Shown: positions 1 through 64,000 of the stretch, piece after piece
How positions within the stretch are numbered: position 1 is the first letter of the stretch
Layout of the letters: the number at the start of each line of letters is the position of its first letter
Assembly: GCA_013375475.1 (NCBI GenBank)
Contig: JABXKD010000007.1
Span: forward strand, 1-64,000
Direction of reading: 5' to 3'
Source of the DNA: Promethearchaeota archaeon
GTDB lineage: Archaea; Asgardarchaeota; Lokiarchaeia; Sigyniarchaeales; SOKP01
Length of the DNA stretch: 64,000 bases
Position numbers and translations under genes: made by a program
Notes under the pieces: model-generated
What the model saw: only the letters and a program-made list of their open reading frames with translations
The model's database searches: none
What the model was told of the DNA's origin: nothing

Positions 1-1389
1 ATTTTTGTATTGTTTCTTAAAATTTTTGAACCTATCTCTTTACTCATTTTTATTAAAATGATTGATTGGTGGAAAAATAAGAAAGAGAAAAGAAAGAAAA
101 TGAATACTTCTAACATATACTATGGGATTGTTTTTAGTTGCTTGGCAGTTTTCGTATTTTTCATCATAAATAATTTTGTTTTTGGTTCAGCCATTGGATT
201 TATTTATGATGATACTCAAATCATAACCGACTTAGCTAATTTTGCAGAAAGTGGACCAGTTTATTTATACGAAAGCCTTGGATTTGACCTTTTGAATATC
301 CTCAGTTTTGTAGCTTTAGTGGTTATATCTCTAATAATCGCGGTAATTTTCTTAAATCTTAGTATGAAATATATGAAAAGCATGTTTCTGAGTATTTTAA
401 CATACATACCTGTCTTAATTATCTTGTCTGTGATGTTTGTGATAATAGGAACAGCTGGCAACGGTCTGATAAATTTTTCACCTGACATCTATTGGATAAC
501 TGGACAATCGAGCTTTACATCTATTTTTGGTTTTAGATTTTATACTCTAAGGACTGCTGTATTCGATGGTGAATTAACCGGAGTTTTAAATATCCTTGCA
601 ATTCCTTATCAAACTACTCAATACATTTTCAATATAATTTTTTGGAGTCTGGTTATTTTCTACATGAAAAAAACCTTTAGAGTTAAGAATATAGCTATTG
701 ACGAAAAACACTTAGAAAAGGTTATTTTTTCTTCAATCTCGGAATTTCCAACATACAACGAATATACGAAAATTGAAAACAACTATTTAATTATAAGAAG
801 AGAGGATATCGACTTAAAAGATGTAGCACAAGAGCGAGAGGAAGTAAAGTCTTTACTAGAAAACTTAGAAACTGAAAAGATGCTAGATAAGCTAAAACCT
901 GTGGAAGAAAAAGAAATGCAAAGGTTTTACTTTACTCTTAAATACTTATACAGTAACAACCTAATCGATGTTTTAAAACAAGAGTTCAGCTATATTTACG
1001 AAAAAGCAGAAAAACAAGGATTATACATCATTTATGACGATGGGAGAGGTATCTTTGACTATAATTTCTCTGAAGAATATAGTCACGATCCTGGAATCGT
1101 CTCTGGTATGTTTTCAGCTATTACTTCCTTCATAAAAGAAACAACAAAATCTCAAGAACTATTAAAAACCATAGATCACGGTGATATAACTATTCTAATT
1201 GAATATGGGACTCGTATCTTTGGAGCGTTATTTATTAAGGGAAAACAAACTACAGAAGTGCGTTCCTCCTTAAAAGAACTCGTCACTACATTTGAAGCTA
1301 AATATGCTGATGTCTTAGCAGATTGGAGCGGTGCTCTGATATATTTTAAAGAAGACAACAAGTTAGTAGAAAGCATTTTCAAAGATTAA
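1..1389 (+). CDS. Polytopic membrane protein with C-terminal longin-like domain (5' truncated by window edge)
   Basis: Frame is open from position 1. About five hydrophobic helices are followed by a soluble region ending GLYIIYDDGRGIF...DPGIVSGMFSAITSFIKE...FEAKYADVLADWSG, the pattern of Asgard longin/roadblock-like domains. Confidence 0.7.
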   Translation: MFVLFLKIFEPISLLIFIKMIDWWKNKKEKRKKMNTSNIYYGIVFSCLAVFVFFIINNFVFGSAIGFIYDDTQIITDLANFAESGPVYLYESLGFDLLNILSFVALVVISLIIAVIFLNLSMKYMKSMFLSILTYIPVLIILSVMFVIIGTAGNGLINFSPDIYWITGQSSFTSIFGFRFYTLRTAVFDGELTGVLNILAIPYQTTQYIFNIIFWSLVIFYMKKTFRVKNIAIDEKHLEKVIFSSISEFPTYNEYTKIENNYLIIRREDIDLKDVAQEREEVKSLLENLETEKMLDKLKPVEEKEMQRFYFTLKYLYSNNLIDVLKQEFSYIYEKAEKQGLYIIYDDGRGIFDYNFSEEYSHDPGIVSGMFSAITSFIKETTKSQELLKTIDHGDITILIEYGTRIFGALFIKGKQTTEVRSSLKELVTTFEAKYADVLADWSGALIYFKEDNKLVESIFKD

Positions 1390-1500
1390 TTCCATTTTTT
1401 TTATTTTTTTATTTCACTTTTGTCCATCAACTTCAAAGACATTTTTTTTACCTTTAGAACATAAAAGATATTTATAGATTACCAACCTTTTATTAACTAT

Positions 1501-2601
1501 ATGAGAAGAATAAATAGCGTTGATACCGTTAGAGGACTATCAATGTTCCTCATGGTTTTTGGTCATCTAATTGTTTGGTGGTTAAGACCAGAAGATGCTT
1601 GGCTGGAATTCTGGTTATATGCGTTTCTTAAACCGCTTGGCGCAACGGGATTCCTTTTCGTTTCAGGAATTAGCGCAGCGTTATCCTTTAGAAATTATCA
1701 AAACACTGTAAAAGACTCAGATAAGCTTAGTATGACAACCGTAAGAAATGTTTACCTGCTTAGAGCTATTTTTATATTAATTATAGCCTTTATTTTTAAT
1801 TTATTTAATGCGTTGATATGGGGTGGAAGCATATGGGAATGGAACGCCCTGCAAACAATAGGATTTTCTCTTATATTAGCCTGGCCACTCTTGAAAACCT
1901 CTAAACTATTCAGAATATTTCTGGGAATAGCGATGATAATTGTAAATCAGCTAATTCTGAACCTATTATTGTTGTATGAGGGAGAAGCATCGCTATTTGG
2001 CTTTCTATTTCATTTACTATTTAATCCATTGGATCAATATGTCATTTTGATTTATTTAGGTGTATTTATTATAGGCTCTGCAATCGGGGAATATATTTAC
2101 AAAATTAATCTTATTGAAGAAGAAAGCAAGCGGAAGTATATGTTTAAGAACAGATTGCTAATTCACACATTAATAATTGGAATTTTTTTAATTGTTTTCG
2201 GGATTTTTTATCAGTTCCCTAATTTTCTGTATTTTAATACAATTTCATCAATTGCCTTTGCTGTAGGTTTGGTAATAACTATATTGTCATCTCTGATGCT
2301 TATCGAAGTTTTGGAAAAAATAAAAACAACTAAAAACTACAAATATTTCTTCTATTATTCTTATTACTCATTTACAATCTTTTTACTACACAATCCTTTA
2401 ATTTTCCTTTTTACCAAACAACTTAACGCTTATTTTACAATTTGGTTGGCAATTGCAGTGGGAATAATTATATTCGGGGTAATTTTGCGAGCTACATACA
2501 AGAAAATAAGAGAAAAGGCTTCTCTTAAAGCTGTTCTTAGCATTATCAGCTTCTTTATTGCGACTGAACTTATAGAAAAAAAAACTAAAAGACCTGCTTA
2601 G
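1501..2601 (+). CDS. HGSNAT/DUF1624-family membrane acyltransferase-like protein
   Basis: N-terminal RRINSVDTVRGLSMFLMVFGH, FLFVSGIS and WNALQTIG motifs; about 10 TM helices. Confidence 0.8.
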   Translation: MRRINSVDTVRGLSMFLMVFGHLIVWWLRPEDAWLEFWLYAFLKPLGATGFLFVSGISAALSFRNYQNTVKDSDKLSMTTVRNVYLLRAIFILIIAFIFNLFNALIWGGSIWEWNALQTIGFSLILAWPLLKTSKLFRIFLGIAMIIVNQLILNLLLLYEGEASLFGFLFHLLFNPLDQYVILIYLGVFIIGSAIGEYIYKINLIEEESKRKYMFKNRLLIHTLIIGIFLIVFGIFYQFPNFLYFNTISSIAFAVGLVITILSSLMLIEVLEKIKTTKNYKYFFYYSYYSFTIFLLHNPLIFLFTKQLNAYFTIWLAIAVGIIIFGVILRATYKKIREKASLKAVLSIISFFIATELIEKKTKRPA

Positions 2602-2629
2602 AAAGTTATTAATTTTTAAAATTCGTTAA

Positions 2630-3244
2630 TCAGGCTCTTTCTTTTTCTTTATTAATTGCGTCTAGTAAGCGTTTCACCTCGTAGGACTCTGGATATCTTT
2701 CTTGGATTTTTTGGCAACACTCTATCCCCAAATCAAATTCACCTAATTCTTTATACATAATCCCTAAATTGTACCAGGTTTCGTATTTATCAGGTTTAAT
2801 TTCCAGAGCTTTCTTCCAACACTCAATCGCTTTAGCAGTATCTCCCTTTCCATTATAAGCATTGGCCATATTATTCCAACCCTCGTGATCCTTTGGATCT
2901 AATTCTACTACCTTGTTATAACACTCAATCGCTTTGTCGTAATCTTTATGTTCTCTATAAGCGTTTCCCATGTTGTACAACACGTCAACATCACCTGGCT
3001 TGATTTCCAATGCTTTATTCCAGCACTCAAGTGCTTTTTCTAAATCCCCTCTCCCTATATCATATGCGTTTCCCAAATTGTACCAGCCTTCAAAATGGTT
3101 CGGATTCAACTCCACAGTTTTTTGCCAACATTCAATCGCTCCGTCAGCGTCAGACTCCTCACCACAGACTAATCCTTTTTGATAAAAAACTTCTGCCTTC
3201 TCAATTTTACTTTTCTGTTTGCTTTTTTCGTCAGCCATACCCAT
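2630..3244 (-). CDS. TPR repeat protein
   Basis: Five 34-aa repeats of the form WYNLGNAY...AIECWxKALEIxP. Confidence 0.92.
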   Translation of the reverse strand: MGMADEKSKQKSKIEKAEVFYQKGLVCGEESDADGAIECWQKTVELNPNHFEGWYNLGNAYDIGRGDLEKALECWNKALEIKPGDVDVLYNMGNAYREHKDYDKAIECYNKVVELDPKDHEGWNNMANAYNGKGDTAKAIECWKKALEIKPDKYETWYNLGIMYKELGEFDLGIECCQKIQERYPESYEVKRLLDAINKEKERA

Positions 3245-3452
3245 TACCGTTTTTTGTGATTGTTGCTTTTATCTAATATTTTTCGCTATTAAATATAGTT
3301 TACACTTAGAAGGTTTATAATTGTTATAAAAATAGAGAAAAGATTTGTTTTTTTAATCCATGAGTTTATTCGTAAATTGAATCCTTTTTCGATTGAGAAA
3401 AATATATGTGACAATTACAGCATTAAAAAGACATGTATATTAATCAAGCTAA

Positions 3453-3486
3453 CTTAACATAATCAAGCAACTGTGAGCTACTACTC
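3453..3486. repeat. 34-bp imperfect direct repeat, copy 1 (copy 2 at 5710-5743)
   Basis: cttaacataatcaagcaactgtgagctactactc vs cttaaccaaaccgagcaactgtgagtcattactc: 27/34 identical, with an exact 12-bp core agcaactgtgag. Confidence 0.7.
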
Positions 3487-3504
3487 TCAAGTTTTTCAAC
3501 AAAA

Positions 3505-4779
3505 ATGAATTTAATCTTTAAAGAAAAAGCATCTATCCTCGCGATTCTAGGAATTATTTTTCTCTCATTAGGTCTATTTTGCATCAATCTCGATTTCCTC
3601 TCAAAAGATAGGACTATATATTCGATTGATCGTGATAATAACAATTCTAAAATCCCATATCTGAAAACCGCGAAAATATCATCAATAATCCATATTAATA
3701 ACAATTGGACCGAAGCCAAAAATGCGGGAATTTGTAACGGCTCGGGTACGTGGAACGACCCATATGTGATCAAAGATCTAATTATTGATGGCCTTAATTC
3801 CAGTAATTGTATAAAAATCCAAAATTCCAGCACTTATTTCAGAATCGAGAATTGCACTCTTTTCAATGCAGGAACCGATTGGTTGAGTGAATACGCGGGG
3901 ATACTACTCCACCATACCAATAACGGAATGATCATCGAAAACAATTGTTCAAATAATATGTACGGCATATCCCTCGTCTCCTATAGTAGTAATAATACCG
4001 TTTTTAGAAATTATGCAAATAATAATTTTTATACGGGCATATCTCTTAACTCTTTATGTAGTAATAATACAGTGTTAGACAATGAGGCTGATAACAACTC
4101 AGCTTTTGGAATAAGTATCTCGTGGAACAGTCACAATAACACCATCTCGAGAAATAACGCAACTAAAAATAAAATAGGGCTAGATATATCGTCCTTTTCA
4201 AAATATAATATTATAAAAGATAATAATCTATCTTTTAACTTATTTCCTGGAGGGGATAGTAATGGTATTAGAATTAGTAGAGCAGAAAACAACTCAATTA
4301 TAAGAAATTTTGTAAATCAGAACGGTTGGGAGGGAATTCAAGTCTATGAGAGCAACTATAACTTATTTTTAAATAATTCCATAAATAACAACGGGGAACA
4401 TGGGATTAGCTTGGTTCACTGTGGCGATAATAGACTTATAGGTAATAATATATCCTCCAACGGACAATATGGCATAAATTTAGAGGACTGCGAAAGTAAT
4501 ATCGTAAATCATAACACTATAAATAATCACGATGTTGGCATCTATCTGGACGATCAATCAAAATGCAATGTGGCTTTAAATAACTCTTTTGCTGGCAATG
4601 GAGCAGATATTTTAGACTTCCAGAGAAAATGTGATGAAAATGACTTCACAGCACCTCCCATTGATGTATTGATTATTTCAATAGTAATCGTTGGGGTGAT
4701 GATCTTCATAACAGGGACCATTTTGGTTTTGAGAAGATTATCTAAAATTAAGGTCATTAGAAATAAAAAAAGTTCATAA
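3505..4779 (+). CDS. Membrane-anchored NosD-like parallel beta-helix surface protein
   Basis: N-terminal signal/TM, GSGTWNDPYVI motif, many GIxL...NNxI.xN beta-helix repeats, C-terminal TM plus basic tail. Confidence 0.85.
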   Translation: MNLIFKEKASILAILGIIFLSLGLFCINLDFLSKDRTIYSIDRDNNNSKIPYLKTAKISSIIHINNNWTEAKNAGICNGSGTWNDPYVIKDLIIDGLNSSNCIKIQNSSTYFRIENCTLFNAGTDWLSEYAGILLHHTNNGMIIENNCSNNMYGISLVSYSSNNTVFRNYANNNFYTGISLNSLCSNNTVLDNEADNNSAFGISISWNSHNNTISRNNATKNKIGLDISSFSKYNIIKDNNLSFNLFPGGDSNGIRISRAENNSIIRNFVNQNGWEGIQVYESNYNLFLNNSINNNGEHGISLVHCGDNRLIGNNISSNGQYGINLEDCESNIVNHNTINNHDVGIYLDDQSKCNVALNNSFAGNGADILDFQRKCDENDFTAPPIDVLIISIVIVGVMIFITGTILVLRRLSKIKVIRNKKSS

Positions 4780-4854
4780 AAAATTAAAAGAAAAATGTGT
4801 AGAACTTAATATTCCTCTTATTAAGCTAAAAGAATTCTACTAACTATCACTAAT

Positions 4855-5664
4855 TTACTCTGGAAAAGTAGCGACTGCCCTAACCCAACCAGCACTCGCT
4901 CTAGCTATTTTAACTGGAAAACAGTAAATTGTGGCACCAACAGGAGGAACTTTATCCAAATTCATCATTTTTTCCATTTGAAAATACCCTAACTCTATAC
5001 CTGCAAAATGCCCTTCCCAGATGATTGATGGGTCCGGTTTTTTCTCTTTTACAGATTTTTTCCATTTTTTTGCTGTGAGACTAAAAGGAGCATCCCAAGA
5101 CCATGCATCAATTCCAACCACATGAACACCTTTTCTAATTATATGCAATGTAGCTTCCTTACCAACCCCAACGCCATGATCTATGTAATCTTTAGTACCA
5201 TAGTGTTTTGGAGCATTTGTGTGAACACATAAGATATCTCCCTCTTTTAACCTATGGTCTACATTCTCTAACTTATTATCAATATCTTGAGGTGTCATTA
5301 CATATCCTTCCTCGTAATCTGTACAGTCCAGAACAATTAACGGCCCAATACCCCATTCTAATGGAAACTCGTCGATCGTTATAGCTTTTTTCTCTCCAAT
5401 TTCTCTATCTTGAATAGGGGCAAAATGCCACGGAGCGTCCATATGAGTTCCAGAATGAGTACCTAATGTAATACTTTCTGTACTCCACCCTTTTCCAACT
5501 GGTAGATGTTCGGGTTTCAGTCGAGGAAAAGCAAATCCCATTTCTTCAGCACCTCTATCGTGATTCCCGTATTCAATATGAGGTTGCGTAAGAGGAGGGT
5601 CGAAAATAAGCTCGTCGGGGTTTACTATAGGGATTGAAAGATCAATAAATTTCATTTTTCTCAC
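4855..5664 (-). CDS. Cyclase-family metal-dependent hydrolase (kynurenine formamidase-like)
   Basis: HSGTHMDAPWH motif (HxGTHxDxPxH), VGIDAWS, VRAVA. Confidence 0.9.
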   Translation of the reverse strand: MRKMKFIDLSIPIVNPDELIFDPPLTQPHIEYGNHDRGAEEMGFAFPRLKPEHLPVGKGWSTESITLGTHSGTHMDAPWHFAPIQDREIGEKKAITIDEFPLEWGIGPLIVLDCTDYEEGYVMTPQDIDNKLENVDHRLKEGDILCVHTNAPKHYGTKDYIDHGVGVGKEATLHIIRKGVHVVGIDAWSWDAPFSLTAKKWKKSVKEKKPDPSIIWEGHFAGIELGYFQMEKMMNLDKVPPVGATIYCFPVKIARASAGWVRAVATFPE

Positions 5665-5709
5665 TTCAATAATTAAACATATTCAAGACATCTATTTTAA
5701 TATATTTAT

Positions 5710-5743
5710 CTTAACCAAACCGAGCAACTGTGAGTCATTACTC
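5710..5743. repeat. 34-bp imperfect direct repeat, copy 2
   Basis: See copy 1 at 3453-3486. Confidence 0.7.
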
Positions 5744-5794
5744 CAATTTCATTTTCTCGATATTAAAAAAAACACATACAAAAAAAAAAAAATA

Positions 5795-7534
5795 TTATTC
5801 ATTCATTTCATACGCGTCTTTTAAAGAATGAACAATTTTCCACACTTTACCAAACCGCTCAGGATCGACATTAGGTTTCTTAATCATCTTCAAACACCAC
5901 TCCATCTGTAGCTCGGTAGTACTTGCTTTATTATACAGATTCAATGCATATTTGGAAAAGTCTCTCACGAAAAAATCAAATATTTGATCTAATGTATCTT
6001 CGTCGATATCGTAAATTTTAGCGTTTTCTACGATTAAATGGGCGTATACAATAAGAGAAAAGATTTCACCAATCCCCGAAAGCATGAAGTCCATGTCTTT
6101 TTGTTGATCGATACTAGGAGTAGCCTTTGTTCCCATGAGGTTAAACATCTCAATTTGTTCCATAAATATTTTGACATTGGGTAGATTATATTGCTCAAAC
6201 GCTGCCTTCCAATCGTGAAAACGAACTCTTCCTAACCCCCGTGTTGGACCTTGGTTAAAAAGGAATTTATCGTCTTTAACTTCATCTTGCCTTGGAACTT
6301 CCTCATATTTTTTGTGATTCATAAAGAAATTCACCATGAATTTCAAAATTAAGGCGATGTTTACGTGAACTGTGCCTTCAAGTTTTGGTAAGGCCCGGAT
6401 ATCCTTTGCAGCCATTTCAAAATACATATTCTTTTCGAAACCTTTTGCAGCGATCACATCCCATAAAAGATTTATAACTTCCTCTCCTTGAGTTGTCGTT
6501 TTCATTTTCATAACAGGAGCATATAGTAGATATCGTCTGTCTTTATCAGAAGCAATTCTCATATAATCAGCCGTTCTTAGTCCAAATAATTTCATAGCGA
6601 CTAATCGAGTATAAGCATCGACAAAGTTTTGCTTAACATGCTGAAAATCTGTCACATACATATTGTAGAGCCTTCGATAAGACGCGTGTTGAATTGCTTC
6701 ATAAAATGCGTGTGTGCAAATACCTATTGAAGCCCATCCTAGATTATATTTCCCTACATTAACCGTATTAAGTGATGAATTCCATGCTTCTTCCCCTTTG
6801 GATAATATATCTTCTTCAGTTATCGGGTAATCACGGAGTGCAAAATTTGAAACATAATTCTGACTGTCGCATACATTTTTTATTAATTCATAGTTTTTGT
6901 GTTTATAATTTGCTACAAAGAAAACGTATTGCTCCTTATTTTTCATGTCATAAGGAGGGATGTTGCCGTCTTTATCAGCAAATTTACCAAAATTTGATAC
7001 CATTTGTGCTTCGTTTCCATTACCAATATAATATTTTTCTCCATTAGCTCTATATGAACCATCTTCTTGAGGAGTTAATGCCATTTCAGAGGCGTAAATA
7101 TCTGCTCCGTGCGCTTGTTCAGAGAGACCGAACGCAAAAATGTTCCCCTCGGTAAGTAATTTCGCTGCTTTTTCCTTCGCTTTTTCATTTTTACTCATCC
7201 AAATAGGTCCGAGCCCTAGTATTGAAACTTGCCATGTATACCAATAACTCAATCCATAAAACCCAAGAATTTCATTAAACTCACAAATTCTCCATGTATC
7301 CCATCGATAATTCTCATCTTTTCCGTACTGAGAAGGGGTTAAAAGTTGTGCAAAAATCCTATTCTCTTTTTGAAATTCAAGGAAATCAGAATACCACACT
7401 TTCTTGTGATCATCCTCTTTAATTTTCGCTCTCCCTTTGTTTTCGAAAAATTCTATGGTTTTAAGCATGATCTCTTTTGACTTCGCATCCGGATAATACC
7501 TTTTATGCTCTTTCGGATTTAATAATATTGTCAT
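5795..7534 (-). CDS. Acyl-CoA dehydrogenase
   Basis: FAFGLSEQAHGAD, ANGEKYYIGNG and LPKLEGT motifs. Confidence 0.9.
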   Translation of the reverse strand: MTILLNPKEHKRYYPDAKSKEIMLKTIEFFENKGRAKIKEDDHKKVWYSDFLEFQKENRIFAQLLTPSQYGKDENYRWDTWRICEFNEILGFYGLSYWYTWQVSILGLGPIWMSKNEKAKEKAAKLLTEGNIFAFGLSEQAHGADIYASEMALTPQEDGSYRANGEKYYIGNGNEAQMVSNFGKFADKDGNIPPYDMKNKEQYVFFVANYKHKNYELIKNVCDSQNYVSNFALRDYPITEEDILSKGEEAWNSSLNTVNVGKYNLGWASIGICTHAFYEAIQHASYRRLYNMYVTDFQHVKQNFVDAYTRLVAMKLFGLRTADYMRIASDKDRRYLLYAPVMKMKTTTQGEEVINLLWDVIAAKGFEKNMYFEMAAKDIRALPKLEGTVHVNIALILKFMVNFFMNHKKYEEVPRQDEVKDDKFLFNQGPTRGLGRVRFHDWKAAFEQYNLPNVKIFMEQIEMFNLMGTKATPSIDQQKDMDFMLSGIGEIFSLIVYAHLIVENAKIYDIDEDTLDQIFDFFVRDFSKYALNLYNKASTTELQMEWCLKMIKKPNVDPERFGKVWKIVHSLKDAYEMNE

Positions 7535-7739
7535 AAGCTTTTTTCACTTTATGTTATAATTATCAATTTAATTATAATACAGAATCAGTATTTCAAAATT
7601 AACTTTTTTATTCATTTATAATATTGTATTCTTTACTTTAAGGTTTTTTAATGTCGAAGAGTAAAAACTGGACTCCAATTTATTTTATTACAAACCAATT
7701 CACACAATAATTATAAAGTTTTGTTGATTAAATGTCAAG

Positions 7740-8819
7740 ATGTCTAGATTACATAAAATAACAATGAAAAAAGTTGGTATTCCCCTCCTAATTGCTGTTT
7801 TAGGGTTTGCCGGTATACTTCCAATATGGACTTTCATTAACAGAGTACACTCAGACGAGTATTGGCCCGAGATATACCCCGAACTTGTACAAATGGATTC
7901 AAGTGTTCTAGATAATATGATAATTGATGTTGAAAGCAATAACTATAGGGTTTACAGTATCCTTATCATAAAAAATGGATTTCTCGTAAAGGAATGGTAC
8001 CAAATCCCATATGATAAAGATTATCTTTTTCGCGTTTTCTCAGTCTCTAAAAGTGTAACTTCTGCTTTAATTGGAATTGCTCTTGAAAAAGGTTACATTG
8101 AGACATTGGATGAATTTGTCCTCGACTACTTTCCCGATTATGATATCGCAAATCCAAGTCCTGAGAAGGATGCCATGACTATATGGCACCTGTTAACCAT
8201 GACAACGGGTTTACACTGGCCAGAGGATTATCCATACTCGGACCCCAGAAATCCATATAACGATTGGAAAGCAAGTGAAGACCATGTAGGCTTCGTTCTT
8301 AATAGAACAATGGTCGCACCCCCCGGTACAACCTTCAATTATAATACAGGTGCCTCTCATCTACTATCCGCTATAATCCAAAGAGCTACCAATATGTCAA
8401 CTCTCGATTTTGCAAATCAATATTTATTCGGACCTTTATCTATCGAAGAATCACTATGGTATGAAGATCCTCAGGGTGTAGCAGGGGGGGGAGATAATTT
8501 ATATTTAAGACCTCGAGACATGGCAAAGATCGGTTATCTGTTTCTTAACGAAGGAAATTGGGAAGGCGAGCAGGTTATTTCTGAAAATTGGGTTAGAACT
8601 TCCACAAGTGTTATGGTTGATTGGGGATGGGTGCTCGATTATGGGTTCCAATGGTGGATAGCCTCTGAAGATAACCTTTATCGAGCTTTAGGTTATGGTG
8701 GACAGCAGATAAATGTATTCCACTCAGAAGATTTAATAGTTGTCTTCACAGGAATGAATACACTTTATGATTTTGCCTCCTACTTAATTTACAATTATAT
8801 ATTACCATCAGTATTTTAA
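7740..8819 (+). CDS. Beta-lactamase-family serine hydrolase (membrane-anchored)
   Basis: SxxK (FSVSKS), HLLTMTTG, PGTTFNYNT, ALGYGGQ; N-terminal TM. Confidence 0.9.
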   Translation: MSRLHKITMKKVGIPLLIAVLGFAGILPIWTFINRVHSDEYWPEIYPELVQMDSSVLDNMIIDVESNNYRVYSILIIKNGFLVKEWYQIPYDKDYLFRVFSVSKSVTSALIGIALEKGYIETLDEFVLDYFPDYDIANPSPEKDAMTIWHLLTMTTGLHWPEDYPYSDPRNPYNDWKASEDHVGFVLNRTMVAPPGTTFNYNTGASHLLSAIIQRATNMSTLDFANQYLFGPLSIEESLWYEDPQGVAGGGDNLYLRPRDMAKIGYLFLNEGNWEGEQVISENWVRTSTSVMVDWGWVLDYGFQWWIASEDNLYRALGYGGQQINVFHSEDLIVVFTGMNTLYDFASYLIYNYILPSVF

Positions 8820-8836
8820 TACAAAGTGAGAAAAAA

Positions 8837-9226
8837 ATGACAGAAATAACTAAAAAGTTGAAAATTTTATGTATTATTAATGCTTCTATTGGATTAAGCC
8901 TCGCTTTCTTATATATAGCAGTTCCATATTACTATTTGTCTCTTATCGAGTGGCCCTTCTTCGATCCATATTACTCCTGGGCATTTGGTGGAATTTTCTT
9001 AATTCTTTCATCATTTCTACTAAGATCGATAAAGCAAAATCACGGGGAAAAACTTAAATCCGTTTTAGAAATTACGATAGCTTGGGAAATGTTAATCTTA
9101 ATCCTTAATATTATCTCACTGATTTTAATACCAACACCAATTATTTCGATTTTGTCTACATGGATTTTAAATATAATATTTATACTCCTTATTATACTCA
9201 ATTTTTTATTCCTAAAAAGAAATTAA
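8837..9226 (+). CDS. Small 4-TM membrane protein
   Basis: Four hydrophobic segments; starts 17 nt after the hydrolase gene. Confidence 0.7.
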   Translation: MTEITKKLKILCIINASIGLSLAFLYIAVPYYYLSLIEWPFFDPYYSWAFGGIFLILSSFLLRSIKQNHGEKLKSVLEITIAWEMLILILNIISLILIPTPIISILSTWILNIIFILLIILNFLFLKRN

Positions 9227-9349
9227 ATTCATATATCTATCAAGCGAAAGTATTTTAGTATACAAGCAAAATCTATTATTATTATCATTTTTACTATTAC
9301 TTTTCAAAATAATACTCCCGATTTGAGAAAAAGAAGAAAGGATTAGAGG

Positions 9350-11014
9350 TTGATCGATATGAGAAATAGAAAAAGCTGTCCCCATTCAATGAAAAAGCAA
9401 AAATCACATAGAAAAAGCTTGTGGGGGCTCGGTCTTCTAGCAGTAGTAAGTGCAATTTGGCTCATGATCAAAACAGGTAAAAAACCTACAAGAATTGTAT
9501 ATCCCTGTCAACAGGTTGCAGTTGAGAACATAAATATGTTCCACCTTGCTCTAGCAGCTTCACTTCCGCCGACCGTCCTCTCGCTGAGGAAATCGACGAG
9601 TTTCATAAAACCTATGCTTATCTTATCAATTCTATTCGTCAGCTCCGTCATTCTAGCGGATAATCCATTTAACTTTGGTTTAGATTTTTTTCCTGTAAAC
9701 AGCACACCTGTTCATCTCACTTTATCACCACAGAGGGCACTCGCATCCGATCCTTCAGACCTATTCTTTGTTCAGAATGCTTCAAGGGAGAAAGGAAACA
9801 TGGACCTTGCTGTCTCATCCCTTATAGAACTAATGGAAGCTCAAGAGCTATACTTCTACAAGAACGCAACTCAGAGTTCTGGATTGATAGGGAATAATGA
9901 TGTTGTGATTCTAAAAGTGAATGGCCAATGGCCCTATAATGGCGGGACAAATACTGATCTCGTAAAAAGCGTGATTAAGGCGATAGTAGGTCATCCTGAT
10001 GGTTTCACTGGAGAAGTAATAATCACTGATAACGGACAGGGACAAGGAAGTATGGACCATGCCCAAACTAACTCGTATTACCATGATCAGTCAAATTCAG
10101 AAGTGGGTGGGATGTTTGGTTCATACCATGTGTCAGCATTTCTGTGGGACACCATAAGGAGCAGAACTGTTGCTGATTTCAATGATGCTGACTTCAGAGA
10201 TGGTTATGTTCGAAACACAACTTGGAACTCAGATACAGAGATTTATGTTTCCTACCCCAAGTTCACGACTGAACATGGTACACATGTCAGTTTCAAAGAA
10301 GGTGTATGGGACAATACGACTGGTTTCGATTCGGATCGTCTCAAGGTTATCAATATGCCAGTCCTGAAGTCTCACTTCATTTACGGAGTAACTGGTTGTA
10401 TTAAACATTATATGGGCGTTCCACAGGGCTATATTGCCCCTTCAGTACACATCACTATTCCACATGAACACTTTTCAATCGCACAAGGCGGGTTGGCAAC
10501 TCTGATGGTAGAAACAAGAGCCCCAATCTTGAACATCCTCGACATGATCTGGATCAACGCCAATCCCTTGGAAAGTTCAAGCAAGCGTGGGCCTTATGGT
10601 AACTATGATTACACTACTTATACTGATATAATCGGCGCCAGCCAAGATCCGGTGGCTTTAGACTATTGGGCATCAAAGAATGTCCTTATACCTGTTGCTA
10701 TGCTTAGCTATGTCACCTATTCTTCTTTAGATCCCGATTATGAACCTCTGAGTCCTCAATATGTTGGTTATGGTCAAATGGAGGAATCGTTTCATAACTA
10801 TTTAAGGAGATCCAAGGATGTTTTGAACGATGCTGGTTTGCAAGCCACTATGAATCAAACCAAAATGAATGTGTTCGTAACAGAACTTGAAGCTCTAAAA
10901 GAATCAGATCCGAATGCACTAGATCCTTTGGCTCTTGTCTTGGTTGTAATCTTACCTATCTCAGCCGGTATAATTGTCACCGTAGTTGTAATCATGAAAC
11001 GTAGAAGGAAGTAG
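9350..11014 (+). CDS. DUF362-domain protein, membrane-anchored
   Basis: KTGKKPTRIVYPCQ leader, VVILKVN, INMPVLKSH...GVTGCIKHYMG and DPVALD motifs; C-terminal TM+KRRRK. Start is probably the ATG near 9359. Confidence 0.8.
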   Translation: MIDMRNRKSCPHSMKKQKSHRKSLWGLGLLAVVSAIWLMIKTGKKPTRIVYPCQQVAVENINMFHLALAASLPPTVLSLRKSTSFIKPMLILSILFVSSVILADNPFNFGLDFFPVNSTPVHLTLSPQRALASDPSDLFFVQNASREKGNMDLAVSSLIELMEAQELYFYKNATQSSGLIGNNDVVILKVNGQWPYNGGTNTDLVKSVIKAIVGHPDGFTGEVIITDNGQGQGSMDHAQTNSYYHDQSNSEVGGMFGSYHVSAFLWDTIRSRTVADFNDADFRDGYVRNTTWNSDTEIYVSYPKFTTEHGTHVSFKEGVWDNTTGFDSDRLKVINMPVLKSHFIYGVTGCIKHYMGVPQGYIAPSVHITIPHEHFSIAQGGLATLMVETRAPILNILDMIWINANPLESSSKRGPYGNYDYTTYTDIIGASQDPVALDYWASKNVLIPVAMLSYVTYSSLDPDYEPLSPQYVGYGQMEESFHNYLRRSKDVLNDAGLQATMNQTKMNVFVTELEALKESDPNALDPLALVLVVILPISAGIIVTVVVIMKRRRK

Positions 11015-11036
11015 TTTTCTTCAATTTGAATCAACA

Positions 11037-11258
11037 CTAACTAACATTTGCTCCTTCTTTCCTTAAGAGTTCAAGAAGTTCCTCTTTTACGTTCAGAAAT
11101 GATGGCATATCCCAAGATGCAATTTTAGGGTAAATCGAAGCTATAAAAAACTCGGGATCTAATTTGTAAGTCTCTCCAATAATACTAATACAATCGGAAT
11201 CGGAAAGATGCGTGAATTCTTCACCCTTAAAAAGAATTTCTAAACTACCTAAAATCAT
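11037..11258 (-). CDS. Small hypothetical protein or gene fragment
   Basis: 73-aa ORF with ggaga immediately before the ATG; no recognisable family. Confidence 0.35.
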   Translation of the reverse strand: MILGSLEILFKGEEFTHLSDSDCISIIGETYKLDPEFFIASIYPKIASWDMPSFLNVKEELLELLRKEGANVS

Positions 11259-11273
11259 TCTCCGCTTGATTTT

Positions 11274-11412
11274 CTTCGGTGAAATCTCTCTTTTTTAGGC
11301 TTCGCTTACGCTAAAGTGTCACAACCAGATATAAGAGTTGTACACTAGTAATATGTATCCTTCGGTGAAAGTGTACTACCGGCTACGCTTTGCTGAAGTG
11401 TCACAACCAGAT
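11274..11412. repeat. Tandem pair of ~55-bp imperfect hairpin-forming repeats
   Basis: cttcggtgaaa at 11274 and 11360; ggct(t/a)cgctt in both copies; aagtgtcacaaccagat at 11314 and 11396. Confidence 0.8.
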
Positions 11413-12704
11413 GTGGGAATTGTTATATTTTCTAATTGATTAAGATTAGAAATTAAAGTTAGTACTGTTTTTTCTCTATTATTTAATGCTTTAAGTGCAA
11501 TCTCTAATTCATCAGGATCTTTAATCCATCCTTTTGCATCATCTATGCATTTATGAAAGTGATCTGCAAGATTCCCCAAAACTTGATTATACCAAGGTAA
11601 TTTCTCTATTATGGTAAGGGAAATATCTTCTTTTTGATTAAGCATGTTGTTAGGTATTTTTTGAATCTCATTATCAAGTTCAGTTATAATCTCAACAAAT
11701 TTTTCTATTTTCATTCCACATCTTTTCGCAAAAGTGCGATTCATCCACTTTTTCGCTAACAAACCCAAATCATTTATCTCTTGGTTAAGTTTTTCTGTGA
11801 GTTTCTGGACATTTTGAGAATTTTCAATAGTCTCCGAAATAAAAACTTTCAAGTCAGTTTCATTTTGTATCTTTTTCTCTTTAACGGAGCTATGATTCTT
11901 TTTTGTGCTAATAAATCCCAATTTTAATAGAGGAGAGAATGGTTCGGCTATTTGACCGTGATATTCCTTTGCATAGACAATAGTGTATGCCCACCCTGCA
12001 GCACAATGATCTGCTGGCATTAATCCATCATATCCAGGGTTAACTCCTTGATTTTTAAATTCATCCTCAGTCATACCATATTTTGGTGCTAAAATTCGAC
12101 TGTACTCCTGTAATCCGGGGGTGTCAATCATTCCAGGTCCAAACACGAAGACTGAAATATTAGTATTATCCAATTCTGCTGCAAGTGAAATTCCTATTGA
12201 TGTCAAAGCCGTTTTAGTAGCAAAATAGGGTGCCATATATGGCCATCCTTCCGCAGAGGTTACAGTATTTATTACACCATCATTCTGTTTAATCATATAA
12301 GGTAAAAAAGTTTTAATGGTATGGATAGCCCCTCGAATATTAACATTATATATTCTATCCCAATCTTCTAGCGATATTTCATTTATAGTACCCGCTGAAG
12401 TTGCATACGCATTATTAATCAGGATATCTACTTTCCCAAATCTTTCAATAACTATGTTCTCTAATTTCTTAATATCTTCTTCTTTAGATACATCTGTTTT
12501 CATGAAAAGCGCAGTTCCACCTTCTGAATAAATTAACTCTTCTACCTGTTTTCCATAATCATTTATTTCTGCAATGACAACATTTGCTCCTAACCATGCT
12601 AAGGCTCTTGCTAGTTCTTTACCAATACCTCTCCCTGCACCAGTAATGATCGCAACTTTATTTATAAGCATATTTTTGGATAAACCCAATTTTTCAATAA
12701 ACAT
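11376..12704 (-). CDS. SDR-family oxidoreductase with long C-terminal helical extension
   Basis: TGAGRGIG, DILINNA, YFATK (YxxxK) and PGMIDT motifs; ~170 extra C-terminal residues. Confidence 0.88.
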   Translation of the reverse strand: MFIEKLGLSKNMLINKVAIITGAGRGIGKELARALAWLGANVVIAEINDYGKQVEELIYSEGGTALFMKTDVSKEEDIKKLENIVIERFGKVDILINNAYATSAGTINEISLEDWDRIYNVNIRGAIHTIKTFLPYMIKQNDGVINTVTSAEGWPYMAPYFATKTALTSIGISLAAELDNTNISVFVFGPGMIDTPGLQEYSRILAPKYGMTEDEFKNQGVNPGYDGLMPADHCAAGWAYTIVYAKEYHGQIAEPFSPLLKLGFISTKKNHSSVKEKKIQNETDLKVFISETIENSQNVQKLTEKLNQEINDLGLLAKKWMNRTFAKRCGMKIEKFVEIITELDNEIQKIPNNMLNQKEDISLTIIEKLPWYNQVLGNLADHFHKCIDDAKGWIKDPDELEIALKALNNREKTVLTLISNLNQLENITIPTSGCDTSAKRSR

Positions 12705-12748
12705 TTGACATAGACCAATTATTTATGTTTAAGATTTAATAATTTACA

Positions 12749-12795
12749 TGACTATATAAATATTTGGGTCACTAAGTCACTTGGTCATTTAGTCA
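12749..12795. promoter_or_regulatory. Putative TetR operator array in divergent promoter
   Basis: TGAC at 12749 and GTCA at 12768, 12776, 12784 and 12792 (8-bp period), between the divergent SDR and TetR genes. Confidence 0.55.
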
Positions 12796-12832
12796 TAAAT
12801 TTTTAAGTAAAAGTGTCCTTTATATTATTATA

Positions 12833-13459
12833 ATGCCTAAAGGGTTTACTATTGAAGAAAAAAAAATTATTAAAAATAACCTAATTGAAAAAGGTGCAGA
12901 ATTTTTTGGAATTTATGGATTAAAAAAGACAAATGTTGAAGATATAACTAATGCTGCAGGTATTGCGAAAGGTTCTTTTTATTCCTTCTATAATTCAAAA
13001 GAAGAATTATTTCTGGATGTTCTCACACAAGCAGAAGAAAAGATGATCAAAAAAATTAGGCAGATATTAAAAAGAATGAAGAAAGATCCTAAGGGAACCT
13101 TTAAAGATTTTTTATACTTTCATATTCAAGCCCCAAAAGAAAATCCAATTATACAACAAATCGCCGATAAAAATACAAGAGAATATCTTGTTAGGAAATT
13201 ACATAATAATCCTAAATTAAAGCAAAAACTCCAAACCTATGAATATATTCCACATTTTATTGAAATGTGGCAAAAACAAGGACTAATTATAAATAAAGAT
13301 CCCGAAATTTTAGGGGGTATTTTAAAATCTATATTTACAATCGGTTTAGATGATGAGATAACAGAATATATTGGTAGAGAAAAATTTCCTGAGATTATCG
13401 AAAATCTAATAAATATTATTGTTGAGTATATGGTTATTTCTGATTCTGATAAGAAATAA
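12833..13459 (+). CDS. TetR/AcrR-family transcriptional regulator
   Basis: GLKKTNVEDITNAAGIAKGSFYSFYNSKEELF HTH. Confidence 0.93.
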   Translation: MPKGFTIEEKKIIKNNLIEKGAEFFGIYGLKKTNVEDITNAAGIAKGSFYSFYNSKEELFLDVLTQAEEKMIKKIRQILKRMKKDPKGTFKDFLYFHIQAPKENPIIQQIADKNTREYLVRKLHNNPKLKQKLQTYEYIPHFIEMWQKQGLIINKDPEILGGILKSIFTIGLDDEITEYIGREKFPEIIENLINIIVEYMVISDSDKK

Positions 13460-13655
13460 AATCTTTTTAATTTTTGGAGTTAGAGAGAATTTCTATATCT
13501 ATAAAAAAATTCTAAATTCCGAAAGATCTCATCGAAAAATTATTTCTGTCTTATCCTCATATTAAGTGATATTAGCTTTTTTGCTAGTTTATTCGTAAGA
13601 TTAAGGGCACACCTTCCATTTTAGATTAAAAATCTAAAGAAAAATTGAAATTTGA

Positions 13656-15185
13656 TTATTTAATCACCAATTTTTTTGCTGATTCTGTGTTCGCGATTCC
13701 TCCTAATGAAGTACAACGCAATTGAGGGGCTAACATCTTACCGCTCTCAAATGATGCTTGGATTGAATCATCAAGATTAATTGGATTAATGTAACCACCT
13801 ATAATAAGATCAGCACAGATAAATGCATTTGACGCTGCCACTGCATTCCTAGTATGACAAGGGATTTCACAGAATCCCGCAACAAGATCGCATACAGATC
13901 CCATTGTGTTTTGTAATGCAATTGCTGCCGCTTCTGTGGCTGCAACAGGACCACCACTAGCAGCTTCGATCACAGCTGCCGCTGCCATTGCTCCCGCCAT
14001 TCCTATCTCAACTTGACATCCCGCTATTTCAGCAGCAAAAGTTGAATTCATTCCGTTTATTAAACCAATCACTCCTGCTGCAAGTGCACATTTAATAATC
14101 TTGTCCATTTTTATATTAAAATCGTAATGGAGTGTATAAAGAACCGAAGCAATAACACCGCAAGAAGCGCCTGTAGGGGCCGCGCAAATAAGACCTCCCG
14201 AAGAAGCTGTATCCATAGCTGCCATAGCCCTATAAGCACTTCTTAAATTAATTCCAGAACTGAAAAGCTGATTCTCTTTTTTTTGGATATCACTAGCAGA
14301 ATGCTTTAATAATTTCATATGCGAATTTTTCTTTTCCAAACCCTTTTCAATTGAAGAAAACATTACTGAAATCCTTTTTCCCATTTCTTCTAAAATGGAT
14401 TTTTCATCTAAGTTCAATAAATCTGCTTCATACATAAGCCCAACCTTTCCGAGAGAATACTTTTCTTCATTTGCAAGCTTTAACATCTCAAAACTATTTT
14501 TAAACAAAGGAGTCCCATGAATCGGAAAAAAGATAGGGTATATAGTCCAGATATTATTAATAAAATCAAGAGATTTTAATTTATTAACGAAATCATCTTT
14601 ATACTTGTTTGGGTTCGTTAGTTGAATAAAAAAATACCTCCCATCATCCTGTATATGTACTTTTTCTGGAGAATAAGAAAATTCTTGAATTAAATTCAGT
14701 AATTTTTCCTTGGAATTCCTTAGAAATTCGATTAATATAGTATAATTATTTCCTTTAAGATTTACCATCCAGTTATTAACTTTTTCTATTAAAATCATAC
14801 CTCCTCCTATGGATTTCGCGACTATTGTTAATTTTTTAGCAGGGATATTAATTAGCATATAGTTTGGATGATCTGCTTCAGGAATATCATCAGAATCGAA
14901 GGAAAATCTAATTCCTTCTTCACGGGCTACATTATCGGAATTAAGAAAGTCCGGATCTTCAATAGCTAAATTAATGATCCCCGATAAGAACGCAACATCT
15001 CCATTTTGAGATTTATACGTCTTATCAAAAGAACCCTTTGAATCAAATGTAATATTAATTTCCTCTATTTCGTTCTCACATAACATATTGGTCAACCGTC
15101 CAATACTATAAGAAGCAGCGGTATGAGAACTGCTAGGTCCATGCAGAATTGGCCCTATAACATCGTTTAATATACTTATTTTCAT
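13656..15185 (-). CDS. Fe-S L-serine dehydratase, fused beta + ACT-like + alpha domains
   Basis: GPILHGPSSSHTA, HPN and SIGGG (beta); AAPTGASCG, GCQ.EIG, CDLVAGFCEIPC (alpha). Start refined to MKISIL. Confidence 0.88.
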   Translation of the reverse strand: MKISILNDVIGPILHGPSSSHTAASYSIGRLTNMLCENEIEEINITFDSKGSFDKTYKSQNGDVAFLSGIINLAIEDPDFLNSDNVAREEGIRFSFDSDDIPEADHPNYMLINIPAKKLTIVAKSIGGGMILIEKVNNWMVNLKGNNYTILIEFLRNSKEKLLNLIQEFSYSPEKVHIQDDGRYFFIQLTNPNKYKDDFVNKLKSLDFINNIWTIYPIFFPIHGTPLFKNSFEMLKLANEEKYSLGKVGLMYEADLLNLDEKSILEEMGKRISVMFSSIEKGLEKKNSHMKLLKHSASDIQKKENQLFSSGINLRSAYRAMAAMDTASSGGLICAAPTGASCGVIASVLYTLHYDFNIKMDKIIKCALAAGVIGLINGMNSTFAAEIAGCQVEIGMAGAMAAAAVIEAASGGPVAATEAAAIALQNTMGSVCDLVAGFCEIPCHTRNAVAASNAFICADLIIGGYINPINLDDSIQASFESGKMLAPQLRCTSLGGIANTESAKKLVIK

Positions 15186-15349
15186 AAATCTTGCTCCCTC
15201 TGTGTTCTGTAAATAAGCTGTGATCATTTGAACATCACAGATTAAAGAAGAAAAATGGAACAACTAAAAAAAAGAGCTAGAACTTAAAAACAAATAGATT
15301 ATAAAAATTTCTCTAAAATTAATATATGGATTTCTAATATCATATTTAT

Positions 15350-15517
15350 AAATCCTTGAAATTACTGGCAGAAAACATTCTAGTGGATTTATCCAGGTCA
15401 TGCTAATCCGATGATACAGAAAACATTAAAGAAGAACCTAAATAGAAGATCAGCGGAATTGATAGAATCAGCTGTGAACTCTCTCAAAACATCAGTAAAA
15501 AATTAAAAGAAAAATAG
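15350..15517 (+). pseudogene. Decayed paralog of the small ORF at 18041-18265
   Basis: Colinear translation ...VDLSRSC*SDDTENIKEEPK*KISGIDRISCELSQNISKKLKEK*, with premature TAA (15404) and TAG (15443) where the intact copy has K and W. Confidence 0.8.
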
Positions 15518-15595
15518 AAAGAGAAAAAAAACCAGAAGAAAAAATGCAGAATACTTATTATAAAAATAGGATAAATATCTACATTAAAGAAATTT

Positions 15596-17869
15596 GTGAA
15601 TAATCCAATGCTGAAAATTTTTTTGAGCTCTACATTTAGAGATTTAGCCGAACCTCGAGCGAATATCCTGGATAAATTGGATACGGTGTTTGAAGGCGTC
15701 GGTATGGAAGAGTTTATTCCTGACGGCTCTAATTCACAAGAAGTGTGTATACGCGATCTGAAAAAAAGCGATATTGTGATATTTCTTATTTCCCCTTATT
15801 ACGGTACTTTGATGGATACATGTTCGCTAATAAGTGAGTGTAAAGCGGATTGTCCTATGAAAACGGGGAAAGGGTGTATATCTTATACCCATTGTGAATA
15901 TAAGAACACGATTAGCGAAGGGATTTTACATCAAACTTACTTAGTTGAGAAGGGTTGGGACGCTAAGGACTTAAAGAAGGAAGCTCTTGAGTTTAGAGAC
16001 GAAATCGGGAAAGAAATGTGGAAAGGAATCCAAGATGTTAACGATACATCTCTAGTAAAACTAATCTGCAATAATCTAGCAAAAAGGATTATTGAGTGGC
16101 ACACTCTGGACATATTGAACTTCCAGCAGTTTTGCGATAGAGAGGAAATATTTAACGAGTTAATAAATAATATTGATGGAAAGGTTGAGGTTTACGGTGT
16201 GGGCGGAATAGGGAAGACGGCATTAATTCAGGTTGCTCTGCTTATCCAAAAACTAAAAGGAAAGAAAATCATTAGTATCGGAATACCGAAATCTTACGCA
16301 AGCGGCTCCGGATTTGAATCTTTTAGGTTAAAATGTAAAAACGACCAGTATATAGCAGTTTCCCAGAAAGAAATTACAATAAATGATGTAATCAATGCCT
16401 TAGCCGGAGCGAGGATTTTATTTGATCCTGAAGAATTCATAAAAAAACCGAAAAATGAGCTTGTAGAATTATTAGCAAAAAAATTAAGAAACGAAGAAAA
16501 TCTTACTGTTTTCATAGATGACTTTCACTTAGCCACTAAGGATGTGGTAAACCTCGTTAAATCGTTAGATAATATTATACTATCTTCTCGCAAAAATACA
16601 TATATTGCTAAAACAGAAATATGCGTAATCGGTGTTGACGAAGAAGATAGGGAAGATCTTATAAAAATATATTCGCGAGAAGAACTTCCTAAAAAAGTGA
16701 AAGATATAATCAAAAAAATATCTGAAGGTCATCCCTTATCAACAGAACTTTTAGTAAAGAATTATCAAAACATCAACTTTGAAAAACTAAAGGATTTTAA
16801 TCTCGAATATGCTGATGATAAACAAGTAAAAGATTTCTATAAGAGGGTTATTGAAGAGATCTACTCTTCTAATAAGAAGGCTTTAGTCTTACTAAAAAAT
16901 CTAGCTGTAATAAATACAGATTTAAAAAACAACATCAATAGAGAAGTTGTGTATCAATCATACGAAATAGATGATGTTAAAAAATATTTTAAAGAATTAG
17001 TAGATACAGGAATGCTAAAAAAAAGAGAAGGTAAAGAAGAGACATATGAATTTCAATTCGTACACATCCAAGACGCACTAGAAGATATTGCAAGCCATGA
17101 ATATCATCTTAATGCAGTTAAGTATTATAATATTAAAAATGAAATTGTAAGCAAAGATATCAATAATAGAATAGAATCACTATACCATAAAATAATCTCA
17201 AATCCTTCGGAGAATCTAATCGATGAATTTCTTATTATTGTGGACAACCAAATAATTAATAATTATGGCCTAAAACGGTTAATTGATTGTGGAAAGAATT
17301 TAAAACGACTTATCAATGAGAACTATAAAAGAGATATGGAAACCGCATTGAAGAATTTATATTCCCGATTGGAAGCCGCTTATATGGAAGAGTTGATGGA
17401 GCATTTTGAGAGAATTAGAAGAGATCCCATTGAGTTCATCTCAACAACCGCTGTTTTACTCACGGCCATTGGAGAAAATTATGCTAAGATAGGATCTTTT
17501 GAGAAAGCGGAAAAAGAGTATCAAAGAGCATTAAAGATATATAAAAAAATATCCCGGAAAAAACCTGCTTTATATAAACCAAAAATTGCTATGCTACAAA
17601 AATACCTTGGAAATCTCTATTTTAAATTTAAAAGATTTAAGAAGGCTGAAAAAACTTTCCATAAAGCTCTAGAAATCGACTCTAACGATAGTGAAATATG
17701 GTACTCAAAATCATGTGTTGAATCTTTAATGAAATCTAAAGAAAAAGCCCTAGCTTCATTGTTAAGTGCGATTAAACTCGATAAAAAATACATTGAAATG
17801 GCGAAATCCAATAGCGACTTTGAATATATAAAAACATCAAAAGAATTTAAAAAATTAATTGAAGACTAA
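15596..17869 (+). CDS. DUF4062-STAND NTPase-TPR protein (NLR-like architecture)
   Basis: KIFLSSTFRDL...GMEEF...SDIVIFLISPYYG (DUF4062); Walker A GVGGIGKT; Walker B VFIDD; GHPL (GxP); C-terminal TPRs. Confidence 0.85.
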   Translation: MNNPMLKIFLSSTFRDLAEPRANILDKLDTVFEGVGMEEFIPDGSNSQEVCIRDLKKSDIVIFLISPYYGTLMDTCSLISECKADCPMKTGKGCISYTHCEYKNTISEGILHQTYLVEKGWDAKDLKKEALEFRDEIGKEMWKGIQDVNDTSLVKLICNNLAKRIIEWHTLDILNFQQFCDREEIFNELINNIDGKVEVYGVGGIGKTALIQVALLIQKLKGKKIISIGIPKSYASGSGFESFRLKCKNDQYIAVSQKEITINDVINALAGARILFDPEEFIKKPKNELVELLAKKLRNEENLTVFIDDFHLATKDVVNLVKSLDNIILSSRKNTYIAKTEICVIGVDEEDREDLIKIYSREELPKKVKDIIKKISEGHPLSTELLVKNYQNINFEKLKDFNLEYADDKQVKDFYKRVIEEIYSSNKKALVLLKNLAVINTDLKNNINREVVYQSYEIDDVKKYFKELVDTGMLKKREGKEETYEFQFVHIQDALEDIASHEYHLNAVKYYNIKNEIVSKDINNRIESLYHKIISNPSENLIDEFLIIVDNQIINNYGLKRLIDCGKNLKRLINENYKRDMETALKNLYSRLEAAYMEELMEHFERIRRDPIEFISTTAVLLTAIGENYAKIGSFEKAEKEYQRALKIYKKISRKKPALYKPKIAMLQKYLGNLYFKFKRFKKAEKTFHKALEIDSNDSEIWYSKSCVESLMKSKEKALASLLSAIKLDKKYIEMAKSNSDFEYIKTSKEFKKLIED

Positions 17870-18040
17870 AAAATATCTTAAGCTTTAGTAATTCTTTTTT
17901 CATTAACTATAGTTAAGTTGAAACTTAATTAGAGTAAAAGAGGAAGAAAAGTCTTAAAAAACATGAATTGCAATAATTTTTGTTTAAATAGATAAAATCA
18001 TAACAATTGTAAGAACACAAATAATCGGAGTTGAAGCAAG

Positions 18041-18265
18041 ATAGCAGAAAATCAATTAAATAATGATAAAGATAAAGTTCCAAAATGGGAGACACTTGAG
18101 GAACTTATCGCACTTTTAATAGAAGTAAGAGTTGATTTAACGATGTTTTGCAAATCTGTTAATGATGAGCGGATAAAAGAAGAACTTAAATGGGCAGTTA
18201 ACGGAATTGATATCGTTGGATGTGGACTCTCTCAAAATATAAGTAAAAAGTTAAAAGAAAAATAG
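18041..18265 (+). CDS. Small helical hypothetical protein (74 aa; apparent ATA start)
   Basis: Open frame from ATA 18041 (ggagttga upstream; in-frame TGA at 18032) to TAG 18265: IAENQLNNDKDKVPKWETLEELIALLIEVRVDLTMFCKSVNDERIKEELKWAVNGIDIVGCGLSQNISKKLKEK. Homologous decayed copy at ~15350-15517. Confidence 0.6.
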   Translation: MAENQLNNDKDKVPKWETLEELIALLIEVRVDLTMFCKSVNDERIKEELKWAVNGIDIVGCGLSQNISKKLKEK

Positions 18266-18292
18266 AAAGAAAAAATTAATTTAATAATTTAA

Positions 18293-19984
18293 TTACATCA
18301 TGCCCGGGGGCATTCCCATGCCTCCCATACCCCCTCCCATTCCAGGAGGCATTCCCATTCCAGGAGGCATTCCACCTGGACCACCAGGAGGCATTGCGCT
18401 TTTTGCTCCTGCGATTACATCGTCAATGCGTAAAATCATTGAGGCTGCTTCGGTAGAGCTTTTAATTGCTTGAATTTTCACTATGGTTGGTTCGACGACG
18501 CCATCTGCCATCATATTGTCGATAACATCGCCCGTTTCGAGGTTGAGTCCCGCAAACTTGTTTCCTGCTTGATGAGATGCTCTTAGTTTCATTAACATTT
18601 CGATTTGGTCTAGTCCTGCGTTTTCAGCGAGTGTTTTAGGGATAATATCCAATGAATCAGCAAAAACTTCGACTGCTAATTGTTCGCGTCCTCCTAGAGT
18701 TTGAGCATATTTTCTTAATTGAATTGCAGTTTCAAGTTCTGGGGCTCCTCCACCACCGACGACTTTTTGATCTTCGACGACATCTCTAACTACGCATAAA
18801 GCGTCGTGAATAGCTCTTTCAGCTTCATCGATAATGAGTTCAGTTCCACCTCTGATTAAAATCACGACTGATTTCGGGTCTTTACATTCTTCAACGAATA
18901 TCCAGCTATCATTCATAACCTTACGTTCTTCAACTATGCCAGCAAAACCTAGCTTATCTTCTGTTATGTCATCGAGATTGGTGAAAATTACTCCACCGGT
19001 AGCTTTCGAGAGTTTTTCTAAGTCAGATTTTTTAACGCGTCTTACGGCCATAACATTTGCTTTTGAGAGAAAATGTTGAGCCATATCATCAATTCCTTTC
19101 TGACAAACGACTACATTTGCTCCAGAGTTCACGATTTTATCGACCATGGTTCTAAGCATATGTTCTTCTTCGTCAAGGAATTGTTGGATTTGATCGGGGC
19201 TCGTGATTTGGAGCTTGGCGTCGAATTCAGTTTTCTCAATTTCTATAGCGGATTGTAATAAGAGAATCTTTGCGTCTTTTATGATTTTCGGCATTCCGGG
19301 GCTGACAACTTCTTTGTCTAAGATAATACCTTTAATGAGGGTTGTTTCGTCAACTGACTCTCCTTCCTTTTTTTGAATTTGAACTTTATCGATATCAGCG
19401 ACCCATTTACCGTTTTCGCCTTTTTCTGCTACTGCCTTAATTGCTCCGATACAAATATCGGCAAGCATATCTCTCGATTCAGAGACAATTTTAGAGGACA
19501 TACAAGTCTTTGCACAGTTTTTTAACCCTTCCATATCGTCAATTCCGCTTTTAATTGACATTGCTTCCAAAATTTCAACTGATTTCTCAGCAGCTTTTCT
19601 AAAGCCCTCAGTAATGACTGTTGGGTGTATTTTTTGTTGTAAAAGTTTTTCTGCGCGCTTTAATAGTTCGCCAGCAAGGATTACAGAAGTAGTTGTGCCA
19701 TCACCTACTTCGGAATCTTGAGTTTTAGAAACTTCGACCATCATTTTTGCAGCAGGATGTTGGACATCGATTTCTTTTAGAATTGTTGCCCCATCGTTAG
19801 TGATTACAACGTCGCCAAATTGATCAACGAGCATTTTATCCATTCCACGAGGTCCGAGTGACGTTCGCACCGCTTCCATGATAACTTTTGCAGCTGCGAT
19901 GTTATTTTCCATAGCATCTTTTCCGCGTGTTCTTTCGGTCCCTTCCTTCATAATAAAGATAGGTTGACCGCCTAATTGTGCCAT
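18293..19984 (-). CDS. ths: Thermosome (group II chaperonin) subunit
   Basis: [28 protein letters not shown]; Gly/Met/Pro-rich tail. Confidence 0.97.
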
Positions 19985-20158
19985 TTTTAATTCACACTAT
20001 TTATTTTTTTTAAAATAATTATTAATTATATAATGATCTCTAAGTCATAAAATTAAAAAAGTTTACGGAAATTTTAATTTTTAAAACTTAAAGGGGTGTT
20101 TGCGAAAAGTAACGAGATTTGTAAAATTATGTTTAACAAATAAATGAATTTTCTCGGT

Positions 20159-20320
20159 TTATTTATGTAGTTCTCTTTTCTTTAGGCGTAAATCTTTAGA
20201 TCTGCATCTACGACACTTCTTTGCTCTGACGGGGTTTAAAGCTCCGCATTTGCGACATACCGTTTTCATTAATAGATGATGTCTGGCAATTTTTCTTTTA
20301 TATGGATCATCAATGGGCAT
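20159..20320 (-). CDS. rpl40e: 50S ribosomal protein L40e (absent from the ORF track)
   Basis: Manual translation MPIDDPYKRKIARHHLLMKTVCRKCGALNPVRAKKCRRCRSKDLRLKKRELHK; ggaga upstream. Confidence 0.95.
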   Translation of the reverse strand: MPIDDPYKRKIARHHLLMKTVCRKCGALNPVRAKKCRRCRSKDLRLKKRELHK

Positions 20321-20563
20321 ACAACAATCTCCTTTATTTGCTAGGTATTTTGGTTTATTTAATAAACAATTAATTGCTATTCTTTCTGAAACAATTCTAT
20401 TAGGTTCTTATTCAAGTTTCAACTAAAGAATAAATTGAAAAACATTTGAAAGCTAAAAAATTTTTTGATATAGGATTACTTTCACTAAAGAAATAAAGTA
20501 AAAATTAAAATTTTATAAATAATTTTAAGTTATAATTTAGAGTTATATTAATTTCAAATTTAG

Positions 20564-20767
20564 TTGAAAAAGTTGCCAAGCGAAATATTTGACGAGGAAA
20601 AGTTTTTATCTTTAGCGGAGTTTGCAGTCCATTGTCGGGTTAAGCGAGTAAAAGATGTTGTGAAATTGAAGTTAAGAACTAAAAAACGACTTTATACATA
20701 TAAAACAGACCCGGCAACTGCAGATAGACTTGTAAGAAATCTAACTTGCGATATTATTGAGTTATAA
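20564..20767 (+). CDS. rpl38e: 50S ribosomal protein L38e
   Basis: PSEI...VKLKLRTKKRLYT motif; true start is probably TTG at 20573. Confidence 0.88.
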   Translation: MKKLPSEIFDEEKFLSLAEFAVHCRVKRVKDVVKLKLRTKKRLYTYKTDPATADRLVRNLTCDIIEL

Positions 20768-20783
20768 GTGGATTAGAAGCTAA

Positions 20784-21293
20784 ATGAAAATTCTTCCTGC
20801 GTGTAAAACATGTGTAAGTTCCGGATTTTTATGTACTAGTTGTCAAGAGAAACTAGATACGGAAGTTCTTACTCAATTTGAATTAGATTTAGCTAAGGAT
20901 TTACTTGTTTTGGAAGAAGAGGAAGATTTTGGATTTTTGAAAAATATTTCTTTCTTTAAAGCAATCGATTTCGAGGACGTAGTAATATTTGTTGTCGGAA
21001 AGAAAGATAAGATTAAAATTACGCAGAAATTAATAAATTGGATAAAAGAAACATACGAAGTAGACGAATTAATCTTTATCGAACAAACAAAGAAACCTAG
21101 AGCCACTTTAGAAAGCTTAATCGCTCCTAATAAATTAATTTCGTTAAATGAGATATTTTTAGCTACAGGAGACATTGAATTTAAAGGAGTTATTTCAAAA
21201 AAGGATCAATCTACCATCTTATTTACTAAAGAAGAGCTTGAAGAACTAATACTTGAACTCACTGGCGAAAAGATTCGTATCGAATTTGAATAA
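20784..21293 (+). CDS. Archaeal NusA-like protein with N-terminal Zn finger
   Basis: PACKTC...LCTSC followed by a KH-like region ending LTGEKIRIEFE. Confidence 0.7.
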   Translation: MKILPACKTCVSSGFLCTSCQEKLDTEVLTQFELDLAKDLLVLEEEEDFGFLKNISFFKAIDFEDVVIFVVGKKDKIKITQKLINWIKETYEVDELIFIEQTKKPRATLESLIAPNKLISLNEIFLATGDIEFKGVISKKDQSTILFTKEELEELILELTGEKIRIEFE

Positions 21294-21345
21294 AAGTAAT
21301 TATTTTATATCTCAATTTCTTATTATTGAATAGGTTTAATATATT

Positions 21346-21702
21346 GTGGATGAATACAAACAAGTCATCTTAATACGGACAGATTTAAAGATGGGTACTG
21401 GGAAAAAATGTGCTCAGTCGTGCCACGCATCGTTATCTTCAGCAGATTTGGTTAGGATAAAAAATAAAGATGTATGGAAAAAATGGAAAAACACTGGGCA
21501 AAAGAAAGTAGTTCTAAAAATAAGTAGCATGGAAGAACTTAATGAAATCGTTTCAAATTTAGAAAAAAAAGACATCCTATTTTTTTTAGTTAGAGACGCT
21601 GGCTTAACACAACTGACTCCTGGAACCACCACGGCTTTAGGAATAGGACCTGCCCTATCTGAAGCCTTAGATAAAGTTACCGGGGATTTAAAGTTACTAT
21701 AA
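21346..21702 (+). CDS. pth2: Peptidyl-tRNA hydrolase Pth2
   Basis: [37 protein letters not shown]. Confidence 0.95.
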
Positions 21703-21726
21703 AATAACACCCTCAAGGTAATTAAT

Positions 21727-23112
21727 TTGGAAGGAAAGAAGGAGAATTTTCACAAGTTCAACAACATTAGCGAGAGAGAAGTCGAAAAAGTTGTAGGAAT
21801 TGAAGTTTTCTCAACCCCTGAAATGAAAGGCATTCAGGGAACTATTAAAAACCGCTATAAAGACTTTATTGTTAAAGAAATCACTTTTACTGGCCGTGTT
21901 CTAGAGATAAATGAGGATTACACTCCTACTAGGTATTCTGTGGAAAATAAAGACAGTTTTACAACTTTCAACTTAGTAAAAATCAATAAAGACACATTTG
22001 AAGCAGTAAGACTGATTAGCGATGCTTTAGATATAGCTCCTAAAGCTATCGATTACGCAGGATTAAAGGATAAACGTGCTATAACAGTTCAGCAAGCCTC
22101 AATTAGAGGAAATTACGTCGAGAAGTTGAAGAAATTAAAGTTACACAATATTTTCATTAGAAATATCAATCCTTCAAAACATCCTATTAAATTAGGAAGT
22201 AATTGGGGAAACAACTTTGAGATTACCATTAGAAACATCGATCAAAAGAGTATAAAAAGAAATGAAATAGAAGAACTATTAGCAGCGTTACGAACTCGTG
22301 GATTTCCGAACTATTATGGGCTTCAAAGATTTGGGACATTTAGACCGAATTCACACCTTATAGGGAGATATATTTTAGAAAACGAATTTAAGAAAGCGTT
22401 CGATGAGTTTGTAATAACAACTTATTCGTCAGAATTGCCACAATCCTTCAATGTAAGGGAAGATCTAAGACAAACAGGTAATCTTGAAAAGGCATACGAT
22501 GCATTTCCTAAAAGTTTGAATTATGAAAGAATAATGATAAAATATTTAATAGATAATCCTGGAGATTACAAAGGAGCAATTAATCACTTACCTAAGTACC
22601 TTATAAAATTACTGATTAGTTCATTTCAATCTTTTTTATTTAATAGAATGTTGTCCTTGCGGTATAAAAAAGGAATTTCTTTAAACAAACCCATTAAAGG
22701 CGATATTTTTGTTATTTTAGATGAAGAAAATGGAAATATTACTCAAATTAAATACCTATACAATGGATTATACGATAAGTATTTACAAGAAGCAAATGAT
22801 TTAAATCGAGCTAAAATCGTGTATCCATTGATAGGATATAATACAAATTTAGACGACTTTCCTGCTTTAAAATCTTTTGTATTAGAAATTCTAAAGGAGG
22901 AGGGAATTTCAATGGAAATATTTAGCAACAAATTGTTAGAAACATACGATTTCAAGGGTTCATTTAGACCTTTAATTGCCAAACCACTAGGTTTAAAAAT
23001 TCTTGAATATTCTGAGGACAATGTTTTCCAGAATAGTCATAAATTAAAAATCGAGTTTACTTTACAAAAAGGCTCCTATGCGACTTTATTATTGCGTGAG
23101 ATCATAAAATGA
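21727..23112 (+). CDS. truD: tRNA pseudouridine(13) synthase TruD
   Basis: YAGLKDKRA.T.Q, GNNFEI.IR, FPNYYG.QRFG, GSYAT.LLRE. Confidence 0.95.
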   Translation: MEGKKENFHKFNNISEREVEKVVGIEVFSTPEMKGIQGTIKNRYKDFIVKEITFTGRVLEINEDYTPTRYSVENKDSFTTFNLVKINKDTFEAVRLISDALDIAPKAIDYAGLKDKRAITVQQASIRGNYVEKLKKLKLHNIFIRNINPSKHPIKLGSNWGNNFEITIRNIDQKSIKRNEIEELLAALRTRGFPNYYGLQRFGTFRPNSHLIGRYILENEFKKAFDEFVITTYSSELPQSFNVREDLRQTGNLEKAYDAFPKSLNYERIMIKYLIDNPGDYKGAINHLPKYLIKLLISSFQSFLFNRMLSLRYKKGISLNKPIKGDIFVILDEENGNITQIKYLYNGLYDKYLQEANDLNRAKIVYPLIGYNTNLDDFPALKSFVLEILKEEGISMEIFSNKLLETYDFKGSFRPLIAKPLGLKILEYSEDNVFQNSHKLKIEFTLQKGSYATLLLREIIK

Positions 23113-23115
23113 GGT

Positions 23116-24627
23116 TCAATCTATACTTACATCGTATTTTTGAATCGTTTCATTTCCAAGAATGTCATTTACTTTTACTGCTATTGTGTAATTTCCTTGT
23201 GTAGTATAGGGATAAGATATTGAGGATAATTTTAATTTACGGTTTTTTAGTGTTCTATACGATATCCAAGTCGTGGTAAAATAATCGTTTTGACAATAAA
23301 AATCTATAGCCCAACTATCAATCCAATCAGTAAAAGTTTCAATCTTAATTTTGAGTTTATCATTAATTAAATTTAAATCTAGGCCAAAATAATCTGCTAA
23401 TTCAATAGATATTTTTTTTCTCTCTTTAATCATTCTAATCTCAAATTTGCCCTTCTTAATTTCTGGCTGATCATTATTAATTCTCAAAATTCTAAATGGT
23501 TGGGGAAGTTCGTCGTATTTTTGATCCCAATTTATGAGGTCATTACTATTCCATACATCAAGAATTCTTTTGCGACTTATGTTTATCGCATGATTTCCTA
23601 TATCTGAACCAATCCATCTTCGTCCAAGTTTTTCTGCCACTACTAATGTTGTGCCAGTTCCACAAAAAAAATCTGCTACGATATCACCTTTATCTGAAGA
23701 AGCAAGAATTATCCTTTTCAACAATCTTTCAGGTTTTTGTGTGGAAAACGCTTGATATTCTGTAGTGTTTGCCCTGATATAAGGTAAATCCGTCCAAACA
23801 TCACGAGGAAAGATTCCCATGTTTGATATGTATACTTTCTGCGAAAGTTTCTTACCGTTATGACTTCCTCCGCGATGGTAGTAGGTCCCTTTATCGTCGT
23901 TTTTTAAAGCAAACTTAACTCGATCAGAATACTCCATATAAATTTTAGGATCGTCGTTAAATGTGTAATCTTTAGATTTCGTATAAAATAAAATCGAATC
24001 ATAAGAGCGAATAAAGAATCTTCTTGTTTTAGCCGATGCTGCAGGGTATGCCCAAATTATCTCATTTTTAAAATTTTCTTTTCCAAAAATTTCATCCATT
24101 ATTATTTTTATATAATGGGAAACATGCCAATCTAGATGTATATAAATGCTTCCATCTTCTGCGAGCAAATCTTTCATGATAATTAATCTCTCATATAAAA
24201 AATCAATATAAGCATCAATACCTCCATTCCAGGAATCTGAATAAGCCTTCGAGACTTCAAACGCGTTCTTTTCACCTATGAGCACTTTGGATTCGAAATC
24301 TCCTCCAGTCCCAAAAGGTGGATCGATATATATTAATTTGATTTTTTTCGAGTAAATGGGGAGCAAAGAATTCATAATATCCTTATTATCTCCTTGGATT
24401 AAGCAATTTATCATTCCTTTGGAAGATTCTTTACGCTTCTGATATTCTTCCATTCTTTTTTTAATTAGTTGAGTACGAGATCCAAAATTATCAATTATTG
24501 GGTATTTAAGTAATTCTTTTGTATTGAAAGGATGAACTTGTTGAGACTTATTCGTGTTTGACATTCTAAGTTTTTCTTTATCGTTCCAATTTAGATTCGG
24601 CATTATTAATCCACAATAAGATGGCAA
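23116..24627 (-). CDS. Site-specific amino-DNA methyltransferase (beta class, Mod-like)
   Basis: IYIDPPF, TQKPERLLKRII and DFFCGTGTT motifs. Confidence 0.9.
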   Translation of the reverse strand: MPSYCGLIMPNLNWNDKEKLRMSNTNKSQQVHPFNTKELLKYPIIDNFGSRTQLIKKRMEEYQKRKESSKGMINCLIQGDNKDIMNSLLPIYSKKIKLIYIDPPFGTGGDFESKVLIGEKNAFEVSKAYSDSWNGGIDAYIDFLYERLIIMKDLLAEDGSIYIHLDWHVSHYIKIIMDEIFGKENFKNEIIWAYPAASAKTRRFFIRSYDSILFYTKSKDYTFNDDPKIYMEYSDRVKFALKNDDKGTYYHRGGSHNGKKLSQKVYISNMGIFPRDVWTDLPYIRANTTEYQAFSTQKPERLLKRIILASSDKGDIVADFFCGTGTTLVVAEKLGRRWIGSDIGNHAINISRKRILDVWNSNDLINWDQKYDELPQPFRILRINNDQPEIKKGKFEIRMIKERKKISIELADYFGLDLNLINDKLKIKIETFTDWIDSWAIDFYCQNDYFTTTWISYRTLKNRKLKLSSISYPYTTQGNYTIAVKVNDILGNETIQKYDVSID

Positions 24628-24692
24628 AAAATTTATTCTTAATTTCCTTTACAATTTTAATTTAAATAAAAATATGAAATTAGAAGGTTACT

Positions 24693-26015
24693 ATGTCTTT
24701 TGATGAATTAGATGGATGGAGGAAAACTCACTATACCAAAGATGTGACTCCAGAATTGCGTGATCAAGAAGTAATTCTTGGAGGATGGGTAAGAAATTTT
24801 CGAGATCTAGGCGGTTTGAAGTTCATAAGCTTGCAAGATAAATACGGAGAACGGCAGATTACTTTAAAAAAAGGAGTCGTATCCGATGAGCTATTTGAAA
24901 AAGCGAAGTTAGGATACCAATACTGCATAATGATAAAAGGAAAAGTAAAGGAATTTAAAGCAGCACCAGGCGGAATTGAAATTATCCCGTCGGAAATAAA
25001 AATATTGAACAGAACACCTGAAAAGCTTCCTATTGATATGACGGGAGAAACCTTATCAGATCTTGATCTTAGGCTAAATAATAGGGCTTTAGATCTACGA
25101 TCCTTAAGAAATCAAGCAATTTTTGAGATCCATGGACAAGTTTTAAAATCTGCTAGGAATTTTTTACGTGAACAAGACTTTACTGAAGTAACAACACCGA
25201 ATATAATAGGTTCCGCGACAGAGGGAGGTACTGAGTTATTCCCCATTATGTATTTTGATAGAGAGGCATTCTTAGTTCAATCTGCCCAATTATATAAAGA
25301 ACAATTAAGTGGAGTATATGAAAAGGTATTTGAGATAGGTCCTGCATTCAGAGCGGAAAAAAGTCACACTAAAAGGCATATCTGCGAAATTTTTACATTG
25401 GATGTAGAAATGAGTTTTGTTGATATGTATGATGTTTTAAAAACACTCGAGGAATTAGTTCATAATGTAATAACGAATATTAGAGGGAATAACATGGCTG
25501 CTCTGAAAATACTTAACATGGAAAATAAAACAACCATTCCAGAATTACCCTTTCCACGCTATAGATACGATGAAATTCTTGAATTACTCGAAAATAAATA
25601 TAATATTTCTGTTGAATGGGGAGAAGATATCTCGACTGAAGCATATAGAAAATTAGGAGAAGAATTAACAGGATACTACTACATAACTCATTGGCCAATG
25701 ACAATAAAACCGTTTTATATTCAACCATCAAAAGATGATAAGTATAGTGAATCGTTTGATCTTCAAATGGGGTGGCTTGAATTAACATCTGGAGGCACTC
25801 GAGTTCATAATCGAGTACAATTAGAGAACGCCATAGAAAACAAAGGTTTGAATGCTTCTTCCTTTGAATCCCATCTTAGCACATTTGATTTTGGAATGCC
25901 TCCTCACGCGGGATTCGGATTAGGAATTGCTCGTTGGATAACATATATTTGTGGTCTAGATGACATTCGAGAAGCAGTAATGTATCCCAGAACGCCCGAA
26001 CGATTGACACCTTAG
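24693..26015 (+). CDS. aspS: Aspartate--tRNA ligase, archaeal type (probably non-discriminating)
   Basis: OB-fold, ATEGGTELF, FRAEKS.T.RH, PHAGFGLG; Pro in the KAAPGG anticodon loop suggests the ND type. Confidence 0.95.
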   Translation: MSFDELDGWRKTHYTKDVTPELRDQEVILGGWVRNFRDLGGLKFISLQDKYGERQITLKKGVVSDELFEKAKLGYQYCIMIKGKVKEFKAAPGGIEIIPSEIKILNRTPEKLPIDMTGETLSDLDLRLNNRALDLRSLRNQAIFEIHGQVLKSARNFLREQDFTEVTTPNIIGSATEGGTELFPIMYFDREAFLVQSAQLYKEQLSGVYEKVFEIGPAFRAEKSHTKRHICEIFTLDVEMSFVDMYDVLKTLEELVHNVITNIRGNNMAALKILNMENKTTIPELPFPRYRYDEILELLENKYNISVEWGEDISTEAYRKLGEELTGYYYITHWPMTIKPFYIQPSKDDKYSESFDLQMGWLELTSGGTRVHNRVQLENAIENKGLNASSFESHLSTFDFGMPPHAGFGLGIARWITYICGLDDIREAVMYPRTPERLTP

Positions 26016-26045
26016 AAATTTTACAATATCAAATTTTGATTAATT

Positions 26046-26963
26046 ATGAAAGATGAATGGATTGAGTCTTATTTAAATGCTGGAAAAGCAGTTATCGCCG
26101 CTAAAAAACTTGCTAGAAAGCTCATTAAACCGGGAGCATCTTTTTTGGAAATTGCTAATAGATGCGAAGATGAAATAATAAATCAAGGATGCGAATTATC
26201 ATTTCCAATTAACATGTCGCTAAACGAGCAAGCTGCTCATTACAGCCCTGTTATTGACGATCCTACCCTGGTTCCTAATAAAGGACTGTTAAAAATTGAT
26301 TTAGGTTCTCACTATAACGGATATATTGCTGATTCAGCAATTACTTTTAATTTAGATGAAGATCCAAAGCTTCAAAATTACATTGACGCGGCACAAGATG
26401 CGTTGGATGCAGCGATCGAAATTTTTAAACCCGGCATTAAGTTGTATGAGTTAGGTGAAGTAATCGCAGATAAAATTCATAGCCGCGGCTTAAGACCAAT
26501 TATAAATCTTGGGGGCCATGAATTAAAACAATATAAACTGCATGCTGGTCCTTTTCTTCCTAATAAAAAAGATTTAAGTCATAATGAAGTTTTAAAACCT
26601 GGGGATGCTTACGCTTGTGAGCCATTTGCTACTTCAGGTGAAGGTTTAGTCACAAACGGTAAAAAATCTTATATTTACCGATTTGTTAAACGGGTAAAAA
26701 AGAATTTACCTTACGAAGAAATTAGCTATATGAAGAAAATAGAGGATTTAACCAAAAATTTACCTTTTTCGCCACGTTTATTAGAAAAACATAATATCAT
26801 CCCGAAAAACAAAATTCCTAGGATAATTGATGCTTTTAAGCGAAAAAAAATTCTTGATCATTATCCTATACTATTAGAGGTAACTGGAGCCCCAGTTGCT
26901 CAACAAGAACATACAATCATAATCGATATGGATGGAAATCCTATTGTCACAACCCGAGAATAA
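26046..26963 (+). CDS. map: Methionine aminopeptidase type II
   Basis: AAHYSP, KIDLG.H.NGYIADSA, NLGGH, CEPFAT, AQQEHT. Confidence 0.95.
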   Translation: MKDEWIESYLNAGKAVIAAKKLARKLIKPGASFLEIANRCEDEIINQGCELSFPINMSLNEQAAHYSPVIDDPTLVPNKGLLKIDLGSHYNGYIADSAITFNLDEDPKLQNYIDAAQDALDAAIEIFKPGIKLYELGEVIADKIHSRGLRPIINLGGHELKQYKLHAGPFLPNKKDLSHNEVLKPGDAYACEPFATSGEGLVTNGKKSYIYRFVKRVKKNLPYEEISYMKKIEDLTKNLPFSPRLLEKHNIIPKNKIPRIIDAFKRKKILDHYPILLEVTGAPVAQQEHTIIIDMDGNPIVTTRE

Positions 26964-27813
26964 TTTTAAGGAAAAAATTACGAGTGTCGTTCTATGTGCT
27001 GGTGAAGGAACACGCGCTAAGATTATATCTCAAAACTTACCAAAATCGCTTCTTAAAGTCAGTTCTTTAAATAATCAAACTATTCTTTCGTTAGTTCTTT
27101 CTATCTTAAAAAAGTTAAATCTAGATCCAATTATAGTTGTAACAGGGCATTTAGGTGAATATATTGAAGATTCTGTTTACTCTTTTCTAACTAAAAATCA
27201 GTATGGTGAAGATAGTATCATTATTCATAGTTCTGGAGATGACTACAAATTAGGCCCTCTCTTTTCTTTTTTAAGTATTACAAAAAATGAACAGATCTTT
27301 AAAGAAGATAAGTTATTTATGGTTCTTCCTGGAGATACTGTTTTTGATTTCAATCTAATTCAAGAAATTCTAAACTTATTATTAGAGAACTACTCGCTAG
27401 TTATCGATAATTCAATTATATTTTATAGGAAAATAAGAACCGATATATTAAAAAAAAAGTATAAAAAATACTACCCAAAATATGAAAAAAGTATCTCTTA
27501 TTTAAGAATGGAAGAAAAGGACTCAATAACGATTGTTAAAGAGATTTCTCAAGAAAAATTGAGTTCCTTATCTAATCAAGAAGTAATTAACCAGATTATT
27601 CCAATTTTTATATTTAACAACTCATATATTAAAGCAATTAAAGAGCTCGCTAGCTCAGTCAAATTTCGTACTATTCGCGAAGTAGTAAACTTAATGCTTG
27701 AAAGAAAAAAGCAGTTTTTTGCCATATCGGTTAGTCCAGAAAATAATTTCTATGACATCGATGCTCCTCTCGACTTAAAAATTCTGAATGAAAAAAAAAA
27801 AGGTGGACAATAG
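26932..27813 (+). CDS. Sugar-phosphate nucleotidyltransferase-family protein
   Basis: LCAGEGTR...LPKSLL, PGD and YDID motifs. Confidence 0.8.
   Translation: MEILLSQPENNFKEKITSVVLCAGEGTRAKIISQNLPKSLLKVSSLNNQTILSLVLSILKKLNLDPIIVVTGHLGEYIEDSVYSFLTKNQYGEDSIIIHSSGDDYKLGPLFSFLSITKNEQIFKEDKLFMVLPGDTVFDFNLIQEILNLLLENYSLVIDNSIIFYRKIRTDILKKKYKKYYPKYEKSISYLRMEEKDSITIVKEISQEKLSSLSNQEVINQIIPIFIFNNSYIKAIKELASSVKFRTIREVVNLMLERKKQFFAISVSPENNFYDIDAPLDLKILNEKKKGGQ
27791..27801 (-). terminator. U11 tract terminating the putative ncRNA
   Basis: Eleven A on the + strand, 2 nt from the end of the terminal helix. Confidence 0.6.
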
Positions 27814-28299
27814 TAGCTCCGATTATCTCAGAAAACATGTTTCAAAGGAAATCAATCTTTTACTCCAATGAATCGTATCTGGATCAAAGCTCTATTGAGG
27901 AAGTTAATAATTTTATTTTAAAGACATATAAAGTTTGAATGTCTCGTGTAGCAAGCGAAAAAACTGCTAAATTCAACAAGAGATCAAGCAAATATGTTTC
28001 AATTTAAACTTTATTTCGTGTCAATTTTAACCAAATTGCTTCTCTTTACAAAATTATTGCTCCCTCGTTGAAAAATAATAGAAATCTCCTAAAGCAATGA
28101 TAATCATGCTCGTAATTTAGGATTCAAAACTAAAGATATGTAATAATATAAAACCGTATGGAACTCAAGGCGTAAGTATTAACTCTGGTAAGAAAAAAAT
28201 GCTCCAGAACTTAAGAATCATTTATCAATTTTGCAACAACAAGCTCGTTGTTTAAATTGTAATTCTGTATCATAAACCAATGATTTAAACTATTGTCCA
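27802..28299 (-). ncRNA. Putative large (~500 nt) structured non-coding RNA of unrecognised family
   Basis: No ORF of 60 aa or more. Terminal helix 27804-27814/28289-28299. Nested stems 27891-96/28077-82, 27897-903/28060-66, 27906-14/28050-58 and 27919-24/28043-48, plus several hairpins. A-C mismatches on + read as G-U on -. TATA upstream and U-tract downstream. Confidence 0.75.
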
Positions 28300-28321
28300 A
28301 TAAGACATATGCATAATCATC

Positions 28322-28329
28322 TATTTAAA
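28322..28329 (-). promoter_or_regulatory. TATA box for the putative ncRNA
   Basis: TTTAAATA on the minus strand, 23-30 nt upstream of the 5' arm of the terminal helix. Confidence 0.5.
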
Positions 28330-28437
28330 TTTAATTATTAATTTATGAAATATATCCACTACATTATTCAGAGAAAGTTTAATAGATTCCAATATTATTA
28401 CTCAAAATGAAATTTAAATAAGAAATTTGAAAAGTAA

Positions 28438-28815
28438 ATGTCCATAAGAATAAAGATAGATCTCTTCGGAATAGGAACTCTTAAAGGTGAATTATTAAGA
28501 TTCTATGCACCACTATCCACAGATGCCATCGTCAATAAGCTACCTATTATTTTACGAGGTCGATTTAGTTTTGGTTCAAAAGCTTATTGGACACTCCCGG
28601 GAATTGAAATCTATAAAGGTCATAATCCAAAATCCGTTAAAAGCGTAGAGAAGGGAGAAATCATTTATAATCCTAAAACTGATGAATTACTCATAATTCT
28701 GGAAAACATTGAGATGCCTAATAAGGTAAATAAGATAGGGCGAGTTTTTGATAACCTAGAAATTCTTTTAAATGCTAAAAATGGTTTGAATACTAAAATA
28801 ATTAAAGCAAAATAG
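28438..28815 (+). CDS. Cyclophilin-like fold protein (TM1367/DUF369-like)
   Basis: AP.S.DAIVNKLP...VEKGEIIYNP...VNKIGRV pattern. Confidence 0.6.
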   Translation: MSIRIKIDLFGIGTLKGELLRFYAPLSTDAIVNKLPIILRGRFSFGSKAYWTLPGIEIYKGHNPKSVKSVEKGEIIYNPKTDELLIILENIEMPNKVNKIGRVFDNLEILLNAKNGLNTKIIKAK

Positions 28816-28843
28816 TAATTACAGAGATTATAAGGAGATTGTT

Positions 28844-29659
28844 ATGGCTATTTCGAATAAACTAACCATTGTCTTTACTATTTTCTACTTAGGAGTAATT
28901 ATATACTTAATTTTATTTCTAATAGTTCCTGCCTTTCAAGATGTCATAATTCAGTCAAGACAAGATATCACAGGGCTTACAGAAGGTTCCAGCTACTTTA
29001 TAGCACTTCTCATAGCCTTCTTTATTTGCCTTTTAGGAAATGCTAGTGTAGGTTTTCCAATACCCTATCCTTTTATAATTTTCTCATTTTCTAATTCAAT
29101 TTTTATCCGATATTCAAATTTAGGATTAAATCTTGGGGAAATTCTATTGAATGGCCCATTTTGGTTAGAAATATTAGTATTGGCCGCTGTTGGGGGACTT
29201 GGAAGTGCCTTGGGCGAACTTGTAGGATATTTAATTGGTATGGGAGCAAAAAAAGTAGCGAGTAAGTCTCAATCCAAATCGTTAAACAATGTGCAAGGAT
29301 TTGGAAAACTTGTTCTCGATCACCCAAAATCAATGCACATATACATTTTTATTGCAGCAGCTCTACCTATACCGGATGATCCATTATGGATAGCTTTAGG
29401 AATGTCAGATAAAAAGATTAATTTTCCTATCTGTATCCTTTGGGCGTGGTTAGGAAAAAATGTGACAACTATCTTCTATGTTATTTTTCCAATTTTGATT
29501 TCGCTGGGATTTGGAGCTACCGGGATTGAAGTTGATGACACCTCAAGTGTGATAACGGAAGCATTAATGCTAATAATTACGCTTGCAATTATGCAATTTA
29601 TTTTAAGTTTTAATTGGGAAAAATATCTAAATAACAGAAGAAAGAAGAAACTTTTGTAG
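28844..29659 (+). CDS. DedA/VTT-family membrane protein
   Basis: FPIPY, GGLGSALGELVGYLIG and ALPIPDD motifs. Confidence 0.8.
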   Translation: MAISNKLTIVFTIFYLGVIIYLILFLIVPAFQDVIIQSRQDITGLTEGSSYFIALLIAFFICLLGNASVGFPIPYPFIIFSFSNSIFIRYSNLGLNLGEILLNGPFWLEILVLAAVGGLGSALGELVGYLIGMGAKKVASKSQSKSLNNVQGFGKLVLDHPKSMHIYIFIAAALPIPDDPLWIALGMSDKKINFPICILWAWLGKNVTTIFYVIFPILISLGFGATGIEVDDTSSVITEALMLIITLAIMQFILSFNWEKYLNNRRKKKLL

Positions 29660-29663
29660 TTGA

Positions 29664-29831
29664 TTATTTCTTATTGTTTTTTAGACAATTTTTACAAACG
29701 AAGACCGTTTTTTCTCTGTTTTTTGAACTCTCATCTTGGTAAATTCGTTTGTAAATATAATCTCCGCAGATTTGGCATAATGCAACTGTTCTACTTTCGC
29801 CTAGTAATGGGCCTAAATTATCAAAAGTCAT
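29664..29831 (-). CDS. Small Zn-finger protein (55 aa; absent from the ORF track)
   Basis: MTFDNLGPLLGESRTVALCQICGDYIYKRIYQDESSKNREKTVFVCKNCLKNNKK (CxxC...CxxC); 9 nt downstream of the Alba-like gene. Confidence 0.75.
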   Translation of the reverse strand: MTFDNLGPLLGESRTVALCQICGDYIYKRIYQDESSKNREKTVFVCKNCLKNNKK

Positions 29832-29840
29832 AAATTGAGC

Positions 29841-30164
29841 TTACATTTGTGATTTAGAGATGGTTATCTCGATTTTCGAAATTAAATCTTTTTTGTTTTT
29901 ATTGGAATGTTCGTCTCTCCTATAATTCCTACGTTGATTTCTTTCGAAATAAGGGCGGCTACCTAGTGAAACATTAGCAATTTCTACTCCAGGATAAAGG
30001 CGTTTTTTTAAAATTTCAGCAACTTCAACGGCGGTTGAAATCTCTTCTCCTTCCCCTTTTATTAATAATGATTTTGTTCCCCCTGAAAAGGCAAAAATGG
30101 CGTCTTTAATTGTTTTTTCTCTATCTGTACGATTTCTAACTATAAGGGTTGTATTATTAGGCAT
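29841..30164 (-). CDS. Divergent Alba-family nucleic-acid-binding protein
   Basis: LLIKGEGEEISTAVEVAEILKKR...VSLGS...SKIEITI aligns with the Alba consensus IKARGRAISKAVDVAE...IGTE...S.IEI.L. Confidence 0.75.
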   Translation of the reverse strand: MPNNTTLIVRNRTDREKTIKDAIFAFSGGTKSLLIKGEGEEISTAVEVAEILKKRLYPGVEIANVSLGSRPYFERNQRRNYRRDEHSNKNKKDLISKIEITISKSQM

Positions 30165-30320
30165 GAAAGAACCTCATTACCAAATATTTGCTAAATTTGA
30201 TTCAAAAGCAGTCTAAGTTATAAAAGTTATCCAAGCAATATAAAAGTTATTTAAATTAAATCATTAACACGGTGATTAAAAAGCAATGCTGTTGATAATC
30301 TATTAATCAAAACCATGAAA

Positions 30321-31604
30321 TTATTTTATGTGATATAATTTATCTAAAAAATATAAATTAAAATCAGAACGAGAATTTAGATCGTCCAATATTTTTTGAT
30401 ATTCAGAGCTCCTTTCTTCAAAATGTTCAATGATTTTTCTTTCATCTGTATCTAAATAATCGAAAAATGGGAAAATGATTTCAATCTTTTTGGTAAAATC
30501 ATTCATAATTTTTTTATACAATTCATTAGGTTTTACTAACATCTCCTTAATTTTTTTGCTAAATTTCTCCTTCTTCTTCTGAAAAATGGTTATTTGATTC
30601 GCTTTCTTTATTTTAATTAAAATCTCTTCACATTTTTTTAATTCTTTTTCTATTTTTTCTCTAAATTTAGGAATTCTGTAAATCTTTTTGTCGATGTCCG
30701 GATCCCATTCATATAAGTAATAATCATCCTCTTCAGCTTCTATTTCATCATCAGTAATCTTTACATCCCTTTTTAAAATCATAATGAGTCCGAAATTCCT
30801 CTGGAGTTGGGCTAAAGCTTTTTTCCGTAATACTTCATCAATGTAGTCGATTTGTTTTAAAGCATTTTTGATATTTTTATTAATTTCTTTTACATCTTTA
30901 TCTACTTTTTTAACCATTTTTTCCTGAGGAAATTCAAATTTCAATTCGATAGTATTTGAATAAGTAGAAAACATACCTCGATTAGGATTTTTCAACCTTA
31001 TTCCAGCAACTCCAAGATAATACGCTTTTGATCCTTGTTGGCAATGATCGAATACCAAAGCTATTGCAAATGGGTTTACACCTTGATAAAATAACTGAGT
31101 TTCAATATCTCGTGGCGAAAATATAAACCCTATGCCAGGATGAGTATGCCACCATCCTACGAAGAAATCTTCTTTATTATCCTGAATTGCTCTTTCGTAG
31201 ATTGTTGTGTTAAATTGAGCGGTGTCTACATAGTGTTTACTTTTATACTCAACATAAGCTCTACCCCCTACCATTACGGGGATCGCGTCTTTAATAATTA
31301 CTTCTTTATTATCCTTTATCGATCCTATCAGAATACCGTAAACTTCTCGCCAATTTCTTTGGGGTATTTCTTCATTCCCATATCGCATGGCATACCCAAC
31401 GATGCGTCTATATGCGTTGTATGAAATATAAATGGGCGATTCGGCGGGATCAATACCGTATTTCTGAATGTAATGTTCTTTAGTCGATATTTCAATTAAA
31501 TCATCTGATTCTGATGTTGGTGCGTCTAGATATTCTTCCTCGAGTTCGCCATGTCCAATGCTGTTATTTTGCGTTTCCTTATTATTGCTTTCTTTTCCAT
31601 TCAT
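30321..31604 (-). CDS. JAMM/MPN+ metalloprotease with C-terminal helical region
   Basis: EVYGILIG...VGWWHTHPGIGFIFSPRD (intact E-HxH-S-D motif). Confidence 0.88.
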   Translation of the reverse strand: MNGKESNNKETQNNSIGHGELEEEYLDAPTSESDDLIEISTKEHYIQKYGIDPAESPIYISYNAYRRIVGYAMRYGNEEIPQRNWREVYGILIGSIKDNKEVIIKDAIPVMVGGRAYVEYKSKHYVDTAQFNTTIYERAIQDNKEDFFVGWWHTHPGIGFIFSPRDIETQLFYQGVNPFAIALVFDHCQQGSKAYYLGVAGIRLKNPNRGMFSTYSNTIELKFEFPQEKMVKKVDKDVKEINKNIKNALKQIDYIDEVLRKKALAQLQRNFGLIMILKRDVKITDDEIEAEEDDYYLYEWDPDIDKKIYRIPKFREKIEKELKKCEEILIKIKKANQITIFQKKKEKFSKKIKEMLVKPNELYKKIMNDFTKKIEIIFPFFDYLDTDERKIIEHFEERSSEYQKILDDLNSRSDFNLYFLDKLYHIK

Positions 31605-31744
31605 TAATTATTCAAATGAATTTCAAAATTCTTATTAGTTTTAACTATATCATTGGAAAAATTTAAAACTTTTAAATTTATCAATCTTTTTAACCAATTA
31701 GAAAGTTCTAACATTAACATCAATTCAAGATTCGTTATACGCTA

Positions 31745-32287
31745 ATGATAGTCATAGGATTTTGTGGATTACCTGGTTCTGGCAAATCAACAGTATTAAA
31801 AGCTATTGAAGATCTAGGGATTATAATAACGATGGGTGATGTAATAAGAAAGGAAGCACGAGAAAGAAATACCGAACCTACAGACGAAAATTTAGGCAAA
31901 ATTGCACATGAATTACGAGAAGAATTCGGTCCAGAGATAATCGCGAAAAAATGCGTAGCTATAATTAAAAACTTAAAAAAAGATGTTGTTTTTATAGATG
32001 GTTTAAGGTCCATAGCCGAAGTAAATGTATTTCGAAACTCGTGGATATTTCCAATTGTAGCAGTTATAATTGATGATAAGATAAGATTTAAAAGGCTTTC
32101 GAAAAGAGGACGATTAGACGATCCAAAATATCTTGAAGATATAAGAGAAAGAGACCAGCGTGAAATTTCTTTTGGGCTAAATGAAGTAATTAATAGTGCA
32201 AATTTTAAAATAAATAATAATGTATCAAAAAAAGAAGTTCAAAAAATAACACGCAATTTAGTTTTAAACCTTATTAATAAGAAATAG
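31745..32287 (+). CDS. Archaeal dephospho-CoA kinase-like P-loop kinase (UPF0200)
   Basis: GLPGSGKS, MGDVIR, IDGLRS, RD.RE..FG. Confidence 0.85.
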   Translation: MIVIGFCGLPGSGKSTVLKAIEDLGIIITMGDVIRKEARERNTEPTDENLGKIAHELREEFGPEIIAKKCVAIIKNLKKDVVFIDGLRSIAEVNVFRNSWIFPIVAVIIDDKIRFKRLSKRGRLDDPKYLEDIRERDQREISFGLNEVINSANFKINNNVSKKEVQKITRNLVLNLINKK

Positions 32288-32291
32288 GATA

Positions 32292-33194
32292 CTATTTTAA
32301 ATAATCTACAATTGCTTTTGCCAAGGAGACTTTACTTGCTTCATTATCGATTGAATCAGTTCCAATAATTTCATCTGCCCCAGCTTTTATAATTCTAAAC
32401 TTTGCATTTTGCAATAATAAAGCATGAGTTGCGACAGCGAATACTTTATTAGCTCCACTTTCTTTTGAAAGTCTTATAGCGTTAGCCATTGTACCGCCGG
32501 TAGCAATAATATCGTCTGAAACGACTACATCCTTATTTTTTAAACTTAATTTACCAGACATCGTAATTTCCCCCGTTTTAACATCCCTTACTTTTTCAAA
32601 GTAATCTACTGGAACGTTTTCTCCGAAATGTTTAGCAAATGCTTTTGATCTTTCTACAGCGCCTTTATCAGGAGCAACCACTACAATATCTTTAACATCT
32701 AAAGATTTAATATAGTCAGCTAATAATTTCATAGAATCTATATTCACACACTTACATTGGATTTCTTCTAAAATTTTTTGAGAGTGAATGTCAACAACAT
32801 AGAGCTCATCAATTCTCATTGAATCTATAATTCTTAGAATTAATTGAGCAAATTTACACTCTCCTGGTCTAAAGACACTATCTTGACGAGCATAAGCTAA
32901 ATAAGGAATTACAACAACAATTTTAGTAGCACCCATTCTTGTAACAGCTTCGATCATCATTAAAAGCTCAAATAACCGTCCATTTTGGTTTTCGCTTGAA
33001 CTTGGTCCTGTGGATTGTACAATAATGACTTCTGTTCCTTCTATTAAGGAATCGTTATCTATATTAATTCTAAGGTAGTTTTCTCCATCAGGAAAAGTTT
33101 TTGTTTCAGTATTATAATAATTAATGTCCAGTTCCTTTGCTATTTTTATCCCAAGCATTTGACTTGCTGGGCCTACGATTAGAATCTTCTTCAT
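32292..33194 (-). CDS. prs: Ribose-phosphate pyrophosphokinase
   Basis: FPDGE, PYLAYARQD, APDKGA, DDIIATGGT. Confidence 0.95.
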   Translation of the reverse strand: MKKILIVGPASQMLGIKIAKELDINYYNTETKTFPDGENYLRINIDNDSLIEGTEVIIVQSTGPSSSENQNGRLFELLMMIEAVTRMGATKIVVVIPYLAYARQDSVFRPGECKFAQLILRIIDSMRIDELYVVDIHSQKILEEIQCKCVNIDSMKLLADYIKSLDVKDIVVVAPDKGAVERSKAFAKHFGENVPVDYFEKVRDVKTGEITMSGKLSLKNKDVVVSDDIIATGGTMANAIRLSKESGANKVFAVATHALLLQNAKFRIIKAGADEIIGTDSIDNEASKVSLAKAIVDYLK

Positions 33195-33248
33195 TCAACA
33201 TCACTTTTTTATAAATACTTTTTACATTTTAACTTATTATTCCATTTC

Positions 33249-33968
33249 TTATATTTTTTTTATAAACTTAAGAGAAGCATCAAAAATATCTTCTCGATGC
33301 CCTTTAAAAGAATGCCCTCCCACTTCAAATTGAACGACATTCTCCGCATTTAAATTGAGATGTTTTTTTATCTGCGCGAGATTAGAGAATGGTATTCTAT
33401 TGTCATCCTTACAATGAGCTATTAGAATTCTTTTATTGTTTGAATGATCATCTTTTAAAAAATATTTAGGGCTAATTTTCTGAACAATTTCCTCTTGGAA
33501 TTTTATTCTAGTTGTATGGTAGTCGTATCTCGTACACAGAGCAATTAAAACCTTAACTTTTTTGTTCAGGAAACCTTGTGTTAAAATAATTGCACCCCCG
33601 ATACTCCTTCCAAATAGAATTAATTTTTGCTCCAGGATTCTGTAAGACTGATGAGTTAACACCCAATCTATTACAATTTGGATGTCGGAAAATATTTGAA
33701 CCACCATTCTATCCCACCTAGATCCCGTCTGTTTTTTGGTTTCTCCATGAGCACGGTAATCGTAAGATAAAACATAAAATCCAGCGTCAACGAATTTTTC
33801 TGTAAAGTATTTAACAAAATAACTCTCACGATGATCCAATAGCCCAGCTAAATTAATTATAAAGGGTGCTTTCACAGGTGTGTTAGAATTAGAATATATA
33901 GTTCCCTTAAGAAATAAATCTTCACCGTTGATTGGAATATCTATATTTTCAATTGTAATGTTATTCAT
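33249..33968 (-). CDS. Alpha/beta hydrolase
   Basis: DYRAHGET, GRSIGG nucleophile elbow, D and GGH catalytic residues. Confidence 0.88.
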   Translation of the reverse strand: MNNITIENIDIPINGEDLFLKGTIYSNSNTPVKAPFIINLAGLLDHRESYFVKYFTEKFVDAGFYVLSYDYRAHGETKKQTGSRWDRMVVQIFSDIQIVIDWVLTHQSYRILEQKLILFGRSIGGAIILTQGFLNKKVKVLIALCTRYDYHTTRIKFQEEIVQKISPKYFLKDDHSNNKRILIAHCKDDNRIPFSNLAQIKKHLNLNAENVVQFEVGGHSFKGHREDIFDASLKFIKKI

Positions 33969-33980
33969 TTTATTTTTTTT

Positions 33981-34436
33981 TTATTTCCTTTTGTTTTTGT
34001 ATTTTACAATAAGATTCCTTAAGGTGTTTACTGCTAATTCTAGGCTATGTTTATGATCTTCCGGTAAACCATGTAGCGCGCGGTCTATATCTTCGGGTTT
34101 CAGTTTTTCCGCATAATCAACGGTTTTACCCTCAATTAATAAAGTAGTTTGACTTCCTGTTGCTACAGTCGCTCCGCAACCATCTGTAAAAAAATTGGCT
34201 TTTTCAATAATTCCATTTTCGATTGTTAAATAAAATTCCATTGTTTTTTTCCGTGGGCTTATGTACGAATGTGAAATAGTAAAATTAGAAGGTTTACCCC
34301 AATTTTTAGGATTTTGAAACAAATTAACTATGTGTTCGTTAAAATCGTTTATTTCTTTATCGATGATCTCTTGTTGAAGTTCTTCAACAAATTTATCAAA
34401 GGATTCCTCTTTTTGAGGCATCTTACTTTTATTCAC
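33981..34436 (-). CDS. IscU/NifU-like scaffold homolog (degenerate)
   Basis: NPKNWG, F.TDGCGATVA.GS and LHGLPEDHKH; only one Cys. Confidence 0.8.
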   Translation of the reverse strand: MNKSKMPQKEESFDKFVEELQQEIIDKEINDFNEHIVNLFQNPKNWGKPSNFTISHSYISPRKKTMEFYLTIENGIIEKANFFTDGCGATVATGSQTTLLIEGKTVDYAEKLKPEDIDRALHGLPEDHKHSLELAVNTLRNLIVKYKNKRK

Positions 34437-34710
34437 CCAAGTGCTTTAAAATGTGTTTTTTCAAACGCTCCATTCGTATAACTTCGCTTGAAGTTTTGTT
34501 ATATTTATCTAGAATGTTTATTATTTCCTGATTTAACTCATCATGTTCTGTCGTACAAGTGCTTTCTTCTAAAAAATCTTCTCCGTGCCTTATAGCAGCT
34601 AAATTTTCAGTTATTTTAACTAACTCAGTAGCAATAACGCTGTTTATGTAGATTAGATCTGAAAACATATTTTTCATATATAAAACTAATTTTAGTTGGT
34701 CAGCAGACAT
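34429..34710 (-). CDS. Small hypothetical helical protein
   Basis: 93-aa ORF overlapping the IscU-like start by 8 nt. Confidence 0.7.
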   Translation of the reverse strand: MSADQLKLVLYMKNMFSDLIYINSVIATELVKITENLAAIRHGEDFLEESTCTTEHDELNQEIINILDKYNKTSSEVIRMERLKKHILKHLGE

Positions 34711-34769
34711 AATTTATAAAGTCTCTACTGAAATTAATTAGTTATCATTTATGAGAGATCATAGTCACC

Positions 34770-36473
34770 TTAAAAGATAATTACATAATATACTGCTAGA
34801 TAAATCATCGCTCCAAAGATAAGAAGTATTACACCACTCATTCTCTCTAAAAATGTTTTTTTCATATCCGGATTTAAAACTTCTTTAGGAAAATTCTTTA
34901 TGTTGCTAAGGTATTTGGAAAAAAGCTTTTTCTCTTTTATTTTAAGCGTAATCGGTATTCTATAGGTAATAGTTTTGGTTTTTACTTCAATAACGTCAAT
35001 AGGAAGGCACAAATAGAAAATGATAACTATGATTATCGTTATCCATAAAAATGTGTTAATTAAATTATCAATTTTTAAAAAAATTGTATCTGCCGTTAGC
35101 CATCCTTCTATTTGTTGAATTGTTAAGAAAATTAATAGTCCACTTATTCCGAAGATATCAAAGAAATCTAATTTCCTGAACCATTTTCTCACTGTCATTG
35201 ATTCCACGTTATTCGCAGCTACATAATGAAATTTATAACAAAAAATTCGTTTAAACCTAAATTTTTTTGATGCTTCGCTAAACTGAATTGTATCGCCACC
35301 CTTTTTGCTGAAATCAGAGAATAGACTTTTTACCAAAAGCATTATGCCATACATTAAAGCGATCCACCATACTAAAGGACCAAACAAAACCATTTGTGTT
35401 AACATGATCATTGCAATTATAAATAAAAACGAACCAAAGAGCAATTTGAATAGTTGAAAATTAGAGGTTTTTACTTCAGAAAATAAAGAATGGTTGCTGT
35501 TTTTTTCCATATCTCGTAATTCGGGTGTGCATTCTAAAAAATTACCCAATTCTTCCTTAAATTGAGAGGGTCTCCTCCATTTTATTGGAGAAAACCACAT
35601 TTCATAGAGTTTCTCTTTTGTAGCGATTTCAAAGTAATTCTGTTGGAAAAAAATCAAAAGAACTAGTGCCATAATATCCAAAACAGATAATGCTAAAAAT
35701 GTCCTTGACAAGACAAACATTGGACCTGCTCGTTCAGCAGAAAACAAGGGAATAGCGGTCATTAGCTGTAAGACGATAAATGGAAGGAGGAGTATAACCC
35801 AAGCTAGTTTTGGTCCAATGTGGTTATTTTGATAACGAAAAACTTCGATGTCCTTCTTAGGAATTTCTGTTAACCAAGCAAATCCCGGTCTGACTTCGTA
35901 GAAAAAGAAGAAATTTTTTGACTTAGAACAAATACCACGAAACGGGCTCAAAATAGTATATATTAACAAACTCATCCCAGTTATTAACATAGGGAACCCA
36001 GTAACATAAAACCAAGATGGTCCTCCGAGAACAACTGCGCTTCCAAACTCTATCTCGTGACCAACATCATCTCCGAATATACCATAAGATATAATTCCAT
36101 TTAATAGTAAAAGTAACGCAGCTAAAAGTCTAGTTAGAGCAAAAGAATTGAAGTTAACAAACTTATCGAATGGTTCCCTTAAATCTCGCTTTCTTTTAAT
36201 TGTTAACGAATTTTCCCTTAAATAATAAGGTGTAATGTAAAACTTTGATGTAATAATTCCTCCAAATATAATGATCAAAACATCAACGAGCAAAGAGAGA
36301 TTAAAACCGTTAAGGGTGATCTCAAAATCGAAACCTATGAAGACCAGTAAACAACCTAAAAAAATTATAAATAAACCCGTGAAAAGAAAAATATAGCGTG
36401 ATATTCGCTTTTTGGGATGCATAAGTTTTAAATTTTCAATCTCTTCTTCGCTTAAATAACTCATCGAAAACAC
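34770..36473 (-). CDS. Polytopic membrane protein
   Basis: 567 aa; TM pairs alternating with short beta-rich segments. Confidence 0.75.
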   Translation of the reverse strand: MFSMSYLSEEEIENLKLMHPKKRISRYIFLFTGLFIIFLGCLLVFIGFDFEITLNGFNLSLLVDVLIIIFGGIITSKFYITPYYLRENSLTIKRKRDLREPFDKFVNFNSFALTRLLAALLLLLNGIISYGIFGDDVGHEIEFGSAVVLGGPSWFYVTGFPMLITGMSLLIYTILSPFRGICSKSKNFFFFYEVRPGFAWLTEIPKKDIEVFRYQNNHIGPKLAWVILLLPFIVLQLMTAIPLFSAERAGPMFVLSRTFLALSVLDIMALVLLIFFQQNYFEIATKEKLYEMWFSPIKWRRPSQFKEELGNFLECTPELRDMEKNSNHSLFSEVKTSNFQLFKLLFGSFLFIIAMIMLTQMVLFGPLVWWIALMYGIMLLVKSLFSDFSKKGGDTIQFSEASKKFRFKRIFCYKFHYVAANNVESMTVRKWFRKLDFFDIFGISGLLIFLTIQQIEGWLTADTIFLKIDNLINTFLWITIIIVIIFYLCLPIDVIEVKTKTITYRIPITLKIKEKKLFSKYLSNIKNFPKEVLNPDMKKTFLERMSGVILLIFGAMIYLAVYYVIIF

Positions 36474-36554
36474 ACAATTATATATTAATTAATAATACAT
36501 TTTTTGTTTTTATCTTTAATAAAATTTCAATTTTAATTTTGGATTTTACCCAAA

Positions 36555-37031
36555 ATGGATTACAAATACTTTCGTGATGGCTTAATTTCGTTATCAACAG
36601 TTCAATTTATTTTTTCTTTTACATTTTTGTTAGGTTCAATACTTTTAAAACCTTACATCGCCTTGGAACCAAATGAAAGAGACTTTATTATTTTAGTAAC
36701 TATTATCAATATGATTTTTAGCGTCTACTACTTATTAGAGGCCTTAAAATTTGAGAAGGTTTTTAAGCTGGAAGAAAAACATATTCACACATTTGGCAAA
36801 CGGATTGGAATCATTTCTTTATTTTATTTACCTCATGTTTTCCTCTTATCTTCGCTTTTGTTTTTAGATTTACATAATTTGCTAGTCTTGATTAATTGGT
36901 TAAGCCTTATAATAGAAATTCTTTTACTTGGGATTCTTTTTAAAGAAATCTACGATCTTCTCTTTAAAGAGGAAATTGAAAGAAAGTTTGAAATTGACCA
37001 AAATAGAAAAATCTACTTTGAGCGAAAATAA
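36555..37031 (+). CDS. 4-TM membrane protein
   Basis: Four hydrophobic helices. Confidence 0.7.
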   Translation: MDYKYFRDGLISLSTVQFIFSFTFLLGSILLKPYIALEPNERDFIILVTIINMIFSVYYLLEALKFEKVFKLEEKHIHTFGKRIGIISLFYLPHVFLLSSLLFLDLHNLLVLINWLSLIIEILLLGILFKEIYDLLFKEEIERKFEIDQNRKIYFERK

Positions 37032-37083
37032 AATCAAAGAATGATTAAAAAATTTATTTCTTTATGTTTTTAAAACGATAAAA

Positions 37084-38328
37084 TTACTTGGTTGGATTAG
37101 CTACTTTTCCTATAGCAGTCTCTATCATTTTAAGTTTAGTTGAATATTTTTCCATTAATTCAGCGAATTTTTCCACTTCAATTTCTTTATTTTCATTTAA
37201 TACTTTCAATTCATTAATAGTTCTTACTATACCTGCTTTTTTATCTATTAATCGCTCTCGCTTACTATATGGAATTTTTTGTTCTATTTTCTTTTTTTGA
37301 AACGATTTGAATCTCTTAATGTTTAAATCCTTAGGCACAAATTTGGTTAAATAAATTGTACTTTTCGGAACAAATGGAGCCAAATTTTCGGGTATTATAA
37401 TTATAGGCTCAGGATCCTGAATTCTTTTAATTTCGTCGTAACCTAAAGGCTCTAATTTGATTTCTTTTATGATGTCTTTAACAACAGATAGGTTTAGTTC
37501 TATGTTAACTCTCTCTTCACTCGAAATATCAGGTACACTACTGAGCATTTCATTCCAAATTTCCTCTGATTTCAAATAATAGAAATTAGCTTTCTGTTGT
37601 AATTTCACAACCTTATCTCTATTTATATTCGTAATAGAAGATTCTAAAGAAGCTTGAGCCTTAAGTTGACACGCTTTACCCATATCGAAATGAAATTGCG
37701 CTCTTAATTGTTGTTTCCTTTTTTCTTCGTGCTTCTTCAGATAAAATAATCTTTTTGACAATGAACTTAATCCTGCATATAATTTTGAAGCGAAATAAAT
37801 ATTGTTAGAGTTCTCTTCTTTAAGAGCTGCAATACCCTGTGCTAATATTCGCGCTTCTTCTGAATTCAATTCGAGATTTTCAGATGAAAGGGTAATACCT
37901 ATATCATGTTGATTTATTGATGCAGCACTAAAATAAGCTCCAGTTTTAAAAACCTTACTGCACTCAACCATTGCTATTATAGCATCTTCCCAATCTTCTT
38001 CATCTTCAAATTTTTCAGATATCTTAGAATATGATCTTGCCATTACCCATAATGCGCGCGAACACTCAAACATTAAATCCTTTATTTGAATCTCCCTGTT
38101 ATTCTCCAATGGTTCTATAAATATTGGAGTTAAATCCAAATCTTTTAAAATTTTAACTTGATCTTCATTTTGATAGTTAATATTTAACGTCTTTGTGTAT
38201 TCTAAAACAAGATTTAAATCGTCCAGATTAAGACTTTCTTCTTCTTTGTCTAAAGTTTCTTCAATTTTCTTAATTTTATAATGCAGATATCTAATTCTTT
38301 GCATTAATTCTTCAGTAAAAAAAGACAT
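37084..38328 (-). CDS. Alpha-helical hypothetical protein
   Basis: 414-aa helical-repeat/coiled-coil-like ORF. Confidence 0.75.
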   Translation of the reverse strand: MSFFTEELMQRIRYLHYKIKKIEETLDKEEESLNLDDLNLVLEYTKTLNINYQNEDQVKILKDLDLTPIFIEPLENNREIQIKDLMFECSRALWVMARSYSKISEKFEDEEDWEDAIIAMVECSKVFKTGAYFSAASINQHDIGITLSSENLELNSEEARILAQGIAALKEENSNNIYFASKLYAGLSSLSKRLFYLKKHEEKRKQQLRAQFHFDMGKACQLKAQASLESSITNINRDKVVKLQQKANFYYLKSEEIWNEMLSSVPDISSEERVNIELNLSVVKDIIKEIKLEPLGYDEIKRIQDPEPIIIIPENLAPFVPKSTIYLTKFVPKDLNIKRFKSFQKKKIEQKIPYSKRERLIDKKAGIVRTINELKVLNENKEIEVEKFAELMEKYSTKLKMIETAIGKVANPTK

Positions 38329-38433
38329 TTCTCACACTTACAGTTTTTTGTTTAAATTTTAGTTAAGTAAAATAATTTAATCTCATTTTAAAACCATTTT
38401 AAAATTATGAAAATATCTATTTTATAAAAAAAA

Positions 38434-39753
38434 ATGATCAATCAAAATCTTTTTATCTTTGAGTTCGTTTCTGGAGGGGGTTATAATCAGTGTGACATGC
38501 CTTCGTCTTTATTTTGCGAAGGTTATGCCATGTTGAGAGTTATTGTAGAAGATTTTAAAAAACTAGGATTCAAGATTTCTATCTTACTAGATAAAAGAAT
38601 TAGCCATTTATCTCGTTATTTAAATTCAGATCTTATACAGTTTGTTAAACCAAAGGAAGACTTTTTGAAAAAATATATTGATTGCGTACGTAAATCAACA
38701 TTCTGTTTTATTATTGCTCCAGAATTTTCAAAACATCTCTATAAATTAACACAAATAGTAAAAGATCATAAAAAAAATCTATTAAGTATAGATTTAAAAG
38801 GTGTTCAGTTGGGAACTTCTAAGTTGGAAACCTACAACTATTTTATAACTAATAAAGTGAACACCCCCAAATCTTATAATATTCCTTTTAAAGCAGGTTT
38901 CATCGACTTAGATTTCCTACTTCAAAAATTTGATCAGCTCGGCAATTCTATTATAATAAAACCCGAAGATGGTGCAGGCTCGGAACTAATATTTCACTTC
39001 GAAGATAAGGAACAAATCCGACTTTTTTTTAAAAACCATAAAGAGACCTTCGATATGGAAAGGAGCTATATAGTTCAGGAATTTATTGAAGGCGATGATT
39101 TAAGTATTTCGATAATTAACAGAACTAACCCTAAAAAAGCGGGAGTTATGGATCAGATAATTCTTAGTATTAACACTCAAATTGTACAAAATTTAGGTCC
39201 CAAAAAAGAATCCATTTATTTAGGAGGTTTTACTCCAATAGAAAATTATGAAGAATTAAGAGATAGATTTGAAAAAATCCTAAAAAACATGGACTTAACC
39301 AGTTTCCATGGATTTTTTGGAATAGATTTCATAAAGAAAGTTGATAATTCCATATTTTTTATTGAAATTAATCCAAGATTAACCACATCCTATATAGGTA
39401 TTAGGAATGTATTGGATTATAATCCCTTAGAAATCCTTTTGAATCAAGATACATCTAAGGTTAAATCAACAAAATTAAAACCAATTTACTTTTCGCATTT
39501 CACTCGATTAGAGTTAAAATACTCTGGAAATAAATCATTCAAGAATATAATGAATGAAATTATTCCTAATTTAATGAATCTGGTTCCAGAATTAGTAACT
39601 CCTCCCATTGCATTTCAGAATTCGAAAACCAGCAAAGACCTGATATACTCTTGTTTTATCTCAACCAAGGCAAAGAATTTAAAATCATCGAATAAAAGAA
39701 TCTCTCAAATATTAACAATTTTTAATAATTTTAATTTTAGCGTAATTAAATAG
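38434..39753 (+). CDS. ATP-grasp ligase (MfnD / tyramine--L-glutamate ligase-like)
   Basis: IFEFVSGGG...EGYAML, IIAPE, IKPEDGAGS, QEFIEG, IEINPRLTTSY. Confidence 0.8.
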   Translation: MINQNLFIFEFVSGGGYNQCDMPSSLFCEGYAMLRVIVEDFKKLGFKISILLDKRISHLSRYLNSDLIQFVKPKEDFLKKYIDCVRKSTFCFIIAPEFSKHLYKLTQIVKDHKKNLLSIDLKGVQLGTSKLETYNYFITNKVNTPKSYNIPFKAGFIDLDFLLQKFDQLGNSIIIKPEDGAGSELIFHFEDKEQIRLFFKNHKETFDMERSYIVQEFIEGDDLSISIINRTNPKKAGVMDQIILSINTQIVQNLGPKKESIYLGGFTPIENYEELRDRFEKILKNMDLTSFHGFFGIDFIKKVDNSIFFIEINPRLTTSYIGIRNVLDYNPLEILLNQDTSKVKSTKLKPIYFSHFTRLELKYSGNKSFKNIMNEIIPNLMNLVPELVTPPIAFQNSKTSKDLIYSCFISTKAKNLKSSNKRISQILTIFNNFNFSVIK

Positions 39754-40642
39754 CAAGTAGTAGGATAATTGAAAATCCTCCATAGTGAACCAAGAGTGAT
39801 ACTATTAATGAATTTTCAATTTTTAATTTTTTATTTACGCTTAAATTGTACGTTAATAACCAAAGAGCCCATACTTGAAATAAAATCATAAGTATATTAT
39901 CAATAATTTTAATGGAAGTGAAATCGAAAGAACCCGTAAAGATTAGGATAAAACGCAAACATAAATAAATATCTAACGGGAATAAAATAATTGCAAAAGA
40001 GGTCAAAAATCTCAAAGAATTCTCTTTCTTTTTATAAAAAATTCGACAAATACCTTCGTTAATTAGATAATAAAAAAACAAATTACCTATAAAAGCAAGA
40101 GAGAGTAGTATCTTAAAAGCTAAATCAATCAAATCGATACTAATTAGGGACTCACCAAAAAATAATAAAAACGGAAACAAGCCATTTAATCCACATAGTA
40201 TAGCACCAATCAATGTTATTATAATTGAAATTATTACGATCTGATATGTTGTATTGCTCTCGTAGTTAATGTATTTTTTTGGAGTTAGAAGCATTAAACC
40301 TTTTAAAATTGGAGAATTAAATTCTTTCTTGCTGAAATCAGGAGTAATTATGTCATCTATATTGTCTTTTAACGAATTATATGCGTGAAGGCCTAATTCC
40401 GTTAGATAATATTTCTTATCATCTCGCTGTACTATTAGTTTAGATAATGTGTCTAGATGATGGTAAATAGTGCCTGTGCTTACTTTCAATTCTTTTTTAA
40501 AATAGGTAAACGAGGAGTATTTATTTTCTCCAATGATAGTTATAATTTTTCTCCTCAGTTCATGACCTAAAGCGTAGTAATAATTAGCTTCAGCACTATT
40601 AGGTTCAATGTTTTTTTTTTGAATTTTTTCTTTTTCTTTAAT
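39746..40642 (-). CDS. ArsR-type wHTH fused to a multi-TM domain (apparent ATT start)
   Basis: Frame is open upstream of the track's 40489 start and encodes YYALGHELRRKIITIIG...SFTYFKKELKVSTGTIYHHL. No ATG/GTG/TTG lies upstream; gggag is ~6 nt before ATT 40642. Confidence 0.75.
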   Translation of the reverse strand: MKEKEKIQKKNIEPNSAEANYYYALGHELRRKIITIIGENKYSSFTYFKKELKVSTGTIYHHLDTLSKLIVQRDDKKYYLTELGLHAYNSLKDNIDDIITPDFSKKEFNSPILKGLMLLTPKKYINYESNTTYQIVIISIIITLIGAILCGLNGLFPFLLFFGESLISIDLIDLAFKILLSLAFIGNLFFYYLINEGICRIFYKKKENSLRFLTSFAIILFPLDIYLCLRFILIFTGSFDFTSIKIIDNILMILFQVWALWLLTYNLSVNKKLKIENSLIVSLLVHYGGFSIILLLAI

Positions 40643-40660
40643 ATCTAACTCCCTTCTTAC

Positions 40661-41065
40661 TTATTTTTCTTTAGTTAAGAGGATGTTTAAAATGTCGAAA
40701 AAAACTAAAATTGATCCGATTATTGAAAAATAAAAACCAAGTGCGTTGGGAAGATAAAGTAATTCTTCAGGAATGATCCTAAAAGCAAAGACTAAAAAGA
40801 ATCCAAGCCCTATGAAATTAATTATTACAGAGTTTATTCTATATTCAATGTTAGATATGATAACAATAGTCCCAATTAAACATATTATTCCACAAATTAA
40901 TGGGAATAGATATAGAAAGGAATCTCCGATTGGAACGATCGTTTTGATGATAAAAATATCTAATAGTGTTTGATTAGAAAACCAAGGTATAAATTGGGAT
41001 AGTATCAATAATATCGAACCAGCTAACCCTAATAACCGGAAATCTAAATACTTTTTGAGGTTCAT
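40661..41065 (-). CDS. 4-TM membrane protein
   Basis: Hydrophobic ORF with SQFIPWF motif. Confidence 0.7.
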   Translation of the reverse strand: MNLKKYLDFRLLGLAGSILLILSQFIPWFSNQTLLDIFIIKTIVPIGDSFLYLFPLICGIICLIGTIVIISNIEYRINSVIINFIGLGFFLVFAFRIIPEELLYLPNALGFYFSIIGSILVFFDILNILLTKEK

Positions 41066-41184
41066 AGTTTATCAAATTTGTGAATTAATTATTATATAAA
41101 CATTCAAATAGTATAAAAAAAAATACTAATATTAATTTAAGTCTTAAAATACATTTAATAAAAAACCATTATTTATTTAATGTC

Positions 41185-42576
41185 ATGTCATCAGAAAAAG
41201 ATAACGAAGTCGATTTAGATTCGATCCCTCTTTTTGATTATTTGAAAAAGGCTATACCAGTAGAGGAACTTAGGGATTTCTCCTCCTCAAGGAGAATTGG
41301 AAGCATAGATTTTGTCAAGGGTATAGCAATAGTTTTTATAATGCTGGCTCATACAGCTGGAGCGTGGTTTATTCCTTCTTGGAGGTTTCTTTACGGCCTT
41401 TTATTTTCCTTTCTTGACATTCTTGGACCTTCGTTGTTCGTTTTCTTGTCAGCTCTAAGCGTTGTCTTTAGTATTCGTAGAAGAAAAACATCCACAAGTG
41501 AAAAAGTAATAAGAAATAGGATATTTTCGCGAGGATTAATGATAATGGTAATAGCAGTTATATTTAATTTAATTTCTATAGAGTTTACAATACCGGGTTA
41601 TTCCTTTCCTGCTACCTTATGGGGTTGGAACATCCTGATGTTCATCGGTGCTTCTCAAATTTTTTCTTATTACGCGCTCAAATTTAGTAAAGTCACTAGA
41701 GCTATTATCGGATTGGTTATTATTTTTACTTCTGACGCTATTAGGCAATTTCTTTTTCAAGGAAAAGAAACGAATCCATTAATCTGGGTTTTACATTACA
41801 TTATAACTTCTCCTTCGCCTATGACACCATTTTTACCTTGGATTTCAATTTGCTTTATATCTTCTATATTTGGAGAATATCTGTACGAGGCTATGATAGG
41901 TGGAACTAAAAAAGATTATCGCAAGTTGTTTCGTACATTCTTTTATTGGGGGATTTTTTTAGTTCTTATAGGCATTTTTCTAGGTAGAAATTCCTATATA
42001 CCTGGAACTGATTTCATAGCTGCTACTGATATTACGATTGGTACCCTGCCTTTAAGTGAATACCCTCACTTAATGCTTTTTGATGACACGAATTGGCCAA
42101 CTTATATACATAATATTACATATCCTGGTATGTGGGAATTTTTAATAAGGGGAAGAGCTCCCAACATGATATATAATTTAGGGGCTGCCCTTCTTCTCAT
42201 TGCGGTGTGTTTCTATATCGTAGATATAAAAAGAAAAATGAATATTTTTATATCGATGATGAATTATTACGGAAAAGTTTCACTCAGCTTGTTTTTACTA
42301 CACTTTGTTTTTATAACTCTATTTTTGAATTCCCTAGATTTCATTACTTATGTCTTTGTAGTTTTCGGCTATCTTGGGTTTTGGGGTTTTGTAATGTATA
42401 TTTGGAACGAGTTTTATAACGGTGTAGGCTCACCAGAATGGATTATAGTTCAAGTCGGGAGAATCGGACAAAAAACAGGAAAAACAGTCAAGAAGGAAAT
42501 TTTAGTAATCGAAGAAGAAATAAAAGAAACGGTTCAAAAGATTAAAAAAGACCGGAAAGAAGACTCAAAAAACTAG
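41185..42576 (+). CDS. HGSNAT/DUF1624-family membrane protein
   Basis: RRIGSIDFVKGIAIVFIMLAH, WGWNILMFIG. Confidence 0.8.
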   Translation: MSSEKDNEVDLDSIPLFDYLKKAIPVEELRDFSSSRRIGSIDFVKGIAIVFIMLAHTAGAWFIPSWRFLYGLLFSFLDILGPSLFVFLSALSVVFSIRRRKTSTSEKVIRNRIFSRGLMIMVIAVIFNLISIEFTIPGYSFPATLWGWNILMFIGASQIFSYYALKFSKVTRAIIGLVIIFTSDAIRQFLFQGKETNPLIWVLHYIITSPSPMTPFLPWISICFISSIFGEYLYEAMIGGTKKDYRKLFRTFFYWGIFLVLIGIFLGRNSYIPGTDFIAATDITIGTLPLSEYPHLMLFDDTNWPTYIHNITYPGMWEFLIRGRAPNMIYNLGAALLLIAVCFYIVDIKRKMNIFISMMNYYGKVSLSLFLLHFVFITLFLNSLDFITYVFVVFGYLGFWGFVMYIWNEFYNGVGSPEWIIVQVGRIGQKTGKTVKKEILVIEEEIKETVQKIKKDRKEDSKN

Positions 42577-42697
42577 CTTTTTTCTAAAAAAATTTTCTTT
42601 GCTATGAAAAAGTTTAAATTTTCACAAGATAAGAATATTTTATAATTTCCAAATAAATTAAAACATCATTTTAAAAAATCAGCTCCATTGATAAAAA

Positions 42698-43984
42698 ATG
42701 TCAATTGAAAACAAATTTGGAACGGCAACGGAATCTCCTCCGTTATTCAATTACCTACAGGAATTAATCCCTTTAGAGGATATCCGAGATTTTGCGTCTC
42801 CAAAACGGATTGGAAGTATTGATTTTGTTAAAGGTTTTGCCATTGTTTTTATAATTTTAGCCCATTCTGCCAATGTTTGGTTAAATGACGAAACTCGTTA
42901 TCTTTATGGACTATTATTTACACTTTTGGATTTTCTTGGACCATCGCTTTTTGTTTTCCTATCTTCTCTTAGCGTGATCTTTAGTATAAAAAACAAACAA
43001 AATATCCTCCCCGCTAAAGTTATTCGTCTAAGGATTTTCTCGCGGGGGATCATGATTATCCTTATAGCCACAATTTACAATATCGTCTCTCTAAGCATAG
43101 AAGGAGTTGATGTTCCTTTCCCATTGAATTTATGGGGTTGGAATATTTTAATGTTTATTGGTTTTTCTCAAATTTTCTCATTTTACGCTTTAAAAATTTC
43201 AAAGCTATATCGTGGAATAATAAGCATTATAATTGTTCTCGTTTCTAATCCAATTAGAGATTTCGTTTTTGTACCTGGATTGGATGATGGTAATTTAATC
43301 ACAATTGCAATTCATTATATCGTAATTGGTCCTAATCCTATGACACCTCTTCTTCCTGGACTCGCTATATGTTTTATCTCAACAATATTTGGTGAGTATT
43401 TATACGAAGCAATGAATAAGGGAACTCATGATGCTTATGTTGGATTATTTCGCATTTTTATGGTATGGAGCGTACTATTAATATTAATTGGAATTGGTCT
43501 TGGATACCGCTTGTATAACCCAGATACAATTATAGGAGGTCACCTCCGCTTCCTTTCCCCAAAAATTGTAGAATATCCAAGTTTGGGATTACTGAGTATA
43601 ATTCAAACAAAAATAGCACTACCCGGAATACCTGAATTTTTAATAAGAGGTAGAGGGCCCAATATGTTATATAATTTGGGAGCAGCATTATTAGTGATTT
43701 CTATAAGCTTCTACTTCATCGATATAAAGAAGAAATATGGAAATTTTGTGAAAATGCTAGTTTACTATGGTAAAGTTTCACTGAGCCTTTTTTTCATTCA
43801 CCAGTTATTTCTTAGTATATTTGATTCGCAATTCAGCATTATGCTCTTTCTTATTAATAATCTGACTTATATTGGCTTTATGGGTTTTTTAATGTATATT
43901 TGGATGGAATATGCTAATGGTGTTGGTAGTCCTGAATGGATAATGGCTGCAATGGGTAAAGTGGGGCAAAAAAAGCGTAAATAA
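42698..43984 (+). CDS. HGSNAT/DUF1624-family membrane protein (tandem paralog)
   Basis: KRIGSIDFVKGFAIVFIILAH; shares GPSLFVFLS, EFLIRGR.PNM and NGVGSPEWI with the upstream paralog. Confidence 0.8.
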   Translation: MSIENKFGTATESPPLFNYLQELIPLEDIRDFASPKRIGSIDFVKGFAIVFIILAHSANVWLNDETRYLYGLLFTLLDFLGPSLFVFLSSLSVIFSIKNKQNILPAKVIRLRIFSRGIMIILIATIYNIVSLSIEGVDVPFPLNLWGWNILMFIGFSQIFSFYALKISKLYRGIISIIIVLVSNPIRDFVFVPGLDDGNLITIAIHYIVIGPNPMTPLLPGLAICFISTIFGEYLYEAMNKGTHDAYVGLFRIFMVWSVLLILIGIGLGYRLYNPDTIIGGHLRFLSPKIVEYPSLGLLSIIQTKIALPGIPEFLIRGRGPNMLYNLGAALLVISISFYFIDIKKKYGNFVKMLVYYGKVSLSLFFIHQLFLSIFDSQFSIMLFLINNLTYIGFMGFLMYIWMEYANGVGSPEWIMAAMGKVGQKKRK

Positions 43985-44199
43985 GTAAATTGCACCTTAA
44001 TTTATTCTGTATTAATTTTTTATTTCTCTATAAAATGCGTATATGGATTAGTATTCGTATTAAGAAAATTATAAATAGTAAAAGTAACAAAATATAAGTA
44101 GGAAATATAGTAAAGTGTTCAAATATAATTTACTATGTTTCTCTTTCTTAAGTTTAATTTGTTATTAATTTATAATCAAAACATGAAAGAATCAATCTA

Positions 44200-44730
44200 T
44201 TGGTGAAACCATTGAGTAATATGTCGTATAAATTTAAAGTGTGCCTATTTGGCCCTGGTGATGTAGGTAAAACATCATTACTTATTAGATACATCAAGGA
44301 TTATTTTAATCCTGACTTAAAACAAACGATAGGTTCAAATTTCCTGATTAAAGATGTGGAAATTGATAAAACAAATGTTAGACTCTTGCTTTGGGATATT
44401 GGTGGGCAGGAGCAATTTGCGAAATTGAGATCTATTTATTTTAAGGGAAGTAATGCCGCTTTTGGAGTATATGATGTAACAAGCCCACAATCTCTTTTAA
44501 AACTACCTGGCTGGGTTAGTAGTATTAAAAAAACCGTGAAAAAAACAATTCCGATGATCATAGTGGGTAATAAGATCGATTTAGAACGCCAAGTTGAAAG
44601 ACAAGAAGCAGAAGATTTAGCAAAACGATTAAACTGCGACTATTTAGAAACATCTGCTAAAACGGGAGAAAAAGTTGAATTAGCTTTTGAACAAATAGCT
44701 CGAGCTTGTATGAGTTCGATTGAAGAATAA
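44200..44730 (+). CDS. Rab-like small GTPase
   Basis: G1 GPGDVGKTS, G2 TIG, G3 WDIGGQE, G4 NKID, G5 ETSAK; no prenylation tail. Confidence 0.93.
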   Translation: MVKPLSNMSYKFKVCLFGPGDVGKTSLLIRYIKDYFNPDLKQTIGSNFLIKDVEIDKTNVRLLLWDIGGQEQFAKLRSIYFKGSNAAFGVYDVTSPQSLLKLPGWVSSIKKTVKKTIPMIIVGNKIDLERQVERQEAEDLAKRLNCDYLETSAKTGEKVELAFEQIARACMSSIEE

Positions 44731-44764
44731 TAGTATTAAAAGGTTGTTTATTTTTACCCTTTTT

Positions 44765-45397
44765 TTAGCTTAAATTTATGTTGTACTTTTGTAATTCTTC
44801 CATTAAATTATCCAATCCTACAAATCTTATTGCATTTATCCCGATTTCTTGAGCTGACCTCACATTATTCAATCCATCGTCGATAAATAAAACTTCTTCT
44901 GGTTTACACCTTGCTTTTTCTAAAGCAAATTCGTACATTTTTGGATCTGGTTTAGTAAAATGTATTTCATGAGAGAGAATAAACTCGTCAAATAGTTCCC
45001 AAATATCCCATTTTTTCTTTTTTAAATATTTCCAATGGCTCGAATTAATATTTGACATACAGATTAATGTAAGATTGTTCGATGACTTGATATTTCTAAT
45101 TAATTCAACCATATCCAAATTAATGTCGCTAAGAATACTATTAAACGATGCATAAAATTGTTTTTGATCAAGCGAACACGCTCCAAGTATTTCACAAGCT
45201 TGTTTATAAAATTCCTCATCTGTAATTTTACCTTGATGATATGTATCTGATTGACGAAAAAATTCTAACATAATATAGGTTTTGGGTTTATTTAAAGGAG
45301 ATGGCGATATTACCTCGTTAAAAAATATACTAAAATCCAGTTCAATAAGAACATCCCCTAAATCAATAATGATACATTTTATTGTCATAAGAGTCAT
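44765..45397 (-). CDS. HAD-family phosphatase
   Basis: DLGDVL, SN, KPDP and FIDD motifs. Confidence 0.9.
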   Translation of the reverse strand: MTLMTIKCIIIDLGDVLIELDFSIFFNEVISPSPLNKPKTYIMLEFFRQSDTYHQGKITDEEFYKQACEILGACSLDQKQFYASFNSILSDINLDMVELIRNIKSSNNLTLICMSNINSSHWKYLKKKKWDIWELFDEFILSHEIHFTKPDPKMYEFALEKARCKPEEVLFIDDGLNNVRSAQEIGINAIRFVGLDNLMEELQKYNINLS

Positions 45398-47467
45398 TTA
45401 CCTTCTAAAATAAATTTTAGTTGAAAATTTTCTGAAAGGTATTGGTAATTTATATTTTGGAAAACTTTTTGTATCTTCTTCAAGCAATTCAATTAATTTT
45501 GATACTTTTATATTGTTTATTTGTTCAGCTGTTGATTTTTTGGGACCAAATGGTTGTCCTATTAATCTTTTACGAATAGAAATATTTTGTTCTTCTTCTT
45601 CATTCTTTCCAATTATAATTGTATAGGGAATCCACTCAATTTCAGATTGTCGGATTTTCTTCCCCAACTTTTCATCCCTATCGTCAAGATCTGCTCGAAA
45701 ACCTGATTTATTTATAATATCTAAAATTTTCTCTGCGTATTTATTTTGATCTTCACTAACAGTAATAATCCTAACTTGTATTGGTGACAACCAAGTTTTG
45801 AATCCAGGGACTGTTCTATCTTTATTTCGAATTGAAGATTCAATTAAACCCCATAAAACCCGCTCTAATCCTCCTGTTGGAGAATTATGAAGAATTATAG
45901 GGTGCTTTACTATTCCATCATTATCTTTAAATGATATATTATATTTTTGTCTCTCTACTCCATCATTATCAACCATTGACTCTAAAGAACTTTCAACATC
46001 TATTTGATTAGTAGCAAGAGTAGCACTTTTGTGTTGCGCTGAGAGCACATTTCTTTCAAATTTAAGAACGTAATAGTAATATCTATCTTCCCATAACTCT
46101 AATAAGGCAGGATTCTTCTCTGATTTAATTAAATTAATAATCCAATCTTTATTTTCCTTATAGAACGCTTGTGTTGCCCTAAATATAACAAAACTCTTTA
46201 TACCTAAATCTCTTTCAAGGTTTTTGATGAGCTCATATTGAAGGATAAACTCATTGATGGAAGATTTCAAATCTTTACAGAGTGTATGAAGATCAGGCAT
46301 AACAAACCCTCTTAATCTCCTCAGTCCAGATAATTCACCTTCCTGTTCTCTCCGAAAATCATATTGTTCGAATTCATATGCTCGTAATGGAAAATATTGT
46401 GGTTTCAAATTCATTTGAGAAAATAAATCAAAGAGTAGAAAATCACTCGCATATCTTAAAAGAAATCTATTTTTACCTGATTCTAACCAATAACTTCTTG
46501 CAGGAAACCGAGCGGTTTGAGCAGTTAATTTTTTATTTTTTACAGTATACATAATTGGAGTTTCTAATAAAATTGCTCCGTAATCGATTAATCTCTCTTC
46601 TATAAAGTTTTTAATTAAGTTTTTCATAATTACGCCTTTAGTATACCACCTAAAATTTCCAGCGTCAGTGTTAGGATCAAAATCAACTAATTCAAATTCT
46701 TTCATCACTTTTATGTGAGACGGTTCGATAGCTTTTTCCACTTTTCTAGAACCTAATTCTGACATTAAAAAGTGTTTAAAACCCTCATCTTCAATTGGTG
46801 AATCAATTTCAGGTAGAATTAGCTTGTTTTCCTTGTCGAATTTTAAATCAATTTCCTCTCCCTCTGTCGTAATGATTTTAAAGACAGAACTTTTTACTTG
46901 TTCTTCTGGTGTTATGGCTAATTTAACATCTCTATACATCTCAGCTACCTCGTGACCAATACAATTGATTTTAAAAGATTTATACCACCCAAATGGAGAA
47001 TAGCTTGCTTCTATACCCTTATCGTTTAAAATCTTAGCTATTTTGGGACAAACTTCCATAGCATTCATCTCATTACTAAGAAATTTACTTAAGTGTGCCC
47101 AAGGATATACTAATACTTTATCAACTCTATATATTGATCTGTCTTTTATTAATTCGAAGAATTTTCTTTGATGTCCTTTAATTTTGCCACTTTCAACTTT
47201 CTTATTATGTTCTCTTACCTCTTCGTTTTTCTGTCTAATATTTTCGGGGAAATTCGTTATTTGAAGTATAGCTTCTTCTATCACTTTAGCTCCCTGATTA
47301 GATATTAAATCTGTATCGTAAGAGTCTTGATCCTCTACGGATACATAAGCAACTAGAATTAACCCATCCATTTTAATTAAACTTTCTGGGAATTCTTGTG
47401 GATTACTCGTTGCTTCCTTATGTTTTGTAACTTCTACTCCTTCAGAGTGGATTAATAAAATTTTCAT
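45398..47467 (-). CDS. thrS: Threonine--tRNA ligase, archaeal type
   Basis: MKILLIHS, YPWAHLS and PFGWYKSF.I.C.GH editing domain; FRREQ.GEL.GL.RLR; anticodon-binding domain. Confidence 0.95.
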   Translation of the reverse strand: MKILLIHSEGVEVTKHKEATSNPQEFPESLIKMDGLILVAYVSVEDQDSYDTDLISNQGAKVIEEAILQITNFPENIRQKNEEVREHNKKVESGKIKGHQRKFFELIKDRSIYRVDKVLVYPWAHLSKFLSNEMNAMEVCPKIAKILNDKGIEASYSPFGWYKSFKINCIGHEVAEMYRDVKLAITPEEQVKSSVFKIITTEGEEIDLKFDKENKLILPEIDSPIEDEGFKHFLMSELGSRKVEKAIEPSHIKVMKEFELVDFDPNTDAGNFRWYTKGVIMKNLIKNFIEERLIDYGAILLETPIMYTVKNKKLTAQTARFPARSYWLESGKNRFLLRYASDFLLFDLFSQMNLKPQYFPLRAYEFEQYDFRREQEGELSGLRRLRGFVMPDLHTLCKDLKSSINEFILQYELIKNLERDLGIKSFVIFRATQAFYKENKDWIINLIKSEKNPALLELWEDRYYYYVLKFERNVLSAQHKSATLATNQIDVESSLESMVDNDGVERQKYNISFKDNDGIVKHPIILHNSPTGGLERVLWGLIESSIRNKDRTVPGFKTWLSPIQVRIITVSEDQNKYAEKILDIINKSGFRADLDDRDEKLGKKIRQSEIEWIPYTIIIGKNEEEEQNISIRKRLIGQPFGPKKSTAEQINNIKVSKLIELLEEDTKSFPKYKLPIPFRKFSTKIYFRR

Positions 47468-47557
47468 ACTATTTTCAACTTTTTATTTTTCTAAATGTTA
47501 TCTAATAAAAAATCCTGATAATTAAATATATTATTACTAAAATATTTATTTATAAGA

Positions 47558-48181
47558 ATGAGGCTTAATAAGATTTTTTCGGAATTATCTGAAACTTTAG
47601 ATAAGTTAGATCAAGATCGAGAGAAAATCTTGAAATTATCTCGTATGATAATAAGGGATTGTAGCATTGCGATTAAAAATATTCATCGAAAGGATTTTGA
47701 TCAATATCACCAAAAACTCCAAAATGTTAAAAAATCCCATAACGAACTGCTAGACTTGGTAAATAACAATCCTGGGGTATTTTTAAAGCATTTAAAGACT
47801 CCAGAACAGGAATATGCTGAAGCTGTAGCGTTTTATTCCATTATATCAAAAGAATCTTTACCCTTACCTAGCGAACTAAATATTATGCCTTTAAATTATG
47901 CACTCGGTCTTGCTGATGTAATTGGGGAATTAAGAAGATATGCTTTAGATAATATTAGGAATTCCATCGTAAAGGATTTAAACTATATTTTAGAAAATAT
48001 GGACGACATTTACACTCATTTATTTTCAATGGATTATCCTTCTGGATTGACTCAAGATTTAAGACATAAAACTGATCAAGCGAGATCTATCATTGAAAAA
48101 ACTAGAGGGGATGTTTCAATATCACTTCAAATGAGCGATTTGAAAAAATGCATGCAAGAAAGCGAAAAAAAACAACCTTAA
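47558..48181 (+). CDS. Translin-family protein
   Basis: REKILKLSR, QEYAEA, Y.LGLADVIGELRR, LRHKTD.AR. Confidence 0.88.
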   Translation: MRLNKIFSELSETLDKLDQDREKILKLSRMIIRDCSIAIKNIHRKDFDQYHQKLQNVKKSHNELLDLVNNNPGVFLKHLKTPEQEYAEAVAFYSIISKESLPLPSELNIMPLNYALGLADVIGELRRYALDNIRNSIVKDLNYILENMDDIYTHLFSMDYPSGLTQDLRHKTDQARSIIEKTRGDVSISLQMSDLKKCMQESEKKQP

Positions 48182-48215
48182 GTATATTGAATAGATTAAA
48201 GAGAGCTGACAAAAA

Positions 48216-48665
48216 ATAATAAAGAAAGTACTGATTGCGGGTACGTTTGATCTTATCCACCCCGGGCATATATATCTAATAAATGAGGCTGCTAAAATGG
48301 GTGAGGTTTATGTAATTGTAGCAACAGATAAGAACCGAAGGTTATATTCTGGGGAAGCTCCAATTATTCCCGAAAACCAGAGATTAGAAGTGATTAAAAG
48401 TCTTAAAAATGTCAAGGAAGCTAGATTGGGAAGATCTGATAATGATACACTTACAACAGTTGAAGAAATAAATCCGGATATAATCCTTTTAGGACCAGAT
48501 CAAAAATATAATGGAAAAACACTAAAACTTGGCTTGGAAGAAAAAGGTCTGAACAAAATAATAGTAAAAAGGCTAGATACATACTACGATAAATATGAAC
48601 TTCACTCCTCTAGCCTTATAAAAAAAAAAATAATAAGCCAAAATAACAAAAAGTTAAAACAGTGA
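48216..48665 (+). CDS. ribL: FAD synthetase RibL (apparent ATA start)
   Basis: Essential motif VLIAGTFDLIHPGH lies in frame upstream of the first ATG (48297). In-frame TGA at 48207; ATA at 48216/48219. Adjacent to ribK. Confidence 0.82.
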   Translation: MIKKVLIAGTFDLIHPGHIYLINEAAKMGEVYVIVATDKNRRLYSGEAPIIPENQRLEVIKSLKNVKEARLGRSDNDTLTTVEEINPDIILLGPDQKYNGKTLKLGLEEKGLNKIIVKRLDTYYDKYELHSSSLIKKKIISQNNKKLKQ

Positions 48666-48669
48666 TTTA

Positions 48670-49383
48670 ATGAGCAAAGAAGGAGAGATTTCACCTGAAA
48701 ACTACGCTAATTGGTTTGCACTTTATCAACTTTGTAAACATATAGAACACCGCCAAACAATCAATATAAGCAGTGTAGAATTCGGAAAGCTTCTTAATCT
48801 AAGTCAACAAACTGCTTCAAGGAGAATCAACGATCTCATAGAATTAAAATGGATTAAAAGAAAAATTGAGAATAAAATCCAAAAAATCGTTTTAACTAAA
48901 GAAGGCAGTGATGTAATGCTTCTAATGTATAAAAATTTAAAGAACATTCTGGAGAGTATTGTTATATTAGGGACGGTACAGAACGGAATGAAAGAAGGAG
49001 CTTATTATGTGTCAATTAAAGGGTATTATGATCAATTCCAAGAGAAATTGGGATTTTTACCCTATAAAGGAACTTTGAATTTGGAGTTAAATAGCACAAA
49101 TATAAATTTATTACGAGAGAAGCTAAATAATCTAAAACCTGTTGTTATCGCGGGGTTCCAAGACGATAATTCAGAACGAACTTATGGTGTTGTTTATTGT
49201 TATGATTGTTTAATCTCACGGATAGATAATCCTGAAGAAAAAATTAACGCCGCGATACTTGATATTAAAAGAACTCATCACAAAAAAAATATAATTGAGA
49301 TTTTAGCTGAGCCTTATTTAAGAGATTATTTCAATTTAAAAGATGGAGATAAATTAATTATTGAGCTAAAAATAAATAGATGA
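48670..49383 (+). CDS. ribK: CTP-dependent riboflavin kinase with N-terminal HTH (RibK/RbkR)
   Basis: SQQTASRR HTH, G.KEGAYY, LGF.PY.GTLNL, RTHH...EI.A..LR..L.DGD. Confidence 0.92.
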   Translation: MSKEGEISPENYANWFALYQLCKHIEHRQTINISSVEFGKLLNLSQQTASRRINDLIELKWIKRKIENKIQKIVLTKEGSDVMLLMYKNLKNILESIVILGTVQNGMKEGAYYVSIKGYYDQFQEKLGFLPYKGTLNLELNSTNINLLREKLNNLKPVVIAGFQDDNSERTYGVVYCYDCLISRIDNPEEKINAAILDIKRTHHKKNIIEILAEPYLRDYFNLKDGDKLIIELKINR

Positions 49384-49388
49384 ATACG

Positions 49389-50012
49389 CTAATTTTCTTT
49401 CTCGTATGCTTTCAATAATTTTGCTATTTTAAAATATCTGAAAATTGCTGTAGCTAACACTAGGAGCATAAAAATAAATAAAAATTCGTTGAAGTATTCA
49501 TAAAAATTTGCAAATATCATCGTAATAACTAAATAAAATAACCTTTCAGAACGAGCCATTAAACCAAAATCAAAATCTCCCTTAAAGAAAACCTCTGCTC
49601 TTGATCTTAAATAACTAATCATTATCGAACCAAAAAAAGATATGAAAATAATGAATTTCATATCAATAATCCCCCATAATAAGCTATTCCAACTGTATAT
49701 TAATAGCGCAAAGAAAATTACAAACTCGCTCATTCTATCCATTACTGAATCAAAAAAACCTCCAAATAATGTTGTTCTTTCCTTTATTCTTGCGATTGCT
49801 CCATCTACTCCATCAAGAAAACCAGTTATGAAGACGAAGATTGAGAATAGAAATAAATTAGAAAAACAAACAAGTGCAACAAAACTTAAAATAGAAAAAC
49901 AAAACATTATAAAAGTAGCCAGATTTGGAGTTACGCCGATTTTACTTAAAATCCTAGCTACTGATTTGACTAGTGGTTTGAAAATTCTACGAAGTCTAAA
50001 TTTTGAAGCCAT
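49389..50012 (-). CDS. CDP-alcohol phosphatidyltransferase (archaetidylinositol-phosphate synthase-like)
   Basis: TPN..T, DGVDGAIAR...FGGFFDSVMDR, SY.R.RAE, R.ER. Confidence 0.9.
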   Translation of the reverse strand: MASKFRLRRIFKPLVKSVARILSKIGVTPNLATFIMFCFSILSFVALVCFSNLFLFSIFVFITGFLDGVDGAIARIKERTTLFGGFFDSVMDRMSEFVIFFALLIYSWNSLLWGIIDMKFIIFISFFGSIMISYLRSRAEVFFKGDFDFGLMARSERLFYLVITMIFANFYEYFNEFLFIFMLLVLATAIFRYFKIAKLLKAYEKEN

Positions 50013-50113
50013 AACTTTTATAATCCCTTTAATCTATGGTTATTTCTAATAAATCTTTAATTTTAAATTTCATTATAAAATTATACAAGAAAAAATAAGT
50101 TGTGTGAATTTTA

Positions 50114-50419
50114 TTGAAATTACGGCTTGTACTGAAAACTTCAACCAAAAAGGAAAAAGATGTGTCTATCAAATTCAATATTGCTCCAAGTAAACATTAT
50201 GGATTTATAAATTTCATCAATCTAGCTTTAGAGCAAGGTAAACCTGTTACAATATCTTTTGAAAAAATAAGTAAATTGGGAGAAAAAGAAGAGAGTAAAG
50301 TTGTTGGAACCTTCAAATTCGAGGGAAAAGATGTAGCAGGATTAAGACAATTGGAAGAAAAAGTCAAAGATAAAGAAAAACGAAGAAAAAAACAACACCA
50401 AAAAAGAGTTCAAGGATAA
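50114..50419 (+). CDS. Hypothetical protein
   Basis: 101-aa ORF with basic C-terminus; gtgtga upstream of the TTG start. Confidence 0.65.
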   Translation: MKLRLVLKTSTKKEKDVSIKFNIAPSKHYGFINFINLALEQGKPVTISFEKISKLGEKEESKVVGTFKFEGKDVAGLRQLEEKVKDKEKRRKKQHQKRVQG

Positions 50420-50508
50420 CTATCTAATTTTATATGAAATTATTGTTAGTTTTATGTTTATTTAAATTATCTTATTCAAAGTTAGTTAAAATCGCGTTTA
50501 TCTTAAAA

Positions 50509-51459
50509 ATGAAAGAAGAAATTTATCTTAAAATTCCAGGACGCATTTGTATTATCGGAGATAAAGTGGATTTACTAGGAAAACCAGTTATAGCTATGGC
50601 TATTAACCTCATGATGAAGTTTTACTACAAATCGCGAAATGATGACACGATAGAATTCTATAGTCGTAATACGAATGAGAGAGTAAAATTTAATTTAAAG
50701 GATATCCCTCCAAGAAATATTGATTTAGCCTACTGGAGCGTTTTGTATGAGAGGTTAAAAGAAAAAATAACCCACGGATTCTATCTTGAAGTTGAATCCG
50801 ATATTCCTATTGGTGTGGGGCTATCTACATCTGCAGCAATATCGGTTGGATTTCTCAAAATTATGAGCGAAGCTTTTTCTTTACATTTTAGCGAAAATGA
50901 ACTTGCTGAACTTGCGTATTTAGGAGAAAACAACGATTTAGGGATACAATGCGGGAGAATGGATCAATATAGCATTGCCCACGGAGGTATAACATTTATT
51001 CGCACTAACGAAGCTCCTGAAGTTGAGCAACTAGAAGTTAATTATCTTCCTATTGTTGTAGGAGATTCGATGGAGGAAAGAAAAGCAGCATCAGTATTAA
51101 ATCGGATTAAAAAAAACATCAAAGAGGGAGATGTTAAAACGTTAAAAGCATTCAAAGTGATTGAAGAATGTGTGTATCAAGGAAAAGTAGCTCTCTTGAC
51201 TAAAGATTTTAAAAAACTTGGAGAACTAATGGATACACAACAAAAGCAGGAAATAATACTAGGCGCTGCAACCGATAAAATCCTAAAACTTTGCTTAGCT
51301 TCTAAAAGTGCTGGTGCTCTTGGGGCAAAACAAATGGGTGCCGGGGGCGGAGGTTGCATGCTCGCGATTGCTCCTGGAAAAGAAAAAGAAGTTGCTCGAG
51401 CTATTGAAGATGCAGGTGGCCGAGCTTGGATTTTTGACATTTTTCGTTATAATTCTTAA
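50509..51459 (+). CDS. GHMP-family kinase (galactokinase/mevalonate kinase-like)
   Basis: PGRICIIGDKVD, IPIGVGLSTSAA, CGRMDQ, GAKQMGAGGGGC. Start refined to MKEEIY. Confidence 0.9.
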   Translation: MKEEIYLKIPGRICIIGDKVDLLGKPVIAMAINLMMKFYYKSRNDDTIEFYSRNTNERVKFNLKDIPPRNIDLAYWSVLYERLKEKITHGFYLEVESDIPIGVGLSTSAAISVGFLKIMSEAFSLHFSENELAELAYLGENNDLGIQCGRMDQYSIAHGGITFIRTNEAPEVEQLEVNYLPIVVGDSMEERKAASVLNRIKKNIKEGDVKTLKAFKVIEECVYQGKVALLTKDFKKLGELMDTQQKQEIILGAATDKILKLCLASKSAGALGAKQMGAGGGGCMLAIAPGKEKEVARAIEDAGGRAWIFDIFRYNS

Positions 51460-52205
51460 GCCAAGTTCACAAACCCAAATTTTACGAGGTTTTTGCATAT
51501 ATTATATACTTGTTCGTGCTTTAAATCCAAACTTTCCGTAATCTGCCTAATGGATTTCTTCCCATCAATTTGATAAAAGACTTTATGTGAAGTTTCTCCC
51601 GTTAGAAAAGTTTTTGGATTAACTTTCTTAAGAGAAGTGAAATGTGGGATTTGATTACAATAATTTGGTAAGTTAGGTGGAGGATCTAACTTACTTTTTA
51701 GCGTTAATAAATTAGTTTCTTCATTAATTTTTTCTTCTACACACTTAAATAATGCCACGACTCGTTCCTTAAAACCTGTATCACTCTCTTTTAATTCTTC
51801 CTCTACAAAGGCTGTTAAAATATCATTAAAAGAGTTAAATGCACCAATGTTGCCTTTCCAATTTACTATATCATCGATACTAAATTTCTGTAAAAAAGTA
51901 CGAGAAAGTTTTCTTAAAATCCTTAGAATATTAACCGGTTTAGATTTATCGTCGTAAGTGGCAATATAAATTAAATTAGGAATACTTGTATCCTTTAAAA
52001 AAGATAATTTTAAATCATTGTTAGATAATTTCAATTCACAAATCGATCCTAAATCTTCAAATGAGTCAGAAAACGAATTAAGAGCAGAAAAAAATCCGGA
52101 GACCATTATCAATGAATCTGCTTCTGAAAAAATGTTTTTAGCTACAGAAAAATTCTTAAATAATAAAGGTAAGCCGTCTTTTATTATCAGGAAATCATGG
52201 ATCAT
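51456..52205 (-). CDS. Longin-like domain + C-terminal wHTH protein
   Basis: MIHDFLIIKDGLPL...MVSGFFSALNSF...F..KF...WKG; C-terminal IDGKKSIRQI...L.K.G.V. Confidence 0.65.
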   Translation of the reverse strand: MIHDFLIIKDGLPLLFKNFSVAKNIFSEADSLIMVSGFFSALNSFSDSFEDLGSICELKLSNNDLKLSFLKDTSIPNLIYIATYDDKSKPVNILRILRKLSRTFLQKFSIDDIVNWKGNIGAFNSFNDILTAFVEEELKESDTGFKERVVALFKCVEEKINEETNLLTLKSKLDPPPNLPNYCNQIPHFTSLKKVNPKTFLTGETSHKVFYQIDGKKSIRQITESLDLKHEQVYNICKNLVKFGFVNLA

Positions 52206-52373
52206 TGATTAAACTCATCAAACATTATTTAGATAATCATATAATTTTCAAATAGAAACATAAATTAATGCATCAATAAAACCTAACTACCAAAAAAGAA
52301 AAAAAAAAGTAATATCCTTGTATTATCGTAATAATACTTTGAATTCTTTTTATTAATAAAACTTCAAGAAAAA

Positions 52374-53477
52374 ATGATAAAGATAAAGTCTCCGGGAAGA
52401 ATATGTCTCTTCGGTGAGCATCAGGACTATTTAAACTATCCGATCATCTCTATGGCGATATCTAAATATATATATTTACAAGCAGAAAGAATTTCAGAAC
52501 CGAAATTTCTAATTAATCAACCAGATATAGATTCTTATATAGAAATTCCGCTGAATAGAGGAGAATTAGAATATAAATCTAATCGTGACTATCTAGAAAG
52601 TGGTTACAATCAGTTTATCCGGAGAAACTGTAAGTTTAAAAAAGGGTATAAAATTAAAATCACTGGCGACATACCAATAAACGCTGGTGTTGCAAGTTCT
52701 TCAGCGTTAGTTATTGCGTGGTTGTATTTTTTAAATTTAATAAGTGGAAAAGAATTAGACTCATTTCAAGTAGCTTTAGAAGGTTACAATACCGAAGTAA
52801 AAGAATTTAAGGAAGGAGGTGGTATGATGGATCATTTCACATCTGTTTTCGGATCCCTCATCTTTTTAAAACCTGAAATCCCAAAACCTAACTTGTTTGT
52901 ATACAACTTACTTTTAGACGGATTTGTATTAGGAAACTCCAAGGAAAAAAAAGCGACTGTTGATGATTTAATAAAAACGAAAAATGCTACATTAAAAGCG
53001 TTTAAGTTGATAAAAGAAATTATGCCCGATTTTAATCAATTTCACACAAAATTAGAAGATATTGAACCATACTTGACTAATTTAAAAAAAGAATATAGCC
53101 AAAAGATTGTAGGAAATATTATTAATAGAGATATCACTTTTAATGCAAAACAATTAATCGATAAACAACAGATATCAATATCTACAAAAAAGAGCATGCG
53201 TGTCGATAACGATTTCTATCAAGAACTAGGGAATCTATTAAATCTTCACCAACAACAATTAAATGAAAACATTCAGATTTCTACTGATAAAATTAATAAA
53301 ATAATCAAAAATTGTCTAAAACACGGAGCTTTAGGTGGTAAAATTAATGGCTCAGGATTTGGAGGAACAATGTTTGCTCTTTTACCCAATAATGAACAGT
53401 TAATTAAGAACGCAATTGAGGAAGAAGGTGGAGAAGGTTTTATCTTAAAAACTAGTAGTGGAGTTGAAGAATATTGA
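52374..53477 (+). CDS. GHMP-family sugar kinase (galactokinase-like)
   Basis: PGRICLFGEHQDY, IPINAGVASSSA, GGMMDH, GKINGSGFGG. Confidence 0.9.
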   Translation: MIKIKSPGRICLFGEHQDYLNYPIISMAISKYIYLQAERISEPKFLINQPDIDSYIEIPLNRGELEYKSNRDYLESGYNQFIRRNCKFKKGYKIKITGDIPINAGVASSSALVIAWLYFLNLISGKELDSFQVALEGYNTEVKEFKEGGGMMDHFTSVFGSLIFLKPEIPKPNLFVYNLLLDGFVLGNSKEKKATVDDLIKTKNATLKAFKLIKEIMPDFNQFHTKLEDIEPYLTNLKKEYSQKIVGNIINRDITFNAKQLIDKQQISISTKKSMRVDNDFYQELGNLLNLHQQQLNENIQISTDKINKIIKNCLKHGALGGKINGSGFGGTMFALLPNNEQLIKNAIEEEGGEGFILKTSSGVEEY

Positions 53478-54217
53478 AAGCTGTAATTTTATGTGCTGGT
53501 TTTGGTAAGAGGTTAAAACCCTATACTGATAAAATCCAAAAAACCATGCTACGAGTTCATGGTAAACCTTTTTTAGAATATATAATAAATGGAATGAGTT
53601 ATGCAGGTTTTCGAGATATAATTTTGGTTGTAGGATATCTTAAAGAGCAAATTATGGATTACTTTAAAACTGGTACTAAATGGAATGTAAAAATTGAATA
53701 TATAGAACAAAAAGAATTAAACGGAACAGGAGGGGCTCTATTACTTTGTGAAAAATTCATTTTTGATAATCATTTTTTTCTAACTTGGGGAGATACCTTA
53801 GTTCCTTACGAAATTTATAAAACCGTGTATGATACGTACCAAAATGAGAATAATGATTTCATTTTAGTAGCAAATTACACAGAGGATCCTTACTTGGGAG
53901 CAGCAATTTATTGCGATGATTATTTTTTGAAAGATATAATCGAAAAACCCCCACGAGGGACTTCAAAAACCAATTTAAACAATTGTGGGGTCTTTATTTT
54001 TTCTAAGGAAATTTTTGGCGTATTAAAAACTCTTATACCTTCTAAAAGAGGTGAAATAGAAGTACCTGAAGCTCTACTAAATGGGATAAAAGAACGAAAT
54101 TGGAAAATTAGAATAATTAAGATGGATAAAAATCAATTTAAAGGAGATATTGGCGCAAAAAAAAAATATGAACAATTAAAAAACGATTCATCATGGCTCC
54201 AACTATTAAAAATTTAA
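53474..54217 (+). CDS. Sugar-1-phosphate nucleotidyltransferase
   Basis: KAVILCAGFGKRL.P.T, GTGGAL, IIEKP, S.RGE.E; 4-nt overlap with the kinase gene. Confidence 0.9.
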   Translation: MKAVILCAGFGKRLKPYTDKIQKTMLRVHGKPFLEYIINGMSYAGFRDIILVVGYLKEQIMDYFKTGTKWNVKIEYIEQKELNGTGGALLLCEKFIFDNHFFLTWGDTLVPYEIYKTVYDTYQNENNDFILVANYTEDPYLGAAIYCDDYFLKDIIEKPPRGTSKTNLNNCGVFIFSKEIFGVLKTLIPSKRGEIEVPEALLNGIKERNWKIRIIKMDKNQFKGDIGAKKKYEQLKNDSSWLQLLKI

Positions 54218-54286
54218 ATAGATAAAAAGCAAAATTAATTACATAGCAAGAGATTTAAGAAATTATAATTTAATAGTAAATCAAAA

Positions 54287-55915
54287 GTGGATTATATGCG
54301 GATAAGAACTAGAAAAAACCTTCTAAAAAAAAATATAGTTGTTACAATTTTATTTTCTATTCCAGTTATTAGTTTTTTTGGTTATATAGGTTTTGGTCTT
54401 TATATTCTTGATGATTTGGCTTCACTCAGTTTAAATCTAGACCCTCCAAATACCACCTACTTCACTCCATTAAATCAAATCATTGGAAACCAAACCTACT
54501 TAGACCAAATGGCAGATAGATACGATTATCAGTTAGAAAAATGGCATATTCCCACCAACATCAGTATTGATGTTACATTTACAAATGATTCTTATAATGA
54601 AGTTCAGAATTATCATGAAACTGATAACGGAAATCTCCATTTAGGTTATACCCTTGCTTCTCAATGTTTACGCTACAAATATGCTCTAGATAATAACGAT
54701 TTAACCGAATTAGCTAATGCAACTCGTATGGTAAAAAAATGTGTTTCTGGGTTTACTAACATGCTTGCTGCACCTAACGGAGGTATTGGACCAGATTATC
54801 CTGGGATGCCGGCAAGGTTTGTTTCTGCTCCAGAAAATCGAAAATATCACCAATGGTTGTTCGATCCTCATCCCCGCCACTTCAATGGAACGGGACCTTA
54901 TAGCAATTGGAGGGTCAGACTACACACATCCCGTGACGAGCTAGCTGGTTACTATTTAGGATTCGCAAGTGTTTTAAAATTTATTGATCCTGAATTTAAC
55001 GAAGATAGTCGGTGGTGCGTCGATAGAATTAAATTATTAACAGCCCAAATGATAGAAGGTTTTCGTAAAACTAACTGGTTGGTGTTAGGTGGGAACGGAG
55101 AACCCGTAGGATCGGATTTAAACCCCATCTTAGGAGAAAGTATATGGCAATTAGCGCTACTTCGCATTGGTGCTACAGCATATCCAGATATATACGATTC
55201 TCTTTATAATTACGCAGCAACAAAAATAATGTCAATGCACAATGGCCACATGGGATCAGTAAGCAACACAGCTTACGATACCTATGCTCTTGCTTTCAGT
55301 ATGGATGTAGAATTTGCGTTAATTATGTTAGAGGACAATCCATTATTGCAACACCATTACATAAAAAGATTTGAAGAAGGTTTTTATAGCTTTTTAGGGT
55401 ATCATCGAAATGCTTTCTTTAACATCGTTCACCTTACTTTCATGACCCTAATACAAGATTCCTCTTTATTTGAGGACCCTAATTACGAGGATGAAACTAT
55501 TAAATGGGATATTTTGGATCAATTGTGGAGGTTTAACACATCTGGATGGGGAAATGGCGTAAGAGATTACAATATAACCGTAAGACCTAATTCTACGAGA
55601 GCTACTAGTTTAAATCCCGAAATTGCTAATATGGAAATTGATCCAAATAGAGCAAAATGGGCTGATTTCTTTGAAAACAATATATACGGTACGCTTTTTT
55701 CCTGGGTCGGAGAAACGATTGATATTGACGATCCAAATGATGACCAATATGTTCTCCCTTTAACAATCTCAGAAATGGGCGTTCATCACTTTCTCTGGGA
55801 ACATAGTAAATTTTTTGGGACGGGAGGCAACCCAACAGGAAGTGGTTTAAGACAAGTAATACCTAATAGTTATTTGGTTGTATACTGGATGGGAAAGGCG
55901 TTTAATATTTTCTAA
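54287..55915 (+). CDS. Membrane-anchored extracellular hypothetical protein
   Basis: N-terminal TM and a large aromatic-rich domain with TSRDE..G and YLVVYW motifs. Confidence 0.75.
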   Translation: MDYMRIRTRKNLLKKNIVVTILFSIPVISFFGYIGFGLYILDDLASLSLNLDPPNTTYFTPLNQIIGNQTYLDQMADRYDYQLEKWHIPTNISIDVTFTNDSYNEVQNYHETDNGNLHLGYTLASQCLRYKYALDNNDLTELANATRMVKKCVSGFTNMLAAPNGGIGPDYPGMPARFVSAPENRKYHQWLFDPHPRHFNGTGPYSNWRVRLHTSRDELAGYYLGFASVLKFIDPEFNEDSRWCVDRIKLLTAQMIEGFRKTNWLVLGGNGEPVGSDLNPILGESIWQLALLRIGATAYPDIYDSLYNYAATKIMSMHNGHMGSVSNTAYDTYALAFSMDVEFALIMLEDNPLLQHHYIKRFEEGFYSFLGYHRNAFFNIVHLTFMTLIQDSSLFEDPNYEDETIKWDILDQLWRFNTSGWGNGVRDYNITVRPNSTRATSLNPEIANMEIDPNRAKWADFFENNIYGTLFSWVGETIDIDDPNDDQYVLPLTISEMGVHHFLWEHSKFFGTGGNPTGSGLRQVIPNSYLVVYWMGKAFNIF

Positions 55916-56082
55916 ATCCATTCTTATTTATTCTTATTTTTCAATGTAAAGGCTTTTTCAACTAGTTAATTAACTTCATACAAACTGGACTCCAAATCTT
56001 TTTAAATTAATGAATCATCTCAATACGTACAAATTGATTCTAAAAATTATATTTGTCTTAATTAAAGAAGTGAATAGAAATT

Positions 56083-56649
56083 ATGTCTGATGAAAGTTAT
56101 AAAAACCGCTACTATTCAAAAAAGAAATATGAAGCAGCAATCGAGACTTTAGGGGTGGGTTTAGTGTTTTTATTCGTTGCTATACTATCACTATTTTTTA
56201 TAGCATTTAATGTCGACTTTATTGGTCTTAAGTCGTGGGGTTATTGGCTTTTCATACCCGCGTTCTTTATAATCCTTGGAGGCTTTTCGCAATATTATAC
56301 CAATATGAAATTCCAAAAATCTATAAAAGTTGCGTTACTTGACCGTGGTAATCAAGGCACCCATAAATTAGAGGATATTGCCCTTGAAGTTGGAATTAAG
56401 CCTAAGGACGTACTTCAAGTTCTTATTGATTTACGCCAAAAAGGAATTGTTAGTTATCGTTTCAACTCAGACACAGGGGAAATAATCCTTGGTGAGAAAG
56501 TGGCATATGTGAAGTCTGAGGAGTATGTTGTTCCCCCCAAAAAACTTGAGGAACCTTTAGAAACTAAGGGAAAAGCATTTTGTGTTTATTGTGGTCATCA
56601 ATTACCTAAGGAAGGTAATTTTTGCGAAAATTGTGGTTCAAAGATATAA
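56083..56649 (+). CDS. 2-TM protein with wHTH-like and C-terminal double Zn ribbon
   Basis: FCVYCG...FCENCG at the C-terminus. Confidence 0.8.
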   Translation: MSDESYKNRYYSKKKYEAAIETLGVGLVFLFVAILSLFFIAFNVDFIGLKSWGYWLFIPAFFIILGGFSQYYTNMKFQKSIKVALLDRGNQGTHKLEDIALEVGIKPKDVLQVLIDLRQKGIVSYRFNSDTGEIILGEKVAYVKSEEYVVPPKKLEEPLETKGKAFCVYCGHQLPKEGNFCENCGSKI

Positions 56650-56725
56650 AACTATTACTAAATTGATTCCCTTTTTTTTACTCTTTTTTTCTTTTAGATA
56701 TTAACATTTAAAGTTTATTAACTAT

Positions 56726-57802
56726 GTGGGCTTTAATCATCTTGTTAAAACAGAGATGTTAACTATGAGTGGAAAAGTATTAACATTAGGAGAAATAATG
56801 CTAAGGTTATCTCCTCCATATTTTAAAAGATTTACTCAAACGAGATCATTTGATGTAATATTCGGAGGTGGGGAAGCAAATGTTGCGGTTTCTTTAGCAA
56901 ATTTTGGTATTAATGTTGATTATGTTACGAGGTTACCGAAAAATGATCTTGGAGATGCATGTATTCAATATTTACGACAATTTGGAGTTAATACTGATAA
57001 AATCTTAAGGGGGGGTGATAGACTCGGAATCTATTTTCTGGAAATAGGAGCATCTGCTAGATCTAGTAAAGTAATTTATGATCGTGATAACTCTGCTATT
57101 GCGACTGCTGATTTAGGTATGTTTGATTGGGATACTATTTTTAAGGATATAGAATGGTTTCACTGGACGGGTATTACGCCCGCAATTTCTCAAAACTTAG
57201 CAGAAATCTGCCTTAGTGCCGTTAAAGAAGCAAAAAAAAGGGGAATTACTATTTCATGTGATTTAAACTACCGAAATAAATTATGGAAATATGGAAAATC
57301 ACCCTTAGATGTCATGCCCGAGTTAGTGAAAAATTGCGATATAGCAATTGGTAACGAGGAGGATGCAGAAAAAGTACTGGGAATTAATGCTCCTGATACA
57401 GATGTTACTTCGGGGAAGCTAGATCCAGAAAAATATAAATATGTTATGGGGACTATAACCCAACAATATCCAAATTTGAAATTTGTGGGAATAACCCTTA
57501 GAGGGTCAATTTCTGCTAGTCATAATACATGGGCAGGCTTACTATATAATGGAAAAGATATGTTTGTTAGCCCTCATTATGAGATAACTCATATCGTTGA
57601 TAGAGTTGGCGGTGGAGATTCATTTGTGGCTGGTTTAATCTACGGGCTTCTAAATTTTAAAGATGATTTACAAGAAGTATTGAATTTTGCGGTAGCCGCC
57701 TCGTGTTTAAAACATACTATTTTTGGCGATTTTAACTTAGTTACAGTTGATGAGGTAAGAAAAATAATGAAAGGAGATGTTTCTGGTCGTGTATCAAGAT
57801 AA
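56726..57802 (+). CDS. kdgK: PfkB sugar kinase, 2-keto-3-deoxygluconate kinase-like
   Basis: GEIMLRLSP, GGGEANVA, HWTGITPA, DLNYR, DRVGGGDSF. Start is probably ATG 56765. Confidence 0.88.
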   Translation: MGFNHLVKTEMLTMSGKVLTLGEIMLRLSPPYFKRFTQTRSFDVIFGGGEANVAVSLANFGINVDYVTRLPKNDLGDACIQYLRQFGVNTDKILRGGDRLGIYFLEIGASARSSKVIYDRDNSAIATADLGMFDWDTIFKDIEWFHWTGITPAISQNLAEICLSAVKEAKKRGITISCDLNYRNKLWKYGKSPLDVMPELVKNCDIAIGNEEDAEKVLGINAPDTDVTSGKLDPEKYKYVMGTITQQYPNLKFVGITLRGSISASHNTWAGLLYNGKDMFVSPHYEITHIVDRVGGGDSFVAGLIYGLLNFKDDLQEVLNFAVAASCLKHTIFGDFNLVTVDEVRKIMKGDVSGRVSR

Positions 57803-58592
57803 ATTTGAAAAGATGGTAATAACGGCAACAACTGCTAATTCTTGGATATTTCCCGATTTAAAGAATTGGGCAGAGAATACTGAAGACCTAATAGATGATG
57901 TAGTTAATTGTTACGAAGCGGGAGCCGCCATTGCCCATGTCCATCTTCCAAGAGGAGAAGAACTAACAACTGTAAAAAAAATTAGAGAAAAATGTGATAT
58001 CATAATCCAAGCAGGAATGTCGAGTTATCCTATTGAAGAGAGAAAGTCTGATTTTCAAGCAAAGCCAGATTTGCTTTCTGTTATTGCTAATCATCACGCA
58101 GAATATTTTTCAGAAGGAAATGTCAATGTAATTCACGATCTTGATGAACTTGAAGAATATTGTATCACATGTAAAAAATTTAATATTAAAATAGAATGGG
58201 AAATTTGGCATACTGGTTCTTATTGGAATTTAAATCATTTAATTAGTAAAGGTGTTTTAGATCCTCCTTATGTTTTAACTCTTTTCTTTGATTGGCCTGG
58301 AGGGACATGGTCTCCTCCTACCGCAGATGAATATCTCCATAGGATTAAGTATATGCCTGAGAACAGTGTTCACACTATAAGCGTCATGGGGAAAGAACAA
58401 ACAAAAATCGCAGTGTTAGCGATTCAACATGGAGGAAATGTACGCGTTGGAACAGAGGATTATCCATTTATCAAGGAAGGTGTTCCAGCAAAAAGTAATG
58501 CTGAGATAGTAGCCCGAATGGTAAGACTAAGTAAAGAATTAGGCCGCGAAATTGCAGATCCTTCCGAAGCAAGAAAGATTTTAGGGATTTAG
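57777..58592 (+). CDS. BKACE / DUF849 beta-keto acid cleavage family enzyme
   Basis: CYEAGAAIAHVH, GGNVRVGTED, SNAE.V.R, A.PSEAR.ILG. Confidence 0.88.
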   Translation: MFLVVYQDKFEKMVITATTANSWIFPDLKNWAENTEDLIDDVVNCYEAGAAIAHVHLPRGEELTTVKKIREKCDIIIQAGMSSYPIEERKSDFQAKPDLLSVIANHHAEYFSEGNVNVIHDLDELEEYCITCKKFNIKIEWEIWHTGSYWNLNHLISKGVLDPPYVLTLFFDWPGGTWSPPTADEYLHRIKYMPENSVHTISVMGKEQTKIAVLAIQHGGNVRVGTEDYPFIKEGVPAKSNAEIVARMVRLSKELGREIADPSEARKILGI

Positions 58593-58616
58593 CACTTTTG
58601 TTTGGTTAAATAACTC

Positions 58617-59747
58617 ATGACACTGCAACAAGAAATTCTCAATACTTTTTCAAAAGAAAAGACGCATAAAATCGTTTTCAGTCCAAGGTTATATTACTGG
58701 TACTTTGGAAATAAGATTTATTCAAAACAGAAAAAAAATTACTCAAAAGCAATCCCTCCTCATTATTATGGTAAAACTCAGTTCGACATTTACAGAGAAC
58801 TAGGTAGTAGTCCAAGATATTCAGAAGAAACATTATATTTACCATTATATTATGAAGTAATTGATCCCCTGTCTAATATTAAAGTTCAAAGAGAACCTGG
58901 AACAAAGAAAGGAGAAACGATCACCACTCATAAAACGCCCCATGGAAAGCTTAAACAAGTAGAATCGATAGGAAGTGGGCTTGGAGGGCATAGAACGGAA
59001 TATCCGATAAAAACCTTATCTGATATTAAAACTTTGAGATACATTTTAAAAAACACAACGGTCTCTTTTTCAAGAAAGAATTTTGAGTTAGCAGATAAAC
59101 AATTCGGAGATACCTGTGTCACTAGTACATACTTATCAAAATCTCCGTATCAAAAATTAGTTACTGAATTTATGGGTTTTACTCGAACTATCTTATCTTT
59201 AAAAAGATATCCCTCTCAAATGGAGAATTTCATGACATTCTTGGAAGATTGGGATGATCAGATGTATAATCAGATATCAAATTCTCCCCTGCAAATAGTC
59301 AATTTTGGTGAAAATATTGATTCAAATTTAAGTCCTCCACATTATTTTGAGAAGTACCTCATACCCTACTATGAAAAGCGAGTAAACCAACTTCATCGGG
59401 CGGGGAAATATTGTCATATTCATATAGATGGATCGCTTAGAGATCTCCTTCCCTATTTCGAGCAATTACCTTTTGACGGGTTAGAAGCCCTAACACCAAA
59501 ACCTCAAGGTGATGTAAGTATGGAAGAAATCAAAGAAGCAATTGGAAAAAAGATACTATTAGATGGGATTCCTTCCATATTATTTTTACCAGAGTATAGT
59601 GAAAACTATCTCATAGAATATACTCAGAATGTTTTAGAATTATTTTCTCCAAACTTGATTTTGGGTGTATCCGATGAACTCTCTCCGAATGGAGATATTC
59701 GAAAAATAGAAAAAATATCAGAAATTGTCAAGAATTTTAACCTCTAA
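58617..59747 (+). CDS. Uroporphyrinogen decarboxylase / MtaA-CmuA-like TIM-barrel protein
   Basis: SP..FEKY.IPYY, HIHIDG, TP.PQGD, LILGVSDE. Confidence 0.8.
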   Translation: MTLQQEILNTFSKEKTHKIVFSPRLYYWYFGNKIYSKQKKNYSKAIPPHYYGKTQFDIYRELGSSPRYSEETLYLPLYYEVIDPLSNIKVQREPGTKKGETITTHKTPHGKLKQVESIGSGLGGHRTEYPIKTLSDIKTLRYILKNTTVSFSRKNFELADKQFGDTCVTSTYLSKSPYQKLVTEFMGFTRTILSLKRYPSQMENFMTFLEDWDDQMYNQISNSPLQIVNFGENIDSNLSPPHYFEKYLIPYYEKRVNQLHRAGKYCHIHIDGSLRDLLPYFEQLPFDGLEALTPKPQGDVSMEEIKEAIGKKILLDGIPSILFLPEYSENYLIEYTQNVLELFSPNLILGVSDELSPNGDIRKIEKISEIVKNFNL

Positions 59748-59849
59748 ATCAATTTATTTTAAACAAGTTTTATATATACTAATATCAATATTTTATCATC
59801 ATATCTTATTCGAATTTTAAGTAATAGATAAAAGAAAAGTTGAGAAAAA

Positions 59850-60740
59850 ATGAATGGTTTTTCATACTTAATAGGTGTTTTTTTAGCTATATTGGCGGGA
59901 AGTATAAATAATATAGGCTTAGTGTTACAAAAAAAAGTTGTTAATCAAGTACCCCCTGAAGCAAAGTTCTTTAGAAGTTTAGTGAAAAAACCTCTTTGGA
60001 TAACAGGGTTATTAATGGAACTCATGATAGGCTCAGTTTTTTTCATGATCGCTCAAATTTATATAGGTCCCGCGATAATACCTGGTTTAATGGCATTCGG
60101 ATTAATTTTTCTTGCCATTGGATCTGTTAAAATTGTGGGTGAGACTTTAAAAAAGGTAGAAATTATAGGAATAATCGTAATGATTTTTGCGATCTTTCTA
60201 TTAGGTCTTTCTGAATTAAGTATAGATATTGCTGGTATAGACATATTAGCTTTTGATCTTGTACTTAACATGACTATTTTTACGATTGCTTTATTTCTTG
60301 GTTCATTTATATGTGAGATTTTACAAAGAAAAATTGAAAAATTGAAAGGAATTTTATTAGCGATATCCTCAGGATTCCAGTTTTCATTAACTAATTTCTG
60401 GATTGCACCGTTAATGGCTGTTATTGCTCATGTTTTTGGAGGAACCGCGAATTTAGGCGAGATATTCTTGTTTATAGCAAGTGCAGCAATTTTAATTGCA
60501 GCAAGTATCATAGGGATTATGAAAATCCAACAATCATTCCAAGTAGCTAACGCTAGTCGAATGATTCCTATTCAGCAAGTACCTATACAAATTACACCCC
60601 TTTTAGCATATTTTTTTGTTTTTGCACTGATGCCTTCTACAATCTTTCCTATCATATATGTGATTATTGGTGTTTTTTTAATCTTATTAAGCTCCTTTCT
60701 GTTAGCGAAAAGACAAGCACAGTTAGATGCTATAAAGTAA
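59850..60740 (+). CDS. DMT-superfamily (NIPA-like) transporter
   Basis: G.VLQKK, P.W..G; about nine TM helices. Confidence 0.75.
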   Translation: MNGFSYLIGVFLAILAGSINNIGLVLQKKVVNQVPPEAKFFRSLVKKPLWITGLLMELMIGSVFFMIAQIYIGPAIIPGLMAFGLIFLAIGSVKIVGETLKKVEIIGIIVMIFAIFLLGLSELSIDIAGIDILAFDLVLNMTIFTIALFLGSFICEILQRKIEKLKGILLAISSGFQFSLTNFWIAPLMAVIAHVFGGTANLGEIFLFIASAAILIAASIIGIMKIQQSFQVANASRMIPIQQVPIQITPLLAYFFVFALMPSTIFPIIYVIIGVFLILLSSFLLAKRQAQLDAIK

Positions 60741-60750
60741 GGTTGGAACT

Positions 60751-61545
60751 TTGGCAAAAATTATATTCTTTCAACCACATCCGGACGATTTAGAGCTAAA
60801 TTGTGGCCATCTCATTCATTACCTTGCAACAAAAAGTAAAAAGAAGCATATTATTAAGATCGCTTCAACTACAAAAGGTGAATATGGACTTCCTGGTGCT
60901 CAATATGATAAGTTTAAAGGTGATTTTCTTGCAAAAGTTAGAACTCTAGAATTATACAATGCTCAAAGCATTCACGGAATACTTCCAGAAAATATACACT
61001 TTTTTGGTTATGTTGATGGTTTAGTAGAATTTACAAAAGAATTTGTAGATAATATTGCTGAATATTTAAAAATGGAGAAACCTGATATAATTTTCGCACC
61101 AGAAGCAATTTATACGGCTTATTATCATATGGATCATGTTAATACGGGTAGGGCAATATATTACTGTATTCATAACAAGTTAATCGACTTTGCTCCAACT
61201 CTTTATTTTTATTCAACATTAAGCCCAAATTTTTTCTTCGGTTTTAAAAAGAAGGCTTTTTCTCTAATCGATCAACTACTTGCTTGTCATAAAACACAGT
61301 TTTGGTTAATAAACTATGCTACATGGACATATAAACCAAAAACGAGATTAGCAGGAAGGAAGTTAAGCGGTTGGAAATATGCTGAGAAATACCGAAGAGT
61401 ATATTTTCACAAAAATAATAAAAATAAGAATAAACCCTCATTCATGGTTAAAATTTTAAGTCATTGGTATTCAAGTATGCCTTTTTTTAAAGCTAAATAC
61501 CCTCAAGATGTTTTACAGATGCTTAAAAAACAAGGGAAAATTTAA
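60751..61545 (+). CDS. PIG-L/LmbE-family deacetylase
   Basis: PHPDDLE, T.GE.G, R..E and H.DH motifs. Confidence 0.9.
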   Translation: MAKIIFFQPHPDDLELNCGHLIHYLATKSKKKHIIKIASTTKGEYGLPGAQYDKFKGDFLAKVRTLELYNAQSIHGILPENIHFFGYVDGLVEFTKEFVDNIAEYLKMEKPDIIFAPEAIYTAYYHMDHVNTGRAIYYCIHNKLIDFAPTLYFYSTLSPNFFFGFKKKAFSLIDQLLACHKTQFWLINYATWTYKPKTRLAGRKLSGWKYAEKYRRVYFHKNNKNKNKPSFMVKILSHWYSSMPFFKAKYPQDVLQMLKKQGKI

Positions 61546-61696
61546 TAATTTTTATAGAATTATGAATATTTCTTTCAAAAGATGCAATTTACATACAACT
61601 TATGTTTTTAAAAGTATATAAATGAGATTAACTAAATATCTCATAATTAAAAATATATGTTTAAATAGAAATAAAATAATTAACACAAAATAAGAG

Positions 61697-62047
61697 GTGG
61701 AATTATTGGCTACTGCCGAAGAAGTTAAAGATGCTCTTAATAAATGGGTTAATATGTTAGATGATCCAGAAATTGCAGACGAATTTGAAGATTTTAACAA
61801 AACTATGCAGTTTGTATTTCCAGATATAGATTACAAAACTAAAATGATTTTTGAGAATAAAAAAGCGAGATTAGAGGATGGATATAATGAAGCTGCAGAA
61901 ATGGGTTTAGAAGTTAACTCAGATCTATTTGTAGGTATTGCCACTGGAGAAGTAGATCCGATGGAAGCTTTTATGGATGGAGAACTTAAAACAAAAGGAG
62001 ATATGGGGGCATTACAGAGATTAGAAGTTTTTATGGACATAGATTAA
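61697..62047 (+). CDS. SCP2 sterol/lipid-binding domain protein
   Basis: G..DPMEAFM.GELK.KGDM motif. True start is probably TTG 61706 after gaggtg. Confidence 0.88.
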   Translation: MELLATAEEVKDALNKWVNMLDDPEIADEFEDFNKTMQFVFPDIDYKTKMIFENKKARLEDGYNEAAEMGLEVNSDLFVGIATGEVDPMEAFMDGELKTKGDMGALQRLEVFMDID

Positions 62048-62116
62048 TAAGTGTAATTTGAGATCAAAATTATCTTTAAAATTAAAAAAAATTAATAATT
62101 AAAAATTTGATATAAT

Positions 62117-63241
62117 ATGGACCCTATTGGTTTTAATAAAGAAAAGGCGTGCACTGTTTTAGAAAAATATGATATTGACGTGTTAGTTGCATCTACTCCC
62201 GTAAATATATTTTATACAACGGGCTTACCGATATTGCACGTAGCACCAAATCCGATTTTATATGTGCTATACAATCAATATCCAAGTCTATCTTTATTAC
62301 GAAGGGATGGAGAGGAAAGCCTTATTACTTGGATCACTTATCGTAGCGTAGATAAATTTTCTTGGGTCACCGATGTAAGTGGAATTGCTTCTCCTAGAGC
62401 AGCAATGAAAGAGGTGTCAGATAGAATTGAAAAATGGGGATTGGCAGAAAAAAATATTGGATACGAATCTTTAATGCCCTCTTATCAATCTGAATATTTA
62501 AGAAATAAATTTCCAAGAGCGAATTTTGTTAATGGAGACCAAGCATTTTTAGACATGCGGTTAGTTAAATCAGAAGAGGAAGTAAAGCGCATACGAAAAT
62601 CTACAGAAATTTCTGAAAAAGCAATAAAAGCGATGATTGACGCTGCTCATGAAGGAATTAGCGACATAAAGTTATTACAAATTGCTAGAAGAACTGTCGT
62701 TGATGAAGGTGCAGAAGGATGGGATCATCTTACAATGAACTTGGGACCTTCTGATCCTGAAGCACCAGGAGTAGGAAATACTTTAAAATCTGGAGATCTT
62801 AATAGGTTTGATATTGGAACTATTTGGAAAGGTTACGTCTCAGATGTCAGCAGAGAGCTCGTGATAGGTCAAATACCTGATGGTGCTGAAGAAATTATGG
62901 ATAGATTGATAAAAGTACAAGAATTCTGTTTAGATAACATTAAGCCTGATTTAAATATTAAAGAGTTGTATGATAATGCTAAAAGTTTTCATAAATCTCT
63001 AGCAAAGCGAGGAAGGTGTTTCATTACAGGTCATAGTATTGGATTAGAATGCGAGGAAATTCATTTATTCAGTCCAATGAAAACCCTAGATATTCCATTT
63101 GAAGAGAATATGGTTTTGGATATTGAAATTTGGCAAAATTTTAAAAATCAAGGTTTGATTGGTGTAGAAGATTGTTATAGGATTACTAAATCTGGCTGTG
63201 AACGGCTTTCAAGTTTGGATAAAAATATTTTTGTAAAATAA
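62117..63241 (+). CDS. M24 (Xaa-Pro peptidase fold) family protein
   Basis: NIFY.TG, R.VKS.EE, D.G...GY.SD.SR, GHSIG, VED. Confidence 0.88.
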   Translation: MDPIGFNKEKACTVLEKYDIDVLVASTPVNIFYTTGLPILHVAPNPILYVLYNQYPSLSLLRRDGEESLITWITYRSVDKFSWVTDVSGIASPRAAMKEVSDRIEKWGLAEKNIGYESLMPSYQSEYLRNKFPRANFVNGDQAFLDMRLVKSEEEVKRIRKSTEISEKAIKAMIDAAHEGISDIKLLQIARRTVVDEGAEGWDHLTMNLGPSDPEAPGVGNTLKSGDLNRFDIGTIWKGYVSDVSRELVIGQIPDGAEEIMDRLIKVQEFCLDNIKPDLNIKELYDNAKSFHKSLAKRGRCFITGHSIGLECEEIHLFSPMKTLDIPFEENMVLDIEIWQNFKNQGLIGVEDCYRITKSGCERLSSLDKNIFVK

Positions 63242-63294
63242 AATCAGTTAGTATAAGATTTTAAGAAATTATAGAATGATAGAGGAATGATTTT

Positions 63295-64000
63295 ATGGAT
63301 TATGTGAAATTTGGTATAATTGGCACTGGTGCTGTGTGGGGCTTCCACAAGCTTGGTTCTAAAAAGAACCCAAAGATTAAGTTTATATCAGCATACGATA
63401 TCGATGAGAGAAAATTAAACAGAGTTGCTAAGTATTCTAAACTAGAAACTTATTCAACTTTAGAGGATTTTCTTAGGAGTGATATAGAAGCAGTTCTTAT
63501 CATGGTACCACATTATCTTCATAGAGATATAGTTGTTGAGGTAGCTGAATCGGGAAAACATATAATATGTGAAAAACCAATGGCTACTACACTTGAAGAG
63601 TGTGATGATATGATAGCAGCAACAAAAAAAGCTGGTGTTAAATTCATGATTGCCGAAAATCACCGTTTTCTTCCTGCTCACCAGTTCATGAAGGATATTA
63701 TAGACCGCGATTATATTGGAGAGATTTTTCTTGGTCGAACTTATGAAGGAGCATATGTTAGTCCAGATCAATTTCTTGATCCTAATTCGTGGAATTTTAC
63801 TTACAATAAGGGAGGTGGTGGGGTTGTTGCTGATCAAGGTGTTCATAAATTTACCTTTTTGAATTGGCTTTTGGGAGAAGTTGATTCTGCACAATGCTGG
63901 TTAGGAAAGGCTACGAATTCTCCCCCTATTAAAGGAGAAGACAACGCAATTATTCTACTAAGATATAAGAGTGGAGCAATGATAACAGTCGATCTTTCCT
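63295..64000 (+). CDS. Gfo/Idh/MocA-family oxidoreductase (3' truncated by window edge; absent from the ORF track)
   Basis: MDYVKFGIIGTG...VPHYLH...GKHIICEKPMA...GGGVVADQGVH. Confidence 0.9.
   Translation, partial: MDYVKFGIIGTGAVWGFHKLGSKKNPKIKFISAYDIDERKLNRVAKYSKLETYSTLEDFLRSDIEAVLIMVPHYLHRDIVVEVAESGKHIICEKPMATTLEECDDMIAATKKAGVKFMIAENHRFLPAHQFMKDIIDRDYIGEIFLGRTYEGAYVSPDQFLDPNSWNFTYNKGGGGVVADQGVHKFTFLNWLLGEVDSAQCWLGKATNSPPIKGEDNAIILLRYKSGAMITVDLS

Follow-up and report, generated by a model that had tools for sequence, protein, structure and literature searches.

We think it very probable that positions 27802..28299, read on the minus strand, are a gene for a previously undescribed, stable and structured non-coding RNA that is specific to one family of the Promethearchaeia (Lokiarchaeia). 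We take it to be a new large non-coding RNA because the described families do not match it and because it is kept across one Asgard family. The gene sits in a 64,000-nucleotide stretch of DNA from a Promethearchaeota archaeon, and it is this whole stretch that we call the window.

How are the gene and its ends defined?

The gene is about 498 nt long, with a 3' end somewhere within the downstream U run, and the evidence for it comes from fold statistics, its single copy, its homologues and contigs from RNA libraries. Open reading frames stop at 27813 and resume at 28438, and the ORF-free gap of roughly 600 nt to which the earlier note had drawn attention measures 624 nt, the largest noticed within the range listed, 24000-32000. 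The minus-strand TATA box TTTAAATA proposed in that note was read at 28322..28329, 22 nt upstream of the 5' end rather than about 25; an A-rich, BRE-like stretch precedes it. The box stands 22-23 nt from the 5' end in 24/24 syntenic loci (23 with TTTAAATA and one with TTTATATA), and TTTA[AT]ATA occurs at the matching distance in all 18 representatives of 13 genera. At the other end, a run of 11 U (plus-strand A11, 27791..27801) directly follows ...UGUCCACC, just as had been claimed; this presumed terminator also codes for the C-terminal lysines of the convergent gene, and a T-run lies 3' of the 3' arm in every locus read, including 18/18 representatives of the 13 genera.

In its own genome the gene is a single match, both by BLAST and by our model R1, and no dispersed copies were found in 3.92 Mb, where the remaining BLAST matches are 15-29 nt long with E>0.1. 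Since there is one genomic copy, this is not a MITE, and that test of the original proposal was passed. No conserved ORF was found in the 24 syntenic gaps or in the 18 representatives: the short ORFs on the RNA strand (20-77 codons) differ in place and frame and share no similarity between genera, the comparison of the representatives giving one 11-residue ORF match that is confined to genus g1. ARAGORN found no tRNA-like domain in 27000-29000.

Which strand is the RNA strand, and is it expressed?

We place the RNA on the minus strand, as had been proposed, because of the fold energies, the U-G pairs and the orientation of promoter and terminator. The minus strand folds with -109.4 kcal/mol (z -3.28, with 0/100 shuffles as good) and the plus strand with -90.4 kcal/mol (z -1.87, 4/100 as good), and in helix P2 two U-G pairs are nearly invariant and would be C-A if read on the plus strand. 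As for expression, contigs from the RNA libraries of X1, X2, X7 and X8 (four studies) lie on 27817-28298, in pieces of 40-416 nt that include several sequence variants, at depths of 3-172 that allow no ranking of genes. A 312-nt contig, recorded as the longest piece, spans 27865-28177 and includes the inner U tract (27958-63). The flanks 27300-27785 and 28326-28900 received no contig, an outcome that carries no information on where the transcript ends or on expression of the neighbouring genes. Contigs assembled from RNA libraries reveal neither strand, transcript ends nor level, so that of the minus-strand transcript expected in the earlier note the presence of RNA on the gene is borne out, its strand being unreadable from this material.

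What joins the two ends of the RNA?

The terminal helix P1 is formed by a 5' arm (UGGACAAUAGU, 28289..28299), which is invariant within the genus and covaries between genera, and a 3' arm (ACUAUUGUCCA, 27804..27814), which lies over the final codons of the convergent gene, stop codon included. The perfect 11-bp helix described at these positions is indeed present, and it appears in the minimum-energy fold. Among 18 representatives P1 pairing amounts to 89.3%, covariation is 0.221 against 0.075 in shuffles and at most 0.051 in slid controls, and double changes occur at 8/13 pairs against 3.3 in shuffles (0/500), figures to be read in the knowledge that related sequences are non-independent and that shuffle controls, here as elsewhere, therefore overstate significance. 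The substitutions between genera include C-G to U.G to U-A, G-C to A-U, C-G to G-C and A-U to U-A. Comparison of the homologous sequences thereby establishes P1 as a covarying helix of 11-13 bp that would join both ends of the RNA.

Shortly past the 5' arm lies the single-stranded motif (G/U)CAUUGG (28277..28283), in which CAUUG is invariant in 18/18 representatives; in the genus alignment the invariant columns of this motif are C18, A19, T20, G22 and G23. In addition, an internal CAAUAG (27892..27897), directly 5' of P2, repeats the inner part of the P1 5' arm. In most lineages this internal copy can pair with the 3' arm in place of P1, and it is available as such an alternative partner in 41/52 sequences and in 13/18 representatives.

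How is the interior of the RNA organized?

Two hairpins follow on the 5' side, both of them put forward in the earlier note and both now predicted independently in shared columns of at least four clades. Hairpin Ha (AACAAC / GUUGUU, 28235..28252) is predicted in matching columns in clades A, B, C, F and partly G, with 81.7% of cells paired, and hairpin Hb (UCUGG / CCAGA with a U-rich loop, 28179..28214) is predicted in clades A, B, C and F, with 77.8% of cells paired and double changes at 3/5 pairs. The other hairpins suggested alongside them have fared differently: those at 27818-32 and 27864-83 belong together as the opposite strands of a single long 3' hairpin, and the one at 28087-122 was found in its own clade alone. 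That long hairpin, P2-P5 (27815..27891), makes up the 3' domain, in which P2 (AGCUUUGAU / AUCGGAGCU) is stacked on P1 and which model R1 detects, one match to a genome, in four genera; its pairing is 89.1% against 36-57% in slid controls (0/500 shuffles), with P3 in another register in g12 (61% and 40% paired).

Between these parts lies a variable central region (27992..28178) of clade-specific helices, insertions and deletions, and next to it are the conserved core blocks (27933..27981), namely UCUUGU (27976-81) and UACACGAGACA..AAAC (27933-53), which flank a small hairpin whose loop is U6 (27958-63) and are kept over 52 sequences of four genera. UCUUGU/ACGAGA is paired in 89.1% of cells, yet it shows hardly any variation, and much of the conserved sequence likewise hardly varies and is therefore uninformative on pairing, either way. 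The long nested central domain of the original proposal stands in part: all of its pairs are standard on the minus strand, it is predicted in its own clade, and 64.7% of cells pair over 32 genus sequences against 39-44% in slid controls, but it does not extend beyond that clade, and no cross-clade structure was found in the middle third of the RNA.

Taken over seven helices, an unfitted alignment of 32 sequences is 89.7% paired against 31-53% when slid, and 20 sequences of other genera that were left out of model building are 77.3% paired against 35-49%, in an alignment that was fitted to the model. RNAalifold, run on a whole-length MAFFT alignment, recovers P1 and part of P2 only. Among more distant sequences the RNA averages ~62% identity, no higher than the adjacent spacer with ~61%, and constraint is limited to blocks. 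Conservation with covariation in relatives, which the earlier note had named as a test, is found in P1, in the 3' domain and in the helices of the genus alignment.

Where is the RNA found, and beside which genes?

Homologues of 360-624 nt are present in 13/13 genera drawn from one GTDB family (f1) of the Promethearchaeia/Lokiarchaeia. Model R1 matches 37/41 genomes of g1, 47/53 of g12, 5/8 of g16 and 1/1 of g23, with a single match per genome save in G014, which has two; synteny and end motifs led to the homologues in g13, g14, g15, g17, g18, g19, g20, g21 and g22. The layout shared by the family begins with the TATA box, a 5' arm of the type GGAYAAUAG and CAUUGG within 2-16 nt, and continues through 0.3-0.6 kb to a complementary 3' arm and a T-run, the whole being convergent with a nucleotidyltransferase gene; it is complete in 18/18 representatives of the 13 genera. 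Beyond f1, R1 matched 0/14 genomes in f2, 0/1 in f3 and 0/4 in f4, and beside the cyclophilin-like gene of f2 and f4 it gave chance-level scores only, no ORF-free gap being found next to that gene in either family. The 5' pattern matches in 50/265 non-f1 genomes of the phylum, with a 3' arm or promoter in 0/9 of the matches fetched, and no RNA features adjoin the best 'up'-like gene in f2. Among the families searched the RNA was therefore found in f1 alone, which is not proof of absence elsewhere, and to speak of a 'core Asgard locus', as had been done, is too wide.

The convergent neighbour (26932..27813, plus strand, Pfam NTP_transf_3) is a sugar-1-phosphate nucleotidylyltransferase-like gene; at their 3' ends it and the RNA overlap. 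The pair is adjacent or overlapping, and convergent, in 24/24, 20/20 and 4/4 loci (the last including g17) and at L117, L119 and L121; indeed, simply looking downstream of this gene located the RNA in g18, g19, g21 and g22, that is, in 4/4 f1 genera. The AF2 model of its protein (pLDDT 86.7) has UGPase matches in Foldseek and resembles UDP-glucose pyrophosphorylases over its full length with no extra domain, and weak NCBIfam and PDB sequence matches are of the same kind. We considered an enzyme that acts on the RNA and rejected the idea, the fold being of the ordinary UGPase type with no RNA-binding domain. On the other side, the divergent neighbour (28438..28815, plus strand) encodes a small cyclophilin-like protein, with a weak Pfam match below the cut-off; it is adjacent in 24/24 and 20/20 loci and lies 9.4 kb off in one g17 genome.

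Does it belong to a known RNA family?

Rfam 15, whose coverage includes RNase MRP, OLE, GOLLD, ROOL, 6S, Y RNA, tmRNA, group I/II introns and the C/D and H/ACA families, gave no match at gathering scores over the whole window, three chance-level matches alone (E 2.2-8) in a scan of 27600-28500 at E<=10, and none at E<=1 in 10 diverse homologous loci of six genera. This agrees with the earlier assessment, as do the places of the universal RNAs. The archaeal RNase P RNA model (RF00373) has no match at E<=10 on 27600-28500, and the canonical RNase P RNA of the genome lies at C22:59819-60142 (137.5 bits); the archaeal SRP RNA model (RF01857) has no match on the region, and the SRP RNA candidate lies at C166:40735-40970 (62.9 bits, below the gathering score of 96.5). 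Our literature searches found no such lineage-specific large structured RNA class described for Asgard archaea.

Box C and box D have the consensus RUGAUGA and CUGA. A box C/D sRNA or U3-like RNA was rejected, as the UGAUAC and CUGA of the window are not kept across the 32-sequence alignment. For guide pairing with rRNA, five conserved segments were compared with both SSU rRNA genes and 400-nt flanks, and the duplex energies fell within the shuffle range. We also considered, and set aside, a resemblance between GAUACACGAGACA and the ACAGAGA box of U6, and one between the U tracts and Sm sites. Ro60/TROVE (PF05731) has 0 matches in the genome itself (G000, 100% complete by markers), which has three LSM-domain genes, as in most archaea.

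How does it compare with other large RNAs?

OLE RNA has the gene of a membrane partner nearby, and two genes from the Lokiarchaeia RNA there is a gene for a membrane protein with a VTT domain (28844-29656). Both are large, structured non-coding RNAs (OLE ~0.6 kb) that are lineage-restricted, single-copy and set in a fixed neighbourhood, and OLE is reported to be very highly expressed (PMC3413148). OLE is bacterial rather than archaeal, however, the Rfam scans give no match in sequence or structure, and the Lokiarchaeia RNA is far more variable in length (360-624 nt). GOLLD and ROOL resemble it as large, ornate RNAs discovered through comparative genomics, but they are bacterial or phage-associated and their Rfam models do not match; they are described as forming RNA-only multimers (bioRxiv 10.1101/2024.12.08.627333). 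The competing partners for the 3' arm in the Lokiarchaeia RNA would allow arms to be swapped between molecules.

Archaeal RNase P RNA shares with the Lokiarchaeia RNA its size class, a terminal helix made from both ends and a gene of housekeeping type, present once and served by a promoter of its own, but the family model does not match and core motifs of the P4 type, sought by eye, were not seen. Y RNAs share an end-pairing stem that is kept in sequence as well as in pairing, an oligo-U tail and a variable rest, but the Lokiarchaeia RNA is 4-5x longer, no Rfam Y RNA matches it and there is no TROVE gene.

What might the RNA do?

The idea that this is a multi-domain RNA, transcribed on its own and outside the known families, is supported and has come through the tests of refutation that the earlier note named. 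As to its role, we lean, tentatively and at rather less than even odds, towards a trans-acting RNA that serves as a ribonucleoprotein scaffold. The nearly invariant P1 and CAUUGG would be a module for protein recognition and end protection, the U-rich loops and U tail might be platforms for Sm-like proteins, and the variable centre could be a spacer; with less assurance still, the internal copy of the 5' arm may compete for the 3' arm and so give two states, or an arm swap between molecules. These ribonucleoprotein, Sm-like and switch ideas are all drawn from features of the sequence. The U6-7 loops are kept in four genera, but U-rich loops do not occur in every lineage: the homologue from g14 has many A runs in their place. 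A bolder version, which we regard as unlikely, would make it the first ornate class of large non-coding RNA that is peculiar to Asgard archaea: an abundant, particle-forming RNA whose terminal helix and CAUUGG would recruit dedicated proteins or self-assemble, and whose ends would be a two-state device in which the internal arm copy tracks lineage-specific substitutions and opens the 5' end or swaps arms.

Other explanations have to be weighed against a trans-acting RNA, and the one that we take most seriously, improbable as we judge it, is cis-antisense regulation, in which the RNA would mainly control the convergent sugar-nucleotidyltransferase gene. The 3' ends overlap, so that read-through would give double-stranded RNA that alters mRNA stability or termination; that gene ends, with its stop codon and final codons, inside P1 and the terminator, and so strict an adjacency to one gene, seen in all loci checked and used to find the RNA in 4/4 genera (g18, g19, g21, g22), could mean a local role. 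However, an overlap of 12-25 nt needs far less than an RNA of 360-624 nt with a covarying helix, internal blocks and a strong promoter, the most conserved parts (5' arm and CAUUGG) sit at the end remote from the overlap, and the neighbour is an ordinary UGPase-type protein with no RNA-binding domain. We give little credence to a precursor of several small RNAs of guide or regulatory type, made by cutting or by termination at internal U tracts, with the 500-nt form as an intermediate. Two conserved internal U6-7 tracts could serve as archaeal terminators, the RNA-library contigs are short (40-416 nt) and a C/D-box snoRNA model matches weakly, at chance level (E=8); but pairing and covariation between the 5' and 3' ends imply one molecule or a stable complex of pieces, the 312-nt contig (27865-28177) crosses the inner U tract, the alignment shows no conserved C or D box, and no small-RNA family in Rfam matches.

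RNase P RNA and archaeal SRP RNA have a terminal helix made from both ends, and this, with size, is what would speak for an extremely diverged form of RNase P/MRP RNA, SRP RNA or some other universal RNA already in Rfam. Against it, Rfam was unmatched on the window, the region and 10 homologous loci, and the RNase P RNA and SRP candidate occupy other genomic sites; the divergent RNase P/MRP alternative that had been raised fails with a true RNase P elsewhere and no Rfam match, and we consider the whole class highly improbable. We find it just as hard to credit that this is no RNA gene at all and is instead a DNA-level element (a mobile remnant with inverted repeats, or protein-binding sites) or the mRNA of a small protein. 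The ends carry a perfect inverted repeat of 11 bp and the RNA strand has short ORFs of 20-77 codons, which would fit such readings, but the element is single copy without dispersed copies and its fixed synteny in 13 genera argues against mobility, U.G intermediates and G-U pairs are tolerated on one strand only, promoter and terminator are conserved, the ORFs vary in place and frame with no between-genus similarity, and RNA-library contigs map to the gene.

Why does it matter?

Large structured non-coding RNAs are few, and to our knowledge each deeply studied family (ribosomal RNAs, RNase P, group I/II introns, SRP RNA, OLE, GOLLD/ROOL) has revealed new biochemistry; Asgard archaea are, moreover, the closest known relatives of eukaryotes. 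What is available now is a gene whose ends are defined, together with its promoter, a covarying frame and >60 natural variants from 13 genera, and this material suffices for RNA synthesis, probing, imaging and a search for partners. For the biology of these organisms, it means that Asgard genomes contain conserved RNA genes that protein-centred annotation has overlooked.

How is the gene laid out, and on which strand?

The RNA gene at 27802-28299 on the minus strand is independent, single-copy, structured and conserved. It lies in 624 nt without a long ORF, between an ORF that ends at 27813 (+) and one that starts at 28438 (+), and its signals are all on the minus strand. A TATA box (TTTAAATA, 28329-28322) stands 22 nt upstream of the 5' arm (UGGACAAUAGU, 28299-28289) of P1, the terminal helix of both RNA ends, and some 475 nt later comes the 3' arm (ACUAUUGUCCA, 27814-27804), followed by CC and then by a run of 11 U (27801-27791). 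The RNA strand folds at -109.4 kcal/mol (z -3.28; 0/100 shuffles as good), against -90.4 kcal/mol (z -1.87; 4/100) for the plus strand of the same region. Indeed, the end helix, TATA box and U run proposed in the earlier note can all be read where it placed them, and because of this minus-strand reading and the fold statistics we consider its strand argument correct as well.

P1 is invariant within the window's genus (g1) and covaries among genera. Its arms (5'/3') read GGACAAUAG/CUAUUGUCC in most sequences, GGAUAAUAG/CUAUUGUCC with a U.G pair in genera g12 and g16, GGAUAAUAG/CUAUUAUCC in g14 and g23, AGACAAUAG/CUAUUGUCU in g18, GAACAAUAG/CUAUUGUUC in g19, GGAGAAUAG/CUAUUCUCC in g22 and GGACAUUAG/CUAAUGUCC in g21, and the inner extensions vary too (U-A, GU/AC, AAG/CUU). 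Relatives therefore show the conservation and covariation that the proposal of a new RNA had called for: in a MAFFT alignment of 18 representatives, not fitted to structure, 89.3% of P1 cells pair, double changes affect 8 of 13 pairs as against 3.3 in shuffles (0/500), and covariation is 0.221 compared with 0.075 when shuffled and at most 0.051 when slid.

Stacked directly on P1 is P2, a 9-bp helix leading into a long irregular hairpin, P3-P5. Pairing of this 3' domain holds in 89.1% of cells of an unfitted alignment (36-57% when slid) and in 77.3% versus 35-49% for 20 sequences from other genera, in which P2, P4 and P5 are retained and P3 is shifted in register; g13, g15, g17 and others carry a different hairpin at this position. 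The 5' hairpins Ha and Hb (U-rich loop) are independently predicted at matching columns in at least four clades. The centre of the RNA is variable, and the nested central domain of the earlier note, which stands in the window's own clade, does not hold across the genus, where 64.7% is paired. As conserved blocks, four genera share the 5' arm, (G)CAUUGG, UCUUGU and UAC.CGAGACA..AAAC, together with GCUUUGAU, UUCAUUGGA, UCC.UUGAAACA and AUCGGAGC..CUAUUGUCC; CAUUG downstream of the 5' arm is invariant (18/18 representatives).

In 41 of 52 sequences P2 is immediately preceded on its 5' side by CAAUAG, which repeats the inner half of the 5' arm. In folds of the final 150 nt by themselves, 5 nt or more of the P1 3' arm are base-paired with such an internal copy in 13 of 18 representatives, although the 5-mer cases of g14 and g23 may be chance. 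The copy also tracks lineage-specific changes, since in g21 GGACAUUA matches that genus's own 5' end over 9 bp; in g12 locus L109 it reads AUAAUAGG. Such pairing and tracking mean that there are two partners for the 3' arm, with a switch, a folding intermediate or an intermolecular arm swap as candidate roles.

Could it be something already known?

A known RNA, a repeat and a coding gene are all rejected. Rfam 15 has no match in the whole window at gathering scores; on 27600-28500 its only matches are three at chance level (E 2.2-8), and ten homologous loci, drawn from six genera, give nothing at E<=1, which agrees with the earlier claim of no known family. The canonical RNase P RNA of the window's genome lies on another contig (137.5 bits), a check that the earlier note had asked for; for SRP RNA the same check gives a below-threshold candidate (C166:40735-40970; 62.9 bits, gathering score 96.5). 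This candidate is the genome's sole one and covers model positions 67-307 only, and the SRP RNA of the lineage seems, by this comparison, to be divergent in its 5' part. ARAGORN detected nothing in the region. A repeat or mobile element, the dispersed-copy reading that the earlier note had named against itself, is rejected by the single copy in the 3.92-Mb assembly. So too is a coding gene: no ORF is common to 24 syntenic gaps, and the longest RNA-strand ORFs of the 18 representatives (20-77 codons) vary in position and frame, with a single 11-residue match, within g1.

As for RNA libraries, sampled words from the stretch occur in twenty RNA-labelled runs of 12 studies; what counts as evidence is contigs, and those from four sediment metatranscriptomes (four studies) lie on 27817-28298, in pieces covering at most 312 nt of it and in several sequence variants, from which strand, ends and level are not readable.

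Where is it found?

BLAST matches to the region are confined to g1, with full-length ones in eleven genomes (70-92% identity, one genome twice) and partial ones in further genomes; in all 24 fetched loci the same genes flank the gap, which measures 456-666 nt. An exact-pattern scan with the 3' end motif over genomes of 185,579 species gave 33 matches, thirty of which were extracted with 5' arm, TATA box and T-run; two run up to the edge of a contig, and one is in a locus truncated to 419 bases, short of the 5' arm. A match in a Salinisphaera record lacks the 5' arm. Titled records were Promethearchaeota/Promethearchaeia MAGs, some otherwise labelled, and 32 distinct RNAs of 347-517 nt were collected. 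Five Loki-type loci (L034, L043, L044, L046, L051) sit in records titled Hermodarchaeota, Odinarchaeota, Hodarchaeota and Nanopelagicaceae bacterium; their RNAs are identical to those of g1 genomes, and the labels are therefore inconsistent. One bin, G014, holds the whole locus twice (C57:2866-3405, C117:492-1023; L009, L018), with RNAs 92% and 88% and neighbour proteins 92% and 67% identical to the window's, a pattern that points to a bin mixed from two strains or species (contamination 9) and not to a gene duplication. The window's own assembly has two SSU rRNA genes (C222:102936-104338, 1238 bits; C263:2265-3749, 1043 bits), one of which may come from another organism, given 6.41% contamination.

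R1, a covariance model built on the 3' domain, matches 37/41 genomes of g1, 47/53 of g12, 5/8 of g16 and 1/1 of g23, once per positive genome except for two matches in G014, and 20 of 20 loci fetched from R1-positive genera keep synteny, promoter and terminator. By way of its neighbours and end motifs the gene was also located in g13, g14, g15, g17, g18, g19, g20, g21 and g22; thus it is present throughout GTDB family f1, in all 13 genera drawn by the searches. The g14 homologue (L121:769-1392) is the longest, at 624 nt, with A6-A8 runs replacing the U runs of other genera; nothing is unusual about its ends, promoter or CAUUGG, and its strand is therefore certain. In the g17 genome G089, the site of the gene in other genera, beside the cyclophilin-like gene (L120:1891-3095), is ~1.2 kb with a sole ORF of 71 codons, and the RNA gene is 9.4 kb off. 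The gene was not found in the non-f1 Asgard genomes searched: R1 has no match in 19 genomes from three other families of the same order, and a 5' signature matched in 50 of 265 genomes outside f1, with neither 3' arm nor promoter in any of nine fetched. Three genomes of the Asgard family f16 (L126-L128) have GGATAATAGTACATTGG with conserved flanks; lacking promoter and 3' arm, these sites are rejected as homologues and are probably a portion of a conserved gene.

What might it do?

The convergent gene is, by Pfam (NTP_transf_3), a predicted AF2 model (pLDDT 86.7) and Foldseek (UDP-glucose pyrophosphorylases, E ~1e-12, TM 0.61-0.65, ~290 columns), a sugar-1-phosphate nucleotidylyltransferase. 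The terminator and the 3' arm of P1 have their complement in the last codons of this gene (KKKGGQ stop). Within the genus no base of its final seven codons (27791-27813) varies, synonymous positions included, and it therefore seems to be the RNA gene that sets the C-terminal tail of the protein. The two genes adjoin in every locus checked, even in g17, whose divergent cyclophilin-like gene lies at a distance of 9.4 kb. This strict adjacency keeps alive the idea that the RNA controls its neighbour as a cis-antisense, which we nevertheless regard as unlikely. The AF2 model and its Foldseek hits give the protein no RNA-binding domain, so the link would, as far as can be seen, be positional or regulatory, not enzymatic.

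Sm-like proteins are candidate partners only, judging from sequence: the window's genome has three LSM genes, and the U-rich loops are conserved across four genera and not in g14. Full-text literature searches, read as titles and abstract openings, brought up nothing about large non-coding RNAs in Asgard archaea. We favour a stable RNA that would act in trans, in which the closed ends (P1) and adjoining CAUUGG would form a module for sequence-specific recognition and protection, and the variable body may serve as a scaffold.
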